NCBI RefSeq assembly: GCF_030144855.1
Contig: NC_082713.1
Coordinates: 63,488,001-63,552,000 of the forward strand
DNA from: Hypanus sabinus
Taxonomy: Eukaryota
Length of the DNA stretch: 64,000 bases
Direction of reading: 5' to 3'
Both the position numbers and the translations under genes were made by a program. A model generated the notes under the pieces. The model was not told where the DNA came from and did not search any database. It was given only the letters and a program-made list of their open reading frames with translations. Below are positions 1-64,000 of the stretch, in pieces; within the stretch, counting starts at the first letter, position 1, and each line of letters starts with the position of its first letter.

Positions 1-2071
1 AGTGAGGCCAGATATAGGAAGTTCATATAGGTTAGAAACAGGCTAAGTAGTTGGTGTAAGAGAACAGACTTCAGATTTTGGATCAATGGACTCTCTTTCA
101 GGGAATGTGGGGCCTGTACAGAAGAGAAGGATTGTACCTTAACTGGAGGGGTCTAATACCCTGGTGGGAAGACTTGCTAGTATTGCACAGAGTAGGGTTA
201 AAGGGTTAAACTAGAGTTGCAGGGGGATGGGAACCAAAATGCCAGAATTGATAATGGAGTGGTTGTGGAGGTAGATATTGCTAAGCCCTCGAGGTCAGAT
301 GTCAAATGGTTAAGCATGGAGGGACTAATGTTCTCCGTTGCATAAATATACTGTAAATGACAGAAGTATTATAAGAAAGACTAATGAGCTCAGGGCATGG
401 ACCAACACATGGAATTATGACTAAGCCATAATTAAGACTTGGTTGCATCATCCACAGGACTGGAAGGTCAATATTCTGGAGACAGGTGGGTTAAGGGGTC
501 AGAGAAAATGTCACAGCAGTGCTCAGTCAGGACAGACAGGAGAAGTGAAGCTTTATGGGGTTATGTCATAGACCACCCAACACTCTGCAGGAGCTAGAGC
601 AACCCATTTATAAAGAGATCGTAGACTGTTGTGAGCAAAATATGTATTATTAAAATAAGTGATTTTAGCTTTCAAAATATTGAGTGGGACTCACATACTG
701 TAAAAGGACTGGATGGATAGAGATTGTCAAATGGGTTCAGGAAAGTTTCTTAATTAGCACATGGAAGTTCCAATGAGAGAGTGTGGAATACTGGATCTCC
801 AACTAGGGAATGAAACAGGGTAGGTGACAAAGGTTTGTGTAGGGGGACATTTTGCATCTAGTGATCATAATGCCATGAGTTTCAAGGTAATTATTGAAAA
901 GGATAGATGTGGTCTTTGGATTGAGATTGTAAATTGGAGAAAGGACAATTTGGTTGATATCCGAAAGGATAAGCAACTTTAGATTGGGACAGACTGTTCT
1001 CTTGCAAAGGTGTGCTTAGTAAGTGGGAGGCCTTCAAAGGTGAAATTTTGAGAGTACAAAGCTAGTATATGCCTATCAGAATAAAAGGCAAGGATAACAA
1101 TTTTAGGGAACTTTGGTGTTTTGAGAGGTGTTGAAGTTCTGGTTACGTTCAAAAAAGAGGCACATAGCAGGTAGAAACAAATGAGGTACTTGGGGAAAGT
1201 ATGCAATGCAAAAGAACACTTAAGAAGGAAAACAGAAGAGTGAAAAGAAGGCATGACATTCTTCGAGTAGGTAAAGTGAAGGAGAATCCTAGGACCCTCT
1301 ACAGATATGCTAAGCAAAATTTTTGCAAGGGACAAATTTTTTCTCTGGAAGATCAGAGTGGTAATCTAAGAGTGAATAGAGATGGGAAAGATCTTAAATT
1401 GATTTTTTTAGCATCTGTATTTACTCTGGAGTTTGAAACAGTTTCCATAGAAGTGAGCAAAGCAGCAGCAAGGCCGTGGACCCTGTACGGAGTACAGAGG
1501 AGGAGGTGTTTTCTGTTGTGAGGCAAATCAGGGTGGATAATTTCCCAGGACCTGACAAGGTGTTCACTCAGACTCTCTGGGAGGCAGGGGCGCTTGCAGA
1601 GATATTAAAATCATCCATAATGACAAGTGAGATACTGGAGAATTGAAAGAGAGCTAATGCTGTTTCACTGTTTAAGAAAAGCTCTAAAAATAAACCAGGA
1701 AATTTTAGGCTTGTGAGCCTAATATCATTAGTGGAAAAATCATTGGAAGGTACTTGGTTATACAGGGGCTGATTAGTGATAGTTAACAAATTTCATGACA
1801 CATGCCAATGATAATAAACCTGATTCTGATAGACAGCTTGGCTTTGAGCATGGTAAATGATGTCTCACCAATCTTATAGAGATTTTCATGGAAGCTACCA
1901 GGAAAGTTGATGAAGACAATGCAGTGGATGCTGTCTACATGGACCTTAGCAAGGCATTTGACAAGGTCGTGCATGGGAGGCTGGTCAAGAAGGTTCAGTG
2001 GCTCAGCATTCAAGATGATGTAGTGAATTGGATTAGACATTGGCATTGCAGGAGAAGCCGGAGAGTAGTAG

Positions 2072-2286
2072 TGAAGGGTAACATCATTGGTGGAAACATA
2101 TGCATAATTCACAACCACCAGCATTGAGCTGAAATTCACTTTAAGAGGCTGGTCTGAGGTGATGATGTAATGGCATGAAGATTTTACTGTGCTTTATATT
2201 ATATGTTTGGTCAACGATAAAAGTGAGCTGTTAAAGTTTCCCTTAACCTTAAAACACGGCTTCCATTTTATTTACAAAACCCTACA
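2072..2286 (+). repeat. 5' LTR of the Gypsy element at 2072-5150
   Basis: Starts TG, ends CA, is followed by the PBS, and is homologous to 4946-5150. Confidence 0.85.
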
Positions 2287-3194
2287 TTGGTGACCCCAAT
2301 GCTCAAAGATGATTCCAAAGTTATTCAAAGTATTGGCCAACACAGTTGCTTTGAAACTGCTGGAGTTCTGGGAGCAAAATGCTGTTGCTTGATTTGTACA
2401 AGCTGAGGCTCAATTTACCACCCAAGAAATCTCCATGGACAATACCAGATATTACTATGTTGTTGTATTACTCAGTAGTTCCATGGCAGTGAGAGTAGTG
2501 AATCTGCTTTTACACCTGCCGGAACATGAAAAATATCGCATACTGAAAACTCACCTTTTACTGACTTGTGGAATATTGGTGTCTGAGCGTGCTAAATAGT
2601 CACTCTCCTTGGCCGGCCTAGTGGTTGCTAGGACTTCGGAGCAGTCTCTCCTGGGAAATCACCATCCTCTTCATTTTTAAATAATTTTTTATGCAGCAAA
2701 TGCCTCAGGAAGTTCTCATATCCCTCATTAATATGCCTGTGAATGACTGTAGGGAGCTTGGTAAATTGGCTGATAGTCTACACTCAGCCAGGCAGTGATG
2801 CACAATTCTTCCTTCTTTCCCTACCTCGATAAGCCCAGTCAGCAAAGCCTCCAACACACTTGTGCCCGTGGCTGCGAAACAGACAATGCTGGGTCTGTGT
2901 ATTTACCACACTCACTTTGGTACAAACAGTGCCAGCACATTGCAGTCTTGGAGGTCTGTGAACACTGTGGGTTCCAGCAGCCAGGGTCATCTACTGTTCA
3001 TTACGGACACATTTTCAGGGTGATGCTTCTTATGTGACATGGGTGCTCAAGTGAGTGTGCTGTCAGCATCATTTATTGATCAGAAGGCAAGGAGTGATGA
3101 AGCCTCACTGGATGCCACCAAAGGTAGCAGCATCCATACTTATGGAACACGGTGAGTGACACTCTGCTTCAGTGTGACATATGTGACTTTAGCA

Positions 3195-3602
3195 TCCCAC
3201 TCCCCCATTGCCCATTATGCTGCAAGCATTTAGGGCAGCAATGAAGGCCCTCCATCACTGGCGGTGTTCAGGGCTTCCTTCACCATCTTAGCAGCTCAGT
3301 TTTCACTGCTGTCGGTCATGAAAGTTCCAGCTGGAGACACAGGAATACCATCGCACTCAGATGTAGAAGGATTCTTCATTGCTGTTTCCGTAACAGTTTT
3401 ATTTGACCAGTCGGGGTTGTTAGCCCTGAGTTGATCCCTGAACCTGGAGGAACATTGGACATACTCTTAGTTTGGCCTTTACCCTTTGACGTGTTTGGCA
3501 TGAGTGACCCTACCAAGAACCAAAGTATAAAGCCCTGACTCCAACCAGAATAGCACACAAGCCTCCAAACCACAAGGTTGAATTCTCTTGGAGTCTTGGA
3601 GG
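3195..3602 (-). mobile_element. Short non-autonomous RTE-related retroelement inserted in the Gypsy protease region
   Basis: It interrupts the Gypsy pol between protease and RT. It carries RTE-type end sequences (ggcatgagtgaccctacc...; catttagggcagcaatgaagg) and has a possible degenerate TSD gactttagc/gacttcagc. Confidence 0.5.
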
Positions 3603-4945
3603 ACTTCAGCAGAGGTTTGGCTAAAGTAGCAAAGATATCCTGAGTGCTCGAGGACTGTTGGTTGGTCTTAAGAATTGCTATCTTGTGGATATCAAGGACT
3701 TTGTGTTGTTACCCTACACTGCAGTAATTTCCGATTGACTCTGTCAAGCGAATGCGCCACTGCATGTGAGTTTGTTTGACCACTGGGCAAATTCCCAAAC
3801 CACATCAAACCCACGGTCTCAACTAGTTGCAAAACTTGGGATCAAATTCCACATTTCTACAAATGTGGAATAGACCCAGGAAAGCTGTAACCACGAAGGC
3901 TGTGGTTGCCAACATGGAAAGGGTTGGCATTGTATACAGGTCGAATAGCCTCACTCCTCCACATGATCCCTAAGTCCAATGGTGTTTGCCACTCATGTGG
4001 TGATTATTGATGCCTTAACAAGGCCATCACCCCTGATCATTGTTTGTTCCCAAGACTTTCTGTCACATTTAATCGGAATGCTTATTTTTTCTGAAGTTCA
4101 CTCAGCGGTTACCATCAATTGTTTGTATGCTCAGAGGACATTCCCAAAATGGCTGTGATAACCCTGTTTGACTTCTTTGAGTTTGCACCTGGTGGCTCAG
4201 TTTGGCTCCACGTCTAATATTTCCTCAGTCTACAGACCCCAGTTCATATCAGACATCTGGGCTGCGATGGCCCAGGGCCTTGATGTTATGTACATCACAC
4301 CATGGTATATGACCCACAGTGCAATGGCCTATGTGAACAGTTTCACTGCTCCTTAAAGGCTCTACTGTGGGCTTCCCTGACGGATGAGTCTCCTATGGAT
4401 CCTTCTGGGGCTCAGAAAGGCTTCAAAAGAGGATCTTGCAGTTCTCTGCAGCTGAGCCAGTGTACAGGTAGTCATTACAAGTGCCAGGTGATTTTATTCC
4501 TGATGCCATGACCACCTGGAGCACTCAGCAGTGTTCCACACTCCTCAGTCAACTCAATTCCTTTGCACCTAATCCTACTTCCCATCATGACATACAGCAC
4601 CATTGGCTTTCTGTTGACCTACCGTCTGCCTTATTCATTTTCATCTAGCATGATGCACACCAGCATCTCACAAGCCCATTCAGTGTTTTGGAATGGAGAG
4701 AAAAGACTTTTTTCATTGGTAGAAGGGATAAATCTGAATATGTTTCGGTAGATTGCCTTCAGTCAGCCCACCAAGATTTGGAGGATTTCACTACCATGCC
4801 TCTGGCATCACGTCAACACACCTCTGGTTGAGCTGGAAGCACCTACTGTTACTCCACCCATGGAATTCAGGATCCGAGCTGGGTGGCACGTGTGTGCTCC
4901 GGATAGGCTCATAATGTCAGTTTTGGTGAATTCTGGGGAGTCCTG

Positions 4946-5150
4946 TGTAGGGTAATGCAATGGTTGGAAACATGCATAATTCACAACCACCGACATTGAG
5001 ATGTAGTTCACTTTAAGAGGTTGATTTGACATGATGACATGAAGATTTTACTGCTTTTTATGTTCTGCGTTTGATTGACAATAAAAGTGAGTTTTAACGG
5101 TTTCTCTTAAACTTAAAACGCCTCTGCTGTTATATTTACGAAAACCTACA
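4946..5150 (+). repeat. 3' LTR of the Gypsy element at 2072-5150
   Basis: Preceded by purine-rich ggggag. Runs tgtagggtaa...aaaacctaca, contains aataaa, and is followed by TSD gtag. Confidence 0.85.
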
Positions 5151-5499
5151 GTAGATGGATGCCTCTCAGACTGGAAGCTTGTGACTAATGGAGTGCCACA
5201 GGAATCTGTGCTGGGTTCATGTTGTTTGTCAGCTATATGACCAATCTGGATGATAATGTGGTTAACTTGATCAGCAAATTTATAGATGACACCATGATTG
5301 GTGTGTAGTGGTTAGCAAGCAATGCTATCAGAGCTTGCATTGGGATCTTGGCCAGATGGAAAAAGGGCTGAAAAATAGCAGATGGCATTTTATGTGGCGA
5401 AGTGTGAGATCTTACATTTGGTAAGACCAACCAGAGTAGGGCTTACACACTGAGGAGTGCAGTAGAGCAAAGGTATTTGAGAATACAGTGGCGTCACAG

Positions 5500-6227
5500 T
5501 GTTGGCCAGAAAAAACTGCAGTCCGATCAAGCACAGGGAATGCAGACAAGGATTGTCTGTGGACACAGGAATGTGGACACAGGAAGCTTCAGGTAAGGAT
5601 CTGCTAAACCTGAGGCCATTCTCAATCAAATTGTTATGTAAAGGGCGTGGCCTCTGAACTGATCCATGCTCTGGGACAATCTAATCAGGGCAATATACCT
5701 GAGACCATTCTCAGGAGTAGCTACTTGTTATGTAAAATACCAGACCTGCAATCTGTAATCTTGTTAGACTCTGTCTGGGTTGCCTCAATTAACTGGTTTG
5801 GACCAGTCAGAATGTAAAGACAGAAATACACAAGGCTAGGGTGGGCAGAGCTATAAAACAATGTTGGCTGTAGCCCTGTACAATGACCAGTAAGAAGGTG
5901 ACCCAGGTAGGTCAGGTGACCTTCAGCCAATGGGATGGAGATCCAGTGGGTCTCAATGAGGAACAGTATAAGACTCAGGAGCTCCAAATACTCAGGGGTG
6001 ATAACTCTCCAGCAGCCAGAGACCAACTATTGCGGATAAGGAGGACCCCACGGACATGAGATGGAAACCACGAGGAACGCCTGGTCAGCGTGGACTCCTT
6101 ACCTGGGTAATGTCCTTTTCTCTTTATTAACTGTTCATGGACTGTCAGGGAATTCTGGTAGGGTGCTCACACAGCGAAAACTTGTGAACCCACGTGCTTT
6201 TAGTTGAAATGATAAAAGTTACTTGTC
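5500..6227 (+). repeat. 5' LTR of the ERV-like element (U5 end deleted)
   Basis: Highly similar to 9969-~10752 up to ...gttacttgtc, then joins directly to RT sequence. Confidence 0.85.
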
Positions 6228-6232
6228 AGGCC

Positions 6233-8815
6233 CAATATGTAGATGATCTGCTCCTGCAGACCAAAACCAAGCAGGAACATTATCAGCTGTTGACAGAACT
6301 GTTGGAATTATTATTTGCTTTGGGACTAAAGGTAAACACTAAAAAAGCATAGGAAATGAGACAAGAAGTTAGTTATTTGGGAATGATCTTGCCTCTGGGG
6401 AAAAGAGAAATTGATAAGCAAAGAGTAGAATTGGTTATGAAACTGCCAATTCCCCCGAGACCTGAAAGGGCTGCAGTCCTTTCTGGGGTGGGTAGGATAC
6501 TGTAGATATCTCATTGATGGATTTTCCACTAAGGCAGCTCCTTTAATGGAGTTACTGAAAAAGAATGTGGCGTGGGGATGGAAATCAGAACACACTCGGG
6601 CCATCACAGCTCTGAAGCAAGCATTGGCCACGGCGCCTGCTCCAAAAACCCCAAATCCAAATGAGCCATTCTCATTGGCGGTGGCTACAGCTGATACCAC
6701 CCTCTCAGTAGTGCTGTTACAGGAGCCGCATGGGAAGTTAAGACTAGTAGCGTATGCATCAGACATGTTCTCACCAGCAGAACAGGGGTATACTGTATGT
6801 GTTAGCAGTTTTCTGGGCAGTACAACATTTTGCCTACATAGTGGGACTTAATTCACTTACAATACTGACAGAACATACCCCCATACAATTACTGTTAGAT
6901 GGAAGGATTAAAGATAGATAGCCAAAATAGAATTGCTAGATGGACATTGCTACTGCAAGGAAGAAATATTAGTAAAACGTGAGTAAACACTACTTCCATG
7001 TTAGCTGACAACCTGGTGTACCAAGGAAGTGAACATGAGCGTCAAGTTATGATAGCAAATGATCCCAGGGCCCATTTGTACCAAAACAAAAAAGAGGGGT
7101 TCGAAGCAGATCAGATAAATAATGACTGAGAACAAAGAAACAAAGGTAAAAGAAAAACCCTACTTTAAAATTTTTGTAGATGGCTCCTCATTAGTGCAGG
7201 ATGGAGGGAGAAGAACTGGGTGTGGCATATACGTAGAGGATGAACGTGGCCAGGAAAGGTATAGTATCGCTTTAAAGTTACCCAAAACCATGAGTGCACA
7301 GGCAGCAGAATTGGCAGCTGTAGCATATGTGGTTAGCCACCCAGAACATTTCCCGCCAGGGTCGATCGTACACTCTGATAGTATGTATGTTTGTAACAGC
7401 CTTACAGAATGTTTGCCTCTGTCGGAAGCCGGAGGCTTTGTTTCAGTTGGTGGGAAGCCCCTCCCATCTGCTGCTCTATTGCAATATATATTTGAAGAGG
7501 CAAAAAGAAGAGAATATGGAGTAGTAAAGGTGAAAGCCCACTCCAGATTATCTCCTGAAGGAAATAGAAAGGCTGATGAATTGGAGAAGTAAGATGCTTC
7601 ATTTGGGCCAGAATGGCAGCCACAGATTGGGGAGATTGGGAGGCAGAAAGAACAATGGATTAAGGTTATGGATTTAACAGAGGAGCAGAAAAACTATAAA
7701 GAATTTAAAAAATGATAGAAGGTGCAGGGTCTGTAATATACAAAGAGCACAAGGGTGTGTTTGTCAAAGATGGAGTTGTCCTTCATGAAGGTAAGTTTGT
7801 GGTTCCAGAGGAAGAAATGAGATGATCCATTGCTACCATGATCTATGGGGACACCAGCGGTGCAAAAGCACCCTGGAAAACATCAAGGAAGTGGGCTGGT
7901 GGCCTAAGATGATGGATGATGTGGAACATTATGTCAAAAATTGCTTGATTTGTGCACAATATATCCTGATAGAAATGTAAAGGAAGGAGCCTTTCGACAC
8001 GCCAGACCAGTGGAAGAGCCTTGCAGATAGATTATGTTGGTCCCTTACCACCAACCCCTGGAGGGTACAAATATATTCTGGTAGTAATAGGTACCTTTAC
8101 GAAGTGGGTGGAAGCTTTCCCAGCTAAGGTAAACACAGCAAAGGCCACTGCAAAAATCCTATTGGAAAGGATATTCACTTGCTGCGGACTACCCTGGAGT
8201 ATTGAATCAAATCAAGGCACACATTTCACGGCCCGGATAATGCAAGATGCCATGGCACTTCCAGAGATGGTTCAGAGATTTCATATGCACAGTCCAGTTG
8301 AATGGTGGATAGGATGAATGGACCAATAAAAAAAAATTATTGCAGAAGTGGTGCAACAACATGGCAAGAGGTTTTGCCTTGTGCCTTGATGATAATGAAT
8401 ACAGTGGCATCTTCAACTGGTTACACCCCATATAAACCCACGACCAGAAGGGACATGAGAGGATTGGAGGAGTTGTTAGGATTAGATAACTCAGAACCCG
8501 AAATCAATGGGATTGTCAGAAAAGTGGGTACAACAATTGGTAGAGACAGTGAAAGAGGCCAATTATGTGGCAGCCCACCAAATAGGAAAGAAAAAGCAAC
8601 AAAGTAAAGCCTACTTTGACTCAAATTCAGTCCCATAGAATTAAGACCAGGATAAATAGTGATGATTAGAATACACCAACCCACCTCATTTTTAAATCCA
8701 AGGTTTGCAGGGCCTTGTGAAATTATAGACTAAGCAAACCCTTCAGCGTGCAAAGTACTGACTTCTCCAGATAAAAGTGGGTGGTACCATATCAACCAGC
8801 TGAAATTGGTGGGGG
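6233..8815 (+). pseudogene. pol: pol remnant of the ERV-like element: RT C-terminal half, degenerate RNase H (tether), retroviral-type RNase H, integrase
   Basis: RT: QYVDDLLL and LQSFLGWVGYCR. Tether: FSLAVATADTTLSVVLLQEPHGKLRLVAYAS (6546-6851). RNase H: IFVDGSS...SAQAAELAAV...HSDSMYV...VKVKAHS...GNRKADEL (7122-7592). Integrase: HxxxGH/CxxC, QIDYVGPLP...FTKWVEAFP...ESNQGTHFT (8021-8317) and a PRFAGP...WYHINQLK tail. Multiple stops and frameshifts. Confidence 0.88.
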
Positions 8816-9192
8816 AGAAATGATATCACCATCGGTACATAACAATTGATGTACATGCTGGCCCTGATTTGGAAGACTTGAGGATGGAACAACTGTTCCA
8901 AGAAGATGGGAACAAACCCTATCAAAGGGATGATATGTAGTCCCCTCATCCTAGGACCCAGGACATTTTTGTCAAAAAAAACAAAGAAAAAGAAAATAAG
9001 CCAGTGCTTGTTCCTCCCATCCTGAAACAAAACTGGGTGAGGAAAGACGGATGGCTCGAGTCCAAAGACATTTGGGAGCTTAGATTGGATAGATTAGAAA
9101 CACAGATACAAAATATGGACTTAAAATAATTTAAGACTTAAGCTGGAAATAAGAACAGATAATAACCTTGTGGATTACAGGTTTAATTCAAC

Positions 9193-9836
9193 ATGAAGAG
9201 AATAATGTATTTTGTTGTGATGGCATTAACCATGACTGAGGGCATGGTCAGTTTTGTTCTAGAGCCAGTACAGCAGACAAACATGTCAACAGTGATATCA
9301 TTGCTTGGAAAATACTCAGTGAACAGAAATAAGTCATCTCAATTGACATGGGTAATACAGGCTAACAAAGGAGAAATGGAGGACTCAAACTTGTATTATA
9401 CACATTACTGAAGGAGAACTTCAAGATCCAACACACTGATACATATGAGTATCTGTGGGACTATGTTGTTACTGAATTGCCATCAATTTCTCACTTCACC
9501 ACAGACTGGACGCGTGTTGTGGTCCTAAGAGGCAAGAGAGTTAATACATCAATGGCCTAAACACACTAAACTAATTAAAACACATGCTGGTAAGGCAAAT
9601 GAACTATTGAGTAACCCAGGCTTTTGAGTAAATTTTGGAACTGGGGGACAAATCTTCAAATACATCTATGGGTAAGAATAGTATCACGTGCTGCTGTAAT
9701 ACTAATTTTATGTACCCTGATAATTGTATTGCTCAATGTATATCAACTAAGAAGATGGAAGGCTGAAGTAATGGGAAAAAGCAAGGACAATGAAACTGCA
9801 GAGATGATTCAGTATGGAATGGGTGAATTTAGTTAG
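9193..9836 (+). pseudogene. env-like remnant (signal peptide and C-terminal transmembrane segment, internally deleted or disrupted)
   Basis: It lies between the integrase and the PPT/3' LTR. ORF 9193-9411 starts with signal-like MKRIMYFVVMALTMTEG and has N-X-S/T sequons (NMS, NKS). ORF 9624-9836 has a Trp-rich stretch, then hydrophobic AAVILILCTLIIVLLNVY, then basic residues. Confidence 0.6.
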
Positions 9837-9968
9837 TAAATGTTAATATTTTTTATAGAATATAAGTGTTGCACACCTGCTGGGTTCCATGGCAGTCCTA
9901 TCAGCAGTCAACTGAATGAGAGGAGGATAACAATCCTGATAAATAGCTTTGGCTCAAGAGGAGGGAGA

Positions 9969-10812
9969 TGTTGGCCAGAAGAAACTTCAGTCTGATAAAG
10001 GACAAGGGAAGCAGACAAGTCAGTTGTCTTTGTTTCCCCCATTTTGTGGATTCTGAACAGTTTCTTGCTCTTGGATAATCTAATCCTAGCAACTGAATGT
10101 GGACACAGGAAGCTTCAGGTAATGATCTGCTAAAACTGAGACCATTCTCAAACAAATAGCCATTTGTTATGTAAAGGGAATGGACTCTGAACTGATCTGT
10201 GCTCTGGGACAATCTAATCAGGGCAATATACCTGAGACCATTCTCAGAGAAGTAGCTACTTGTTATGTAAAATACCAGACCTGCAATCTGTAATCTTGTT
10301 AGACTCTGTCTGGGTTGCCTCATTTAACTGGTTTGGACCAGTCAGAGTGTAAAGACACAATTACACAAGGCTAGGGTGGGCAGAGCCAGGAAACAATGTT
10401 GGCTGTAGCCCTGTACAATGACCAGTAAGAAGGTGACCCAGGTAGGTCAGGTGACCTTCAGCCAATGGGATGGAGATCCAGTGGGTCTCGATGAGGACCA
10501 GTATAAGACTCAGGAGCTCCAAATACTCAGGGAAGATAACTCTCCAGTAGCCAGAGACCAACCATTGTGGATAAGGAGGACCCCACGGACATGTGGAGAT
10601 GGAAACCATGAGGAACGCCCGGTCAGCATGGACTCCTTTCCCAGCTAACATCCTTTTCGGTTCATGGACTGTCAGGGAATTCTAGTAGGGTGCACACAAA
10701 GACAGCTTGTGAATCCACGTGCTTTTAGTGGGAACAATAATAGTTACTTGTCGGTAACTACAGATCCTCTGTGCCTTACTGATCATTATTTCAAGGGGTG
10801 ATTCTTGTAACA
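9969..10812 (+). repeat. 3' LTR of the ERV-like element (~844 bp)
   Basis: TG...CA ends, PPT immediately upstream, TSD acag downstream, homologous to 5500-6227. Confidence 0.9.
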
Positions 10813-10890
10813 ACAGGTAGATAGCTTTTTAAAGAAACCTTTTGCTACATTGGTCTTCGTTGATCAAAATATTGAGTACAGGATCAAAAT

Positions 10891-11009
10891 CATGAGAAAG
10901 TCTGCAGATGCTGGAAGTCCAAAGCAACAAACAAAAAATGCTGGAGGAACTCAGCAGGTCAGGCAGCATCTATGGAAATAAATAGTCAATGTTTCGGGCT
11001 GAAACATTG
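10891..11009 (-). mobile_element. Short Penelope-type (pLTR-derived) insert with a degenerate hammerhead motif
   Basis: Sequence tctgcagatgctgg...aaatgctggaggaactcagcaggtcaggcagcatctatgg...gtttcgggctgaaac, inserted in CR1 with a duplicated agtacag. Confidence 0.65.
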
Positions 11010-12394
11010 TACAGATCATCAGTACAGAAGTTCAGATGTTATGTTCTATCTGATGTTGGTGAGGTTTAATTTGGAATATTGTGTGCAGTTTTGTTTACCT
11101 ACCTACAGGAAAGATGTAAATAAGATTGAAAGTAAAGAGAAAATTTACAAGGATGTTGCTGGGACTGTGGGAGCTGAGTTATAAGGAAAGATTGAATAGG
11201 TTAGAACTATTCCGTAGAATGTAGAAGCTTGAGGGGAGATTTAACAGAGATATACATAATTATGAGGGGTAAATACAAGCAAGCAGGCTTTTCCCACTAA
11301 ATTTGGGTGGGACTACAACTAGAGTCATGGAAGGTGAAATGTTTAAGAGGAACATGAAAGAAAGCTTCTTTACTCAGAGGGTGGTGAGAATCTGGTACAA
11401 GCTCCCAGTGCAAATGGCAGATGAAATTTCAATTTTGACATTTAAGAGAAGTTTGAATAAGTACATGAATGGGAGGCATGTGGAGAGCTATGGTTCAGGT
11501 ACAGTTTGATAGATCTAGACTGTTTAAACTGTTTGCTATGGACTAGATGGGCCAATACTCCTATTTCTATGCTGTAGTTTTCTGTCTTTATGACTACCTT
11601 ACTGATTTGTCCATTAAAATCCCATTCTTCAGGCAACATATTCATTTTCCACCACTAGCCTGATAATTGTAGGCCCACTTGGTATCTGTGCTTCTCTACT
11701 TTGATTGGACAATACTTTTTTCTGAAGAGTTATGGAAGTAGTTTGTCCTTGCCCATCAGGACCCAAATCCCAGAGCAGTGTTGCCTTTTAAAAATATTCA
11801 GCATTGAGTTTTGAGGCATCAAAACAGGTACTTTGCCCCATCTAAACAAAAGTCATGCCAGTTTAAATTAATCTCACTTACCTCTGTTAATTGCATATCC
11901 CTCTGAACCCTGGGCAAATGCCTCTTAAATGTAATTTGTTTCTGCCCCCACCAACAGAAGAGACTTACTCAAGATGAAAGAATTAAGTTCTTCCAGTGGT
12001 ACATGACAAGCTACGAATTTGTGGTATGGAAACTATTCCTGTTGTTGAGATGCCCTGTGTTCCTCCAGGGACCCTATGGCCAAAAAAATGTGATCAATGG
12101 CTAAAGGTCCCAGGAAGAACCAAAGAATGTCATGTAACCCATTGATGGAAGACTTGAAAATGGCAATGGAAATATCCACAAAGACTTTGGGAGTTGGATG
12201 GATCTTCACTAATATATAGAGTTTTGTCAATGTCCTGAAGTCCCACACTAAATGGCTAGTTATGGTCATACAGGTACATCCAGTAATGGAGTGCTGGAGC
12301 GTTGCCAATGATTTATTTCTTTGTCATCCACAGGAACTGATATTTTCCACCATCTTAAGAATCTGAATTTTCCTCATTGATCTGATATATATAC

Positions 12395-13150
12395 TGATGG
12401 CCAAGTCAAATGTGACAAATCAGCATATTGGAGGGAGATTGAAAATCTGACTGGTGCAACAACAGCAACTTCTCACTAAATGTCAGCAAGATTAATGATT
12501 ATTGATTTCAGCAGAAGGAAACCAGAGGTTCATGACCTATTCCTCATCGGGAGAGAGGTGGAGAGAGTCAGCAACTTTAAATTCCTCTGTATGACCTTTT
12601 CAGTATCTTTGTCCTGGATCCACAACACAAGTGCCATTCCAAAGAAAGCATTGATGTACCTCTACTTTTTTAGAAGTTTGTGAAGATTCAGCATGTCATC
12701 TAAAACTTTGACAAGCTAGTGATGTGTGATGAGGGTATATTGACTGGTTGCATCACAGCCTGGTATGGAAACACCAATGCTCTTGAATGGAAAAGCCTAC
12801 AAATGTGGTGGAAATAGCGGAGTCCAAAGCCCTCCCCACCATTGAGCATATCCACATGATTGTTGTTGCAGGAAAACAGCATCAATCTTCAAGAACATCC
12901 ATCATCCAGGCTATGCTTTCTTCTTGCTGCTGCCATCAGGAAGGTGGTACAAGAGCCTTAGGACCCACACCACCAGATTCAGGAACAGTTATTACCCCTC
13001 AACCTTCAGCTCTTGAACCAGAAGGATTAACTTTACTCAATTTCACATCCCGTTACTAAACTGTTCCCATAACCTATGGAATAACTTTCACGGATTCTTC
13101 ATCTTGTATTCTAAATACTTATTTGTTATTATTATCATTTTTATTTATTT
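12395..13150 (+). mobile_element. Rex1/Babar-like LINE 3' fragment
   Basis: Encodes NFSLNVSK...IIDFSRRK...VERVSNFKFL...LYFFRSL-like sequence, followed by the typical 3' ggaaggtggtacaagagcc...ttcaggaacagtta and an AT-rich tail. Confidence 0.7.
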
Positions 13151-13164
13151 ATTTATCTATAATT

Positions 13165-15180
13165 TAACCTGAGAATGCAAAGCATTCTCATTTCCAAATT
13201 GCTAGGAAATTTTGGACTATTCTATGGACTATTTTAGTATTGTAGCATTTTGGATATTTGCATAAATATTGCTGTGTAAGCCTAATTATTTAATACTATT
13301 ATGTGGAGACTTCAGGACGACACCAATTGTAGATGCTAATATTGGGACAATGTATACCCTGTTCGTGTTCGAGACTTTCTAAATCTTCCCTTTTAATTCA
13401 GCATATTTCTGTTTTTGTTACCTATTGATTTCTACATAATATGTGTGCTTGGAATGGTTAGATCCATTATGTAAGTTGTTCCTGCCTTTTTTATGTGGTA
13501 TTTTGTGCTGAATCAGATTGAGTTAGAGTGCTGCTTGGTCCTATAATGTGTCAGATTGTTTCTGATTTCTCTTGGCATTTTCTGCATTTATCATCTTAAT
13601 TTTGTTGCTCCTTTATTATGTACTTTTGATCATTTTTTTTTGTATTAACCATCTGCTCCTGCATTACCCCAAGGAACCCTTCTGTTTATGGGAAGAGCTC
13701 TCCAAATCTGAGCCAGGAATTCAACAATTCCTTGTTGACATCCAGTCTGCTCAGTTCATGTGGATGTCTGTGAGGGGTCCTGCTCTTTCATGGATTAGCT
13801 TTTTCTTCTAATAGTGATGATAACTTCATTGTTCTGGGTTGTGCTTTCATTTAAGTTTAGTGGTACGTACTTCAGCTCACATGGAGTGCTGAATCCTGTT
13901 TATGTTGATGGAAAAATGTCCTTAGAAGTTTTATCTGAACTTTGTGTAAATTTATAATGTTGGTTATTCCTCTTTCTCTTTCTGTGTTGGGTTGTTTTAA
14001 TCTAAGCACGTTTGAGTGTACATAGCTTTTAATAAAATCTGTCATTTCAGTTCTTATTTTTCTTTGTAAGTTTTCCAGATTGGTTTCAGACCAAGATATT
14101 ATGCCCAAAGAGTATGTTAATATGGGAATAGTGAAAGTGCCTTTGTTATATTTTTACAGTTGACCTCTGTTTGGCAGATTTTCTTGAGGCTTGAATTAAG
14201 TTCTGTCAAAAGTTTTCCTTTTATTGCACTATAATCTATTTTCTTCGCTTGTTGATATCCCAGATACTTAAATGTTTTATATTCATCTATTGGTTGTATT
14301 GTATCCTGCTTCTCTGTTTTATGTTCTCTGAGCTGCATTGCACCTTGCTTTGTTTAATGTTCTACATTTATCCAGTCCAAAGTTCATGTTTATATCTCTC
14401 AATAATAGTTTAATTACTTGAATTAATTGCTTTGGCTTAACTGCTGAAGGAGTGTATGACTTCAACTTGCCCATGTATAGAAGTGTAGAGAAGGTGTGTC
14501 AAGGTGTAATTTGCTTGGTTGTTTCAGATTTGATATACTATTTTGTCTGATTCAGTAAGTTAGAGAATGGATTTAAAGCTGGACAAAACAATACTGGGCT
14601 GAGAGAGTTTACTGAAAAATGTCTCCGTTTATTGCAATAATAGTGTTTGTTCTTTTTTGATTGTTACTAGATAATGTGACTTTATTACATCAATGTTTCA
14701 TCAGATGTTAATGGAATTTCTCAAGATATGTATGTTGTTTATATATATCAAGAACTCTATTAACCATGAGTGAGGGACAGGATCAAATACTTTTTTGGTA
14801 AAAAAATGCAACAACATGAAAGATTTCTGCTTTTACACCAAGCCTGATTTAGAATTACAGAATACCTTGTTAGATTTTTTACTTCTTTTCATACCCTTAC
14901 GGTACCAATTCTGCTCTTCTGTAAGAATGTTGCGGTGACTTAAGTGTGGTGACTAGTTGCAAGATGCACAATGTTAACATTTTATATATAGTTTTTAAAC
15001 AAGTTATTGAACAATATTTTGATGGATCATTTGTGATTTCTCCTTTAGGTAAGAGTGCTGTTTTAGAATCTGTCAAAAATTTGGTCACCTTTTCAGGATT
15101 TTTAAAACATTGTTGATATGTATTAATAGGTATGAAGGTAAGTAATTTTTTTATGCCAATAAAAATTTACATCCAGTTTA
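13165..15180 (-). mobile_element. R4/Dong-like non-LTR retrotransposon fragment (RT, CCHC knuckle, restriction-like endonuclease)
   Basis: Minus strand gives KTALLPKGEITNDPSKYCSITCLKTIYKMLT (14897-15088), DEYKTFKYLGYQQ (14117-14338), knuckle KCRKCQEKSETI*HII (~13590-13540) and RLE-type KYAELK...VYIVPILASTIGV (~13410-13320). Confidence 0.75.
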
Positions 15181-15679
15181 AGATGCCTCATAAAGTAGAT
15201 GACAGCTTACTGGCAGTTCATAAAGCAAGAAATATGACTAAATACTTCATTAATAACACTTTTTCTGTGGAAAATTGTGGTAAATGATCACAACAAACAA
15301 TGAAGAGGTGAGGCTGACTCAAAGGTTGAGGTGCGCAGGTGCATTGCAAAGTTGCAGTGAGGTCCAGACATGCTCGAGGAGAAGTGGTCGGAGTGAAATT
15401 GAGACATGGCCAAGACGACATTGGGGCTTGCAACATGGAGAAAAGTTGGAGCAGAGGAATTTTGGACTCCATTCACCTAAACCATGAATGAGGTTGGATC
15501 AATTGAAGCACCAGGCCAATATGGGCTGAAACATGGGGTCAAGGCTCAGACCATATCAGAACAACAGGGTCCTAGTGCGTTGAATGACCCAGATTTTGGA
15601 TAACTTAAAACACCGGGCCAAATGGATTGAAAATACAATGTGCTGAACATGTACATACTTAGAAATTACCTAAGGTTAT

Positions 15680-15880
15680 CCATAACCCTCCATTTTTCTA
15701 AGCTCTATGTATCTATCCAGGAGTCTCTTAAAAGATCCTATTGTATCTGCCTCCACCACTGTCATGGGCAACCCATTCCACGCACTCACTACTTTCTGCA
15801 TTTAAAAAAAACACCCATGACATCTCCTCTGTACCTACTTCCAAGCACCTTAAAACTGTGCCCTCTCATTTTAGCCATAT
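15680..15880 (-). mobile_element. CR1 LINE 3' fragment
   Basis: Reverse complement of the CR1 ORF2 end and 3' UTR (ccattccacgcactc..., ctcttaaaagatcctattgtatctgcctccacc). Confidence 0.7.
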
Positions 15881-16074
15881 AACCTAAATTTAATATTTTA
15901 TATATTTATGACATAGGAGGAGGCTATTCCTTCCATCATCCATTACTTCATTAATCCATTATTCCCTTCTCAGGTCCCTATTCTCTTACAAAATATTCTC
16001 CCCTTCATACTCATCAATTCCTCATTGATTTATTTTGTCATTAACTCCTATAAAAGATCTATTTATTTGGTTAT

Positions 16075-16245
16075 TTACCTTTTTATTTAGAGACACGTTG
16101 TGGAACAGGCCCTAATGGCCCAATGAGCTGCGCTGCCCAACACTCCACCTACGTACCCTCAAGCAGCTCAGCTTTGGTGTGTGGAATGCTGGAAGAAACC
16201 CACATATTTATGGAGTAAACATGCAAACGCTGCCCAGGCAGCACA
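16075..16245 (-). mobile_element. HE1/V-SINE-like SINE fragment
   Basis: Has the CR1-type tail ggaacaggccctaatggccc and the core gaaacccaca...aacatgcaaacgc, as in other SINE copies in the window. Confidence 0.55.
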
Positions 16246-16583
16246 CGTTTACTTCTTAGCTCTTCATCCAGTATTTTCATACATGTTATATTTACCATTA
16301 ACTTAATATTTGTGCTTGATGAATGCTCTATGCTGATGACTCTGACATCTCTGTGCCAAATCTTTTTCTATGGTATGTGTGGTCAACTGCTAAAGGGTTT
16401 TAAAGTTGTTATATTGACTTCACCGGTAAGAATCATACTGGCATATGATACAACTACTAATGCCTGGGATAAGCTTTGATTAATATGTTCTTCAGAATAC
16501 CTTCACGTTCCTTATTTTCCAAAGGTAGTGACCATTGCTTAATAAGAACCTGGCAGCTGTTTGTCACCTTCAATAACTGTCTG

Positions 16584-18529
16584 TGTAGCGGTGTGCTACA
16601 CGCAGTGCTAAAATAACGACATGGAGTCGGTAAAATGCAGTCAAAGATAATTTTATTCGAACTTCACAGCCTTGCTTTAAAGCCTCCCTCATCCCGCCCT
16701 CTCCGGGCGCGGATGCTCCAAGAGACACGTACTCACGAACCCCCGCAGGCTTTCTCCCTTTGTTGTGGACTTGGCCTTTGTGCCTGCACGCTGGCTAATT
16801 GTGAGCCAGTTCAAGTAAGTGTGCTAGGAAGTGGGTCACCACATAACCCCCCCCACCCCCAGAACCGGCGATACACCCCCCAATGGCCACAGTCTGGGCA
16901 GGACCCTGTTTGGGAGGTCGGTCTCTGCACTGAGGTGCCGGAAACTCGACCGGTTGTGCCAGGTCCACATGGGTCAGTTTGAGTCGGTCCACCATGAAAA
17001 CCTCCTTTCTCCCCCCAACGTCCAGCACGAACGTGGACCCGTTGTTCCGGAGCACCGTAAACTGCCCCACGTAGGGCCGTTGCAGCGGTGGCTGATGCCC
17101 GCCCCTTCATACAAACACAAACTTACAGTTCTGCAGGTCTTTGGGTACGCAAGTTGGGGTCTGCCCATGCTGCAAAGTGGGTATGGGGGCCAGGTGACCG
17201 AGCCTCTCGCGTAGTCTGCCCAGGACTGCTGCGGGTTCTTCCTCTTGCCCCCTTGGGGCTGGTATGAACTCCCCGGGGACGACCAGGGGTGAGGCGTACA
17301 CCAACTCAGCCGACGAGGTGTGCAGATCATATTTGGGCACCGTGCGGATCCTGAATTTGACCCAGGGAAGCTCGTCTGCCCAGTTAGCTCCTCGCAGGCG
17401 GGCCATGAGAGCCGACTTTAGGTGACGGTGGAAATGCTCCACCAGGCCGTTCAACTGTGGGTGGTAGGCAGTTGTGTGGTGTAGCTGTGTTCCCAAAAGG
17501 CTGGCCATAGCTGACCACAGGCTGGAGGTGAACTGGGTGCCTCTGTCGGAGGTAATGTGGGCTGGTACACCAAAACGAGATACCCAGGTTGCAATCAGTG
17601 CCCGGGCACAAGATTCGGAGGTGGTGTCGGTGAGCGGGATCGCCTCTGGCCATCTTGTGAACCGCTCCGCGATGGTGAGGAGGTGCCGCGCTCCACGCGA
17701 CTCTGGCAGGGGGCCCACGATATCCACAGGAATGTGATCGAAATGCCGGTGGGTGGGTAGAACTGCTGTGGCAGAGCTTTGGTGTGCCGCTGCACCTTGG
17801 TCGTTTGGCAGTGCATGCACGTTCTGGCCCATTCGCTGACCTGCTTGCGGAGTCCGTGCCAAACAAACCTGCTGGAGACCATCTGGACGGTTGTCCAGAT
17901 GGAGGGGTGCGCCAAGTTATGAATGGAGTTGACGGGGCTGGCCGGTGGCGACGTCACAGAGTAGGGTCCTCTCACCTGGGCCTACGGGGAGGTCCTGGAG
18001 CTGCAAACCGGAGACTGTGGTTCTGTAACTCAGGATCTCCTCATCTGCCTGCTGTGCCTCTGCCAGTGCCTCAAAGTCTACCCCTTGGGAAAGGGCATGA
18101 ATGTTAGGGCGAGGGAGTGCATCGGCTACGACATTGTCCTTACCCGAGACGTGCCGGAACCATAGGTGAGGTCGTAGCGTCCAGAAGCTTGGCAGTTTCA
18201 ACGAAACCGCATGAACAGATGTGGTGTCGGTCATCTCTGGTCCCAAAATTGTTTGGACCATCGGGGTCACCAATTGTAGCGGTGTGCTACATGCAGCGCT
18301 AAAATAACGACACGGAGTCGGTAAACTGCAGTCAAAGATAATTTTATTCGAACTTCACAGCCTTCCTTTAAAGCCCCCCTCATCCCGCCCTCCCCGGGCG
18401 CGGATGCTCCAACAGACGTACTCACAAACCCCCCGCAGGCTTTCTCCCTTTGTTGCGGACTTGGCCTTTGTGCCTACACGCTGGCTAATTGTGAGCCGGT
18501 TTGCGTGTGCTAGGAAGTGGGTTGCCACA
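16584..18529 (-). mobile_element. Internally deleted Ty3/Gypsy LTR retrotransposon (gag N-terminus fused to RNase H end, plus integrase)
   Basis: Near-identical LTRs at 16584-16843 and 18275-18529. tRNA-Trp PBS (tggtgaccccga on minus) at 18261-18272 and a G-rich PPT near 16846-16860. ORF 17917-18273 reads VSLKLPSFWTLRPHLWF|RHVSGKDNVVADALPR. Integrase FDHIPVDIVGPLP...RFTRWPEAIP...ITSDRGTQFTS...YHPQLNGLVE is in 17107-17862. Confidence 0.92.
17107..17900 (-). pseudogene. Gypsy integrase (DDE core, frameshifted)
   Basis: Contains VDIVGPLP, SDRGTQFTS and HPQLNGLVEHFHR motifs. The HHCC region (HNLAHP...CMHC) is in the adjacent frame 17595-17975. Confidence 0.88.
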
Positions 18530-18916
18530 GTTACCCCTTCCCCAACATTGATACTGAGATAGAATAGCAAGCATCATCATTAATCTAACAGTGCTTCTCC
18601 ACATATTAACCACAAAAGTTTTGAAGAGGTCGAAAGAATATTAGGGTTTTTTTTGGAATATCTTTGAGCTATCTATTGTGTCATATCCAGCTGTCAACAC
18701 TCTGTTTACTCTGCATAATTAACACACCTCAAATTGAATTCATTTGAATGTCTCTTCCTTTCAATGCTCTGAGGGTCTGTTAAAGATTATTGTCAATAAA
18801 AAGTAGTACATACTTGATGAACAGCTGTGCCTTGTGTTTGTAAATACAGAATGTAAGATGCTTATGACTTAATTTTACAAATAATACATTAATTAATCAA
18901 ACGTGTCATTGAAGTA

Positions 18917-19340
18917 CAACGGATTTCAATTAATTGGCCATCAGTTAATCGAAGCAGCTGTTTATTTAGGACCATTCTTAAAGAACAAAAACTATTCAAT
19001 AAAATTGGGATTCCCTTCGCTAATTTAGGACTGTGCAGCTTAATTGGGAAAGGAGATTTGCTAAAGTTTTAAAATTGTATCAGTCATATGCACGTGTGGC
19101 CATTAAACATTACACCATGCTTAGAGCAAACAGCCTTTAAACAGCATCATTTACATGTGTTTGTGTCAAAAAGCAGTCATTTTTGTCACTCATAGTTAGT
19201 GAGAAACAAGCAGTAAGACAATTTGGAGTTGTTTCGTTCACTGTGATTTCAAACATTCAAGTTTGGAGATGCCAGAAGTGAACAGGAGTGAAAATGAAAT
19301 GATTTCACTACTTCAGTGAGTTAGGAACTATAAAGAGTTT
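18917..19340 (+). mobile_element. Probable Tigger/pogo-like DNA transposon left end (truncated)
   Basis: TA followed by caacggatttcaattaattgg, with repeated ttaattgg/ttatttagg subterminal motifs. No right TIR found. Confidence 0.4.
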
Positions 19341-20368
19341 GAAGGTAGATGAGTTTGTAGCACAGTGAGTTTGTAGCACAGTTGTGGGCATCACTGAGTT
19401 GTGTCTGAAAGAGGATTATTGCTTGGAGCTTAACATCCAAGGATACACATTATATTGGGGGAAAAAAAGGCAGGTTGGCATGGGGGTGGCATGGCTCTGT
19501 TGGTTAAAAAATAAAATAAAATCCTTAGAAAGAGGTGACATAGGATTAGAAGATGTTGAGTCATTGTGGGTAGAGTTAAGAAACTGCAGGTGTAAAAAGA
19601 TCCTGTTGGACAGTGGCCAGGATGTAGGCAACAAATTTCAAAAAGAGATAGAAAATGTACGTCAAGAGGGCAATGTTACAATAGTGATGGAGGATTTTAA
19701 TATGCAGGTAGATTTGGAAATTTAGATTGGTGCTGGATCCCAAAAGAGACAATTTATAGAGCGTATATTGTTGGCTTTTTAGAACACCTTGTGGTTGAGC
19801 CCAGTAGGGGAAAGGCTATTGTGGAGTGAGTATTGTGTAATGAACTGGATTTGATTAGGGAGCTTAAGATAAAGAAACCCTTAAAGGGGAACGATCATAT
19901 AAATAAAGAGTAAAAGAGACATGAGAGTAAATATCTGACTGCTGTATAATGATGCTGGAAAGCTAGTAATGGGGAACAAGGAAATAATATTTTGTTTAAT
20001 CTTCACTGTAGAAGACACTGGCAGCATGCAGGAAGTTTGATAATGTCAGACACCAGAAATGAATGTAGCTGCAATTACAAGGAGAAAGATACTTAGGAAG
20101 CTGAAATGTTCATATGTAGATAAATCACTTAGACCAAATTAACTACACCCCGGGGTTCTGGAACAGGTAGCAGAAGAGATTGTGGAGGCATAGGTAATGT
20201 ATCATCAGATTCTGCAAATGGTTCCAGAGAACTGGAAAATTGTAAACGTCACTCCACTGTTCAAGAAGAGAGAGAAGCAGAACAAAGGAAATTATATGCC
20301 AGTTAGTCTGACACCAGTGGTTGGAGGTTGATTGTTAAAGATTAGGTTTTTAGAGAACTTGGAGGTAC

Positions 20369-20610
20369 TGATGCACTATCAATTACTCTAAAAGACTGGA
20401 AGTAGAGTAAATACTGAAAAGCTTTTACTAACAGTAAAATGGATCCACACCCATGCTGTAGGTCTGTCCTGGGCAGTGGGAGGAACAGTGACACAATCAC
20501 CTTTATTCAGGGGTTGGTGGGAGGAGCCACAGGAGCAGTCAACAGAGGGGTGTGTCCAGGCATGTCCAGACAGATAACCCAGTTACAACCTATATACATG
20601 GTTTACCACA
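20369..20610. repeat. Solo LTR (242 bp) with a 5-bp TSD
   Basis: Runs tgatgc...taccaca and is flanked by ggtac at 20364-20368 and 20611-20615. CR1 reads through (ttggaggtac|atgataaaatagg) when it is removed. Confidence 0.85.
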
Positions 20611-21087
20611 GGTACATGATAAAATAGGCTGTTGTCAGCATGGTTTCCTAAAGGGAAATTCTTGCCTGAAAATCTGTTGGAAGCAGGAAAGACAAAGGAG
20701 AATTGGTGGATGCTGTGTACTTGGATTTTCAGAAGGCCTTTGACAATTCGCAGCCCATGAGCCGACTTTACAAGAGCCCATGGTGTTACAGAAAAGCTAG
20801 CACATAGAGAGAAGAAAATGAATGGAAATAAAGGGAGCCTTTTCTGGTTGGCTGTTGATGACAAGTCTTCCGCAAAGTGGGTATTGTGACCACTTGTTTT
20901 CACATTATAACTTGATGATACAGATGGCATTGTTCATGGATTTGTGTGTAAGTTTTTTGGACAGTATTATGATAGTTGGAGGGGCTGGTAGTACTGAGAA
21001 AACAAAGACTGCAGAAGGACTTTGACAGTTTAGGACAATGGGCAAAGAAGTAGCAGATGGAATACAAAGCAAGGAAGTGTACATTCA

Positions 21088-21248
21088 CGAGGAAATCTGC
21101 AGATGCTGGAAATTCAAACAGCAACACACACAAAATGCTGATGGAACACAGTAGGCCAGACAGCATCTATAGGGAGAAGCGTTGTCGATGTTTCGGGCCA
21201 AGATCCTTTGTCAAGACAGTGCTTCTTCCTGTAGATGCTGCCTGGCCT
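21088..21248 (-). mobile_element. Short palindromic Penelope-type insert with a 14-bp TSD
   Basis: Flanked by gaagtgtacattca at 21074-21087 and 21249-21262. Internal inverted repeat aggccagacagcatctataggga...cctgtagatgctgcctggcct. Confidence 0.8.
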
Positions 21249-22401
21249 GAAGTGTACATTCATGTGCTTTGGGAGAAGGAATAAATACGTCTTTTTGAAA
21301 TGGAGAGAAAATTAAAAAATCTGAGGTACAAAGTGACCTGCAAGTTCTTGTGCAGGACCCCCTAATGATTGACTTGCAGGTGGAGTATGGAAGGCAAATG
21401 CAATGTTAGCATTCATTGCAAGAAGACTAGAAGATCAAAGCAAGGATGTAATACTGAGGCTTTATAAGGCACTGGTGAGGCCTCACTTAGAGTATTCTGA
21501 GCAGTTTTTGGCCCCTCATCTAAGTAAGGATATGCTGGCTTTGGAGAGGATCCAGAGGAGGTTCATGAGACCAATCCCAGGAATGAAAGTGTTATTGTAT
21601 GAGTAGTATTTGATAGTTCTGGGCCTGTATTCGTTGGGGATATCACTGAAACCTATCGAATGTTGAAAAGCCTCTGGGAGTAGGGGGAATAAATCTAGGA
21701 CCAGAAAGCACAGCCTCAAAATAGAAGAATGTTCATTTAGAACAGACATGAGGAGGAATTTCATTAGCCAGAGGGTGGTGAATCTGTGGAGTTGATTGGC
21801 ACATGAGGCTGTAGAAGCCAGCTCATTGGGTGTATTTAAGATGGAGGCTGATAATTTTTTTTGATTGGTCAGGGCATGAAAGGTTATGGGGAGAAGGTAG
21901 GAAAATAGGGCTGAGAGAGACAATGGATCAGCCATGATGAAATGTCAGAGCAGACATTAATGGGCTGAATGGCTCAATTCTGCTCCCTTGTCTTATCTTA
22001 TGGTCTAGTGGCTTTTTGTTAAATAGAGTTGAGTCACTCTTGTAATCTCAATAATTTCATTAGTGGTTCATTTGAGTGTGTGGTCTAAAGTAACCCCCAA
22101 GATGAACACTGTGGGTGTTCATTGTCTCACTGAATGTCAAAGATAACTTGTTTTACTCTCTTATGTTGGAGGTGGTCATTACTTTATACTTTTGTGACAG
22201 GTTTTGCTTGCCACTTATCACGTTCTGTCTGAAAGTTACCTCATGAAGGCATAGGCTGACTTAAACATGACAACCTGTAACCAGAATTGAAATATATCCT
22301 TCATCAGCAGGCATCTGCTCTCTGACTTTGTATGGAGGGAAGATCTTTGAAGCAGATGTTGAAGATGATTAGGCTAAAGACACTTGCCTTTCAAAATGTC
22401 A

Positions 22402-22735
22402 AATCAGAATCAGGTTTAATATCATTGGTATATGTTGTGAAATTTGTTGTTTTGCAGCAGCAGTACATTGTAATACATAGATATCAAAACAAGTATATAT
22501 AAGAAGAATTTGTAGTACACAAAGAAATGGGGGGAAAAAAGCCCAGAATGTGTTCATGGGTTCATTGTCCATTCAGAGGTCTGATGATAGACGGAAAGAA
22601 GCTGTTCTAAAAACATTGTGTTTGTGTCCTCAGGCTTCTATACCTTCTTGATGGTAATGATGAGCAGAGGGCATGTCCTGGGTGATGAATGTCCTTAATA
22701 ATATGTCGCCTTTTTGAGGCAGTCATGAACTGGGG
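22402..22735 (-). mobile_element. Rex1-like LINE 3' end
   Basis: Has the aatcagaatcaggtttaatatca tail and the gaagctgttct...caggcttctatacc...gggcatgtcctgggtg block. Confidence 0.6.
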
Positions 22736-22762
22736 CAGAACCTCCTATAATCATTTTCCTTT

Positions 22763-22898
22763 CACAAACAAGAGAAAATCTGCAGATTCTCGAAATCCAA
22801 GCAATACACACAAAATGCTGAAGGAACTCTGCAGGCCAGGCAGCATCTATGGAAAAAGAGAACAGTCGAGATTTTGGGACGGGACCCTTCAGAAGGAC
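22763..22898 (-). mobile_element. Short Penelope-type insert (degenerate hammerhead)
   Basis: Sequence aaatctgcagat...caaaatgctgaaggaactctgcaggccaggcagcatctatgg...cagtcgagattttgggacgggacccttcagaaggac. Confidence 0.7.
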
Positions 22899-23516
22899 AC
22901 AATTTTCCAATATTCCTTGAATCATTGAAGTATGTTCTCCTTGACATGCATTCATTTTCAGTTTCCCAAAGCGTTTTGAATCTGCACTTTCGGAGAAGCT
23001 ACCCAGATAAAGACAGCTACTTGCACTTCATCTTTGGTTTTCAACATGCTCGTTTCATGTTTGGACCAATGCTCAGATGATGAGCTGAGTGAATCTGATA
23101 AAACTAAACTGGTTATGACTAAGCAGATTAGTGTTGAATGTCATATCTTATCATACTCTTGACAATAACTTCCATTACTTTATGATTGAGAATAGACTGA
23201 TTGGATAGTAATTAGCCACACTGGATTTATCCATCCTCCATAAACAGTTTAAGGCTGTAAATTTTTCCTCATTATTGGGTAGATACCTGTGTTCTGACTG
23301 TAATGGGACAACTTGGCTAGAGGCACTGCCAGTTCTGGAGTGTGTCTTTGGAACTGCAGCTGGAATATTGTCCGATTCCAGAGCCTATGCCATATCCAGT
23401 AGTCTGAGCCGTTTTTTCATCAAATCAGATAAAGACAAGCTTCTGAGAGTGTGATTCTCAGAAGAAATAGAACAGATCATTGTCTTGGAATTTTGGCTTG
23501 AACATTGTTACATTTT

Positions 23517-23645
23517 GTAACTGCGAAACATAAAACTAAATGCAAGGAAAACAAGGGAGATGGAAGATAATGTGTCTTGCTTTTGTTTTTACTTTAAATG
23601 AGGCAAGTAGTTATGATGTGGTATCCTATTCACATATTTTGCAGA
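23517..23645. repeat. Fragment of an LTR-like repeat also present at 28790-29020
   Basis: Shares aaacataaaactaaa...ggaaaa(g)caaggg...agataa(c/t)gtgtct...ttttacttt...ttatga...tggta...ctattcacat with the other copy, and begins tgtaac. Confidence 0.5.
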
Positions 23646-25275
23646 TGACTCAGTGAATTATTCAAATAGTCATAGAAAAGTACAACATAGCAACAGGCCC
23701 ATCTAGACAGTGGCAAAACCATTTAAACTGCCTATTCCCATCAACCTGCACCAGGGCCATAGACATCAATACACCTACCATCCATGTAACTATCCAAACT
23801 TAGTATAAATGTTAAAACCGAGCTTGCATGCATTACCTGTGCTGGCAGCACGTTTCATACTCCCATGGCTGTCTGAGGGAAGAGGTTTCTTAAACATTTT
23901 GCCTTTCACCCTTAACCCATGACCTCTGGTTGTAGTCCCACCCAAACTCAAAGGAAAATACCTGCTTGCATTTACCCTATCTATATCCTTCATAATTTTG
24001 TATACCTCTATCAAATCTCCTTTCAATCTCCTACATTCCAAGGAATAAAGTCCTAACCTATTCAGTTTTTCATTATAATTCAGGTCCTCCAGTCCTGGCT
24101 ACATTCTTCGTAAGCTTTCTCTGCACTCTTTCAACCTTATTTTATCTACCTACATTTTTCCTGTAGGTAGGTGACCAAAACCACGCACAATATCCTAAAT
24201 TAGGCCTCACCAATATCTTATACAACTTCAACATAACTGCCCATCTCCTGAATTCAGTACATTGATTTATGAAGGGCAATGTGCCAAAGGCTTTCTTTAC
24301 AACCCTAACAACCTGTAACATCACTTTCAACAAATTATGGACCTCTATTCCCAAATCCTTTTGTTCTATCACACTGTTCAATGCCCTACCAGTCACTGGT
24401 TGGTCCTACCAAAGTGCAAAACCACGCACCTGTTTGCATTAAATTCTATTATTCCAGCTGGTCAGATCCCTCTGCAAGCCTGCTAGATTTACTTACTGTC
24501 CACTGTCTACTCCACCTCCAATCTTGATGTTCTAGTTAACAAATTATTGTCCAAAGCATTGATATAGATGACAAACAACAACGGACCCAGCACCGATCCC
24601 TGAATGTAGTTCACTCGTCACAATCCTCCAATCAGAGCGGCAGCAGTCTACTATCACAATCACAAAGCCAATGTCTAATCCAATTTGCTGCCTCATCTTG
24701 AATGGTGAGCAACTGAACCTTCTTGTAAAACTTCCTTTAAAGGACCTTGTCAAATGCCTTGCAGAAGTCCATATTGACAACATCCTTTCCTTCATCCACT
24801 TTCCTGATAACTTCCTCAAAAAACTCAATAAGATTTATTAGACATGACCTACCACGCACAAAGCCATGCTGTCTATTCTTAGTCTACGTCTATCCTGTTC
24901 CTTCAAATGCCTTTCAATAACTTTTCCAAAAATGATGTTAGACTCACCGGCCTCTAATTTCCTAGTTTATATTTAGTCTTCCCTAAACAGCGGACAAACA
25001 CTGGCTATCCTCCAGTTCTCTGGTACATCCCCAGTTGCTAAGGATACATTAACTATCTCTGCTAGAGCCCTGGCAATTTCTGCACTTGCTTTACATGGAT
25101 CCAGGAGAACAGCTTGTCAGGCCCTGGGGTTTTATCCACCATGATTTGCCTCAGAATACAAACATTTCCTTCTGTAATCTGTACAGGGTGCATGAAGTTA
25201 ATTCTGCTTTGCCTCACCTCCATTGACTCTGTCCACCTCCTGACTAAATATAGATAAGAAAATAAATTAAGAGCT

Positions 25276-25477
25276 TCCCACACATAAAATGCTGGAGGAA
25301 CTCAGCAGGCCAGGCAGCATCTATGGAAAAAAGTACTGTAGTCGTTTCAGGCTGAGATCCTTCGGCAGGACATTGACTGTACTATTTTCTATAGATGCTG
25401 CCTGGCCTGCTGTTCTTCCAACATTTTGTGGATGTTGCTTGAATTTACAGCAACTGCAGATTGTCTCTTGTTGTGCT
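25276..25477. mobile_element. Palindromic (tail-to-tail) Penelope-type insert with a 9-bp TSD
   Basis: Flanked by ttaagagct at 25267-25275 and 25478-25486. Arms aaaatgctggaggaactcagcaggccaggcagcatctatggaaaa and ttttctatagatgctgcctggcctgctgttcttccaacatttt are reverse complements. Confidence 0.8.
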
Positions 25478-25807
25478 TTAAGAGCTCTCTCATCTTCTTG
25501 GGCTCCATACATAGATTACCATCCTGAACTTCTAGAGAAATAATTTTGTCCTTTGCAATCCTTTTTGCTCTTAACATAGCTGCAGATTCCCTTAGGATTC
25601 TCCTTCACCTTTTCTGCTAGGGCAACTTCATGCCTTACTAACTTTTCTCTTAAGTGCTCTCTTGCATATCTTATTCTCAATAAGCACCTCATTTGTTCCT
25701 ACCTGTCAATACCTGCTATGCACCTCCTTTTTGTTCTTAACCAGGGTCTCAATCTCTTGAAAACCAAGGTTCCCTTCAATTGTTATCTTTATCTTTTAAT
25801 TCTGATG

Positions 25808-26415
25808 AGACCATAAGGTATAGGAGCAAAATTAGGCCATCTGGCCCATCAAGTCTGCTCTACCATTTCATCATGGGAGATCCATTTTCCATCTGAGCCC
25901 TAGTCTTCTGCCTTCCTTCATGCCCTGACTAATCAAGAAAATATCAACTTCTGCCTTAAAGACTTGGCCTCCAGAGCCACATGTGGCAACAGATTCCATA
26001 TATTCAACAGTCTCTGGCTAAGGAAATTCCTCATTGTCTCCATTCTAAAAGGACATCCCTCTATTCTGAGGTCCTCTGGTCTTAGACTCACCCAACATAG
26101 AAAACATGCTCCACATTAACTCCATTGAGCCTTTCAACATTAGATAGGTCTGAATTGGGTCACCCCTCATTCTAATGAATTCCAGTGATTACAGATCTAG
26201 AGTCATCAAACATTCTTCATGTTTCAATTCCAGAATCATTTTCACAAACCATCTTTGCACTCGCACAATGATAGCAAATCCTTCTTGGATAAAGGGCACA
26301 AAACCACTCTTAGTACTCCAAGTGAGGCCTCACCAGTGCTTTATAAACTCTTAAGATTACATCCTTGCTTTTATATTCTAGTCTTCTTGAAATTAATGCT
26401 AACATTGCATTTGTG
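25808..26415 (-). mobile_element. Second CR1 3' fragment nested inside the 23668-27770 CR1
   Basis: A new 3' tail gagaccataaggtataggagcaaaattaggcc... followed by ORF2 C-terminal sequence interrupts the host CR1 in its EN-RT linker. Confidence 0.75.
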
Positions 26416-27305
26416 CTTTCAAAATTTTACTTTTGAAGCCTCCTACTTACCAAGTATACCTTTACCAGAAAACAGCCCTGTCCTAATCTACACTTGCCAG
26501 GACATTTCAGATACCATTTCTCCAATCTTAGGCCTTGGACCAGACCTATCTTTTTACATAATTTGAAACTAATAACATTGTGATCACAAGGTGCAAAGTG
26601 CTCCCCTACACAAGATTCTGTCACCTCCCCTGTCTCATTCCCTTGTACCAGATCAAATATTGCACACTCCCTCATTGGGACTTATATGTACTGATTAAGG
26701 AAACTTTCCTCAATACATTTGACAAACTCTATTCCATCTCGTCCTTTTACAGTATGGGAGCCCCAGTCAGTATGAGGAAAGTTAAAGTTATCTACTCTAA
26801 CAATGTTATATTTCTTATAGCAGTTTGCGATTTTTCTGCAAATTCGTTCTTCTAAATCCCTCGGACTGTTGAGTGGTCTGTAATATTATTGTCGTCAAAC
26901 TTTTCTTATTTCTCAGTTCCACCCACAATGTCTCCCTAATTGAGTTCTCCAGTCTGTTCTGATGGAAACTGTCATGACTTTTTCACTGACCAGTAAGACC
27001 ACATCTCTTCCGTTAATCCCTTCCGCTCTGCTGTGTCTAAACAGCAGAACCCTGGAATACTGAGCAGCCTGTCCTACCTACCCCTCCTGCATCCAAGTAA
27101 TAGCTACAATATAATTTAAGATGATGATCCACACTCTGAGCTTATCTGCCTTTCCTATGATATTTCCTGCACTTCTTCCAACCTGGCACTCTGGTCCCCG
27201 TCCCCTTGCAACTCCAGTTTAACTTCACCCTGTAGCACGAGCAAACCTTGCAACCATGATATTAGTCCCTTCCAGTTCAGGTGCAAAGCATCTCTTCAGT
27301 ACAGT

Positions 27306-27440
27306 GTCTTGATGTAGGGTCTCTGCCCAAAACATTGACTATTTACCCTTTTCCATAAATACAGCCTGACCTGCTGAGTTCCTCCAGCATTTTGTGTGCA
27401 TTACTTTGATTTCCAGCATCTGAAGATTTTCTCTTGTTTT
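27306..27440 (+). mobile_element. Short Penelope-type insert (degenerate hammerhead on + strand)
   Basis: Sequence gtcttgatgtagggtctctgcccaaaacattgact...cctgacctgctgagttcctccagcattttgtgtg...ttccagcatctgaagattttctc. Confidence 0.7.
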
Positions 27441-27799
27441 TTATTCTTCTCTATAGGTTCCACCTTCCCCAGCAGAGAGCTCAATGGTTCAAAATCTTAG
27501 AACCTCCCTCCTACACCAACTTCTTAGTTATGTGTTAAACTGTATAATCTTCCTATTTCTGGCCTCACTGGTATCATTCTGGAGCTCACAACCCTGGAGG
27601 TCTTGTCCTTTAACTTAGCTCTTAACTCCTGGAACTCCCTTTGCAGGATTCTCCCTACCTATGTCATTGATGCCTCAATGGACCACAGCCTCTGGCATTT
27701 ACCCTCTCACTTCACGATGCCCTGAACCCAGCCACGTGGGAGGCAACACATCATCTGTGAATCTCATTCTTGCCCACTGGGCCTCCTTTCTGCTCCCCT

Positions 27800-28790
27800 A
27801 ACTATCTTGCACTCAGTGTCAGTAAGATGAAGGAGCTGATTATGGTCTTTAGGCAGGATAAGATGAGGAATCACGAACCAATCCTCATAGAGGGATCAGA
27901 AGTGGACAGAGTGAGCAATTTCAAGTTTCTAGATGTCATGATCTGGACCTAACCATATTGATGTAGATATAAAGAAGATAAAACAGTGGATATATTTCAT
28001 TAGGAGTTTGAGGAGATTTGGTTTGTCACCGAAATCACTCAAAAACTTCTATAGATGTACCATGGAGAGCATTCTGACAGGCTGCATCACTATCTGGTAT
28101 GGGGGAAGGGTTACTACACAAGACTGAAAGAAGCTACAGAAAGTTTTAAAATTAGTCCGCTCTATTTTGGGTACAAACATTGTAATATCCAAGTTCATCT
28201 TCAAGGAGCAGTGCTTCAGAAAGGTGGCGTCTTGTCAGTACCTCCAGTTGAACTCTGTCTTTTTGTGTGTTTTCCCCCTAGCTGTCTGCATCTGCCCCTA
28301 CCCCTGCATTACCGAGTACTCTGTCTCTTATCTGTTTCTCACTATTACCTGCATTGCTGCCACCTGTGCCTCTTCGTGCTCCACCTATCATCTGCCTCTC
28401 TGTTTATTGCTCAGTGTATTTCAGTCCTGTGTTTTCAGCTGTTTGTTGCCAGATTGTGCCAGTGAGTTTTCCTGAGCCTTTTCAGCATTTGTATCTGAAC
28501 TCTGTCTGTCCAAATATTTACTCTGCCTGTTTCCTGATTCTGGTTCTTTGGATTTCTCTGGAACTTTTGTTCTCTGCCTGAACTTTGATGCCATCATTGT
28601 TGCCCCTTTGGATTTGCTACTCAGTAAATACCACAGTGCTCACAATACTTGGTCTGTGATTGGGTGCCTGCTTCAGTGCCCTGACACGTCTATTATTAAG
28701 AACTATCCCCCACCCCCCCACCTTACCCAGGACATGTCCTCTTCTCGGAAAGGAGGTACAGAAGCCTGAAGGCACACACAGTGATTCAGG
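27800..28790 (+). mobile_element. Rex1/Babar-like LINE 3' fragment, split by a solo LTR
   Basis: Encodes LALSVSKMKELIMVFRQ...VDRVSNFKFLDV and resumes after 28686 (cgtctattattaagaac...ggaggtacagaagcctgaag). Confidence 0.75.
28233..28686 (+). repeat. Solo LTR (454 bp, Gypsy-type) with a 5-bp TSD
   Basis: Inverted ends tgtcag...ctgaca, TSD cgtct at 28228-28232 and 28687-28691, and a pyrimidine-rich body with agtaaa near the 3' end. Confidence 0.85.
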
Positions 28791-29020
28791 AACATAAAAC
28801 TAAAACATGAAACATAGCGGGAAAAGCAAGGGTGCTCGGAGATAACGTGTCTCAGTTTCAATTTTACTTTGTGAGTTGTGTGCTTATGACATGGTAGCAT
28901 GATAATGTAAGCTATTCACATTTTTACATATAACCCATAAATAATTATTTAAAAGAATGCTTAATCAAGCAATATATTTACAACGTTACTCAAATATTTC
29001 TGAAATATTAAATACAGAAC
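28790..29020. repeat. LTR-like repeat fragment related to 23517-23645
   Basis: Shared sequence with 23517-23645; ends ...aaatacagaaca. Confidence 0.5.
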
Positions 29021-29934
29021 AAACATAGTTATGCATGTTTAACCCTGGTGTATAGAACACACATGCTGTTTCCTACATCATTGAGAATGGTGTTATTTCC
29101 CCTCCTCCTATTTGCTGTTTAAAATCTACCATTATTCATAACCATGTGTGGCTTGATTGCAGAGCTTTGATTTGATTCATTGGTGTGAAATCACATAGCT
29201 TTGACTACAGCCTGCTCTTTTTTACTCTATGGCTTTTTTACTCTTTTTTACTTCCATATTACAGCTTTGTCAGGTTAGTACCTCACTTTAATATGTCTGG
29301 TGCTTCTTCTGACATGCCCCTCTGTATTCTTTACTGAGCCAGGAATAGTACCCTAAGATAATAGCCTACAGTAGGTGGTATGTCAACCATAAAGACACAG
29401 ATTATGGTTATGTACCCTTCTGTTGCTGCTGGTTGACCAAATTCATGGATGCACAGAGAGCTGGCAGATCTGCTCTGAAAGAACATTGCACAGGAGTCTA
29501 CAAATGAATGAAGAGGAAATTCAGAAAAACTGACAATTAATTGAAACGTTGACAGACGTACTAGATCAAAGAGGGAGGTGAAGAATCTGCAGCATATTAG
29601 AATAAGACAAGACAGCATATTCTATGGTGTTTTAGTAATAAAACCTTCATCACTTTATGGCTATTCCTAAATTGGAACTTCATGTTTTTATGCCTAAGTT
29701 TGAACAAAGATGTTTTGCAATTTGGCAGTTAATCACAGTGTGAAACTCTGCTGAATTCTAATATTAGAATGATGCAGAATGATGCCTTTCTGATCATTCA
29801 GTCATGCCAGTCCTTAGGGTATCAATCCTGCTTCTCCTTTCCATGTTTCTCTGTATCCCATCCAATTCACCTTCCCTCATGCATGCCCATCATACTCACC
29901 TTTGGTTCATTTTGCCACTAAGTTCACAAAAAGC

Positions 29935-30106
29935 AAATTCACAGTTGCCAATTGACTTGCCAGCACATCTGTGGGATGGGGGAAGAAACGAGGATATATG
30001 GGAAACTCAATGAGAAAGCAAATTCCATGTACTAAAAGCTAAAGGTTACTATTGAACCAGGTCCAAGGGACTGTGGGACAGCAGCACTGACTTTTGCACC
30101 ACCGTG
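29935..30106 (-). mobile_element. Old tRNA-derived V-SINE/HE1-like SINE
   Basis: Reverse complement of the SINE head (cacggtggtgcaaa...gctgctgtcccacag...cctggttcaat) and core. Confidence 0.55.
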
Positions 30107-31132
30107 ATTTACTTTCTGACAACCATAATCTAAACAGACTGATTTCTGTTTTCTCAATAAATTTCTCACACATATATATACACCTCCTGACTTTTATAAA
30201 TTAAGACAAAATAATAACTGAAAAACCCAATAACTTATCCCATTGGCAAATGAGTATATTATCTGCCAATATGTAGTAACTAATTGATTTTAATTAAAGG
30301 TATCTTCAACAAAAAGTGAACAGTTAGAAACTTCATCTGTTGCATTGCTGAAAAATATGAATGAATGGTAAACTAAAAAGCTGAGCAAATATGCCTCTTT
30401 AACAATAGCTTGAAACTAATCCCCTTCCTAGTCATTTGCTCTGATTGCTACTGACACTGATGCAGACTTTGATTTGGGTTAACTCTTTAATGTTCAATGC
30501 ATTAATAAGCTTTAAAATTACTTCCAGTTGTCAAAATGCTCGTTAAATTGGTTATTGGGTAATGAACACTATTCTATCCTTTGTCATAATGAAGGAAAAA
30601 TCAGTTTGTCAAATTTCAGTACATTGTCAAACCGAGCCAGTGTGATACTTCCAGAGGTTTCTTTAAGAGATCGAATTTTTCTTCAGAACAGCTTAGGGGC
30701 ATCTTTTAATATGAGTAATACATGGTGTTCCTATTTTGAGATATATACTCCAAGCAACTGAACAAGTGTGTTGTTTAGCAGGTAGGTGGTTTGTGCCTCT
30801 GCTAGATTTCACCATCTGTTCCTCTGACAGTGAGAGCACCATAGATCTCTGTGCCCAGTGCAAAAATTGGAAATGCGCTGAAAATTAAATGCTCAGTCAT
30901 CTGCTGGATTCAAGCTGTAGTTCCACATCATAGTGATAAGTGAAGTGGATCCTGTAGCTTTGGTTGTCCTATGAGCTTTAACGACTTTCATTGTAATAAG
31001 ATTTCTAACTTGATTGAAAGAATTTTGTTTGCCTTTCTTTATATCACGTTATCTTTGTGAAAAATTAATTTATTGTGGCTGAATGTATTATTTACTTTAA
31101 ATATTTATAGCAATTGAAATATTAAATTATTT

Positions 31133-31390
31133 GGAGTGGCATGATAGCCTAGCCATTAGAGCAATGCTATCACAGTACCAGTGACCTGAGTTCATTTCTA
31201 CCACTGACTGTAAGAAGTTTGTACATTCTCCCTGTGATTACATGGATTTTTTTTTCCCTGGTGCTCCAGTGTCCTCCCGTATTTCGAAGGTGTACGGCTT
31301 AGTAGGCTAAATAGTTACTTAAGTGTAATTGGGTAACACACAGGCTTATTGGGCTGGAAGGGACTGTCACTGTGGTGTATCTCCAAATAC
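31133..31390 (+). mobile_element. tRNA-derived HE1/V-SINE-like SINE with a CR1-type tail
   Basis: A-box-like tggcatgatagc, B-box-like gagttcatttc, core gtttgtacattctccctgtga...ggtgctccagtgtcctccc, and tail gggctggaagggactgtcactgtggtgtatctc. Confidence 0.7.
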
Positions 31391-31410
31391 AAGCTTACAT
31401 TCTTTTATTG

Positions 31411-31479
31411 CAGGGGTTCCCAACCTAGCGTACAATGACCCATCGCGTAATGGTATTGATCCATGGTTGGGAACGTCTA
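31411..31479. mobile_element. Tiny hAT (Charlie-like) MITE
   Basis: Terminal inverted repeats caggggttcccaacc ... ggttgggaacgtcta. Confidence 0.6.
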
Positions 31480-31539
31480 ATTAATGACTGAGGAACTGAC
31501 AAATTGAGGAGCTATCAAAGGCCTTTAAAATGACAGAAA

Positions 31540-31700
31540 AACTGACATGCTGGAAACACTCAAGGCAGGTAATGTCCATGCAAAGAAAACCAGAGTTAAC
31601 ATCAGAATAAAATGTCTGTGATCTGAAATGTTAACTTTGTTTCTTTTTCTGTTGCTGCTGTCTGACCTGCTCAGTGTTTCCAGCATTTAATGTTTGACTT
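31540..31700. mobile_element. Old palindromic Penelope-type insert
   Basis: Inverted arms atgctggaaacactcaaggcagg...gagttaacatcag and ctgaaatgttaact...cctgctcagtgtttccagcat. Confidence 0.55.
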
Positions 31701-33149
31701 CCATGAAAAGCATTTTTATTTAGGTCTTCAGTTAATTTTGGACTGTGACCTCAGGTTCTGTTACCTGTGCCTTGCCTCCTATTTGCAGAAGGGCTGTAGA
31801 GTGAGGGTATGCACTCCAATGGACACAGCCGGTGATAAGTGAAGTAACGTGAGGTAACAACATCTGATGATTTACAATGAAACTGGGTGCAGAGCACAGG
31901 TTAGCGAAAGCAGAATCTAATCCAGTAGTCATAGCTCTGCCAGTTTTCTAAATTCTCCAAGGTTAAACAAAAAAAATCAAGAATATAAAATATCAGTAGA
32001 TATTACTTAGTGAAATACAACATATTTTGATAATGAATTGTGAAAGATTTTTGGTGAGTTACATCCATGGTGAAAGAATTACAAGCAATAAGAATGCCCA
32101 ATGTATCACCTGCCAAGTATGCTCTGCACATTTTCCTTGATGGGTTTAAATGAAACCCCTCTGTGTGCTGAGGTGCGTATAAATGGCCGTCAACATTTAG
32201 TTCCTTCTCTTTAACGGGCGCTGGTAAGGATGTCATTTAATGCCAATATTGTTTTTGAACTGTGCAACGTGTTAGCTTGTAGCAGCTTAGAGTCAACTAG
32301 ATTTTGTTTGTGGATCAGTGGACAGACAGGATAAGGCAAACAGATTTCATCACTTGACAGGATCAGTAAGGATTGTAAAATCGTCTTATAGTTTATGTCA
32401 ACTCCATTGGCAATAGATTTGTATTCCACTTGATATTTTGAAGATAATATAAATTTTGCTGCTGCCATGGTGGAGATTGAATTCATTTGGTTGAGCCACC
32501 AGTGCAAGGTTCTAGGTTGCACGTCCAATAACTGAACAGCTCATAAACCTCCGGCTGTACTTGCAACTTCATAAAACACAAAGAAAGCTTTGGGTTTGAT
32601 GTGTGCTTTATGGTATGTGAACGAACACATTTCTAACATTGAAATACGTATATTCTGCTATGTGTTGTGCACTATCTAAGTTGTTAAATGGTTGAATCAG
32701 ACAGAAAATACAGAAAATAACATGGAATACAAAGTGGGAAGCAACTGTAATTGTAGGTACCCATTTGGAGTTCTATGACCGGCTTCAGAAATTCAAAGAC
32801 CACTTTTCAAATCTGATCTCATGATTGGAAAAATGTGTGCCCTGTTGTGCAGCCTAAACTAATTTCATAATAGGACAAGGATTAACTTCCCGTAAGTATG
32901 AAGGTGAACATAGTTATGAAAATATATATGTCTGGCTTCCTCTACATTATGTCTTAATCAATGTTTTCCTGGTCAAATTGACTTCCTTAATGACTTCATT
33001 TGTGATGTCAATCTCATAAAAAGGGGGTAAGCTAGCTGTAATCTGTTCATACGTGCCTTGTCTAGTAAAGAGGAGCATGTCAAGCCATTTGGCCCTATGA
33101 CCGCGCTCCATCATCCAATAAAATCCTGGCTGATCATCCAAATTCATAG

Positions 33150-33235
33150 CGACACACACAAAATGCTGGAGCAACTCAGCAGGTCTGGCAGCATCAGTGG
33201 AAGTGAATAAACAGTCGATGTTTCAGGCCCAGGCT
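33150..33235 (-). mobile_element. Short Penelope-type insert
   Basis: Sequence cacacacaaaatgctggagcaactcagcaggtctggcagcatc...aaacagtcgatgtttcaggccc. Confidence 0.65.
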
Positions 33236-33394
33236 CAGATTCACTACCTTGTTCTAGCTTTCTTGTCATAGCCTTTCAGCTCCCAAGAAAGTTATTTGTT
33301 TCTTTAGGTCAATACTCTGTTGATCTGGCAATTTTGTTATAAATGCAATTAACATTCACTGGTGAGGGAACCTATTCAAATTAACAAGGTGACG

Positions 33395-34385
33395 TGGAGC
33401 AGTACCATATAGGACAGGCCCTTCAGCCCACGAAGTTGTACCGACCTATGAAAACCTATTAGTCTAACCCTTCCCTCTCAAAGCCCGTAACTATGTATTT
33501 TTCTTATACTGAATTAAGAATTGTTTTTACCTGTCCCTATTCTATTTCGGTGTAAAACACCTACTTCTAACAACCCCCTAAGTATACTTTCATTCACATT
33601 AAATGTATCGGCCATTGCCACCCTGGGGAAAAGTTGATGGCTGTCCATTCTACCAGTGCCTCTCCTAATCTTATACACCTCTAATACATCAATACATCTT
33701 TGCTCCAAAGAGAAAAGCCAAACCTTGTTTAACCTTTCCTGACATGATCTCTATTTCAGACAGAGTTCTGGGAAATCTCTGATCCCTCTCCAAAGCTTCC
33801 ACATCTTCCAATAATGAGACACCCAGAACTAAATACAATGCTCCAATTGTGATCTACACTGAGTTTTACAGAGCTGTAACATTACCTCATAGCTCTTGAA
33901 ATCAGTCTCTCTACTAATGAACTCTAGCACGTCATCTGCCTTCCTAACAATCCCATCAAATGTGTGGCAACTCTCAGGGATCTATGGATATGCTCCCAAA
34001 GATTCTACTGTTGCTCCATACTGTTGAAAGTCCTGCCATTGTTTGTACTCTGCCTTCAAGTTCAAGCTTCCAAACTTTATTATTTCTGGATTGAAACCTA
34101 TCTGCCACTTCTCCACACTTATAACCTGCAACAATTTTTTATACTATCCACATCACCTCCAATCTTCATGTCATCTGCAAACTTAATAACATTCTCTTCC
34201 ACTTCCTCAAAGTCATTATGAAAATCACAAAGAGCAGAAGTCCCAGAACAGTCTCTGTGAAACACCACTAATCAGCTAGCTCCAAACAGAATTCACTTGA
34301 ACTACTTCCGTTCTCTAAATCCTGTGGCAAGCTAATTTTAATTCATGCAGAGAAGCATCCATGGATCTTGTGCCTGATGAGACTA
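33395..34385 (-). mobile_element. CR1 LINE 3' portion
   Basis: Has the tail acaggcccttcagccca, then LEVYKIRRG...QLFPRV (33514-33708) and RT C-terminal sequence up to ~34385. Confidence 0.75.
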
Positions 34386-36985
34386 CCATGGGGATCCTTT
34401 GCATTTAGTGACCACAATGCCTTTAGCTTCAAAGTATGTATACAAAAAGCTAAGTCTGGTCCACAGGTATGGATTCTAAATTGGAGAAAGCCCAATCTTG
34501 ATGGTATCAGAAATAATCTGTGGACTGGGACAGGCTGTTTTCTGGCAAAAGTGTACTTGGTAAGTGGGAGGCTTTCAAAAATAAAATCCTGTGATACAAA
34601 GCTTGTAAGCACCTGACAGAATAAAAGGTAAAAATAACAATTGTCAGGAATCTTGGTTTTCAAGTGATATTGAGGACTGGGTTCAGGGAAAAAAAGGAGG
34701 TGGATAACAGGTATAGATAAGCATAAACAGATGGGGTGCTTATGGAGTATAAGAAATGGAAGAGAACATTTAAGAAATAAATCAGGAAGGCTAAATGCAG
34801 GTTTGAGGACGCTCTAGCAGAAAAGGTGAAAGAGAAACTTCAGGGATTCTACAGATATGTTAATAGCAAAAGGATTGCAAAGGACAAAAATCTGGAAGAC
34901 CAGAATTATAATCCATGTGTGGAACCAAAACAGATGGGGGAGAACTTAAATGGATTCTTTGCATGTGTATTTACTTAGGAGATGTGAGGCAAAGTGGCAC
35001 CGACTTCATGGACCCTGTACACATTATAGATGAAGAGGTGTTTGCTATCCTGAGGATAATCAGAGTGAATAAATACCCAGGGCTTGACAAGCTGTTCCCA
35101 TGGACTCTATGGGAGGCATGTGCAGAAATTGTCAGGATCAAAGCAGAGATATTTTAATCATCTTTAGTAACAGAGAATTGGAGGATAGCCAATGTTGCTC
35201 CACTGCTTAAAAATGTTTTTAAACATAAACCAGGAAATTATGGGCCAATGAGTCAGACATCAATTGTGGGAAAGTTATTGGAAGGTATTCTAAGGGACCG
35301 GATATATAAGCATTTGGAAAGACATGGACTGTTTAAGGCTTTGTGCATAGTAGGACACATCTGGCCAATCTTAGAGTTTTTCGAGGAAGCTACCAGGAGA
35401 ATGGATGAAGGCACGGCAGTGGATATGGTCTATATGGACTTTAGTAAGGCATTTGTCAAGATCCCCCATGAGAGCCTGATTGAGGAGGTTCAGTTGCTCA
35501 GCATTCACGTTAAGATGGAAAATTGGATAAGACATTTACTTTATGAGAGAAGCCAGAGAGTGCTAGTAGAGTGTTCTCTTTCTGACTGAAGTCATGTGAC
35601 TAGTGGTGTGCTGCAGGGGTTGTTTCTGGGTCCTTTCTATTTGTCATCTACATCAATGATCTGGTTCATAATGTGGTTAACTGGATCAGGAAATTTGCTG
35701 ATGGCACCAATGTTGGGGTGTAGTGGACAGTGTGGTTACATCCACACTAGACTGGATAATTTTGAAAATGCCGATTTCACGTAAAAACGATAGGCATTTT
35801 TAGAAATATCTCTGTCCATATTGAAATGGATTTTTGGGCAAAACTCCTCCTACTGCACATGCACAGGACACATCTACTGAAAACAAGCAACATGTTTGGT
35901 TTCAAATCTCACTGTGAAAGTGTGTGGTTGTGCAGTTACAGACTAGAAAAAAACAAATGACAGGCAGCTGTTGGCTCTTGCGCAGGAGGACTTAAAAGTA
36001 AAAAAAAAACCCAAATACGGGAGCGTATAGAGGCAACCGATGGGGAGTTCACAGACAGATTGGCCCGGCTGATGACAAACATTGAAAAACTAACTAACTC
36101 TGCTGCATTAGTAAGATACCATGTTAAATGTGTAAAACATGTCTGCATCAGTATTATCTTGCATTTCCATACAATGTTACATTAGGCTGTTGCACATCTA
36201 TTGTCAGAGAAGTACTTGCATAAATAGGTAAACCACCTTCATACGAGCAAGGACAGAAAATGGCAAAGTGAGTATACTTATTTATTCAGTAAGTCATAGG
36301 TCAAAGTATTTGGTGAGTACATTTCTAACACTTCTGGCTTCAGTCTCGTTGCTGTCTGTTCTGAAATTGTCAGATTGTGTGGGGGGTTGTGTTCAGGAAA
36401 ACAATGAAATGGCGCTCTGCCGTCGGACAGTATTTTCAGATTTCTCTGGTTACCCAGTCCACACTGATCTGCCCAAGCGGCATTTTCAAGATTACACACC
36501 CTGGACAGAGTTTCTGAAAAGCTCCGGTTTCGAGGGATGAAAATGCCATTTTAGTGTGGACAGAGGGTAAAAACGATGAAAATAATCTTCCGTTACATAT
36601 TTATTTGGTCTAGTGTAGACCTAACCTGAGGAGGGCTGTTATGGCTTGCAGAGGGATGTGCATCAGCTGGAAAAATGGGCAGAAAAATGGCAGATTGAAT
36701 TTAATGCAGACAAGTGTGAGGCATTGCATTTCAATAGGACCAACCAGGGTATGTCTTACACACTCTGAGGAGTGTGGTAGGATAAAGAGATCTGGGGATA
36801 CAGTTCCATAATTCCTTGGAAGTGTCATCACAGGAAGATAGGATCATAAAGAAAGCTTTTGGTGCATTAGCTTTCAGAAATGAACATTTTGCGTACAGAG
36901 ATGGGATGTTATGTTGAAATTGTATAAGACATTAGTGAAGCCTACTTTTGAGTATTGTGTGCAATTTTGGTCACACTACAGGAAA
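34386..36985 (+). mobile_element. Decayed CR1 LINE ORF2, split by a Harbinger MITE
   Basis: Motifs FSDHNAFSFK...LNWRKPN, VNKYPGLDKLFP, VDMVYMDFSKAFVKIPH and LYKTLVKPTFEYCVQFWS. It reads through when 35734-36626 is removed. Confidence 0.85.
35734..36626. mobile_element. PIF/Harbinger-type non-autonomous DNA transposon (~890 bp)
   Basis: TIRs ggttacatccacactagac ... gtctagtgtagacctaacc, with a 3-bp target (tgt/tga) in CR1 gtggacagtga|ggag. No transposase ORF. Confidence 0.78.
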
Positions 36986-36989
36986 GGAA

Positions 36990-39607
36990 GAAGTAAAGCA
37001 GGATTGGAAAATATAGAATCTCTGTGGGTAGAAGGGGACACTAGCAGGGATGATGGCAGAACTGCAATGATTGGAGTTTCTGGGATCAATTGGGAATGTG
37101 AACGATAGATATGTCCCATAAAGAGAAAGTATTCTAAATTTCGGTGTGGCAGATATAAAGACGGAGGTCTCTGTAGTCAAGCAGTCACACTCTTTCTCAC
37201 AATGGTGGGAGAGCTTGCTGCTGATTCTCGAATCAGAGAATCTCAGAACAAAAAACAACGCATCAGACTATACTATCATAACAGCGACTTTCAGTCTCCC
37301 CTTTCACTGTGAAAATGGGTGATATCTCTTTGACCATTTTTAGTGAGAGAGAGAGAGAGCCTGTGGTATGTTGAACTGACAGATAGCCAATAGTTTTTGT
37401 TGATTACAGATCATGGACTCTCTTAGGAGTGTTGCTTGGTAGGTGGTGGACACTGACGCTTTTGCTGAAATGGATGGGGTCCGGTATGGGGGAAATGATG
37501 ATTGATGCTTGCTGCTGTTAGCACAGGGGATAGCGTGAGGGGCTTTGGGGTTCTAATGCTTTTCTGTCAGTTATTCTTTTGGGGTTCTTCTGTTTTTTTT
37601 TTGTAGATTACTGTGAAGGCAAGTACTTCAGGTTGTATATTGTGTACATTCGCTGATAATAAATGGAACCTCTGAACTATTTGAAATGAAGCAAGCATGG
37701 CTGACAAGATGTCAAAGTTAACATAAATGCAAAAGAGAAAACATATAAAAAAAACAAAAAAATATTTAAAAGGTAGATAGCTGGTAAATTTATTTAAAAA
37801 AGCAGCCAAAAAACCCGTAAGGTGGGGAAACATGAAATATGAATGTACAATAAGCTAGCCAATAATATCCATATGATACCAAATGATTTTCAAATATATA
37901 AAGAGTAAAAGAGAGATGAGAGTAGATATTAGATCCCTGGAAAATAACACGGGGGAGATAGTAACAGAGTCAAGGAAATGGGGGAAAAACTGAATAAGTA
38001 TTTTAAATCGGTCTTCAATGTGGAAGACACTAATAGTGTTTGGGAAGTTCGAGTGTGTCAAAGGACAGAAGTGAGTGGAGTTGTTAATACATGGACCTGA
38101 TAGACTACACCACGGATTTCCAAAAGAGGTAGCTGAAGAGAATGTGGAGGCATTACTAATGATCTTTCAATAATCATTTGATTCTGACATAGTTCCGGAG
38201 GAATGGAAAATTGCAAATGTCACTGGCACTCTTCAAGAAGATAGAGAGGAAGAAGAAAGGAAATTATTAGCAGTTAGTCTGACCGCAGTGGTTGGGAAGA
38301 TGTTGGAGTCAATTGTTAAGGATGTGGTTTCGGGGTACCTAGAGGCACATGGCCAAAGTCAGCATAGTTCCCATAAGGTAAAATCTTGCCTGACAAATCT
38401 GTTAAAACTCTTTTTAGAAATAACAAGCAGGAGAGACAAAGAGAATCAGTGGATGTTGTAAACTTGGAATTTCAGAAAGCCTTTGGCCAGGTGCCACACA
38501 TGAGGCTGCTGTACAAGATAAAAGCTTAGAGTATTACAGGAAAGATTCTAACATGGATAGATAACAGCAGCTGACTGTCAGGAGTCAAAGAGTGGGAATA
38601 AAGGAATCCTTTTTGGATAGGCTGCTGGTGACGATTGGTGTTCAACAGGGTTTTGTGTTGGGAATGTTTCTTTTTGCGTTGAATGTCAATGATTTGGATG
38701 TTGAAATTGATAGTTTTATGGCGAAGTTCACGGACAATATAGTATAGGTGGAAGAGCAAGTAGTGCTGAGGTAGCAGAGAGACTGTAGAAGGACTGAAAT
38801 ATATTAGAAGAATGAGCAAAGAGGTGGCAGGTGGAATGCAGTGTTGAGAAATATATGGTCATGCACTTTTGCAGAAGGAATAAAAACATACAGAATTTTC
38901 TAAACAGGGAGAAAATTCAAAGATCTGAGGTGCAAAGTGATTTGGGATCCTCATGCAGGATTCCCAGTAGGTTAATTTGTAGATTTAATGGGTGGCGAGG
39001 AAGGAGAATGCAATGTTAGCATTCATTTCAAGAGGACTAGAGCCTCAAAACAAGGGTGTAATGCTGAGGTACAGGTGAGGTCTCACTTGTAGTATTGTAA
39101 GTAGTTTTGAGCCCGTTGTTTAAGAAAGGATGTGCTGACATTGGAGAGGGTTCAGAGGAGGTTCACGAGAATGGTACTGTGAATGAAAGGATAATGTATT
39201 CATAGCGATTGAAGGTACTGTGCGGTGGGATTTAATTGAAACCTATTGAATGTTGAAAGGCTGGGAGAGAGTGGATGTGAAGAGGAGGTTTCCTTTTGGT
39301 GGAAGAATCTAGGATCAGAGGACACAGCCTCAAAACTGAGGGACATTTATTTAGAATTGAGATGAGGAAGAATTTATTTAGCTGCAAGGTGGTGAATCTG
39401 TGGAATTCATTGCCACAGGTAGATGCAGTGTCCAGGTTACTGGGTGCTTTTAAGGTGGATGTTGATAGCTTCTAGAGTAGTCAAAGCATGAAAGGTTATG
39501 GTGAGAAGGCAGGAGAATGAGGTTAGGAGGGACATGGATCAGCGCTGTGAAATGGCAGAGCAGAGTTGATGGGCCAAATGGCTTAATTCTGCTCCTATGT
39601 TTTATGG
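36990..39607 (+). mobile_element. Decayed CR1 LINE (EN fragment, then RT and 3' UTR), interrupted at 37130-37685
   Basis: Motifs IESLWVE, WKIANVT, KSCLTNL, LEFQKAFGQVPH and WQVECSVEKYMVMHF. The 3' tail is aattctgctcctatgttttatggt. Confidence 0.85.
37130..37685 (+). mobile_element. Non-autonomous retroelement with a Rex1-like 3' tail
   Basis: Ends ttcaggttgtatattgtgtacattcgctgataataaatggaacc(tctgaac) and is related in tail to 60700-61115. Contains (ga)n. Confidence 0.5.
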
Positions 39608-40574
39608 TGTAAAATGGAAATAAATAATGGAGAGCAAGAAAACTGTTACATTTGTTCTAAATAAACCTAAACTTGGCATAGGTTTACAACAGAACATTTG
39701 ATCCAAGCAGAAAATGGAGAGAGGGGGAGGTAAAGATATGTTTAGTGATAACATCTCTTTGGAAGTGGTGGACATTGAGTACAATGATGTGTCGGATCTA
39801 AAGGCTGATGGGGTGGTAGGTAAGGGCAAGAGGAACTCTAGCTTGTTATTATAGCATAAGCTATTTAAATTGCACACTTGTGTTTCCATCACCTATCTTG
39901 TTTGATACTTATAGAAATCCTTTGCATAATAAGATGAGTGCACAATACCACAGGACTGATTTGAAAAATGATGATCAAATTTGTGGGAGAGATATGGTAT
40001 GGTTTTGAAAATGGATTATGCTTGACTTGGAGAAGAAGTCTGGTACAGATACTACTTGTAGCAAATGAGACTGAAATCAGAACTATTAATCATTTCATTT
40101 TGTGTATTATATACATTAGCCATTGGTATGGACCCAGAATATTCATATCAGAAGACTTTGAAATAGTCAAAGACCCTTACCAAAGAACTTGAAAGCACAA
40201 GTTTTTAATTCAAAGTAATAAACGCCACTAAATGAGCATTAGCTAACATAGCATAACAAAACATACCATGTCACTTTATCAGGGTGCACTTGCCATATAA
40301 ATAATGTATGCATTCCAGATAAGGTAGAATCACACTCCCTGAATCGTTGTTATTTCTCTACTTGCAGAACAATTAATAATTGTGAAGAGGGTAATTGTTG
40401 GAACCCTCTTCTCAATTTTTACTTACTTTGCAAGTAGAAAAACAATGAATTAATTGGAAAACATATACATTAATTGTTAAATTACAAATAATATACTTGC
40501 TTTGTTCAGTTTTTTGATAATAGTAGTTTATCAAAACTACTATTTTGATTTTTTATTTAGCGTAGGTAAATAAA

Positions 40575-41220
40575 GGATCCGCCTTGCCTGCCTGAACTCC
40601 GGGATCCGCCTTGCCTGCTTGAACTCCGGGATCCGCCTTGCCTGCCTGAACTCTGGGATCCGCCTTGCCTGCTTGAACTCCGGGATCCACCTTGCCTGCC
40701 TGAACTCTGGGATCCGCCTTGCCTGCCTGAACTCTGGGATCCCCCTTGCCTGCCTGAACTCCGGGATCCGCCTTGCCTGCCTGAACTCCGGGATCCGCCT
40801 TGCCTGCCTGAACTCTGGGATCCGCCTTGCCTGCCTGAACTCTGGGATCTGCCTTGCCTGCCTGAACTCCGGGATCCGCCTTGCCTGCTTGAACTCCGGG
40901 ATCCGCCTTGCCTGCCTGATCTCTGGGATCCGCCTTGCCGGCCTGAACTCCGGGATCCGCCTTGCCTGCTTGAACTCTGGGATCCGCCTTGCCTGCTTGA
41001 ACTCTGGGATCCGCCTTGCCTGCCTGATCTCTGGGATCCACCTTGCCTGCCTGAACTCAGGGATCCGCCTTGCCTGCCTGAACTCAGGGATCCGCCTTGC
41101 CTGCCTGAACTCAGGGATCCGCCTTGCCTGCTTGAACTCTGGGATCCGCCTTGCCGGCCTGATCTCTGGGATCCGCCTTGCCTGCCTGAACTCCGGGATC
41201 CGGCTTGCCTGCTTGAACTC
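40575..41220. repeat. 27-bp minisatellite, about 24 copies (gggatccgccttgcctgcctgaactcy)
   Basis: Direct tandem array with single-base variants and no spacers. Most units carry GGATCC. It explains ORFs 40553-41041, 40619-41407 and 41111-41299. Confidence 0.97.
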
Positions 41221-41378
41221 TAAGACTCTCTCGGAATTCCAGCATCACCTTGACACCTTGGTCCCTCAGACACCTTGGTCTCCACATCTTGTCTCTCATT
41301 TAGCTGTTCCCGTCCTGCCCCTAGTACTTCAGTGCCTGCGTCCTGCGCTTGGGTCCAGCCTCCTGTCCCTTTATGACA
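41221..41378 (+). repeat. Probable 3' end of a Gypsy-type LTR adjoining the minisatellite
   Basis: Reads ...cttcagtgcctgcgtcctgcgcttgggtcc...ttatgaca and ends TGACA like the solo LTR at 28233-28686. Confidence 0.5.
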
Positions 41379-41774
41379 AATTATTGATAAAGAATGTACA
41401 CTTTTAAGTGTATCTCAAGGGAGTAGAAACTTGTTAAAAGGAAACTACTCAGCATTTAATTAGGAAACTAAAGTAATAATATTAATTGAATAAAACAATC
41501 TTCCACAATGAAAATGTGCTTTGCTTGGTAGAGTCCAGTTTACTATCTAACCTGAGAAAATTGTTATTGATTCATAGGATGCTTGGTCTAATCCAAGTCC
41601 CTGAGATTGTGAGTCCTGGCAGCCGATCCCAAAATACTGAGAACAAATATTTATATTTTAGCCATTTGATTCTATGGCCTGGAGAATGGTAAATCACCAC
41701 CATATTGCCTTGTTGTTGGACAAGTCCCATTTCAAAACACTAAATGAATATTTAATTGTTTTAAAGAGCGTATT

Positions 41775-42032
41775 ATGTGAACTCCACCATGGACAGTTCC
41801 AGGTCGAGCTGCAAAAGGAGGTGGTTTGGGCATGGGGCTAGCAACCCTATCCTGTTTTAAAAAAAAACCAAGAGCTACAGAACACCAACAGAAACTCCAA
41901 AGACTTAATCCCTTGGAGAGGAAGGATCTTCAGTCAGTTAAACCTGAGGCATCTGGAAAGATTGGCCATAGACAGAGGACTCTCGTGAGTTGCTATCAGT
42001 GGCCTATGCATGAACAGGAGATGGGATTAAGA
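41775..42032 (+). mobile_element. RTE-derived short non-autonomous element
   Basis: RTE-like 5' block ggaggtggtttgggcatggggctagcaaccctatcc...aaa joined to a 3' block ggccatagacagagg...ggcctatgc...gggattaag. Confidence 0.55.
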
Positions 42033-43307
42033 AAGAAAGAATATTGTGTGATTTTAAAATTCAGTGATAGACTTATGACTGATTTATGGTGACAAAACTA
42101 TCTGGAAATGCATTTTTTCTGATAACGATGTTTCCTCAGGCAATCTTTTTTCCTGGTTGATATAATAGAAAAGGCTAGGTTGTCCTAGAACCAATTCACT
42201 GCTTGGATTCAGTGATCACAGTATCTGCCTTATGTACTTATATTTTGTGCATGTGGAGGGCTGAAGCAGATAACTAAGTGCATTAGGCAGACACCCAATA
42301 TGACTCCTGCAATGATAATCCTTTGGAAATGCCACCAATCTGGAATACTCTCACTGCAGTTTGAAAACCAACTGGCTGTTAAAGATAGGTACGGGTCTCT
42401 CAAAGATTTTATATGTTCCAAACGGTCAGAGATATTTAATCAGTTTCACCATGATATAAGTAATTTAAGAAAGGTACTCTAAAGCTAAAGAACAAGATTT
42501 AAACTGCTGCAAATAATTTTGAAAGAAAATGAAGCAAAACGATGAAAAAGAAAAGCAAATTACTTAACTTCACTTACCATTTCAATGAACCCTCCCTGGC
42601 AAAATTTGAAGGGCTGGCTGCAAATACACCCAGTGTCAAATCCATTAATGGCAGCAGCATTTTCCCTTTTTGGTTAACTCAGATTTGAGTCCTTCAGATG
42701 ATACGAACTGCTGGGAGGAAAAATGTCTTCAGGTGAGTTTATAATTACTGTTTAAAATCCACATTGCCCTTCACATTGTTCATCCACAATGACACTATAA
42801 ATGTGAAAGAACAAAAGCTGATCCTCATTTAGACACCATTGATTAGTTATTGACTGCAAAGAATTGATAACACTTCTTATCTGAAATAAATAGAGGTACA
42901 ATAGTTCACCTGGACTCAGATTTTGCATTTGTTGAATCTTTTCACTCTGTGCCAGTTCCTACAGCTAACAGGGATAAAAGGAAAGTATTGGACTATATAA
43001 TGATGTTTTGAAATATGGAGAAAGAAGCTGCCATCTTCAGAAATATAATAAGTTGCGGCATCATCTGGCATATTATAATCTGCACCCTCAACTAAGATAA
43101 TCAACAGATTTTGTCCTCATCTAAACAATCAAGGTATTACTGCACTGCAATTCTCTATCCATTTGTAAAATGTGCCTATTTTGCCATTTGTTCAAGATGA
43201 ATGAAAATATTTTGACATAAGGTCATTACATTTTTGTGAAATACTTTGCTTTCTTCTTCTGAAATAACTTGAAAATTAAATCAGCATAGGCATTGGAATC
43301 ATACTAT

Positions 43308-44072
43308 TGTTAGATGCTCGCAGTTTGATTTGTGAGTGGGAAGATGTAATGGTCTTGTGTATGGGATGATGTAATTGTCTTATGACCTTGGTGTGATATT
43401 ATGTCACAAAATGGCATGTTCCAAACCGTTTTTAAACCAACCTGCGGTTTGTGACGGGGTTCTCATTTTTATTTTTGTGCAACATTGTTGTTGCTGATTG
43501 GAGGTGTGGTGGCTCCACCGGTTTCATTTGTTGCGCGTTTATTTTTTCGAAGTGTGAAGGCATTACTGGAGTTATCTGAGTTCAAAGGATTGGATAAAGT
43601 TAATGTCATTCAGCTTCTTGGGAATGATCAACATTTTTTTTGACTTTGTTCAGGAATTGTGGCATGCACATTTGAGTTGAACCCCTGCAAGTTCGGGAAG
43701 GTTTGTGCAGTGACCACTCTCCAGTCAAAAGGTTGGTTCCTTTTATTTCCTCGTGATTTCTTCGAACAAGGCACCTACCGGCTATGGGACCAGCAGACCA
43801 TCATTACTTCGAAAGAATCATTTGTTTCGAGGAAGTCTCTCCTTACAGACTGCATAAATCACATGGATCTTGAACTTATCACTTTAAGTCTGTACTTGGA
43901 TGAGAACTCATTAACACAGTTTCTAAATCTGACTGTTTGTTAGCTATTGCTAACTTCCGGTTAAGTTAGTCGTTTGTTTACTTTTCTAAGTTTTGAGCAG
44001 AGGTTAATAAATCTTGGGCTTTGTTTTAAACCCTGTCTCAGTTTCATATTCATTGCTGCTGCATTCGTAACA
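43308..44072 (+). repeat. Solo LTR (~765 bp)
   Basis: Ends tgttagatgc ... gcattcgtaaca are inverted repeats, aataaa is near 44006, and the flanks are ctat/ctgt (4-bp TSD, one mismatch). Confidence 0.75.
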
Positions 44073-44701
44073 CTGTTATTTAAAATACAAGCTCATAAGA
44101 TCAGAACACCCAGTCAAGTAGCTAATTTCATAATTAAGATCTTTGTTTAATTTCATGTTCAGTTCATTGCCATTCAACCATACATGTATATACTGCCAAA
44201 CGAAACAACATTCCTCTGGACCAAAGTGCACAACACACACACAACACAACAACAAAAATGATTACAAATCAATCAAGTAATAAGATGCATTCATGACACA
44301 AGTTGAAAAGTAAACCGTATAATGCTGCATATGTGTAATGGGCTGGATTAATCAATCCGAGTGTCCAGGAGTTGTGATAATAAGTGTACATGCAAATCAA
44401 AATAATATAAGATGAATTTATTATCATCAAATAGGAAGCACAAATAAATCACACCAGATACTATGCAGTCAGCCACAAAGAGTTCAGGGCTCACAATTCT
44501 TAAGGCTGATTTATACTTGTGCATATGGCCTACGCCATAACCCTGATAACGCTCTACACCATAGTGAGCATGCGTTGGTGTACACCAAAACACCAGATGG
44601 CAGTGGGGTTTCTGTGCCACTGTGTTGAGTTTCTTCGTGAGAGACATGGACGAGGAAATGTATTCCAAACATTTTCACCTGTTGGCAGGTAGATTTGACA
44701 A

Positions 44702-47700
44702 AATGGTTCCTCTATTTCTCCCTGGTGCCAGGGTTCGGGACGTTTCTGATTGCGTCCAAGATATCCTGAAGTGGGAGGGTGAGGAGCCAGAGGTCGTGGT
44801 ACATGTAGGTACCAATGACATAGGTAGGAAAGGGGAAGAGGTCCTGAAACAAGAGTATAGGGAGTTAGGAAGGCAGTTAAGAAGAAGGACTGCTAAGGTA
44901 GTAATCTTGGGATTACTGCCTGTGCCAAGCGACAGTGAGAGTAGGAATAGAATTAGGTGGAGGATGAATGTGTGGCTGTGGGATTGAAGCAGGGGGCAGG
45001 GATTCAAGTTTCTGGATCATTGGGACCTCTTCTGGGGCAGGCGTGACCTGTTCAAGAAGGACGGGTTACACTAGAATCCTGGGGGGACCAAAATCCTAGC
45101 AGGGAGGTTTGCTAGGGCTACAGGGCAGACTTTAAACTAGTAAGATGGGGGGGGGGGGGCGGGAATCAGTTTGAGGAAACTATGGGAGAGGAGGTTATTT
45201 CACCAGTAGAGCAAGTAGATAGACAGTGTGTGAGGGAGGAAAGGCAGGTGATGGAGAAGGGATGCGCTCAGCCCGATGATGTAGGGGAGAAGAAAGAAAA
45301 GGATAATAAATTTGAATGCATTGTTAGGGATGAAAAGAGAGGAGGAGGTGGAGAGTATCTTAAATGTATCTATTTTAATGCTAGGAGCATTGTAAGAAAG
45401 GTGGATGAGCTTAAAGCGTGGATTGATACCTGGAATTATGATGTTGTAGCTATTAGTGAAACATGGTTGCAGGAAGGGTGTGATTGGCAACTAAATATTC
45501 CTGGATTTAGTTGCTTCAGGTGTGATAGAGTAGGAGGGGCCAGAGGAGGAGGTGTTGCATTGCTTGTCCGAGAAAATCTTATGGCGGTGCTTTGGAAGGA
45601 TAGATTAGAGAGCTCCTCTAGGGAGGCTATTTGGGTGGAATTGAGGAATGGGAAAGGTGTAGTAACACTGATAGGAGTGTATCATAGGCCATCTAATGGG
45701 GAGTGTGAGTTGGAAGAGTAAATGTGTAAGGAGATAGCAGATATTTGTAGTAAACACAAGGTGGTGATTGTGGGAGATTTTAATTTTCCACACTTAGACT
45801 GGGAAGCTCATTCTGTAAAAGGGCTGGATGGTTTAGAGTTTGTGAAATGTGTGCAGGATAGTTTTTTGCAACAATACATAGAAGTACCGACTAGAGATGG
45901 GGCAGTGTTGGATCTCCTGTTAGGGAATGCGATAGGTCAGCTGACAGATGTATGTGTTGGCGAGCATTTCGGGTCCAGTGATCTCAATAGCATTAGCTTC
46001 AATATAATTGTGGAGAAGGACAGGACAGGACCTAGAGTTGAGATTTTTGATTGGTGAAAGGCTAACTTTGAGGAGATGCGAAGGGATTTAGAGAGAGTGG
46101 ATTGGGTCAAGTTGTTTTATGGAAAGGATGTAATAGAGAAATGGAGGTCATTTAAGGGTGAAATTATGAGGGTACAGAATCTTTATGTTCCTTTTAGGTT
46201 GAAAGGAAAGGTTAAAGGTTTGAAAGCACTATGGTTTTCAAGGGATATTAGAAATTTGTTTCGGTAAAAGAGGGATGTCTACAATAGATATAGGCAGCAT
46301 GGAATAAAGGACTTGCTCGAGGAATATAAAGAATGTAAAAGTAATCTTAAGAAAGAGATTAGAAAAGCTAAAAGAAGATACGAGGTTGGTTTGGCAAATA
46401 TGGTGAAAGTAAATCCGAAAGGTTTCTACAGTTATATTAAAAGCAAGAGGATAGTGAGGGATAAAATTGGCCCCTTAGAGAATCAGAGTGGTCAGCTATG
46501 TGTGGAGCCGAGGGAGATGGGAGAGATTTTGAACGATTCCTTCTCTCAGGTATTCACTAAGGAGAAGGATATTGAATTGTGTAAGGTGTGGGAAACAAGT
46601 AAGGAAGTTATGGAACCTATGAGAATTGAAGAGGTGGAAGTACTGGGGCTTTTAAGAAATTTAAAAGTGGATAAATCTCCAGGTCCTGACAGGATATTCC
46701 CCAGGACCTTGAGGGAAGTTTGTGTAGAGATAGCAGGAGCTCTGACGTAGATCTTTAAGATATCATTAGAAACGGGGATTGTGCCGGAGGATTGGCGTAT
46801 TGCTCATGTGGTTCCATTGTTTAAGAAGGGTTCTAGAAGTAAGCCTAGCAATTATAGACCTGTCAGTTTGACATCAGTGGTGGGTAAATTAATGAAAAGT
46901 ATTCTTAAAGATAGTATTAATAATTATCTGGATAGATAGGATCTGATTAGGAGTAGCCAGCATGGATTTGTGCGTGGAAGGTCATGTTTGACAAACCTTA
47001 TTGAATTTTTTGAAGAAGTTACAAGGAATGTTGACGAGGGTAAGGCAGTGGATGTAGGCTATATGGACTTCAGCAAAGCCTTTGACAAAGTTCCACATGG
47101 AAGGTTAGTTAAGAAGGTTCAGTCGTTAGGTATTAATGCTGGAGTAATAAAATGGATTCAACAGTGGCTAGATGGGAGATGCCAGAGAGTAGTGGTGGAT
47201 AATTGTTTTTCGGGATGGAGGCCGGTGACTAGCGGGGTGCGTCAGGGATCTGTTTTGGGCCCAATACAGTTGTTTGTAATATACATAAATGATCTGGATG
47301 ATGGGGTGGTAAATTGGATTAGTAAATATGCCGATGATACTAAGGTAGGAGGTATTGTGGATAATGAGGTGGGTTTTCAAAGCTTGCAGGGAGATTTATG
47401 CCGGTTAGAAGAATGGGCTGAATGTTGGCAGATGGAGTTTAATGCTGAGAAGTGTGAGGTTCTACATTTTGGCAGGAATAATCCAAATAGAACATACAGG
47501 GTAAATGGTAGGGCATTGAGGAATGCAGAGGAACAGAGAGATCTAGGAATAACAGTACATAGTTCCCTGAAGGTGGAGTCTCATGTAGATAGGGTGGTGA
47601 AGAAGGCTTTTGGAACGCTGGCCTTTATGAATCAAAGCATTGAGTACAGAAGTTGGGATGTAATGTTAAAATTGTACAAGGCATTGGTAAGGCCAAATTT

Positions 47701-48260
47701 GGAATATTGTGTGCAGTTCTGGTCACCGAATTATAGGAAAGATATCAATAAATTAGAGAGAGTGCAGAGATGATTTACTAGGATGTTACCTGGGTTTCAG
47801 CACTTAAGTTACAGAGAAAGGTTGAACAAGTTAGGTCTCTATTCATTGGAGCGTAGAAGGTTGAGGGGGGATTTGATCGAGGTATTTAAAATTTTGAGAG
47901 GGTTAGATAGAGTTGACGTGAATAGGCTGTTTCCATTGAGAGTAGGGGAGATTCAAACAGGAGGACATGATTTGAGAGTTAGGGGGCAGAAGTTTAAGGG
48001 AAACGCAAGGGGGTATTTCTTTACTCAGAGAGTGATAGCTGTGTGGAATGAGCTTCCTGTAGAAGTAGTAGAGGCCAGTTCAGTTGTGTCATTTAAGGTA
48101 AAATTGGATAGGTATATGGACAGGAAAGGAGTGGAGGGTTATGGGCTGAGTGCAGGAAGGTGGGACTAGGTGAGATTAAGAGTTCGGCATGGACTAGGAG
48201 GGCTGTGATGGCCTGTTTCTGTGCTGTGATTGTTATATGGTTATATGTTATATGGTTATT
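44702..48260 (+). mobile_element. Young 5'-truncated CR1 LINE: ORF1 SGNH-esterase domain, complete-length ORF2, 3' UTR with microsatellite tail
   Basis: ORF1 PGARVRDV...VVVHVGTNDIG. ORF2 YFNARSI...ISETWL, VGDFN, LDLLL, SSDLN, KSPGPD, MDFSKAFDKVPH, QGSVLGP and SKYADDTK. The tail is (gttatatg)n at 48231-48260. Confidence 0.95.
45182..48169 (+). pseudogene. CR1 ORF2 (APE endonuclease + reverse transcriptase), single frame with about seven premature stops
   Basis: ORFs 45182, 45722, 46076, 46313, 46970 and 47783 are all in the same reading frame, separated only by stop codons. Confidence 0.93.
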
Positions 48261-49639
48261 TTGCATCGGTGTACACATAGCCTACAAACATGACCGAGAA
48301 GAAGCAACCGGAAATGCGATGCTACCAAATGGACCAATCACAGTTGCTGTGGTTTGCATCACCGTGACACGTGAGTCACTTTTCTGGAGAGGTGCACGTC
48401 ACCCTACAGCACAGGTATGGCATAGGGTACATGTTACCTACGGTGTCGATAAGATGCACAAGTCACCACTTGATTGTTGCTGCTGTTGGGGGATCTCTGA
48501 ATTCTGGCTCACTGGTGAAACCACCTCTGTGTTCCAGGCACCAATCATGATTTCTAGTCTGGGCGAAGTCCAAAGAACCCATGGAAAGGTATCCCAAAAA
48601 GTACGAGTTCCACAAGCATAGAGAGATACACACAGCAAACTTTGATCTTTTATTCTCATGTCATTAACTCAGGCTGTTCTCTTTCATTCAAAAAAGCACA
48701 AGATCATTAACACAGTGTTCAGCATAAGCATACCCTTATAAATCAATTGGACACTTTAAGGGTCACTCCTTATCCATCAGTCCACCAATGGTTTGGACTT
48801 AACATTCCATTAGTTACAAAATCATTAATTTTGCTTATAAGTGATAAGGCTAAATCTAAAAACACTCCATCAGGCCAACTTGACAGACACTAAGAATCCA
48901 TCAACCTAGCTCTGAACTGACCTACAGACATTTAGTCATTAATGGACATCCCCATGATAAAGTTGACTTAGACTAACAAAGAATCCAGCTGCTATCAACA
49001 AACATTTGACATTAACAAACCTACCGTATTTACCTTGTACAGACTCGCTACATGTTCAAAGTTCACAAAGTGTTTAGTTGTCATTTTGAACAGTTCAGTC
49101 ATTCATTCAATGTTTTATAAAATTTAATATAGCACAATATATGATGAGACCTGGGGGCTGGCTGAGAGTTCAGTAGTCTTATGGCTTGGGGTGGGGGGGG
49201 GGTGTTAAAAGCTATTTCCCATCTTAAGAGTTCTTGTTCTAATGCTAGGGTGCCTCCTGCCTGATGGTAGTGGATCAACAAGATTGCTGGATGGATGGGA
49301 GGAATCACTAACAATGCTAAAGAGCAGCACTCTGGATAAAAATCTCTGATAGGTGTAAGAGAGACCCAATGATCCTCTCAGCGGTCTTTGGAATTCTCTA
49401 AAGGGACTTGTTTTCTGATGCCTTGTAGTTCCCATACCAGACATAACTGGTTTGCACACACTCAGTAGCAACCCTGTAAAAGTTGTTTAGAAGTGGGGGT
49501 GGGGGGGGGGGGGAGGGAGTGCCTCACTCACCTCTATCTCCCAAGAAGTAGAATTCATTGTATCTTGAAAGAAGATCTGGTATGTTCCTATAATTCTTAT
49601 TTGAAAGAGCTGCAGGTATCTTTAAAGAAGCCCTTAACT

Positions 49640-50165
49640 TAATAGTCTCTCGAAGTCTGAGGAAGATGAAAGTGTTGCGCAGTCAATGTCTGTGGGCACG
49701 CATATGACTTTTGAGGTGGACATCCAAAGCACAGATACGGTTGCAGATGGGGCAAGGAGCACCGCCTGTTGGGGCAGGAGCGGACGCCTTCCTGTGTCTT
49801 TCTTGACTCACCTTGAGGCGCTGCATGCGCCATTTGGCTTGGAAGTTGTTTGCTGCCTTGGAGCAAAGATTGCGCCACTTGGACCGATCGGCAGCAGTGT
49901 GTTCGAGATCACGGGGTTGGAATTTGGCCCACTTAAGGTTTGACTTGAGGTTGTCTTTGTACCTCTTCCTTGGGCAACTTTGGGCATGGTTGCCCTGCTC
50001 CAGTTCTCCGTAGAACAACTGACGCGGCATTCTGGATTCATCCATGTGGATCACATGGCCGGTCCATCTGAGCTGAGCCTTCAACCCTTGGCTTCAATGC
50101 TTGTGGAATTGACTCAATCCAGGACTGTCAGGTTGGAGATACGGTCTTGCCAGCGGATGTCCCGT
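49640..50165 (-). mobile_element. RTE-clade LINE 3' end (copy A)
   Basis: ORF 49683-50084 gives AQLRWTGHVIHMDESRMPRQLFYGEL...PRKRYKDNLK...AADRSKWR and a C-terminal CPICNRIC...HLKSHMRAH finger. Confidence 0.88.
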
Positions 50166-52280
50166 TGGCCTGTGTTCAGGATGTGGAGTCACAGGGTACT
50201 GAACCTAGTGTGGAGACTCAGGAAAAGTCTGAGGTATCTGATTTAGTTGAAAAGGAATGCAGTTCTTTTAGGTCAGATAGACTTGCTTCAGTGAAGAAAG
50301 GGTTAACCTTGGCACCAGTGAAAAGTGAGAATTTTCAGTCACTTGTGTTAAAAGTTAGTGAGGAGATGAAAGCTGGTGAGATGGATGTTATTGAAGATAT
50401 TGAGGGGAAAAGTGGTACTAGACTTTTGAATAAAGAAAATTTAAAGTCTGAATTGGTTTTAGAAGCAGTAACCATGCTGAAGGAACAATGGCTTGTTAAC
50501 AAGGTGCCTGTGAGTCAATTCCAGTTTGTTTTGGAATTTAAGGATAAACAACATGGTGATGTTGTTCAAGGACATGATTTGGAGAGACAGAACTTGAAGT
50601 GTTGTTTTGATCAAGAGGCATTACCTGCAGATGTTAAACTGGAAACTAATAGAATTAAAGATCCTGAAGATAAAATTAATGACATGCTTAAAATTAATGA
50701 GTGGTGTGGGAGTTCAGCAAATGGGCTTAGTTTGGAAAACATTGATGATAAGCTAGCTCCTGCGAAAGGAGTCTGTGAAGGCCTATTCCAAGCTGGTGAG
50801 CAAGCTAACCACGTGAGGGTTAAGTGGAAAAGCTGCAAGGGTTGACCAAATGCCACTTTAAATAACAGGATCTGGTTTTACGGGAATTTGACTTTTTTTT
50901 TGAACAAAGCATGTGAATAATAAAGACAACATCATGGGAGATTGTCTGTTTGAATATTAAGCTTGAAAGTAAAATAGAGATTAGTATTTGCACAAACTTC
51001 TGTAATGTGCCACAATATAATCACACATGTATTGGTTCACACTTTGTAATATACACCTAAGCTAAGAACACAATCCCTTGGTATTCTTGGCTATCATGAA
51101 AAATAAAAATAGGAGGTTATTAAGTTGGAGTCTGTTGTTACAAGAATTCGGTATTAGAATACAACATGTAAAGGTGAGTGATAATGTAATTGTTGATTGT
51201 TTATCCAGATGTTAATTTGAAAGTGTATCTATTATTCTTGTAGTCAAGACCACTTCTGTATTTTGTTAAACTTTGTAATTCAGTAATGAGCTTTATTAGT
51301 TAATTTTCACCCTGGTGAAAATTCCCAGAAGGATGGGGGTGTTATGAGTGATGAACAGATCGGATGTAAAATGGGGTGCAGAGTTAACCATTCCCCCCCC
51401 CCCCCCCCCGCCCTGAGAACTATGAACTATTGCTGTTGCTATGCTGCTACTGATAGAGAGAGATGAAGCCCAGGCAAGAACATCTGTTGCAGATAAGAGG
51501 GAGAGAGAGAGATTGTTGATCTATTGTATTTTGACTCCTCCTGGATTATTTACCTTTCACGACAAGGACTTTACTTTGCTCGTTATCATTCCTCAGGAGA
51601 CAGCAGGAGAGGTCTGATTTGATGGACACAGTCATTCAGAGTTGATGAATAGCTGAAACCTCATTAGAAGGGATAAATGACAGGTCTGGGGAGACACCCT
51701 TCAGATACACCAGTGGACACTGACTGAGTGTTGTGAACCCAAAGAAAGGTGGAGGCTTCGGAGACGGAATCAGGAGCTCAGTCAGTAAAGCTCACAGCGG
51801 GGCCAGTGGGGACTTGTGTGTGTGTCCACTCATGCCTGAGTGACGAGTCCACCACAGAAGAATGGTCTAGCTGAAGGACGGAGGGGTCATAGCTGAATGA
51901 CAACACAATATGACGGAATAAGAAAGCAACAGAAGGTTTGCCTGCTGAAGCTGCCTAATCTCTTGCTTGCTCTCTCTCTTTCTCTCTCCAACGGTTACAA
52001 CACAACAACTATAACTACCTCAGCACGCATGAACTGAACTTTATACTTTTCTATGACAATTCATTTACCCCTAGACATCGATGGAGCTTGTTTATTATTG
52101 CTTATTATTGTTCCTATACTTTTAAGGTTTATTACCGCTAACTTGTTTTATATGTATATTTCCATTTCTGATACTGTATTGTGTAGTTTACTAATAAACA
52201 TTTTTAGTTTTGGTACCACCAGACTCCAACAGATTCTTCTTTCTCTGCTGGTCTGACACCCAGTTACGGGGTACGTAACA
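50166..52280 (+). mobile_element. 3' part of a non-autonomous Gmr1-like Gypsy element: degenerate internal region, RNase H C-terminus, PPT and 3' LTR (51340-52280)
   Basis: HNPLVFLAIMKNKNRRLLSWSLLLQEFGIRIQHVKVSDNVIVDCLSRC* at ~51069-51215 lies only ~110 bp before PPT gaaggatggggg. The LTR runs tgttatg...cgtaaca with aataaa near 52194. Confidence 0.75.
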
Positions 52281-52705
52281 GACCAATCAGCTGCAGGGTG
52301 TTCGAGATCACGGGGTTGGTGTTTGGCCCACTTAAGGTTTGACTTGAGGTTGTCCTTGCACCTCTTCCTTGGGTGACCTTGGACACGGTTGCCCTGCTCC
52401 AGTTCTCCATAGAACAACTGACAGAGCATTCTGGACTCATCCATGTGGATCACATGGCCGGTCCATCTGAGCTGAGCCTTCAAGACATTGGCTTCAATGC
52501 TTGTGGAATTGGCTCGGTCCAGGTCTTGCCAGCGGATTTACATGATTGATCGCAGAGCACGATTGTGGAATTGTTCAAGCTGTTTGACATGTCTGTGATA
52601 CAGTGTCCAGGTTTCACAGCCATATAGAGTGATGAGACCACAACAGTATTGTAAACCTTCAGCTTAGTGGAGAGGTGAATGTCTTTGTGCTCCAGAACTT
52701 TGACT
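52281..52705 (-). mobile_element. RTE-clade LINE fragment (copy B)
   Basis: AQLRWTGHVIHMDESRMLCQLFYGEL..., preceded by LSTKLKVYNTVVVSSLYMAVKPG-type sequence. Confidence 0.85.
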
Positions 52706-53599
52706 TTAACTTAATACAGAACAAGATAATTGTAGATTTGTTCTGTACCTTCCTCTGGGTAACTTGCAAAACTTACAACATGCCCTGCTACATTTAGACT
52801 TGCCCTCTTTATGTTCTACCTTGGCAACATCCTTCATCATTTTTGGATTGGTTAAAGTAATCACAGAAGGCAAATATGTTGGTATTTCTCATTCTACAAG
52901 TCAGTAATTGATTCCAGCACTCAGGAACAAAACCTGTTTTATAATGTTCAGTCCATAAGTTTAGATTCAGTATAAGCAGATTTTAAGGTATCTACCTGAT
53001 TGATTTAGATTGACTCATTTGGATCACATTCATATTCAAGGTGGCCTAGAGTCCCTTTCTGCAGCAGAGCTTAGAACATACACTTTTTATTCTAACCATC
53101 AGTGAAGCAATGGAGAAGGATATGAAAACCTAACTCAAGCAAGGAAATGAAAATGCTAAATACTTTGATACCAATTGAAGTGCTTTATGTATGGAAAAAT
53201 GCACAAGTTAGGAATGTCAATTATTTCTGCAAAAACTTTGAAGAGAAGCTGATTTTAAGAAAGCTTGAGGATAATTTTTCAATGTAACTTGTCAAATTTA
53301 AATGAAAAAATGAAACATTTTACATTGTAATAAAATATGAAACTTATAAAACAGCACATTACTTAAGTTTTAAATTTGTTCTCTGATTTTAAGCACCTCT
53401 GAAAAAGCTTGCTTTTATTTATTGCTCCGACCTAGCAATCTCATGAAGCTGATGTTGGGCTACAGTCCACATGCTGAAAGTTTACCCACAGTCTACTTAA
53501 AACTTTGCTGAATATTTGATAAAACTGCAAGGGAAAATTGGACCATTTCATGAAGCTATCATTAGCAATCTTGTCTTGGGACTGGAGCCTCACACAGAC

Positions 53600-55060
53600 A
53601 TCCAGATTACCTTGAAGACCACCATTATTAGAATGGGTAATTAGATACTTGGCTTCTTCTCTAGAAAATACAGGACCAGTTTGATTAGAATAACCAGGAG
53701 ATCCAAGAGCTAATAAAACAGAACACAGAACAGCTTTGAATTGGAAACTCAGTGGAAGAAGAAGAAGAGCACTATGGTCAATTGAAAGTTGAGGTTCAAT
53801 AAAAAATCCCTGACTTAAAGAACACAGAAGGACTGGCTACTTGATGATAACTAGAATTTTCAGCACTCTAATGACTATCTACAGCCTAAAACCCAAGGGA
53901 CTACCACAGTGCAAGTGAAAATAATGGAAACGTATCAAGAAGAAGAAGTGAAGTGCCCATTTAAAAAATGCATTGAAGAACTCTTCAGTGACAATCCAAT
54001 CCATGAAACAAATTTCCTTGGCTATTTGATCCAGGCTTGGCACCCACTTATAATTTAAAGAATTCAGAAAGGTCAACTAAAACACCACCAGGGCCTTGTT
54101 AGCAGACAGTATTCTTGGTAAGTTCGTCTCCTAACCCAAAATGTTTCTCGATCTTTTTCCTTGTTGTCTCTCACGTCTAACAAAAATCTTGCTGGAGGGG
54201 GCGTTAAGTGAGAAACTGTTCAAAATATATCAGCTACACTCTAGAGCCAACATCAATCCAACCTCAATCTTTGAGCTACTTTAGGCAGATTACATGTACA
54301 CACTTGCATTCGAAGGCCAAGCTTCGTTATTGTTGATTTGAATTGTGCCTTACAAGCAAGCAGACCTCAAGCTAAACTTCAAAATAATGGTCATCTGCAA
54401 AAGTTTTACACTTCCCAATCCTACCCACAGCTCTTTCCCTTCCCTCTGAACATTAAAGGTCCATAATTAGACCCTGAAAATCATACACCAAATACTTGAA
54501 CTCAGGAGCCACTTCTGAATGAAGGCAGTCATTGCTACTTAAATTCAACACTACTTTCAGTTTGTCAGCAGAATTTGGCTATTCAGGAAAACAAGTGTTT
54601 GATGTTCAAGACCTTTAACTGATAAAAATCCCAAAGTTTTCTGGCAGCTTTCTTGTCCAATCCTGAAGCATGATAACATATAACAGGTTTATCAAAGCAC
54701 TAGACAGAGACTTCAAACATTTTCTCCACAAAATCTGCTAGAAGGATAAGCAAACTAATGTCAATGTCCTCTCACAAGTTAACATCTTCAGCAACATGGC
54801 TCTTCACTAATTCCAATTTACTAACTGTGCACAAAGACTCCTGGAAGAGCAACTCTACCACAAACTCCTTCATAGCAAAAGGTTACAAGGTAGACAGAGG
54901 CAAAGGTTTAAGCATACCCTCACAAGGGTCATTGAGAAAAGTTTAACATCTCCACATATTCATGGAAGCTCCTCTCCCATTTTCAAAATGGAGGAACAAC
55001 CAGAATGGTACAAGCAACCTAGACTTAGAGCAGAAATAATTGGAGACTACGTGTTGGAGA
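53600..55060 (+). mobile_element. Very old RTE-clade LINE remnant
   Basis: Degenerate TSIFELL*ADYMYTLAFE (RT ADD region, ~54265), gagccacttctgaatgaaggca (LGSHLS-type) and ggaaaacaagtgtttgat (RKRVF-type) blocks. Boundaries are approximate. Confidence 0.55.
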
Positions 55061-56404
55061 GAGCATAGAAGTTCTTATAGTACTCACTCATCAGCCCTTT
55101 CAAACCCCTCCTAACCAATACACTGGTCCCACAAGACAAAGAAGCACTAGCCAATTGGCTAAAGTTAGCAGGTTTTGTTCCGCAGAGGTTTTATAGAACA
55201 ATCCATCAGCTCAGCAGTCAGATTTAACGATAGAAATTTTGAAGGTCAGTGTTTTATTGATAAACTCACATTTCCCACACCACTATAAGGATATATTAAA
55301 TAATTTTTGGTGGATTGTCAGTTAATATTGTGCTACTCACTGGTGGCAAGCAAAATGGTACTATCATGTTGAGGTCAATGTATTATGACAATGTCCTTTG
55401 CTGGGATAAGAAAAAGAATAGTAATATTTGTGTAGTTTTATTACACATTCTTCTGTGGTCATTGAGCTAATTTGTCCAGTTTGAACCATTGAGTTCCCAT
55501 GAGAATACTGATAGTGTCCCAATACTCTATCATCTAATACCAGTGGCAATGTAAGGTTGAAAAGAAAAGCTGAGATTATAACATAACATTCCATTGCTTC
55601 TGAAAAAAACCTCTTAACTTTGTTTCCCAGTTAGGTTGTAGAAGCTGCACCGTGCCTCATGGGAATTGAGATAACACTTGAATACAGTGGAACCTTAGGT
55701 TAAAAATTGTAAAGCATTAATATAGTACCAGATTCTCACATTTATTTACAGACCTGAATGCTCTTCTACCTTTTCTTTTACATTTTCTAATGCACATTCC
55801 TGTTTTTTTTTCTAAAGATACATTTCACTCCTCACAATGGATTTGTATTTTCCCCACGTAGCATGCATTATAAATGAGTGTTGCAACAAGAGATTTGCAA
55901 AATCTTCCAACTGCTTGAGAGATCACATTCCTCAACTTCAGTCTCGCTGGTCATGACCCAAGGTCAGAGAGAATGAGATCAACGTTGTGCCATTTCTCCA
56001 CTCTCCGTATCATCTGATTAAAAGTCTAAAGGAACCAAATAGCCAACAAAAGCTATATACAAATTTCCCTTTGCTAATTTTAAAATCCAATCGGATTAAT
56101 GATGAATGGGTATAATTAGCCAACACAGATGCCTGGGGCAAATGACTTATTTCATTGTTGTATGATTCAAACCCTGAAAGTGACCCTAATATTACTTGTA
56201 TCCCTGATTTTGCACTCGACTGGGTTAAAAGTGCAATACACTTCAGAAACCATTGTTGTAGCAAAATGACATTTCTGCTGTGGAGATCTCACAAAGAAAT
56301 TCATAGAATAGTACCTAGAGGAAGATAAAAGCTGCCTTGTTGCATGCAATTGCACCCTATCCTCTCACCTTTTTCACTAAGAATCAAGAGGTGCACTGTG
56401 AAAA

Positions 56405-56660
56405 GCACACATAGCACAGTATAGCACAGGAACAGCACTCTGACTTACAAAGTTCTTCCAAACTAATTAGTGATCAAACGTCTGATTGAAGATATCCCTG
56501 CAATCTGTACAGTGTCCTTACCTTTCCATTTCTTGCACATTCATGTGCCTATCTAAGAGCATCTTAAACACCCTGATTGTATTTGTCTCCAGCACCACGC
56601 CTGGTAGCCCATTCCAGGCATTCACAACTCTCTGTATGAAAAAAAACACTTGACCAATTC
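56405..56660 (-). mobile_element. CR1 LINE 3' end
   Basis: FFIQRVVNAWNGLPGVVLE...FKMLLDRHM (56518-56700) plus tail. Confidence 0.8.
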
Positions 56661-56663
56661 CGT

Positions 56664-57334
56664 TGTAATGGGCTGGGTTGGTCAGACTCAAAACTCTCAA
56701 ACCAACTTGAGTGTCCAGGAGATGTGGTTATAAGCGTACAAGCACAACAAAGTAACTTAAGCCTAATTTATTATCTTAAAACAGAAAGCACAAATAACCA
56801 ATGCAAAATACTACATAGAAAATCGCTAGGATTTCAGGGCTCATGATTCATAGTCAATACTTGATTGTTGCTATCGGCAGGAACTTAATTGCCGTTACTG
56901 TCAGGGGAATTCTGAATTCAGACCTGTGAAGTCACCCGGGTCCATCCTAGGCACTGATCAATCACTATTCCTTGGTCTAAGTGAAGTCCCAAGAACCAAG
57001 CGAAAGGTGCCTCAATAAATAGAGATTCAATCTACAAGCATAGCAGGACATGCAAAGACAGATAAAGTCTTCGGTCTTTCATTCTTATGCCACTGGTACA
57101 AACATGTAACAAACCCATGGTGTAAGAATAAAACAGCTATTAACTAACATTTAACAAACTGACAGTGCGCAAATGTACAGAGACCGTGGAAGAGCTAAAG
57201 GTATGGCAATTATTGAGTCCTTACCTAAAATTTGTTGATACAATCTTAAACACCTCTAAACCTACAAAGCAAGTGTTGTGTAAATCATACACTTTCTGCA
57301 TTCATGACTAGTTATTTTATTTTCTAGATTTACA
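56664..57334. repeat. LTR-like repeat related to the split LTR at 44334-49139
   Basis: Shares tgtaatgggctgg...gagtgtccaggag...cagggctca...cttgattgttgct...gaagtcccaagaacc. The right end (ttaca) is tentative and there is no TSD. Confidence 0.6.
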
Positions 57335-59545
57335 GAATGGTTTCAATTGATTAGAGAGCTTAAGGTAAAAGAACACTTCAGGGAGTGATCATAATATGAT
57401 TGAAACCACCCTGAAATCTGAGAGAGATAAGCGAAAGTCAGATGTACTAGTATTACAGTGGAGGAAAGGGAATTACAGAGGCATAGGAGAGCAATTAGCT
57501 TGAACTGATTGGAAAAAAAAGCACTGGCAGAGATGATGGCAGAGCAGCAATGACTGGAATTTCTGGATACAATTTGGAAGGCACAGAATACATACATCCC
57601 AAAAAGGAAGAAGTATTCTAATGGAAAGATGACACAAAGATGGCTAACAAAAGAAGTCAGACATAAAAAACAAAGAGACGGCATATAATAGACAGCAAAA
57701 TTTAGTGAGAAGTTAGAGGATTAGGAAGCTTTTAAAAACAGATGGCTACTAAAAAATTATAAAAAGGTAGAGATGCAATAAGGAATTAAGGTAGCCAATA
57801 ATATTAAAGTGGGTACCAAGAGTATCTTCAGAAACGTAAAGCGAAAAACAGAGGCAAGAGTGGATACTGGAGAGGTGCTAATGGAGGACAACAAAATAAT
57901 AGACAAACTGAATAAGTATTTTGCGTCAGTCTTCATCGTGGAAGACATTAGCATGGTGAAAGTTCCACGTGTTGGGGTTAAAAAAATGTGTGAAGTTACC
58001 ATAACTAGAGAGAAGGTTCTTGGGAAACTGAAAGCTCTGAAGGTAGATAAGTCACCTGGACAAGATGGTGTACACATCGGTGTTCTGAAAGGGGTGGCTG
58101 AAGATATTGCAGAGGCATTAGTAATTATATCTCAAGGTTCACTAGATTCTGGAATGGTTCCTGAAGACTGGGAAATTGCAAATGCCACTCCACTCCTCAA
58201 GAAGGGAGAGAGGCAGAAGAAAGGAAATTATAGGTCAATTACTCGGACTTTAGTAGTCAGGAAGATGGAGTCGATTATTAAGGATGAGGTCTCAGGGTAC
58301 TTGGAGGCATATGATAAGATATAAGGCCATAGTCAGTATGGTTTCCTCAAAGGAGAGTCTTGCCTGACAAATCTGTTGGAATTATTTGAAAAAGTAGCAA
58401 GCAGGATAGACAAAGGTTGATGCTGTGTACTTGGATTTTCAAAAGGCTTTTAACAAGGTGCCACACATGAGGCTGATTAACAAGCTATGAGCCCATGGTA
58501 TTTTTGGAAAGATTCTAGCATGGATAAAGCAGTGGCTGATTGGCAGGAGGCAAATAGTGGGAATAAAGGGAGCCTTTTCTGAATGACTGCTGGTGACTAT
58601 TGGTGTTCCACAGGGAGCTGTATTGGGACCAATTCTTTTTATGTGATACATCAATGATTTGGATGATGGGATTGATGACTTTGTTGCAAAGTTTGTAGAT
58701 GATATGAAGATAGCTAGAGGGGTAGGTGGTTTTGAGGAAGTAGAGAGGCTACAGAAGGACTTTGACAGATTAGGAGAATGGGCAAAGAAATGGCAGATAG
58801 AATACGGTGTCGGGATGGTACTGTATTTCACTTTGGTGAAAGAAATGAAAGGGTTGACTATTTTCTAAATGGAGAGAAAATACAAGAAAAACTAGATGCC
58901 AAGGGACTTGGGAGTCCTTGTGCAGGATTCCAGAAAGTTTAATTTGCAGGTTGGATCTGTGATGAGGAAGGCAAATGCAATGTTAGCATTCCTTTCAAGA
59001 GGATAAGAAAATAAAAGCAAGGATATAATATTGAAACTTTATAAAGCACTGGTGAGGCCTCACTTGAGGTATTTTGAGCAGGTTTGAGCACCTTGTCTTA
59101 GAAAGGATGTGCTGAAACTGCAGAAGTTCACAAAAATGATTCCAGGATTGAATGGCTTGTTGTATGATGAGTGTCTGATGGCTCTGGGACTGCATTCAGT
59201 AGAATTCAGAAGAATGAGGGGTAAGAGGCATTGATAGAGTGGATGTGGAAAGGATGTTTCCTATAGTCTAAGATTAGGGTGTCCTTTTAGAACAGAGATG
59301 AGGAGGAATTTTGTTAGCAATGGGGTGGTGAATTGGTGGAATTCTTTGCTGCAGGCATCAGTGGAATCCAAGTCTTTATTTGAGACAGAAGTTGGTAGAT
59401 ACCTGGTTGGTCAGTGCATAAAGTGATATAGGGAGAAAGCAGGAGATTACAGCCATGAGGAAAATTGAATCATCCATGATGAAATGGTGGAGCAGACTCG
59501 ATGGGGCAATTGACCTAATTCTGCTCCTCTATCTTATGCTCTTAA
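57335..59545 (+). mobile_element. Decayed CR1 LINE ORF2 + 3' UTR
   Basis: Motifs LKVDKSPGQDGVH...MVPEDWEIANATP...GNYRSI and VAKFVDDMKI...LQKDFDRLGEWAKKWQ. The tail is aattctgctcctctatcttatgctctt. Confidence 0.88.
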
Positions 59546-60699
59546 AGTCTTATAACTGGGAGATTTCTGCAAAGGAGAGGTTTGGGTAGATGGAAAATGA
59601 CGAGGAAGACATCTCTTAACTACATTAGAGCAAGAAGTTGTTAATATAGACAAACTAAGAGAAAAACATGCACAAGTAGTTAATGCCATGAATCAACCCA
59701 CATAGAATTGAAGAACTATATATTCTGGAAAAATGTACAGTCAATCTAACGTGCTGATCAAAGCTGTCTTTTGCCAACTTTCTGACATAAGGCAGCTGTA
59801 CAAATAGTAAATTCCATCAGATAACAACTACTTATCCCACTGGATCAAGAACCAAGAATCTGTGAAAAATTAATTAAAAAAGTCTAATTGCATTTTTACT
59901 GGTTCATGTAAACCTAAGCCCTGAATCTCATGAAAAAAATATTTCTGGTATTCCAGACTACAGACAAAGGAACATGGATAATTAAGGATCTACTGCACTG
60001 TTATTCACTCACTCCATTCGTAAAAAGTTTGAAATCAATAAAATGAAATATTCTTCCTGTTGTTCGCACCTCTGGAGCCCCAGAACAAATGAAGTGAACT
60101 TGCTGTGGCAGAGAACTTTTGATCAAAGAGTGCAAATATAAAAATTCTTGCTGCAATTCACACTAATGGTTTCCTATGCATGTTCAGAAAATGTCTTATC
60201 ATCTACCCAGAAGATATAATACAACACCTGCACACAAAGTAAACATCACTTCTAACATCATGTGGTGTAGTTTGACAATCTTTCCCTGGTCTAGTAATAG
60301 AAGTGCTGCTGGTTATGTTGATATTCTGAATTAGGATTTAGTAAATGATAGGACATCAAAATTCCTTATTTTTTGATGGTTTATCTACTTCAGATTGAGA
60401 TATTACAATATTCATAATGTGAGTGCTTGAAAGTCACCTATAACAAACCCTTCCTTCTGTACCTTTCTACAGTACATGTCAAGTTTGTTGTCTGGGAAGC
60501 TAGACTTGATGTGTGCCTTGACCAAGTGATTGTGTTCTCTTTAAGTAATAGTATAATAGTGCTATCCTTAAAGCAGAGTGAACTTCAGATTGAACAACGG
60601 AGAGTTTAAAAGTACCTCCAAACACCTCTTGCAGCTGTTTTGCCCATGATCTAAGGACACAGTCAGGGAGACAATCTGGACAAAATACTATGTGTGATT

Positions 60700-61115
60700 T
60701 CATGCTCTAGAAGACTGCTCTGGCATCTGCTTTGGTGACTATAGGATCAGGTGCATTGGAAGCTGTGAAGGTCGGTAGTGATAATCCATTCTCCTTCTGT
60801 TATGCAGATAGCTCATCAAGTAGGGATATGATGTTGTCGGTGATTCTGTCCAACTTCATTTTGCAACATATTATAACATGTAAACCCTGCCATAGTTGCA
60901 GTTGGTCTGGAATGTAGTTTTTGACTGGAATTGTCACTTGAATCCTGATTGCTTAAAGATGGTTGTTTTATTTTATTTTTACATGGGTTGGAGGTGGTTG
61001 ATGTATTTTTTGGAACTGGTTCCATAGATTTTTGCTTCATGGCTGTCTGTAGAGAAGGTGATTTTCAGGATTGTATGCGGCATACATACTTTGATAACAC
61101 AAATCCTTTGAATCC
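60700..61115 (+). mobile_element. Non-autonomous element with a Rex1-like tail
   Basis: Reads ttcatggctgtctgtagagaag...ttcaggattgtatg...catactttgataacacaaatcctttgaatc, similar to the tail at 37600-37685. Confidence 0.45.
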
Positions 61116-61489
61116 CGATACATTGTGTATGTCAGTATAATACAATCTGATTGTTGCAGTCCTGGTGTTCAATAGGGAGTGGATCTTCTGCTTCATCTAT
61201 TATTTCTGGTTAGGAACACCTGCATTGGTGTTTTTGATACACAAGGTGAGCTAGAATGGAGGGATCCGTATTCACAGTTACAGATGTTATGTTGATTATA
61301 TTGCCTCCTCTTTAAATACATCAACATTCAACCATTATCTGCAGTTTGAAGCAAGTGAAACAAAAATGTACAAAATACATACCTCAAGTAAATCTTTTAT
61401 AAATACAACAGCAGAAATAATCATGTATTCAGTTATTTATTTCATGTTTTACATCCATTAAAAGCATAATATTTAATAACCTGTGTTTA

Positions 61490-64000
61490 TGTAACACCCT
61501 GGGAATGGTCTTTCTGCAGAAGCAGTGTTTTGGTTATGGTTAGAGTTAACGGGTGCTTTGGAATGTGAGCCGTCCAATGAAGAAAGTGTGTTTTCATGTT
61601 GTGTGCCTGACACCAGGGTGAGCTGGGTTTTTTTGTTTGGTGGGAGATGAAGGGAGAAGATGCTGGGGAGAAGAGGTTGTAGGACTTGACCTGGAGCAGG
61701 GCCATGATCTGACGAAACCTGGGGAGATTGAAAGAGAACAAAAGAAGAGGAGGGTAAAAAACATCTTAGCCATTCCGAGCCTGTTGGAGTGAGGTAGGAT
61801 GCAAAATGAGAAGAGGCCTTGCAGGCACTGAAGGAGCTGCTGACACAGGTGCCTGTGCTGGCTTCTGCAGACCTCTGGTTACCGTATGTACTGTACATGG
61901 ATGCCAGCAGAGAGGGCTTAGGTTGTGTTCTGTATCAGGATCAGGGCACCAGGTTGAGACCTGTTGTGTTTGTCAGCTGGCATCTGCAGCCCTCTGAAAA
62001 CAGCTATCCCATGCATAGATTGGAGATTCTGGCATTGAAATGGGCTGTAGTGGATAAGTTGAGTGACTACCTCTATGGTGCCAAGTTTGAGGTGAGGACA
62101 GACAACAATACCCTAATTTATATCCTGACCTTGGCGAAATTGGATGCCACAGGTAATTCGTTGTTGGTGGTGTTGACTGCCTATGAAGTAGGAACATTTA
62201 CTCTGATGCTTTGTCCCAACACGTGCATGAAGGGCTGGACAGGGACGAAGAATGGGAGAGCGTTCCTGCCTTGAAAGTGAAAGCCATGTACCAGCTTTCC
62301 ATTGTGGTGAAGACAGAGAGAAGGTAAGGGCAGGATCGAGCAGTAGATCAAGCAGGAGCTTCTGATGGCGCTATTCCACAAGCTTAATATAACCTGATTG
62401 CTCCGAAGACAAACCATTTACCAGAGTTGAGTCATGGGGAAGTGGCAGTTACTCAGCAAGATGACCCAGGAATTGGTACCATTTAGTCAGCAGTCGGAAA
62501 GTGAGACATGGCCCAAGCGGAGAAGATGAAACACGTTGCGGAGCCTCCATTATTGAGAGAATGGCCCAGATTGGAGTTGAGGAATCAGGTCTTATACTAG
62601 GTCACGTCACTTCTGGACAGGCCTCGGTGTTCCCGGCTGGTTCTTCCTATGAAGTATCGGAGGATTGTGTTGAAGTCGCTTCATGATGATTCTGGACATT
62701 TGAGGGTTGAAAAGACCTATGGATTTCTCAGAGATTGGTTCTACTGGCCCCAAATGAAGCTGGAGGTCGAAGATTACTGCAAGGTGTGCATTTGATGTAT
62801 ACCGAAGAAGATGTTGCCTAGGAGGGCTGCTCCATTGTCCCACTTGCAGATTGCAAGGCCCCTGACCTGGTCTGTATGGATTTCCTGTCAATAGAGCCAG
62901 ATTCCAGCAACATGGTGAATGTCTTAGTCATCATGGATCACTACACCAGATATGCGCAAGCTTGGCGTCTATGGTGGCCAAAGTGTTATGGGAGAAGTAT
63001 TTCTATTATTATGGCATCCCCAGGTGAATGCATAGTGATCAGGGATGAAATTTTGAGAGCAGGCTCATTCATGAGTTACTGAATATGCTCAGAGTCGGAA
63101 GTCAAGGACTATGCCTTATCACCAGCAGGATGATTCCCAGACTGAGAGGTTTAATTGGACCTTGCTAGACATGCTTGAAACCTTGGAAATCAGCAAGAAG
63201 ACCAAATGGAGTCAACATATTGGACATCTTGTCCACTGCTACAACTGTACATGAAATGAAGTTACCGGATACTCGCCATATTATCCAAGGTTTGGGCACA
63301 AGGCGAGGTTGCCCATTGACCTTTGTTTTGGGACTGGCGAGGAAGACCTGTCACTGAAGACTTAACTGAAGTATGTGTCTGATATGCAAAGGGAGCTAAA
63401 AAAGACTTATGAATTAGCTGAGGTCGCAACTGCCAAGCAGAATCAAGGAAATAGACAAGATATGATCAAATGGTGAGGTTCTCCCAACTCATGCCTGGGA
63501 GATCAAGTCCTCATAAGGAACCCGGGGCTCCCTGGGAAGCCTAAATTGGCTGACCACTTGGCGGCTATGGCCCATGTAGTGGAGAGTCAGATGCCAAACT
63601 TATCAGCTTTCCTGCTGAAACTAGAGGATGGGAATGGGCCTGTCAAGATTCTCCTTCGGAACCATCTTCTGTCTCGGGGACAAGGGGTGCAGTTTGATCT
63701 GGAGCCTGACCTGGAGACTGCACCTGGTAAGAGGACTCTGCAGTGACATGGATGACTGAAGGACCAAATGAGAGGAGAGAATAGACTGGCCCCCACCCCA
63801 AATGGGATTTGGACTCGGAGGATGAAGAAATGAGGGTGTGATATATGCTACCTTTTGTTAACTCCCAAATGACTGAGGAAGAGATTCCCAACCCTTCTTG
63901 TGCTGAGTCGTGAAATTGGGGGACTATCTGTGGACAGACTGGGTTTCAGCAGGACCATGAAGAGTTGAAGTAGGATTCAGCCAAGTGACAGAGGGGTCTG
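61490..64000 (+). mobile_element. Deleted Ty3/Gypsy LTR retrotransposon (truncated 5' LTR joined to RNase H-integrase); runs off the window end
   Basis: Starts tgtaacacc. From ~61795 it gives ALKELLTQVPVLASAD...YMDASREGLGCVLYQ...LEILALKWAVVDKLSDYLYG...RTDNN. Integrase HDDSGH...FYWPQM, MDFLSIEPD...VIMDHYTRYAQA and HSDQG...ERFN follow. Confidence 0.88.

Follow-up and report, generated by a model that had tools for sequence, protein, structure and literature searches.

The 64,000-nucleotide stretch of Hypanus sabinus DNA analysed here (the window) contains a retrovirus-like element with two RNase H domains, which raises the question of the retroviral lineage to which it belongs. The first-pass annotation had proposed a lokiretrovirus or, more broadly, a loki- or spuma-related lineage. 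In our view, the element is a defective copy of an endogenous retrovirus (ERV) family that likely belongs to the snakehead retrovirus (SnRV) lineage (class III, clade Huo), and the undeleted members of which encode an Env with a predicted F fold, likely shared with lokiretroviruses. We found no description in the literature of such a pairing of a class III, SnRV-clade pol with a Loki-related F-type Env.

Anatomy of the provirus

The element spans positions 5500-10812 of the + strand and has TG...CA termini, which confirms the coordinates first given for a retrovirus-like provirus. It is flanked by ACAG on both sides (5496-5499 and 10813-10816), and this 4-bp duplication is genuine, since the genome holds 882 instances of the empty site, with a single ACAG, against 0 for the control, and an RT-encoding LINE runs on at both flanks. 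This host LINE (5130-11580, +), which we take to be CR1-like, is split by the provirus into two parts (5130-5495 and 10817-11580) that map end to end on the uninterrupted copy L210. LTRs of about 840 bp had been announced; this was correct for the 3' LTR (844 bp, 9969-10812), as seen from LTR alignment and genome-wide copies, but not for the 5' LTR, which is truncated at its 3' end to 728 bp (5500-6227, aligning to 9969-10752). The pair is identical at 662 of 713 aligned columns (K2P 0.075), and a polypurine tract that recurs in relatives lies at 9956-9968.

Within pol, the C-terminal half of RT (6230-6530, Pfam RVT_1), in which the reading frame is interrupted by one stop and one frameshift, retains YVDD (6236-6247), with an RVT_1 tail match at 6233 under the curated cut-off (E 8e-6). 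It is followed by the tether, a degenerate first RNase H without the first catalytic Asp (6579-6815; RT_RNaseH_2, E 5e-15), by a complete second RNase H domain (7167-7583; RNase_H, E 5e-15), and by an integrase with stops and frameshifts (7813-8822), comprising H2C2 (7813-7959; Integrase_H2C2, E 7e-15), core (8012-8254; rve, E 4e-8) and an SH3-like tail. These Pfam matches come from a scan of 10 window pieces, four of which had no match and one a weak DUF match alone. The YVDD, AVATADTT and RNase H motifs noticed at first sight are indeed present in the translation. The integrase was also rightly recognised; its supposed GPY/F-like tail matched tail families (Integrase_p58_C and SH3_Tf2-1) only below the cut-off, in a relative.

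The third ORF region, described earlier as carrying a signal peptide and a TM helix, proved to be an env remnant in two parts. The 5' part (9193-9400) contains an ATG and a hydrophobic, signal-peptide-like N-terminus (9202-9258), and aligns with the start of undeleted envs (C78 and L198). The 3' part (9401-9836) contains an HR2-like region, a strong TM segment (9678-9734) and a tail, after a gap of ~1,620 bp relative to L198. The region matches residues 607-726 of the full-length family Env (E 1e-13).

The family and the history of the copy

The LTR family comprises 2015 candidates genome-wide, 40 of which were scored (84-100%), and yields copies with gag, primer site and env, in line with the expectation that fuller relatives would carry env. 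These are 8.6-8.9 kb long, with a tRNA-Asn primer site, a coiled-coil and zinc-knuckle Gag and a furin-site Env; RT and undeleted env occur within the same locus at L198 and L208. The primer site fits tRNA-Asn(GUU), with 37 genomic matches, and all six of those inspected were tRNA-Asn genes. The protease is of the ordinary retroviral type, not Spuma_A9. Zinc knuckle and protease/stop share one frame in 9 of the 11 loci that have both, and the in-frame gag/pol stop, seen in 10 of 19 loci examined, is TGA in nine and TAA in one. The coiled coil is located in the gag region; no separate smc-like ORF was noticed in these decayed copies, nor was any 3' accessory ORF seen in the family. LTRs, TSD, PBS, PPT and the order gag-pro-pol-env (PBS, gag and protease from relatives only) are those of Retroviridae, as is, in a broad sense, the tether plus second RNase H, for which SnRV and foamy controls were run. 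The founder would thus have primed reverse transcription with tRNA-Asn, produced Gag-Pol by presumed readthrough of the in-frame stop and Env from a spliced mRNA, and integrated with a 4-bp duplication.

The window provirus, by contrast with these relatives, is a dead, twice-deleted remnant, incapable of replication. A private deletion, the junction of which is spanned in none of the 39 other scored loci, has taken away the end of the 5' LTR together with the primer site, gag, protease and the front of RT. The second, internal deletion (~1.6 kb) took the cleavage site, fusion peptide, HR1 and Cys-rich core of env, and its junction is common to all 39 other scored loci, which indicates that the sub-lineage multiplied after env loss. 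At least five distinct env deletions occur within the one family. The possibility that the family Env naturally lacks a fusion peptide was rejected, as undeleted envs exist. The env-deleted sub-lineage, which went on multiplying without a fusion core, therefore likely spread within germ cells or via help in trans. The window copy would have inserted into the LINE some 17-170 Myr ago, a range set by the rate, and the private deletion, with the loss of primer site, gag, protease and half of RT, likely came later.

Affinity of pol

An RT tree, as proposed in the first-pass annotation, was built from 45 of 69 RT rows found, with one Gypsy family as outgroup and no Loki or Odin row. A 13-row clade (97/92) united four family copies with sequences from frog, coelacanth and sea turtle and with unnamed ones; it lies among the retroviruses, which the tree separates from the Gypsy outgroup at 100/100. 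This clade is sister to SnRV (81/95, a support under the starred level, SnRV being a long branch), and lies outside the foamy (100/100), ERV-L-like and gamma/epsilon/delta (99/97) clades. The view of a deep-branching retrovirus on the class III side, neither Gypsy nor gamma/epsilon ERV, is thus upheld.

Pairwise comparisons point in the same direction for RT. A comparison with 35 viral contigs ranked the SnRV genome first for RT (10,688 nt; 50%), with 36-40% identity to foamy, WDSV and gamma viruses, and family RT is 50-56% identical to SnRV RT; a viral-contig search with a single RT query gave no match. The in-frame gag/pol stop, with its inferred readthrough, and the zinc-knuckle Gag also agree with the SnRV clade. 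The window tether scores best with frog and unnamed clade members (41-44%), neither it nor the window RNase H scores higher against SnRV than against WDSV or gamma viruses, and similarity to SnRV Gag is confined to the zinc knuckle. Integrase core identity (pairwise) is 53-57% to P0003, P0004 and P0006 ("NYNRIN-like", as P0003 and P0026 are named, is an automatic annotation), 42% to SnRV and 33% to Gypsy, and, with the window row left aside, the family sits apart from SnRV in the IN tree. No close link to SnRV was thus found in IN or Env, neither of which defines this RT-based clade. The pattern of RT, IN and Env shows a mosaic, and, judging from sequence comparison, the family RT likely belongs with snakehead-retrovirus relatives, not with lokiretroviruses.

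An envelope likely shared with lokiretroviruses

The Loki link sits in env, and is hidden from view in the window copy alone. Searches of the family Env sequence against Pfam and PDB gave nothing significant, with no PF00523 match, and a single-sequence model was unusable (pLDDT 37.9). The family Env model (pLDDT 69.7, pTM 0.50) is predicted to adopt the paramyxovirus/pneumovirus F fold: all 44 PDB matches listed were paramyxo- or pneumovirus F, with a best E of 7.5e-12 and modest TM-scores (0.26-0.41). In a feature search, the top-scoring clusters (0.78-0.86), which serve as leads only, were those of spike, HA, F and baculovirus F. A profile of 19 family Envs, Loki-free, scored the one Loki Env cluster at 63 bits (shuffle maximum 5.9), WDSV at 22.5, foamy viruses at 1-10, SnRV at 3.7 and gamma/delta viruses below 0. 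In addition, family Env matched Loki Env with E 1.4e-5 among 1.8 billion proteins, P0057 being judged a Loki Env against published rows; the viral contigs, queried with Loki Env, gave 0 matches. The Env is thus likely shared with lokiretroviruses, and its mismatch with pol likely records a swap of env between deeply separated lineages of retroviruses.

Closeness to Loki Env could also reflect slow evolution, given the one Loki cluster, the modest TM-scores and the F-like folds found elsewhere. It is indeed quite conceivable, if short of an even chance, that an F-type Env was inherited from the common ancestor of the class III, foamy, epsilon and Loki viruses, and that the family kept a slowly evolving form of it, with no Loki exchange. 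WDSV/WEHV and feline foamy Env match the Env model, SnRV Env has an F-like layout by eye, and foamy Env has been linked to F (PMC11468914). Nevertheless, SnRV, the closest pol relative, scores so much lower than Loki, a far pol relative (3.7 versus 63 bits), and CmiERV lineage I, in the same pol clade, apparently has a gamma-type Env (by eye), which suggests that env swapping occurs in the SnRV pol clade.

The family bears on a wider question. Four scenarios were left for the origin of retroviral Env, since Loki Env has no overall similarity to other retroviral Env (Wang and Han, PMC7947760). The family offers alignable intermediates for these scenarios, as it combines a non-Loki pol with an Env homologous to that of Loki and, more weakly, of WDSV. 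The survey of anamniote Env dealt with gamma/beta types and did not cover F-type envs; as these give no Pfam match either, families that carry them can easily be mistaken for env-less ones.

A decayed relative elsewhere in the genome (G000:C28, 118.004-118.006 Mb) retains an open, apparently spliced 733-codon env, the sole match of the Loki Env query in the Hypanus sabinus genome at a stricter first look. A search of sequencing runs for this env listed no RNA run on record. This env is a candidate co-opted gene and, if truly so, a syncytin-like candidate; to our knowledge, the F-type fold class is not known among domesticated envs of cartilaginous fishes. We tentatively propose that an undescribed elasmobranch/frog lineage joined an SnRV-clade gag-pol to a Loki-type F Env by transfer across the deepest Retroviridae split, and that an old insertion left a host-co-opted, spliced and conserved 733-codon env.

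Other affiliations

The family could, although we consider it unlikely, be the foamy-like frog/shark lineage XtrFLERV/CmiFLERV, basal to spumaviruses, or the same clade under another label; this would then be the first full anatomy of that lineage. Its nearest named proteins come from frogs and sharks, the hosts of that lineage, and tRNA-Asn priming is reported for NviFLERV. In PDB, where no SnRV protein is among the matches, RT, RNase H and IN all match foamy viruses best (3/3 for the window RNase H), and the AU test did not reject a grouping of the clade with foamy viruses (p=0.093). However, family RT is closer to SnRV (50%) than to foamy viruses (36-40%), the protease is ordinary and Gag has a zinc knuckle, while gag and pol lie in one frame with a stop, an arrangement that foamy viruses do not have. 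Spumaretrovirinae, with A9 protease, Gag without zinc knuckle and Pol separate from Gag, do not accommodate the family, and an early foamy reading was weakened after comparison with SnRV. Of the loki- or spuma-related lineage first suggested, a foamy sister thus remains allowed by the AU test and the Loki link holds in env, but not in pol.

That the family is a genuine lokiretrovirus, which would be the first from a cartilaginous fish, is very improbable and largely refuted. Tether plus RNase H, an Env homologous to Loki Env, the coiled coil in Gag and the six unstarred chondrichthyan genomes of Wang and Han speak for it. The tether, taken at first to point to a loki- or spuma-related lineage, is not a Loki mark, since SnRV and foamy Pol match RT_RNaseH_2 too. 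Moreover, the RT adjoins SnRV and lacks the Loki motifs: by eye against the data-set rows of Wang and Han, the family has LPQGF and PTVA where Loki has [C/L/T]PFG and mostly SRWPM-like words, with ~60% identity to SnRV and ~45% to Loki-Oja over ~120 columns. A degenerate Loki RT motif, a weak test, had 0 exact matches in the own genome, the viral contigs and prokaryote genomes.

Finally, a standard Ty3/Gypsy element carrying a further RNase H, suggested by a Ty3-like integrase (E 1.5e-27) and its GPY/F-like tail, is refuted by the retroviral position of RT, PDB RT scores (Ty3 54 versus foamy 100 bits) and the presence of an env whose product has a furin site and a predicted F fold.

Comparison with known systems

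SnRV (Xu et al., 2018, PMC6001957; clade Huo, class III) has, like the family, a tether plus RNase H, and a Gag with a coiled coil and one zinc knuckle. Its in-frame gag/pol stop is TAG, whereas that of the family is mostly TGA, and its provirus is longer (11.2 versus 8.6-8.9 kb). The primer site differs, being tRNA-Arg in SnRV and tRNA-Asn in the family, Env shows no detectable sequence similarity, IN does not group, and the family has no visible 3' accessory ORF. By eye, CmiERV lineage I of the elephant shark (Han, 2015, PMC4422223) resembles the family in its SnRV-like pol and RT words, coiled-coil Gag, zinc knuckle, gag/pol TGA and ~0.85-kb LTR, but differs in its primer site and apparently gamma-type Env, where the family has tRNA-Asn and an F-type Env.

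XtrFLERV/CmiFLERV (Aiewsakun and Katzourakis, 2017, PMC5512871) share the frog and cartilaginous-fish range, joining X. tropicalis with chimaera, and a pol that is foamy-like by similarity; pol alone was reported (PMC5512871). Identity with ERV-L/XtERV-S, described as having YIDD, no zinc knuckle and a 5-bp TSD in PMC8278194, was rejected, the family having YVDD, a zinc knuckle and a 4-bp TSD.

Lokiretroviruses (Wang and Han, 2021, PMC7947760) share with the family the dual RNase H and a homologous, F-like Env with signal peptide, RXXR site, fusion peptide, coiled coil and TM, but differ in RT motifs and placement, and no separate smc ORF, a feature of some lokiretroviruses, was seen in the family. 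An integrase close to CGIN1/NYNRIN is a further lokiretrovirus trait. The family Env is longer (733 aa versus 571 for P0057), with an extra ~200-residue N-terminal part. Lastly, amplification of env-less ERVs, reportedly described by Magiorkinis in 2012, has its counterpart here in the multiplication of env-deleted forms, in a family with at least five different deletions.

Insertion site, LTRs and deletions of the provirus

The provirus (window 5500-10812) is flanked by ACAG on both sides; the genome contains 882 matches to its uninterrupted target site, as against 0 for a reversed control, and both flanks align end to end with an intact LINE reverse transcriptase (RT) copy. The 4-bp duplication claimed in the first-pass annotation was thus created by insertion, and the insertion was into a LINE. 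The LTRs of about 840 bp reported there hold for the 3' LTR (844 bp), but not for the 5' LTR, which is broken off at 6227. The two LTRs are identical at 662 of 713 columns (K2P 0.075), giving an insertion age of 17, 75 or 171 Myr at published substitution rates of 2.2e-9, 0.5e-9 or 2.2e-10, respectively. This date is only loose, because identity varies with position in the LTR, from 96% at its centre to 82-84% towards either end.

Pfam hits cover the tail of RT, the tether, RNase H and the two parts of the integrase (IN), in agreement with the dual RNase H pol initially proposed. Stops or frameshifts were found in every gene of this copy, the RNase H stretch alone being free of them. The LTR-to-RT junction (6227/6230) was spanned by none of the 39 other scored loci; this deletion is therefore private to the window copy and likely arose after insertion. 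The env junction (9400/9401), where about 1,620 bp are missing relative to the undeleted copy L198, was present in all 39 other loci scored for it out of 258 candidates (28 of these loci lie on large contigs, and the remaining 11, possibly duplicates, on small contigs), and the env-deleted form therefore multiplied after loss of the fusion core. At least five distinct env deletions occurred among the fetched copies, and two horn-shark protein models are likewise short across the window's deleted region, through either deletion or gene prediction.

Elsewhere in the window, direct repeats about 1.69 kb apart and 94-96% alike surround a minus-strand integrase fragment (16584-18501), a small deleted LTR element, and a long tandem array of ~27-bp units is open in all frames (40543-41404).

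Family copies

Searching the genome with the window RNase H gave 151 matches (1066 candidates, 150 scored), and with the LTR 2015 candidates, 40 of them scored. Two-LTR copies measure 8.2-8.9 kb, with LTRs of two types and 4-bp duplications at three of the four copy ends checked, the fourth being ambiguous. One full-length copy, L200, shares its LTR type with the window; it measures 8,593 bp, its LTRs are 97% alike, and its 4-bp duplication contains one mismatch. One further copy (L029-L030, G000:C19:159.17-159.18 Mb) lacks capsid to mid-RT and has its env end and 3' LTR tandemly duplicated; L202 has a comparable doubled 3' LTR.

The primer site fits tRNA-Asn(GUU), Gag combines a coiled coil with one zinc knuckle, and the protease resembles that of ordinary retroviruses rather than the foamy A9 type. 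Among 19 loci examined, the zinc knuckle and the protease (or a stop before it) were both present in 11, in one frame in nine of these, while a gag/pol stop was visible in 10 (nine TGA, one TAA). This stop is presumably read through.

Phylogenetic placement of pol

The closest RT proteins came from frogs, coelacanth and sea turtles (49-56%), the nearest Env proteins from horn shark (67-69%), and other close family proteins from other sharks, sawfish, skate and frogs, a range that fits an elasmobranch host. The best solved structures for RT, RNase H and IN were all from foamy viruses. The RT tree comprised 45 of 69 rows, after removal of partial rows and of near-duplicates among the foamy, gamma, delta and clade members; the gamma and delta labels of reference rows are presumed ones, based on motifs. 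Family copies fell within a 13-row clade (97/92), sister to snakehead retrovirus (SnRV; 81/95). Uniting this clade with the foamy viruses was 12.7 log units worse (p-AU 0.093), so that the SnRV sister relationship suggested by the tree is favoured, not proven. In the IN tree, the family stayed close to frog and unnamed sequences of this clade but did not group with SnRV.

A Gypsy family (L195, L196), of which window 61476-62271 is a fragment, served as outgroup; it has 15,851 candidates in the genome, open frames of about 1,980 codons persist in many copies, and it is likely young. A second class III family (L140-L149, e.g., G000:C25:179.35 Mb and C16:46.15 Mb), with YIDD and ERV-L-like by motif, stood on a long branch of its own in that tree.

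The best RT match among 35 viral contigs (50%) was a genome of 10,688 nt, identified as SnRV by the length stated for this virus (PMC12193657) and by its match to the SnRV row of the lokiretrovirus (Loki) data (Wang and Han, 2021; PMC7947760). Loki RT, of which the tree held no row, was compared by eye: in the published rows consulted, Loki has PFG-type and SRWPM-type words vs. LPQGF and PTVA in the family, and over about 120 columns the family is ~60% identical to SnRV vs. ~45% to Loki-Oja. By these words and this placement, the provirus is not the lokiretrovirus that had been put forward earlier as a candidate. It is a defective member of a class III family that likely falls in the SnRV clade and has a Loki-related F-type Env.

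A candidate co-opted envelope gene

An open 733-codon F-type env lies on the minus strand within a heavily decayed provirus (L053:1208-3409, i.e., G000:C28:118,004,207-118,006,408). LTR remnants there are 76% alike (K2P 0.29), neither gag nor RT gave a match in this provirus, the remnants of RNase H and IN are interrupted by three stops over some 250 aligned codons, and three tandem paralogues of the env within 0.6 Mb are all broken. Among four sequencing runs compared at the locus, X1, only presumed to be RNA, gave gap-free contigs across the env. One of these stops at an AG 11 bases 5' of the ATG, its 64 further letters not matching there, a pattern expected of a spliced leader and hinting at one. 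Listed pieces across the env were gap-free in X1, X4 and X6 (three organism labels); those across the pol remnant had gaps. Nine of 13 X1 differences in the ORF were synonymous (p 4e-4; 8e-3 allowing for transitions), among 40 listed of 229 differences. This env is thus a lead to co-option, not a demonstration of it.

Full-length open Envs of the same type occur in bamboo shark (P0033, 739 aa) and frog (P0037, 723 aa), both 26% identical to it. Three public gene models, P0036 ("pyrexia-like", from sawfish), P0052 ("fbxo15 isoform X3", from horn shark) and P0007 (from Xenopus), fuse family Env or Pol pieces to other sequence, through either exonisation or annotation artefact.

Origin of the envelope

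The 733-codon env, retained in a sister subfamily, encodes in order a signal peptide, an N-terminal part of ~200 residues, a KRRRR site, a hydrophobic peptide, heptads, a Cys-rich region and a TM. Searched against 1.8 billion representative proteins, it found 36, including P0057 (E 1.4e-5), which by eye fits Loki Env in the published rows consulted and alone among 24 aligned Env members matched PF00523. The predicted Env structure, modelled from an alignment that included two Loki rows, resembled paramyxo- or pneumovirus F in all 44 PDB rows listed; its matches in BFVD were F-like proteins and the Envs of WEHV/WDSV and feline foamy virus. When 19 family Envs were realigned into a profile, Loki rows excluded, it scored Loki at 63.4, WDSV at 22.5, four foamy viruses at 1.4-10.4 and SnRV at 3.7; gamma and delta Envs scored negative, and shuffled maxima were 1.5-5.9.

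Neither an F-type env in an SnRV-clade ERV nor a co-opted elasmobranch env was described in the literature searched; either may appear in subscription papers or in further supplements. The pairing of this pol with this env is not an artefact of mixed loci, since RT and undeleted env lie together within L198 and also within L208. The likeness to Loki Env may reflect either exchange with lokiretroviruses or shared ancestry. Env turnover in this pol clade has a precedent, since the elephant-shark lineage CmiERV-I, of the same pol clade, differs from the family in carrying what appears by eye, in the published material consulted, to be a gamma-type Env (Han, 2015; PMC4422223).
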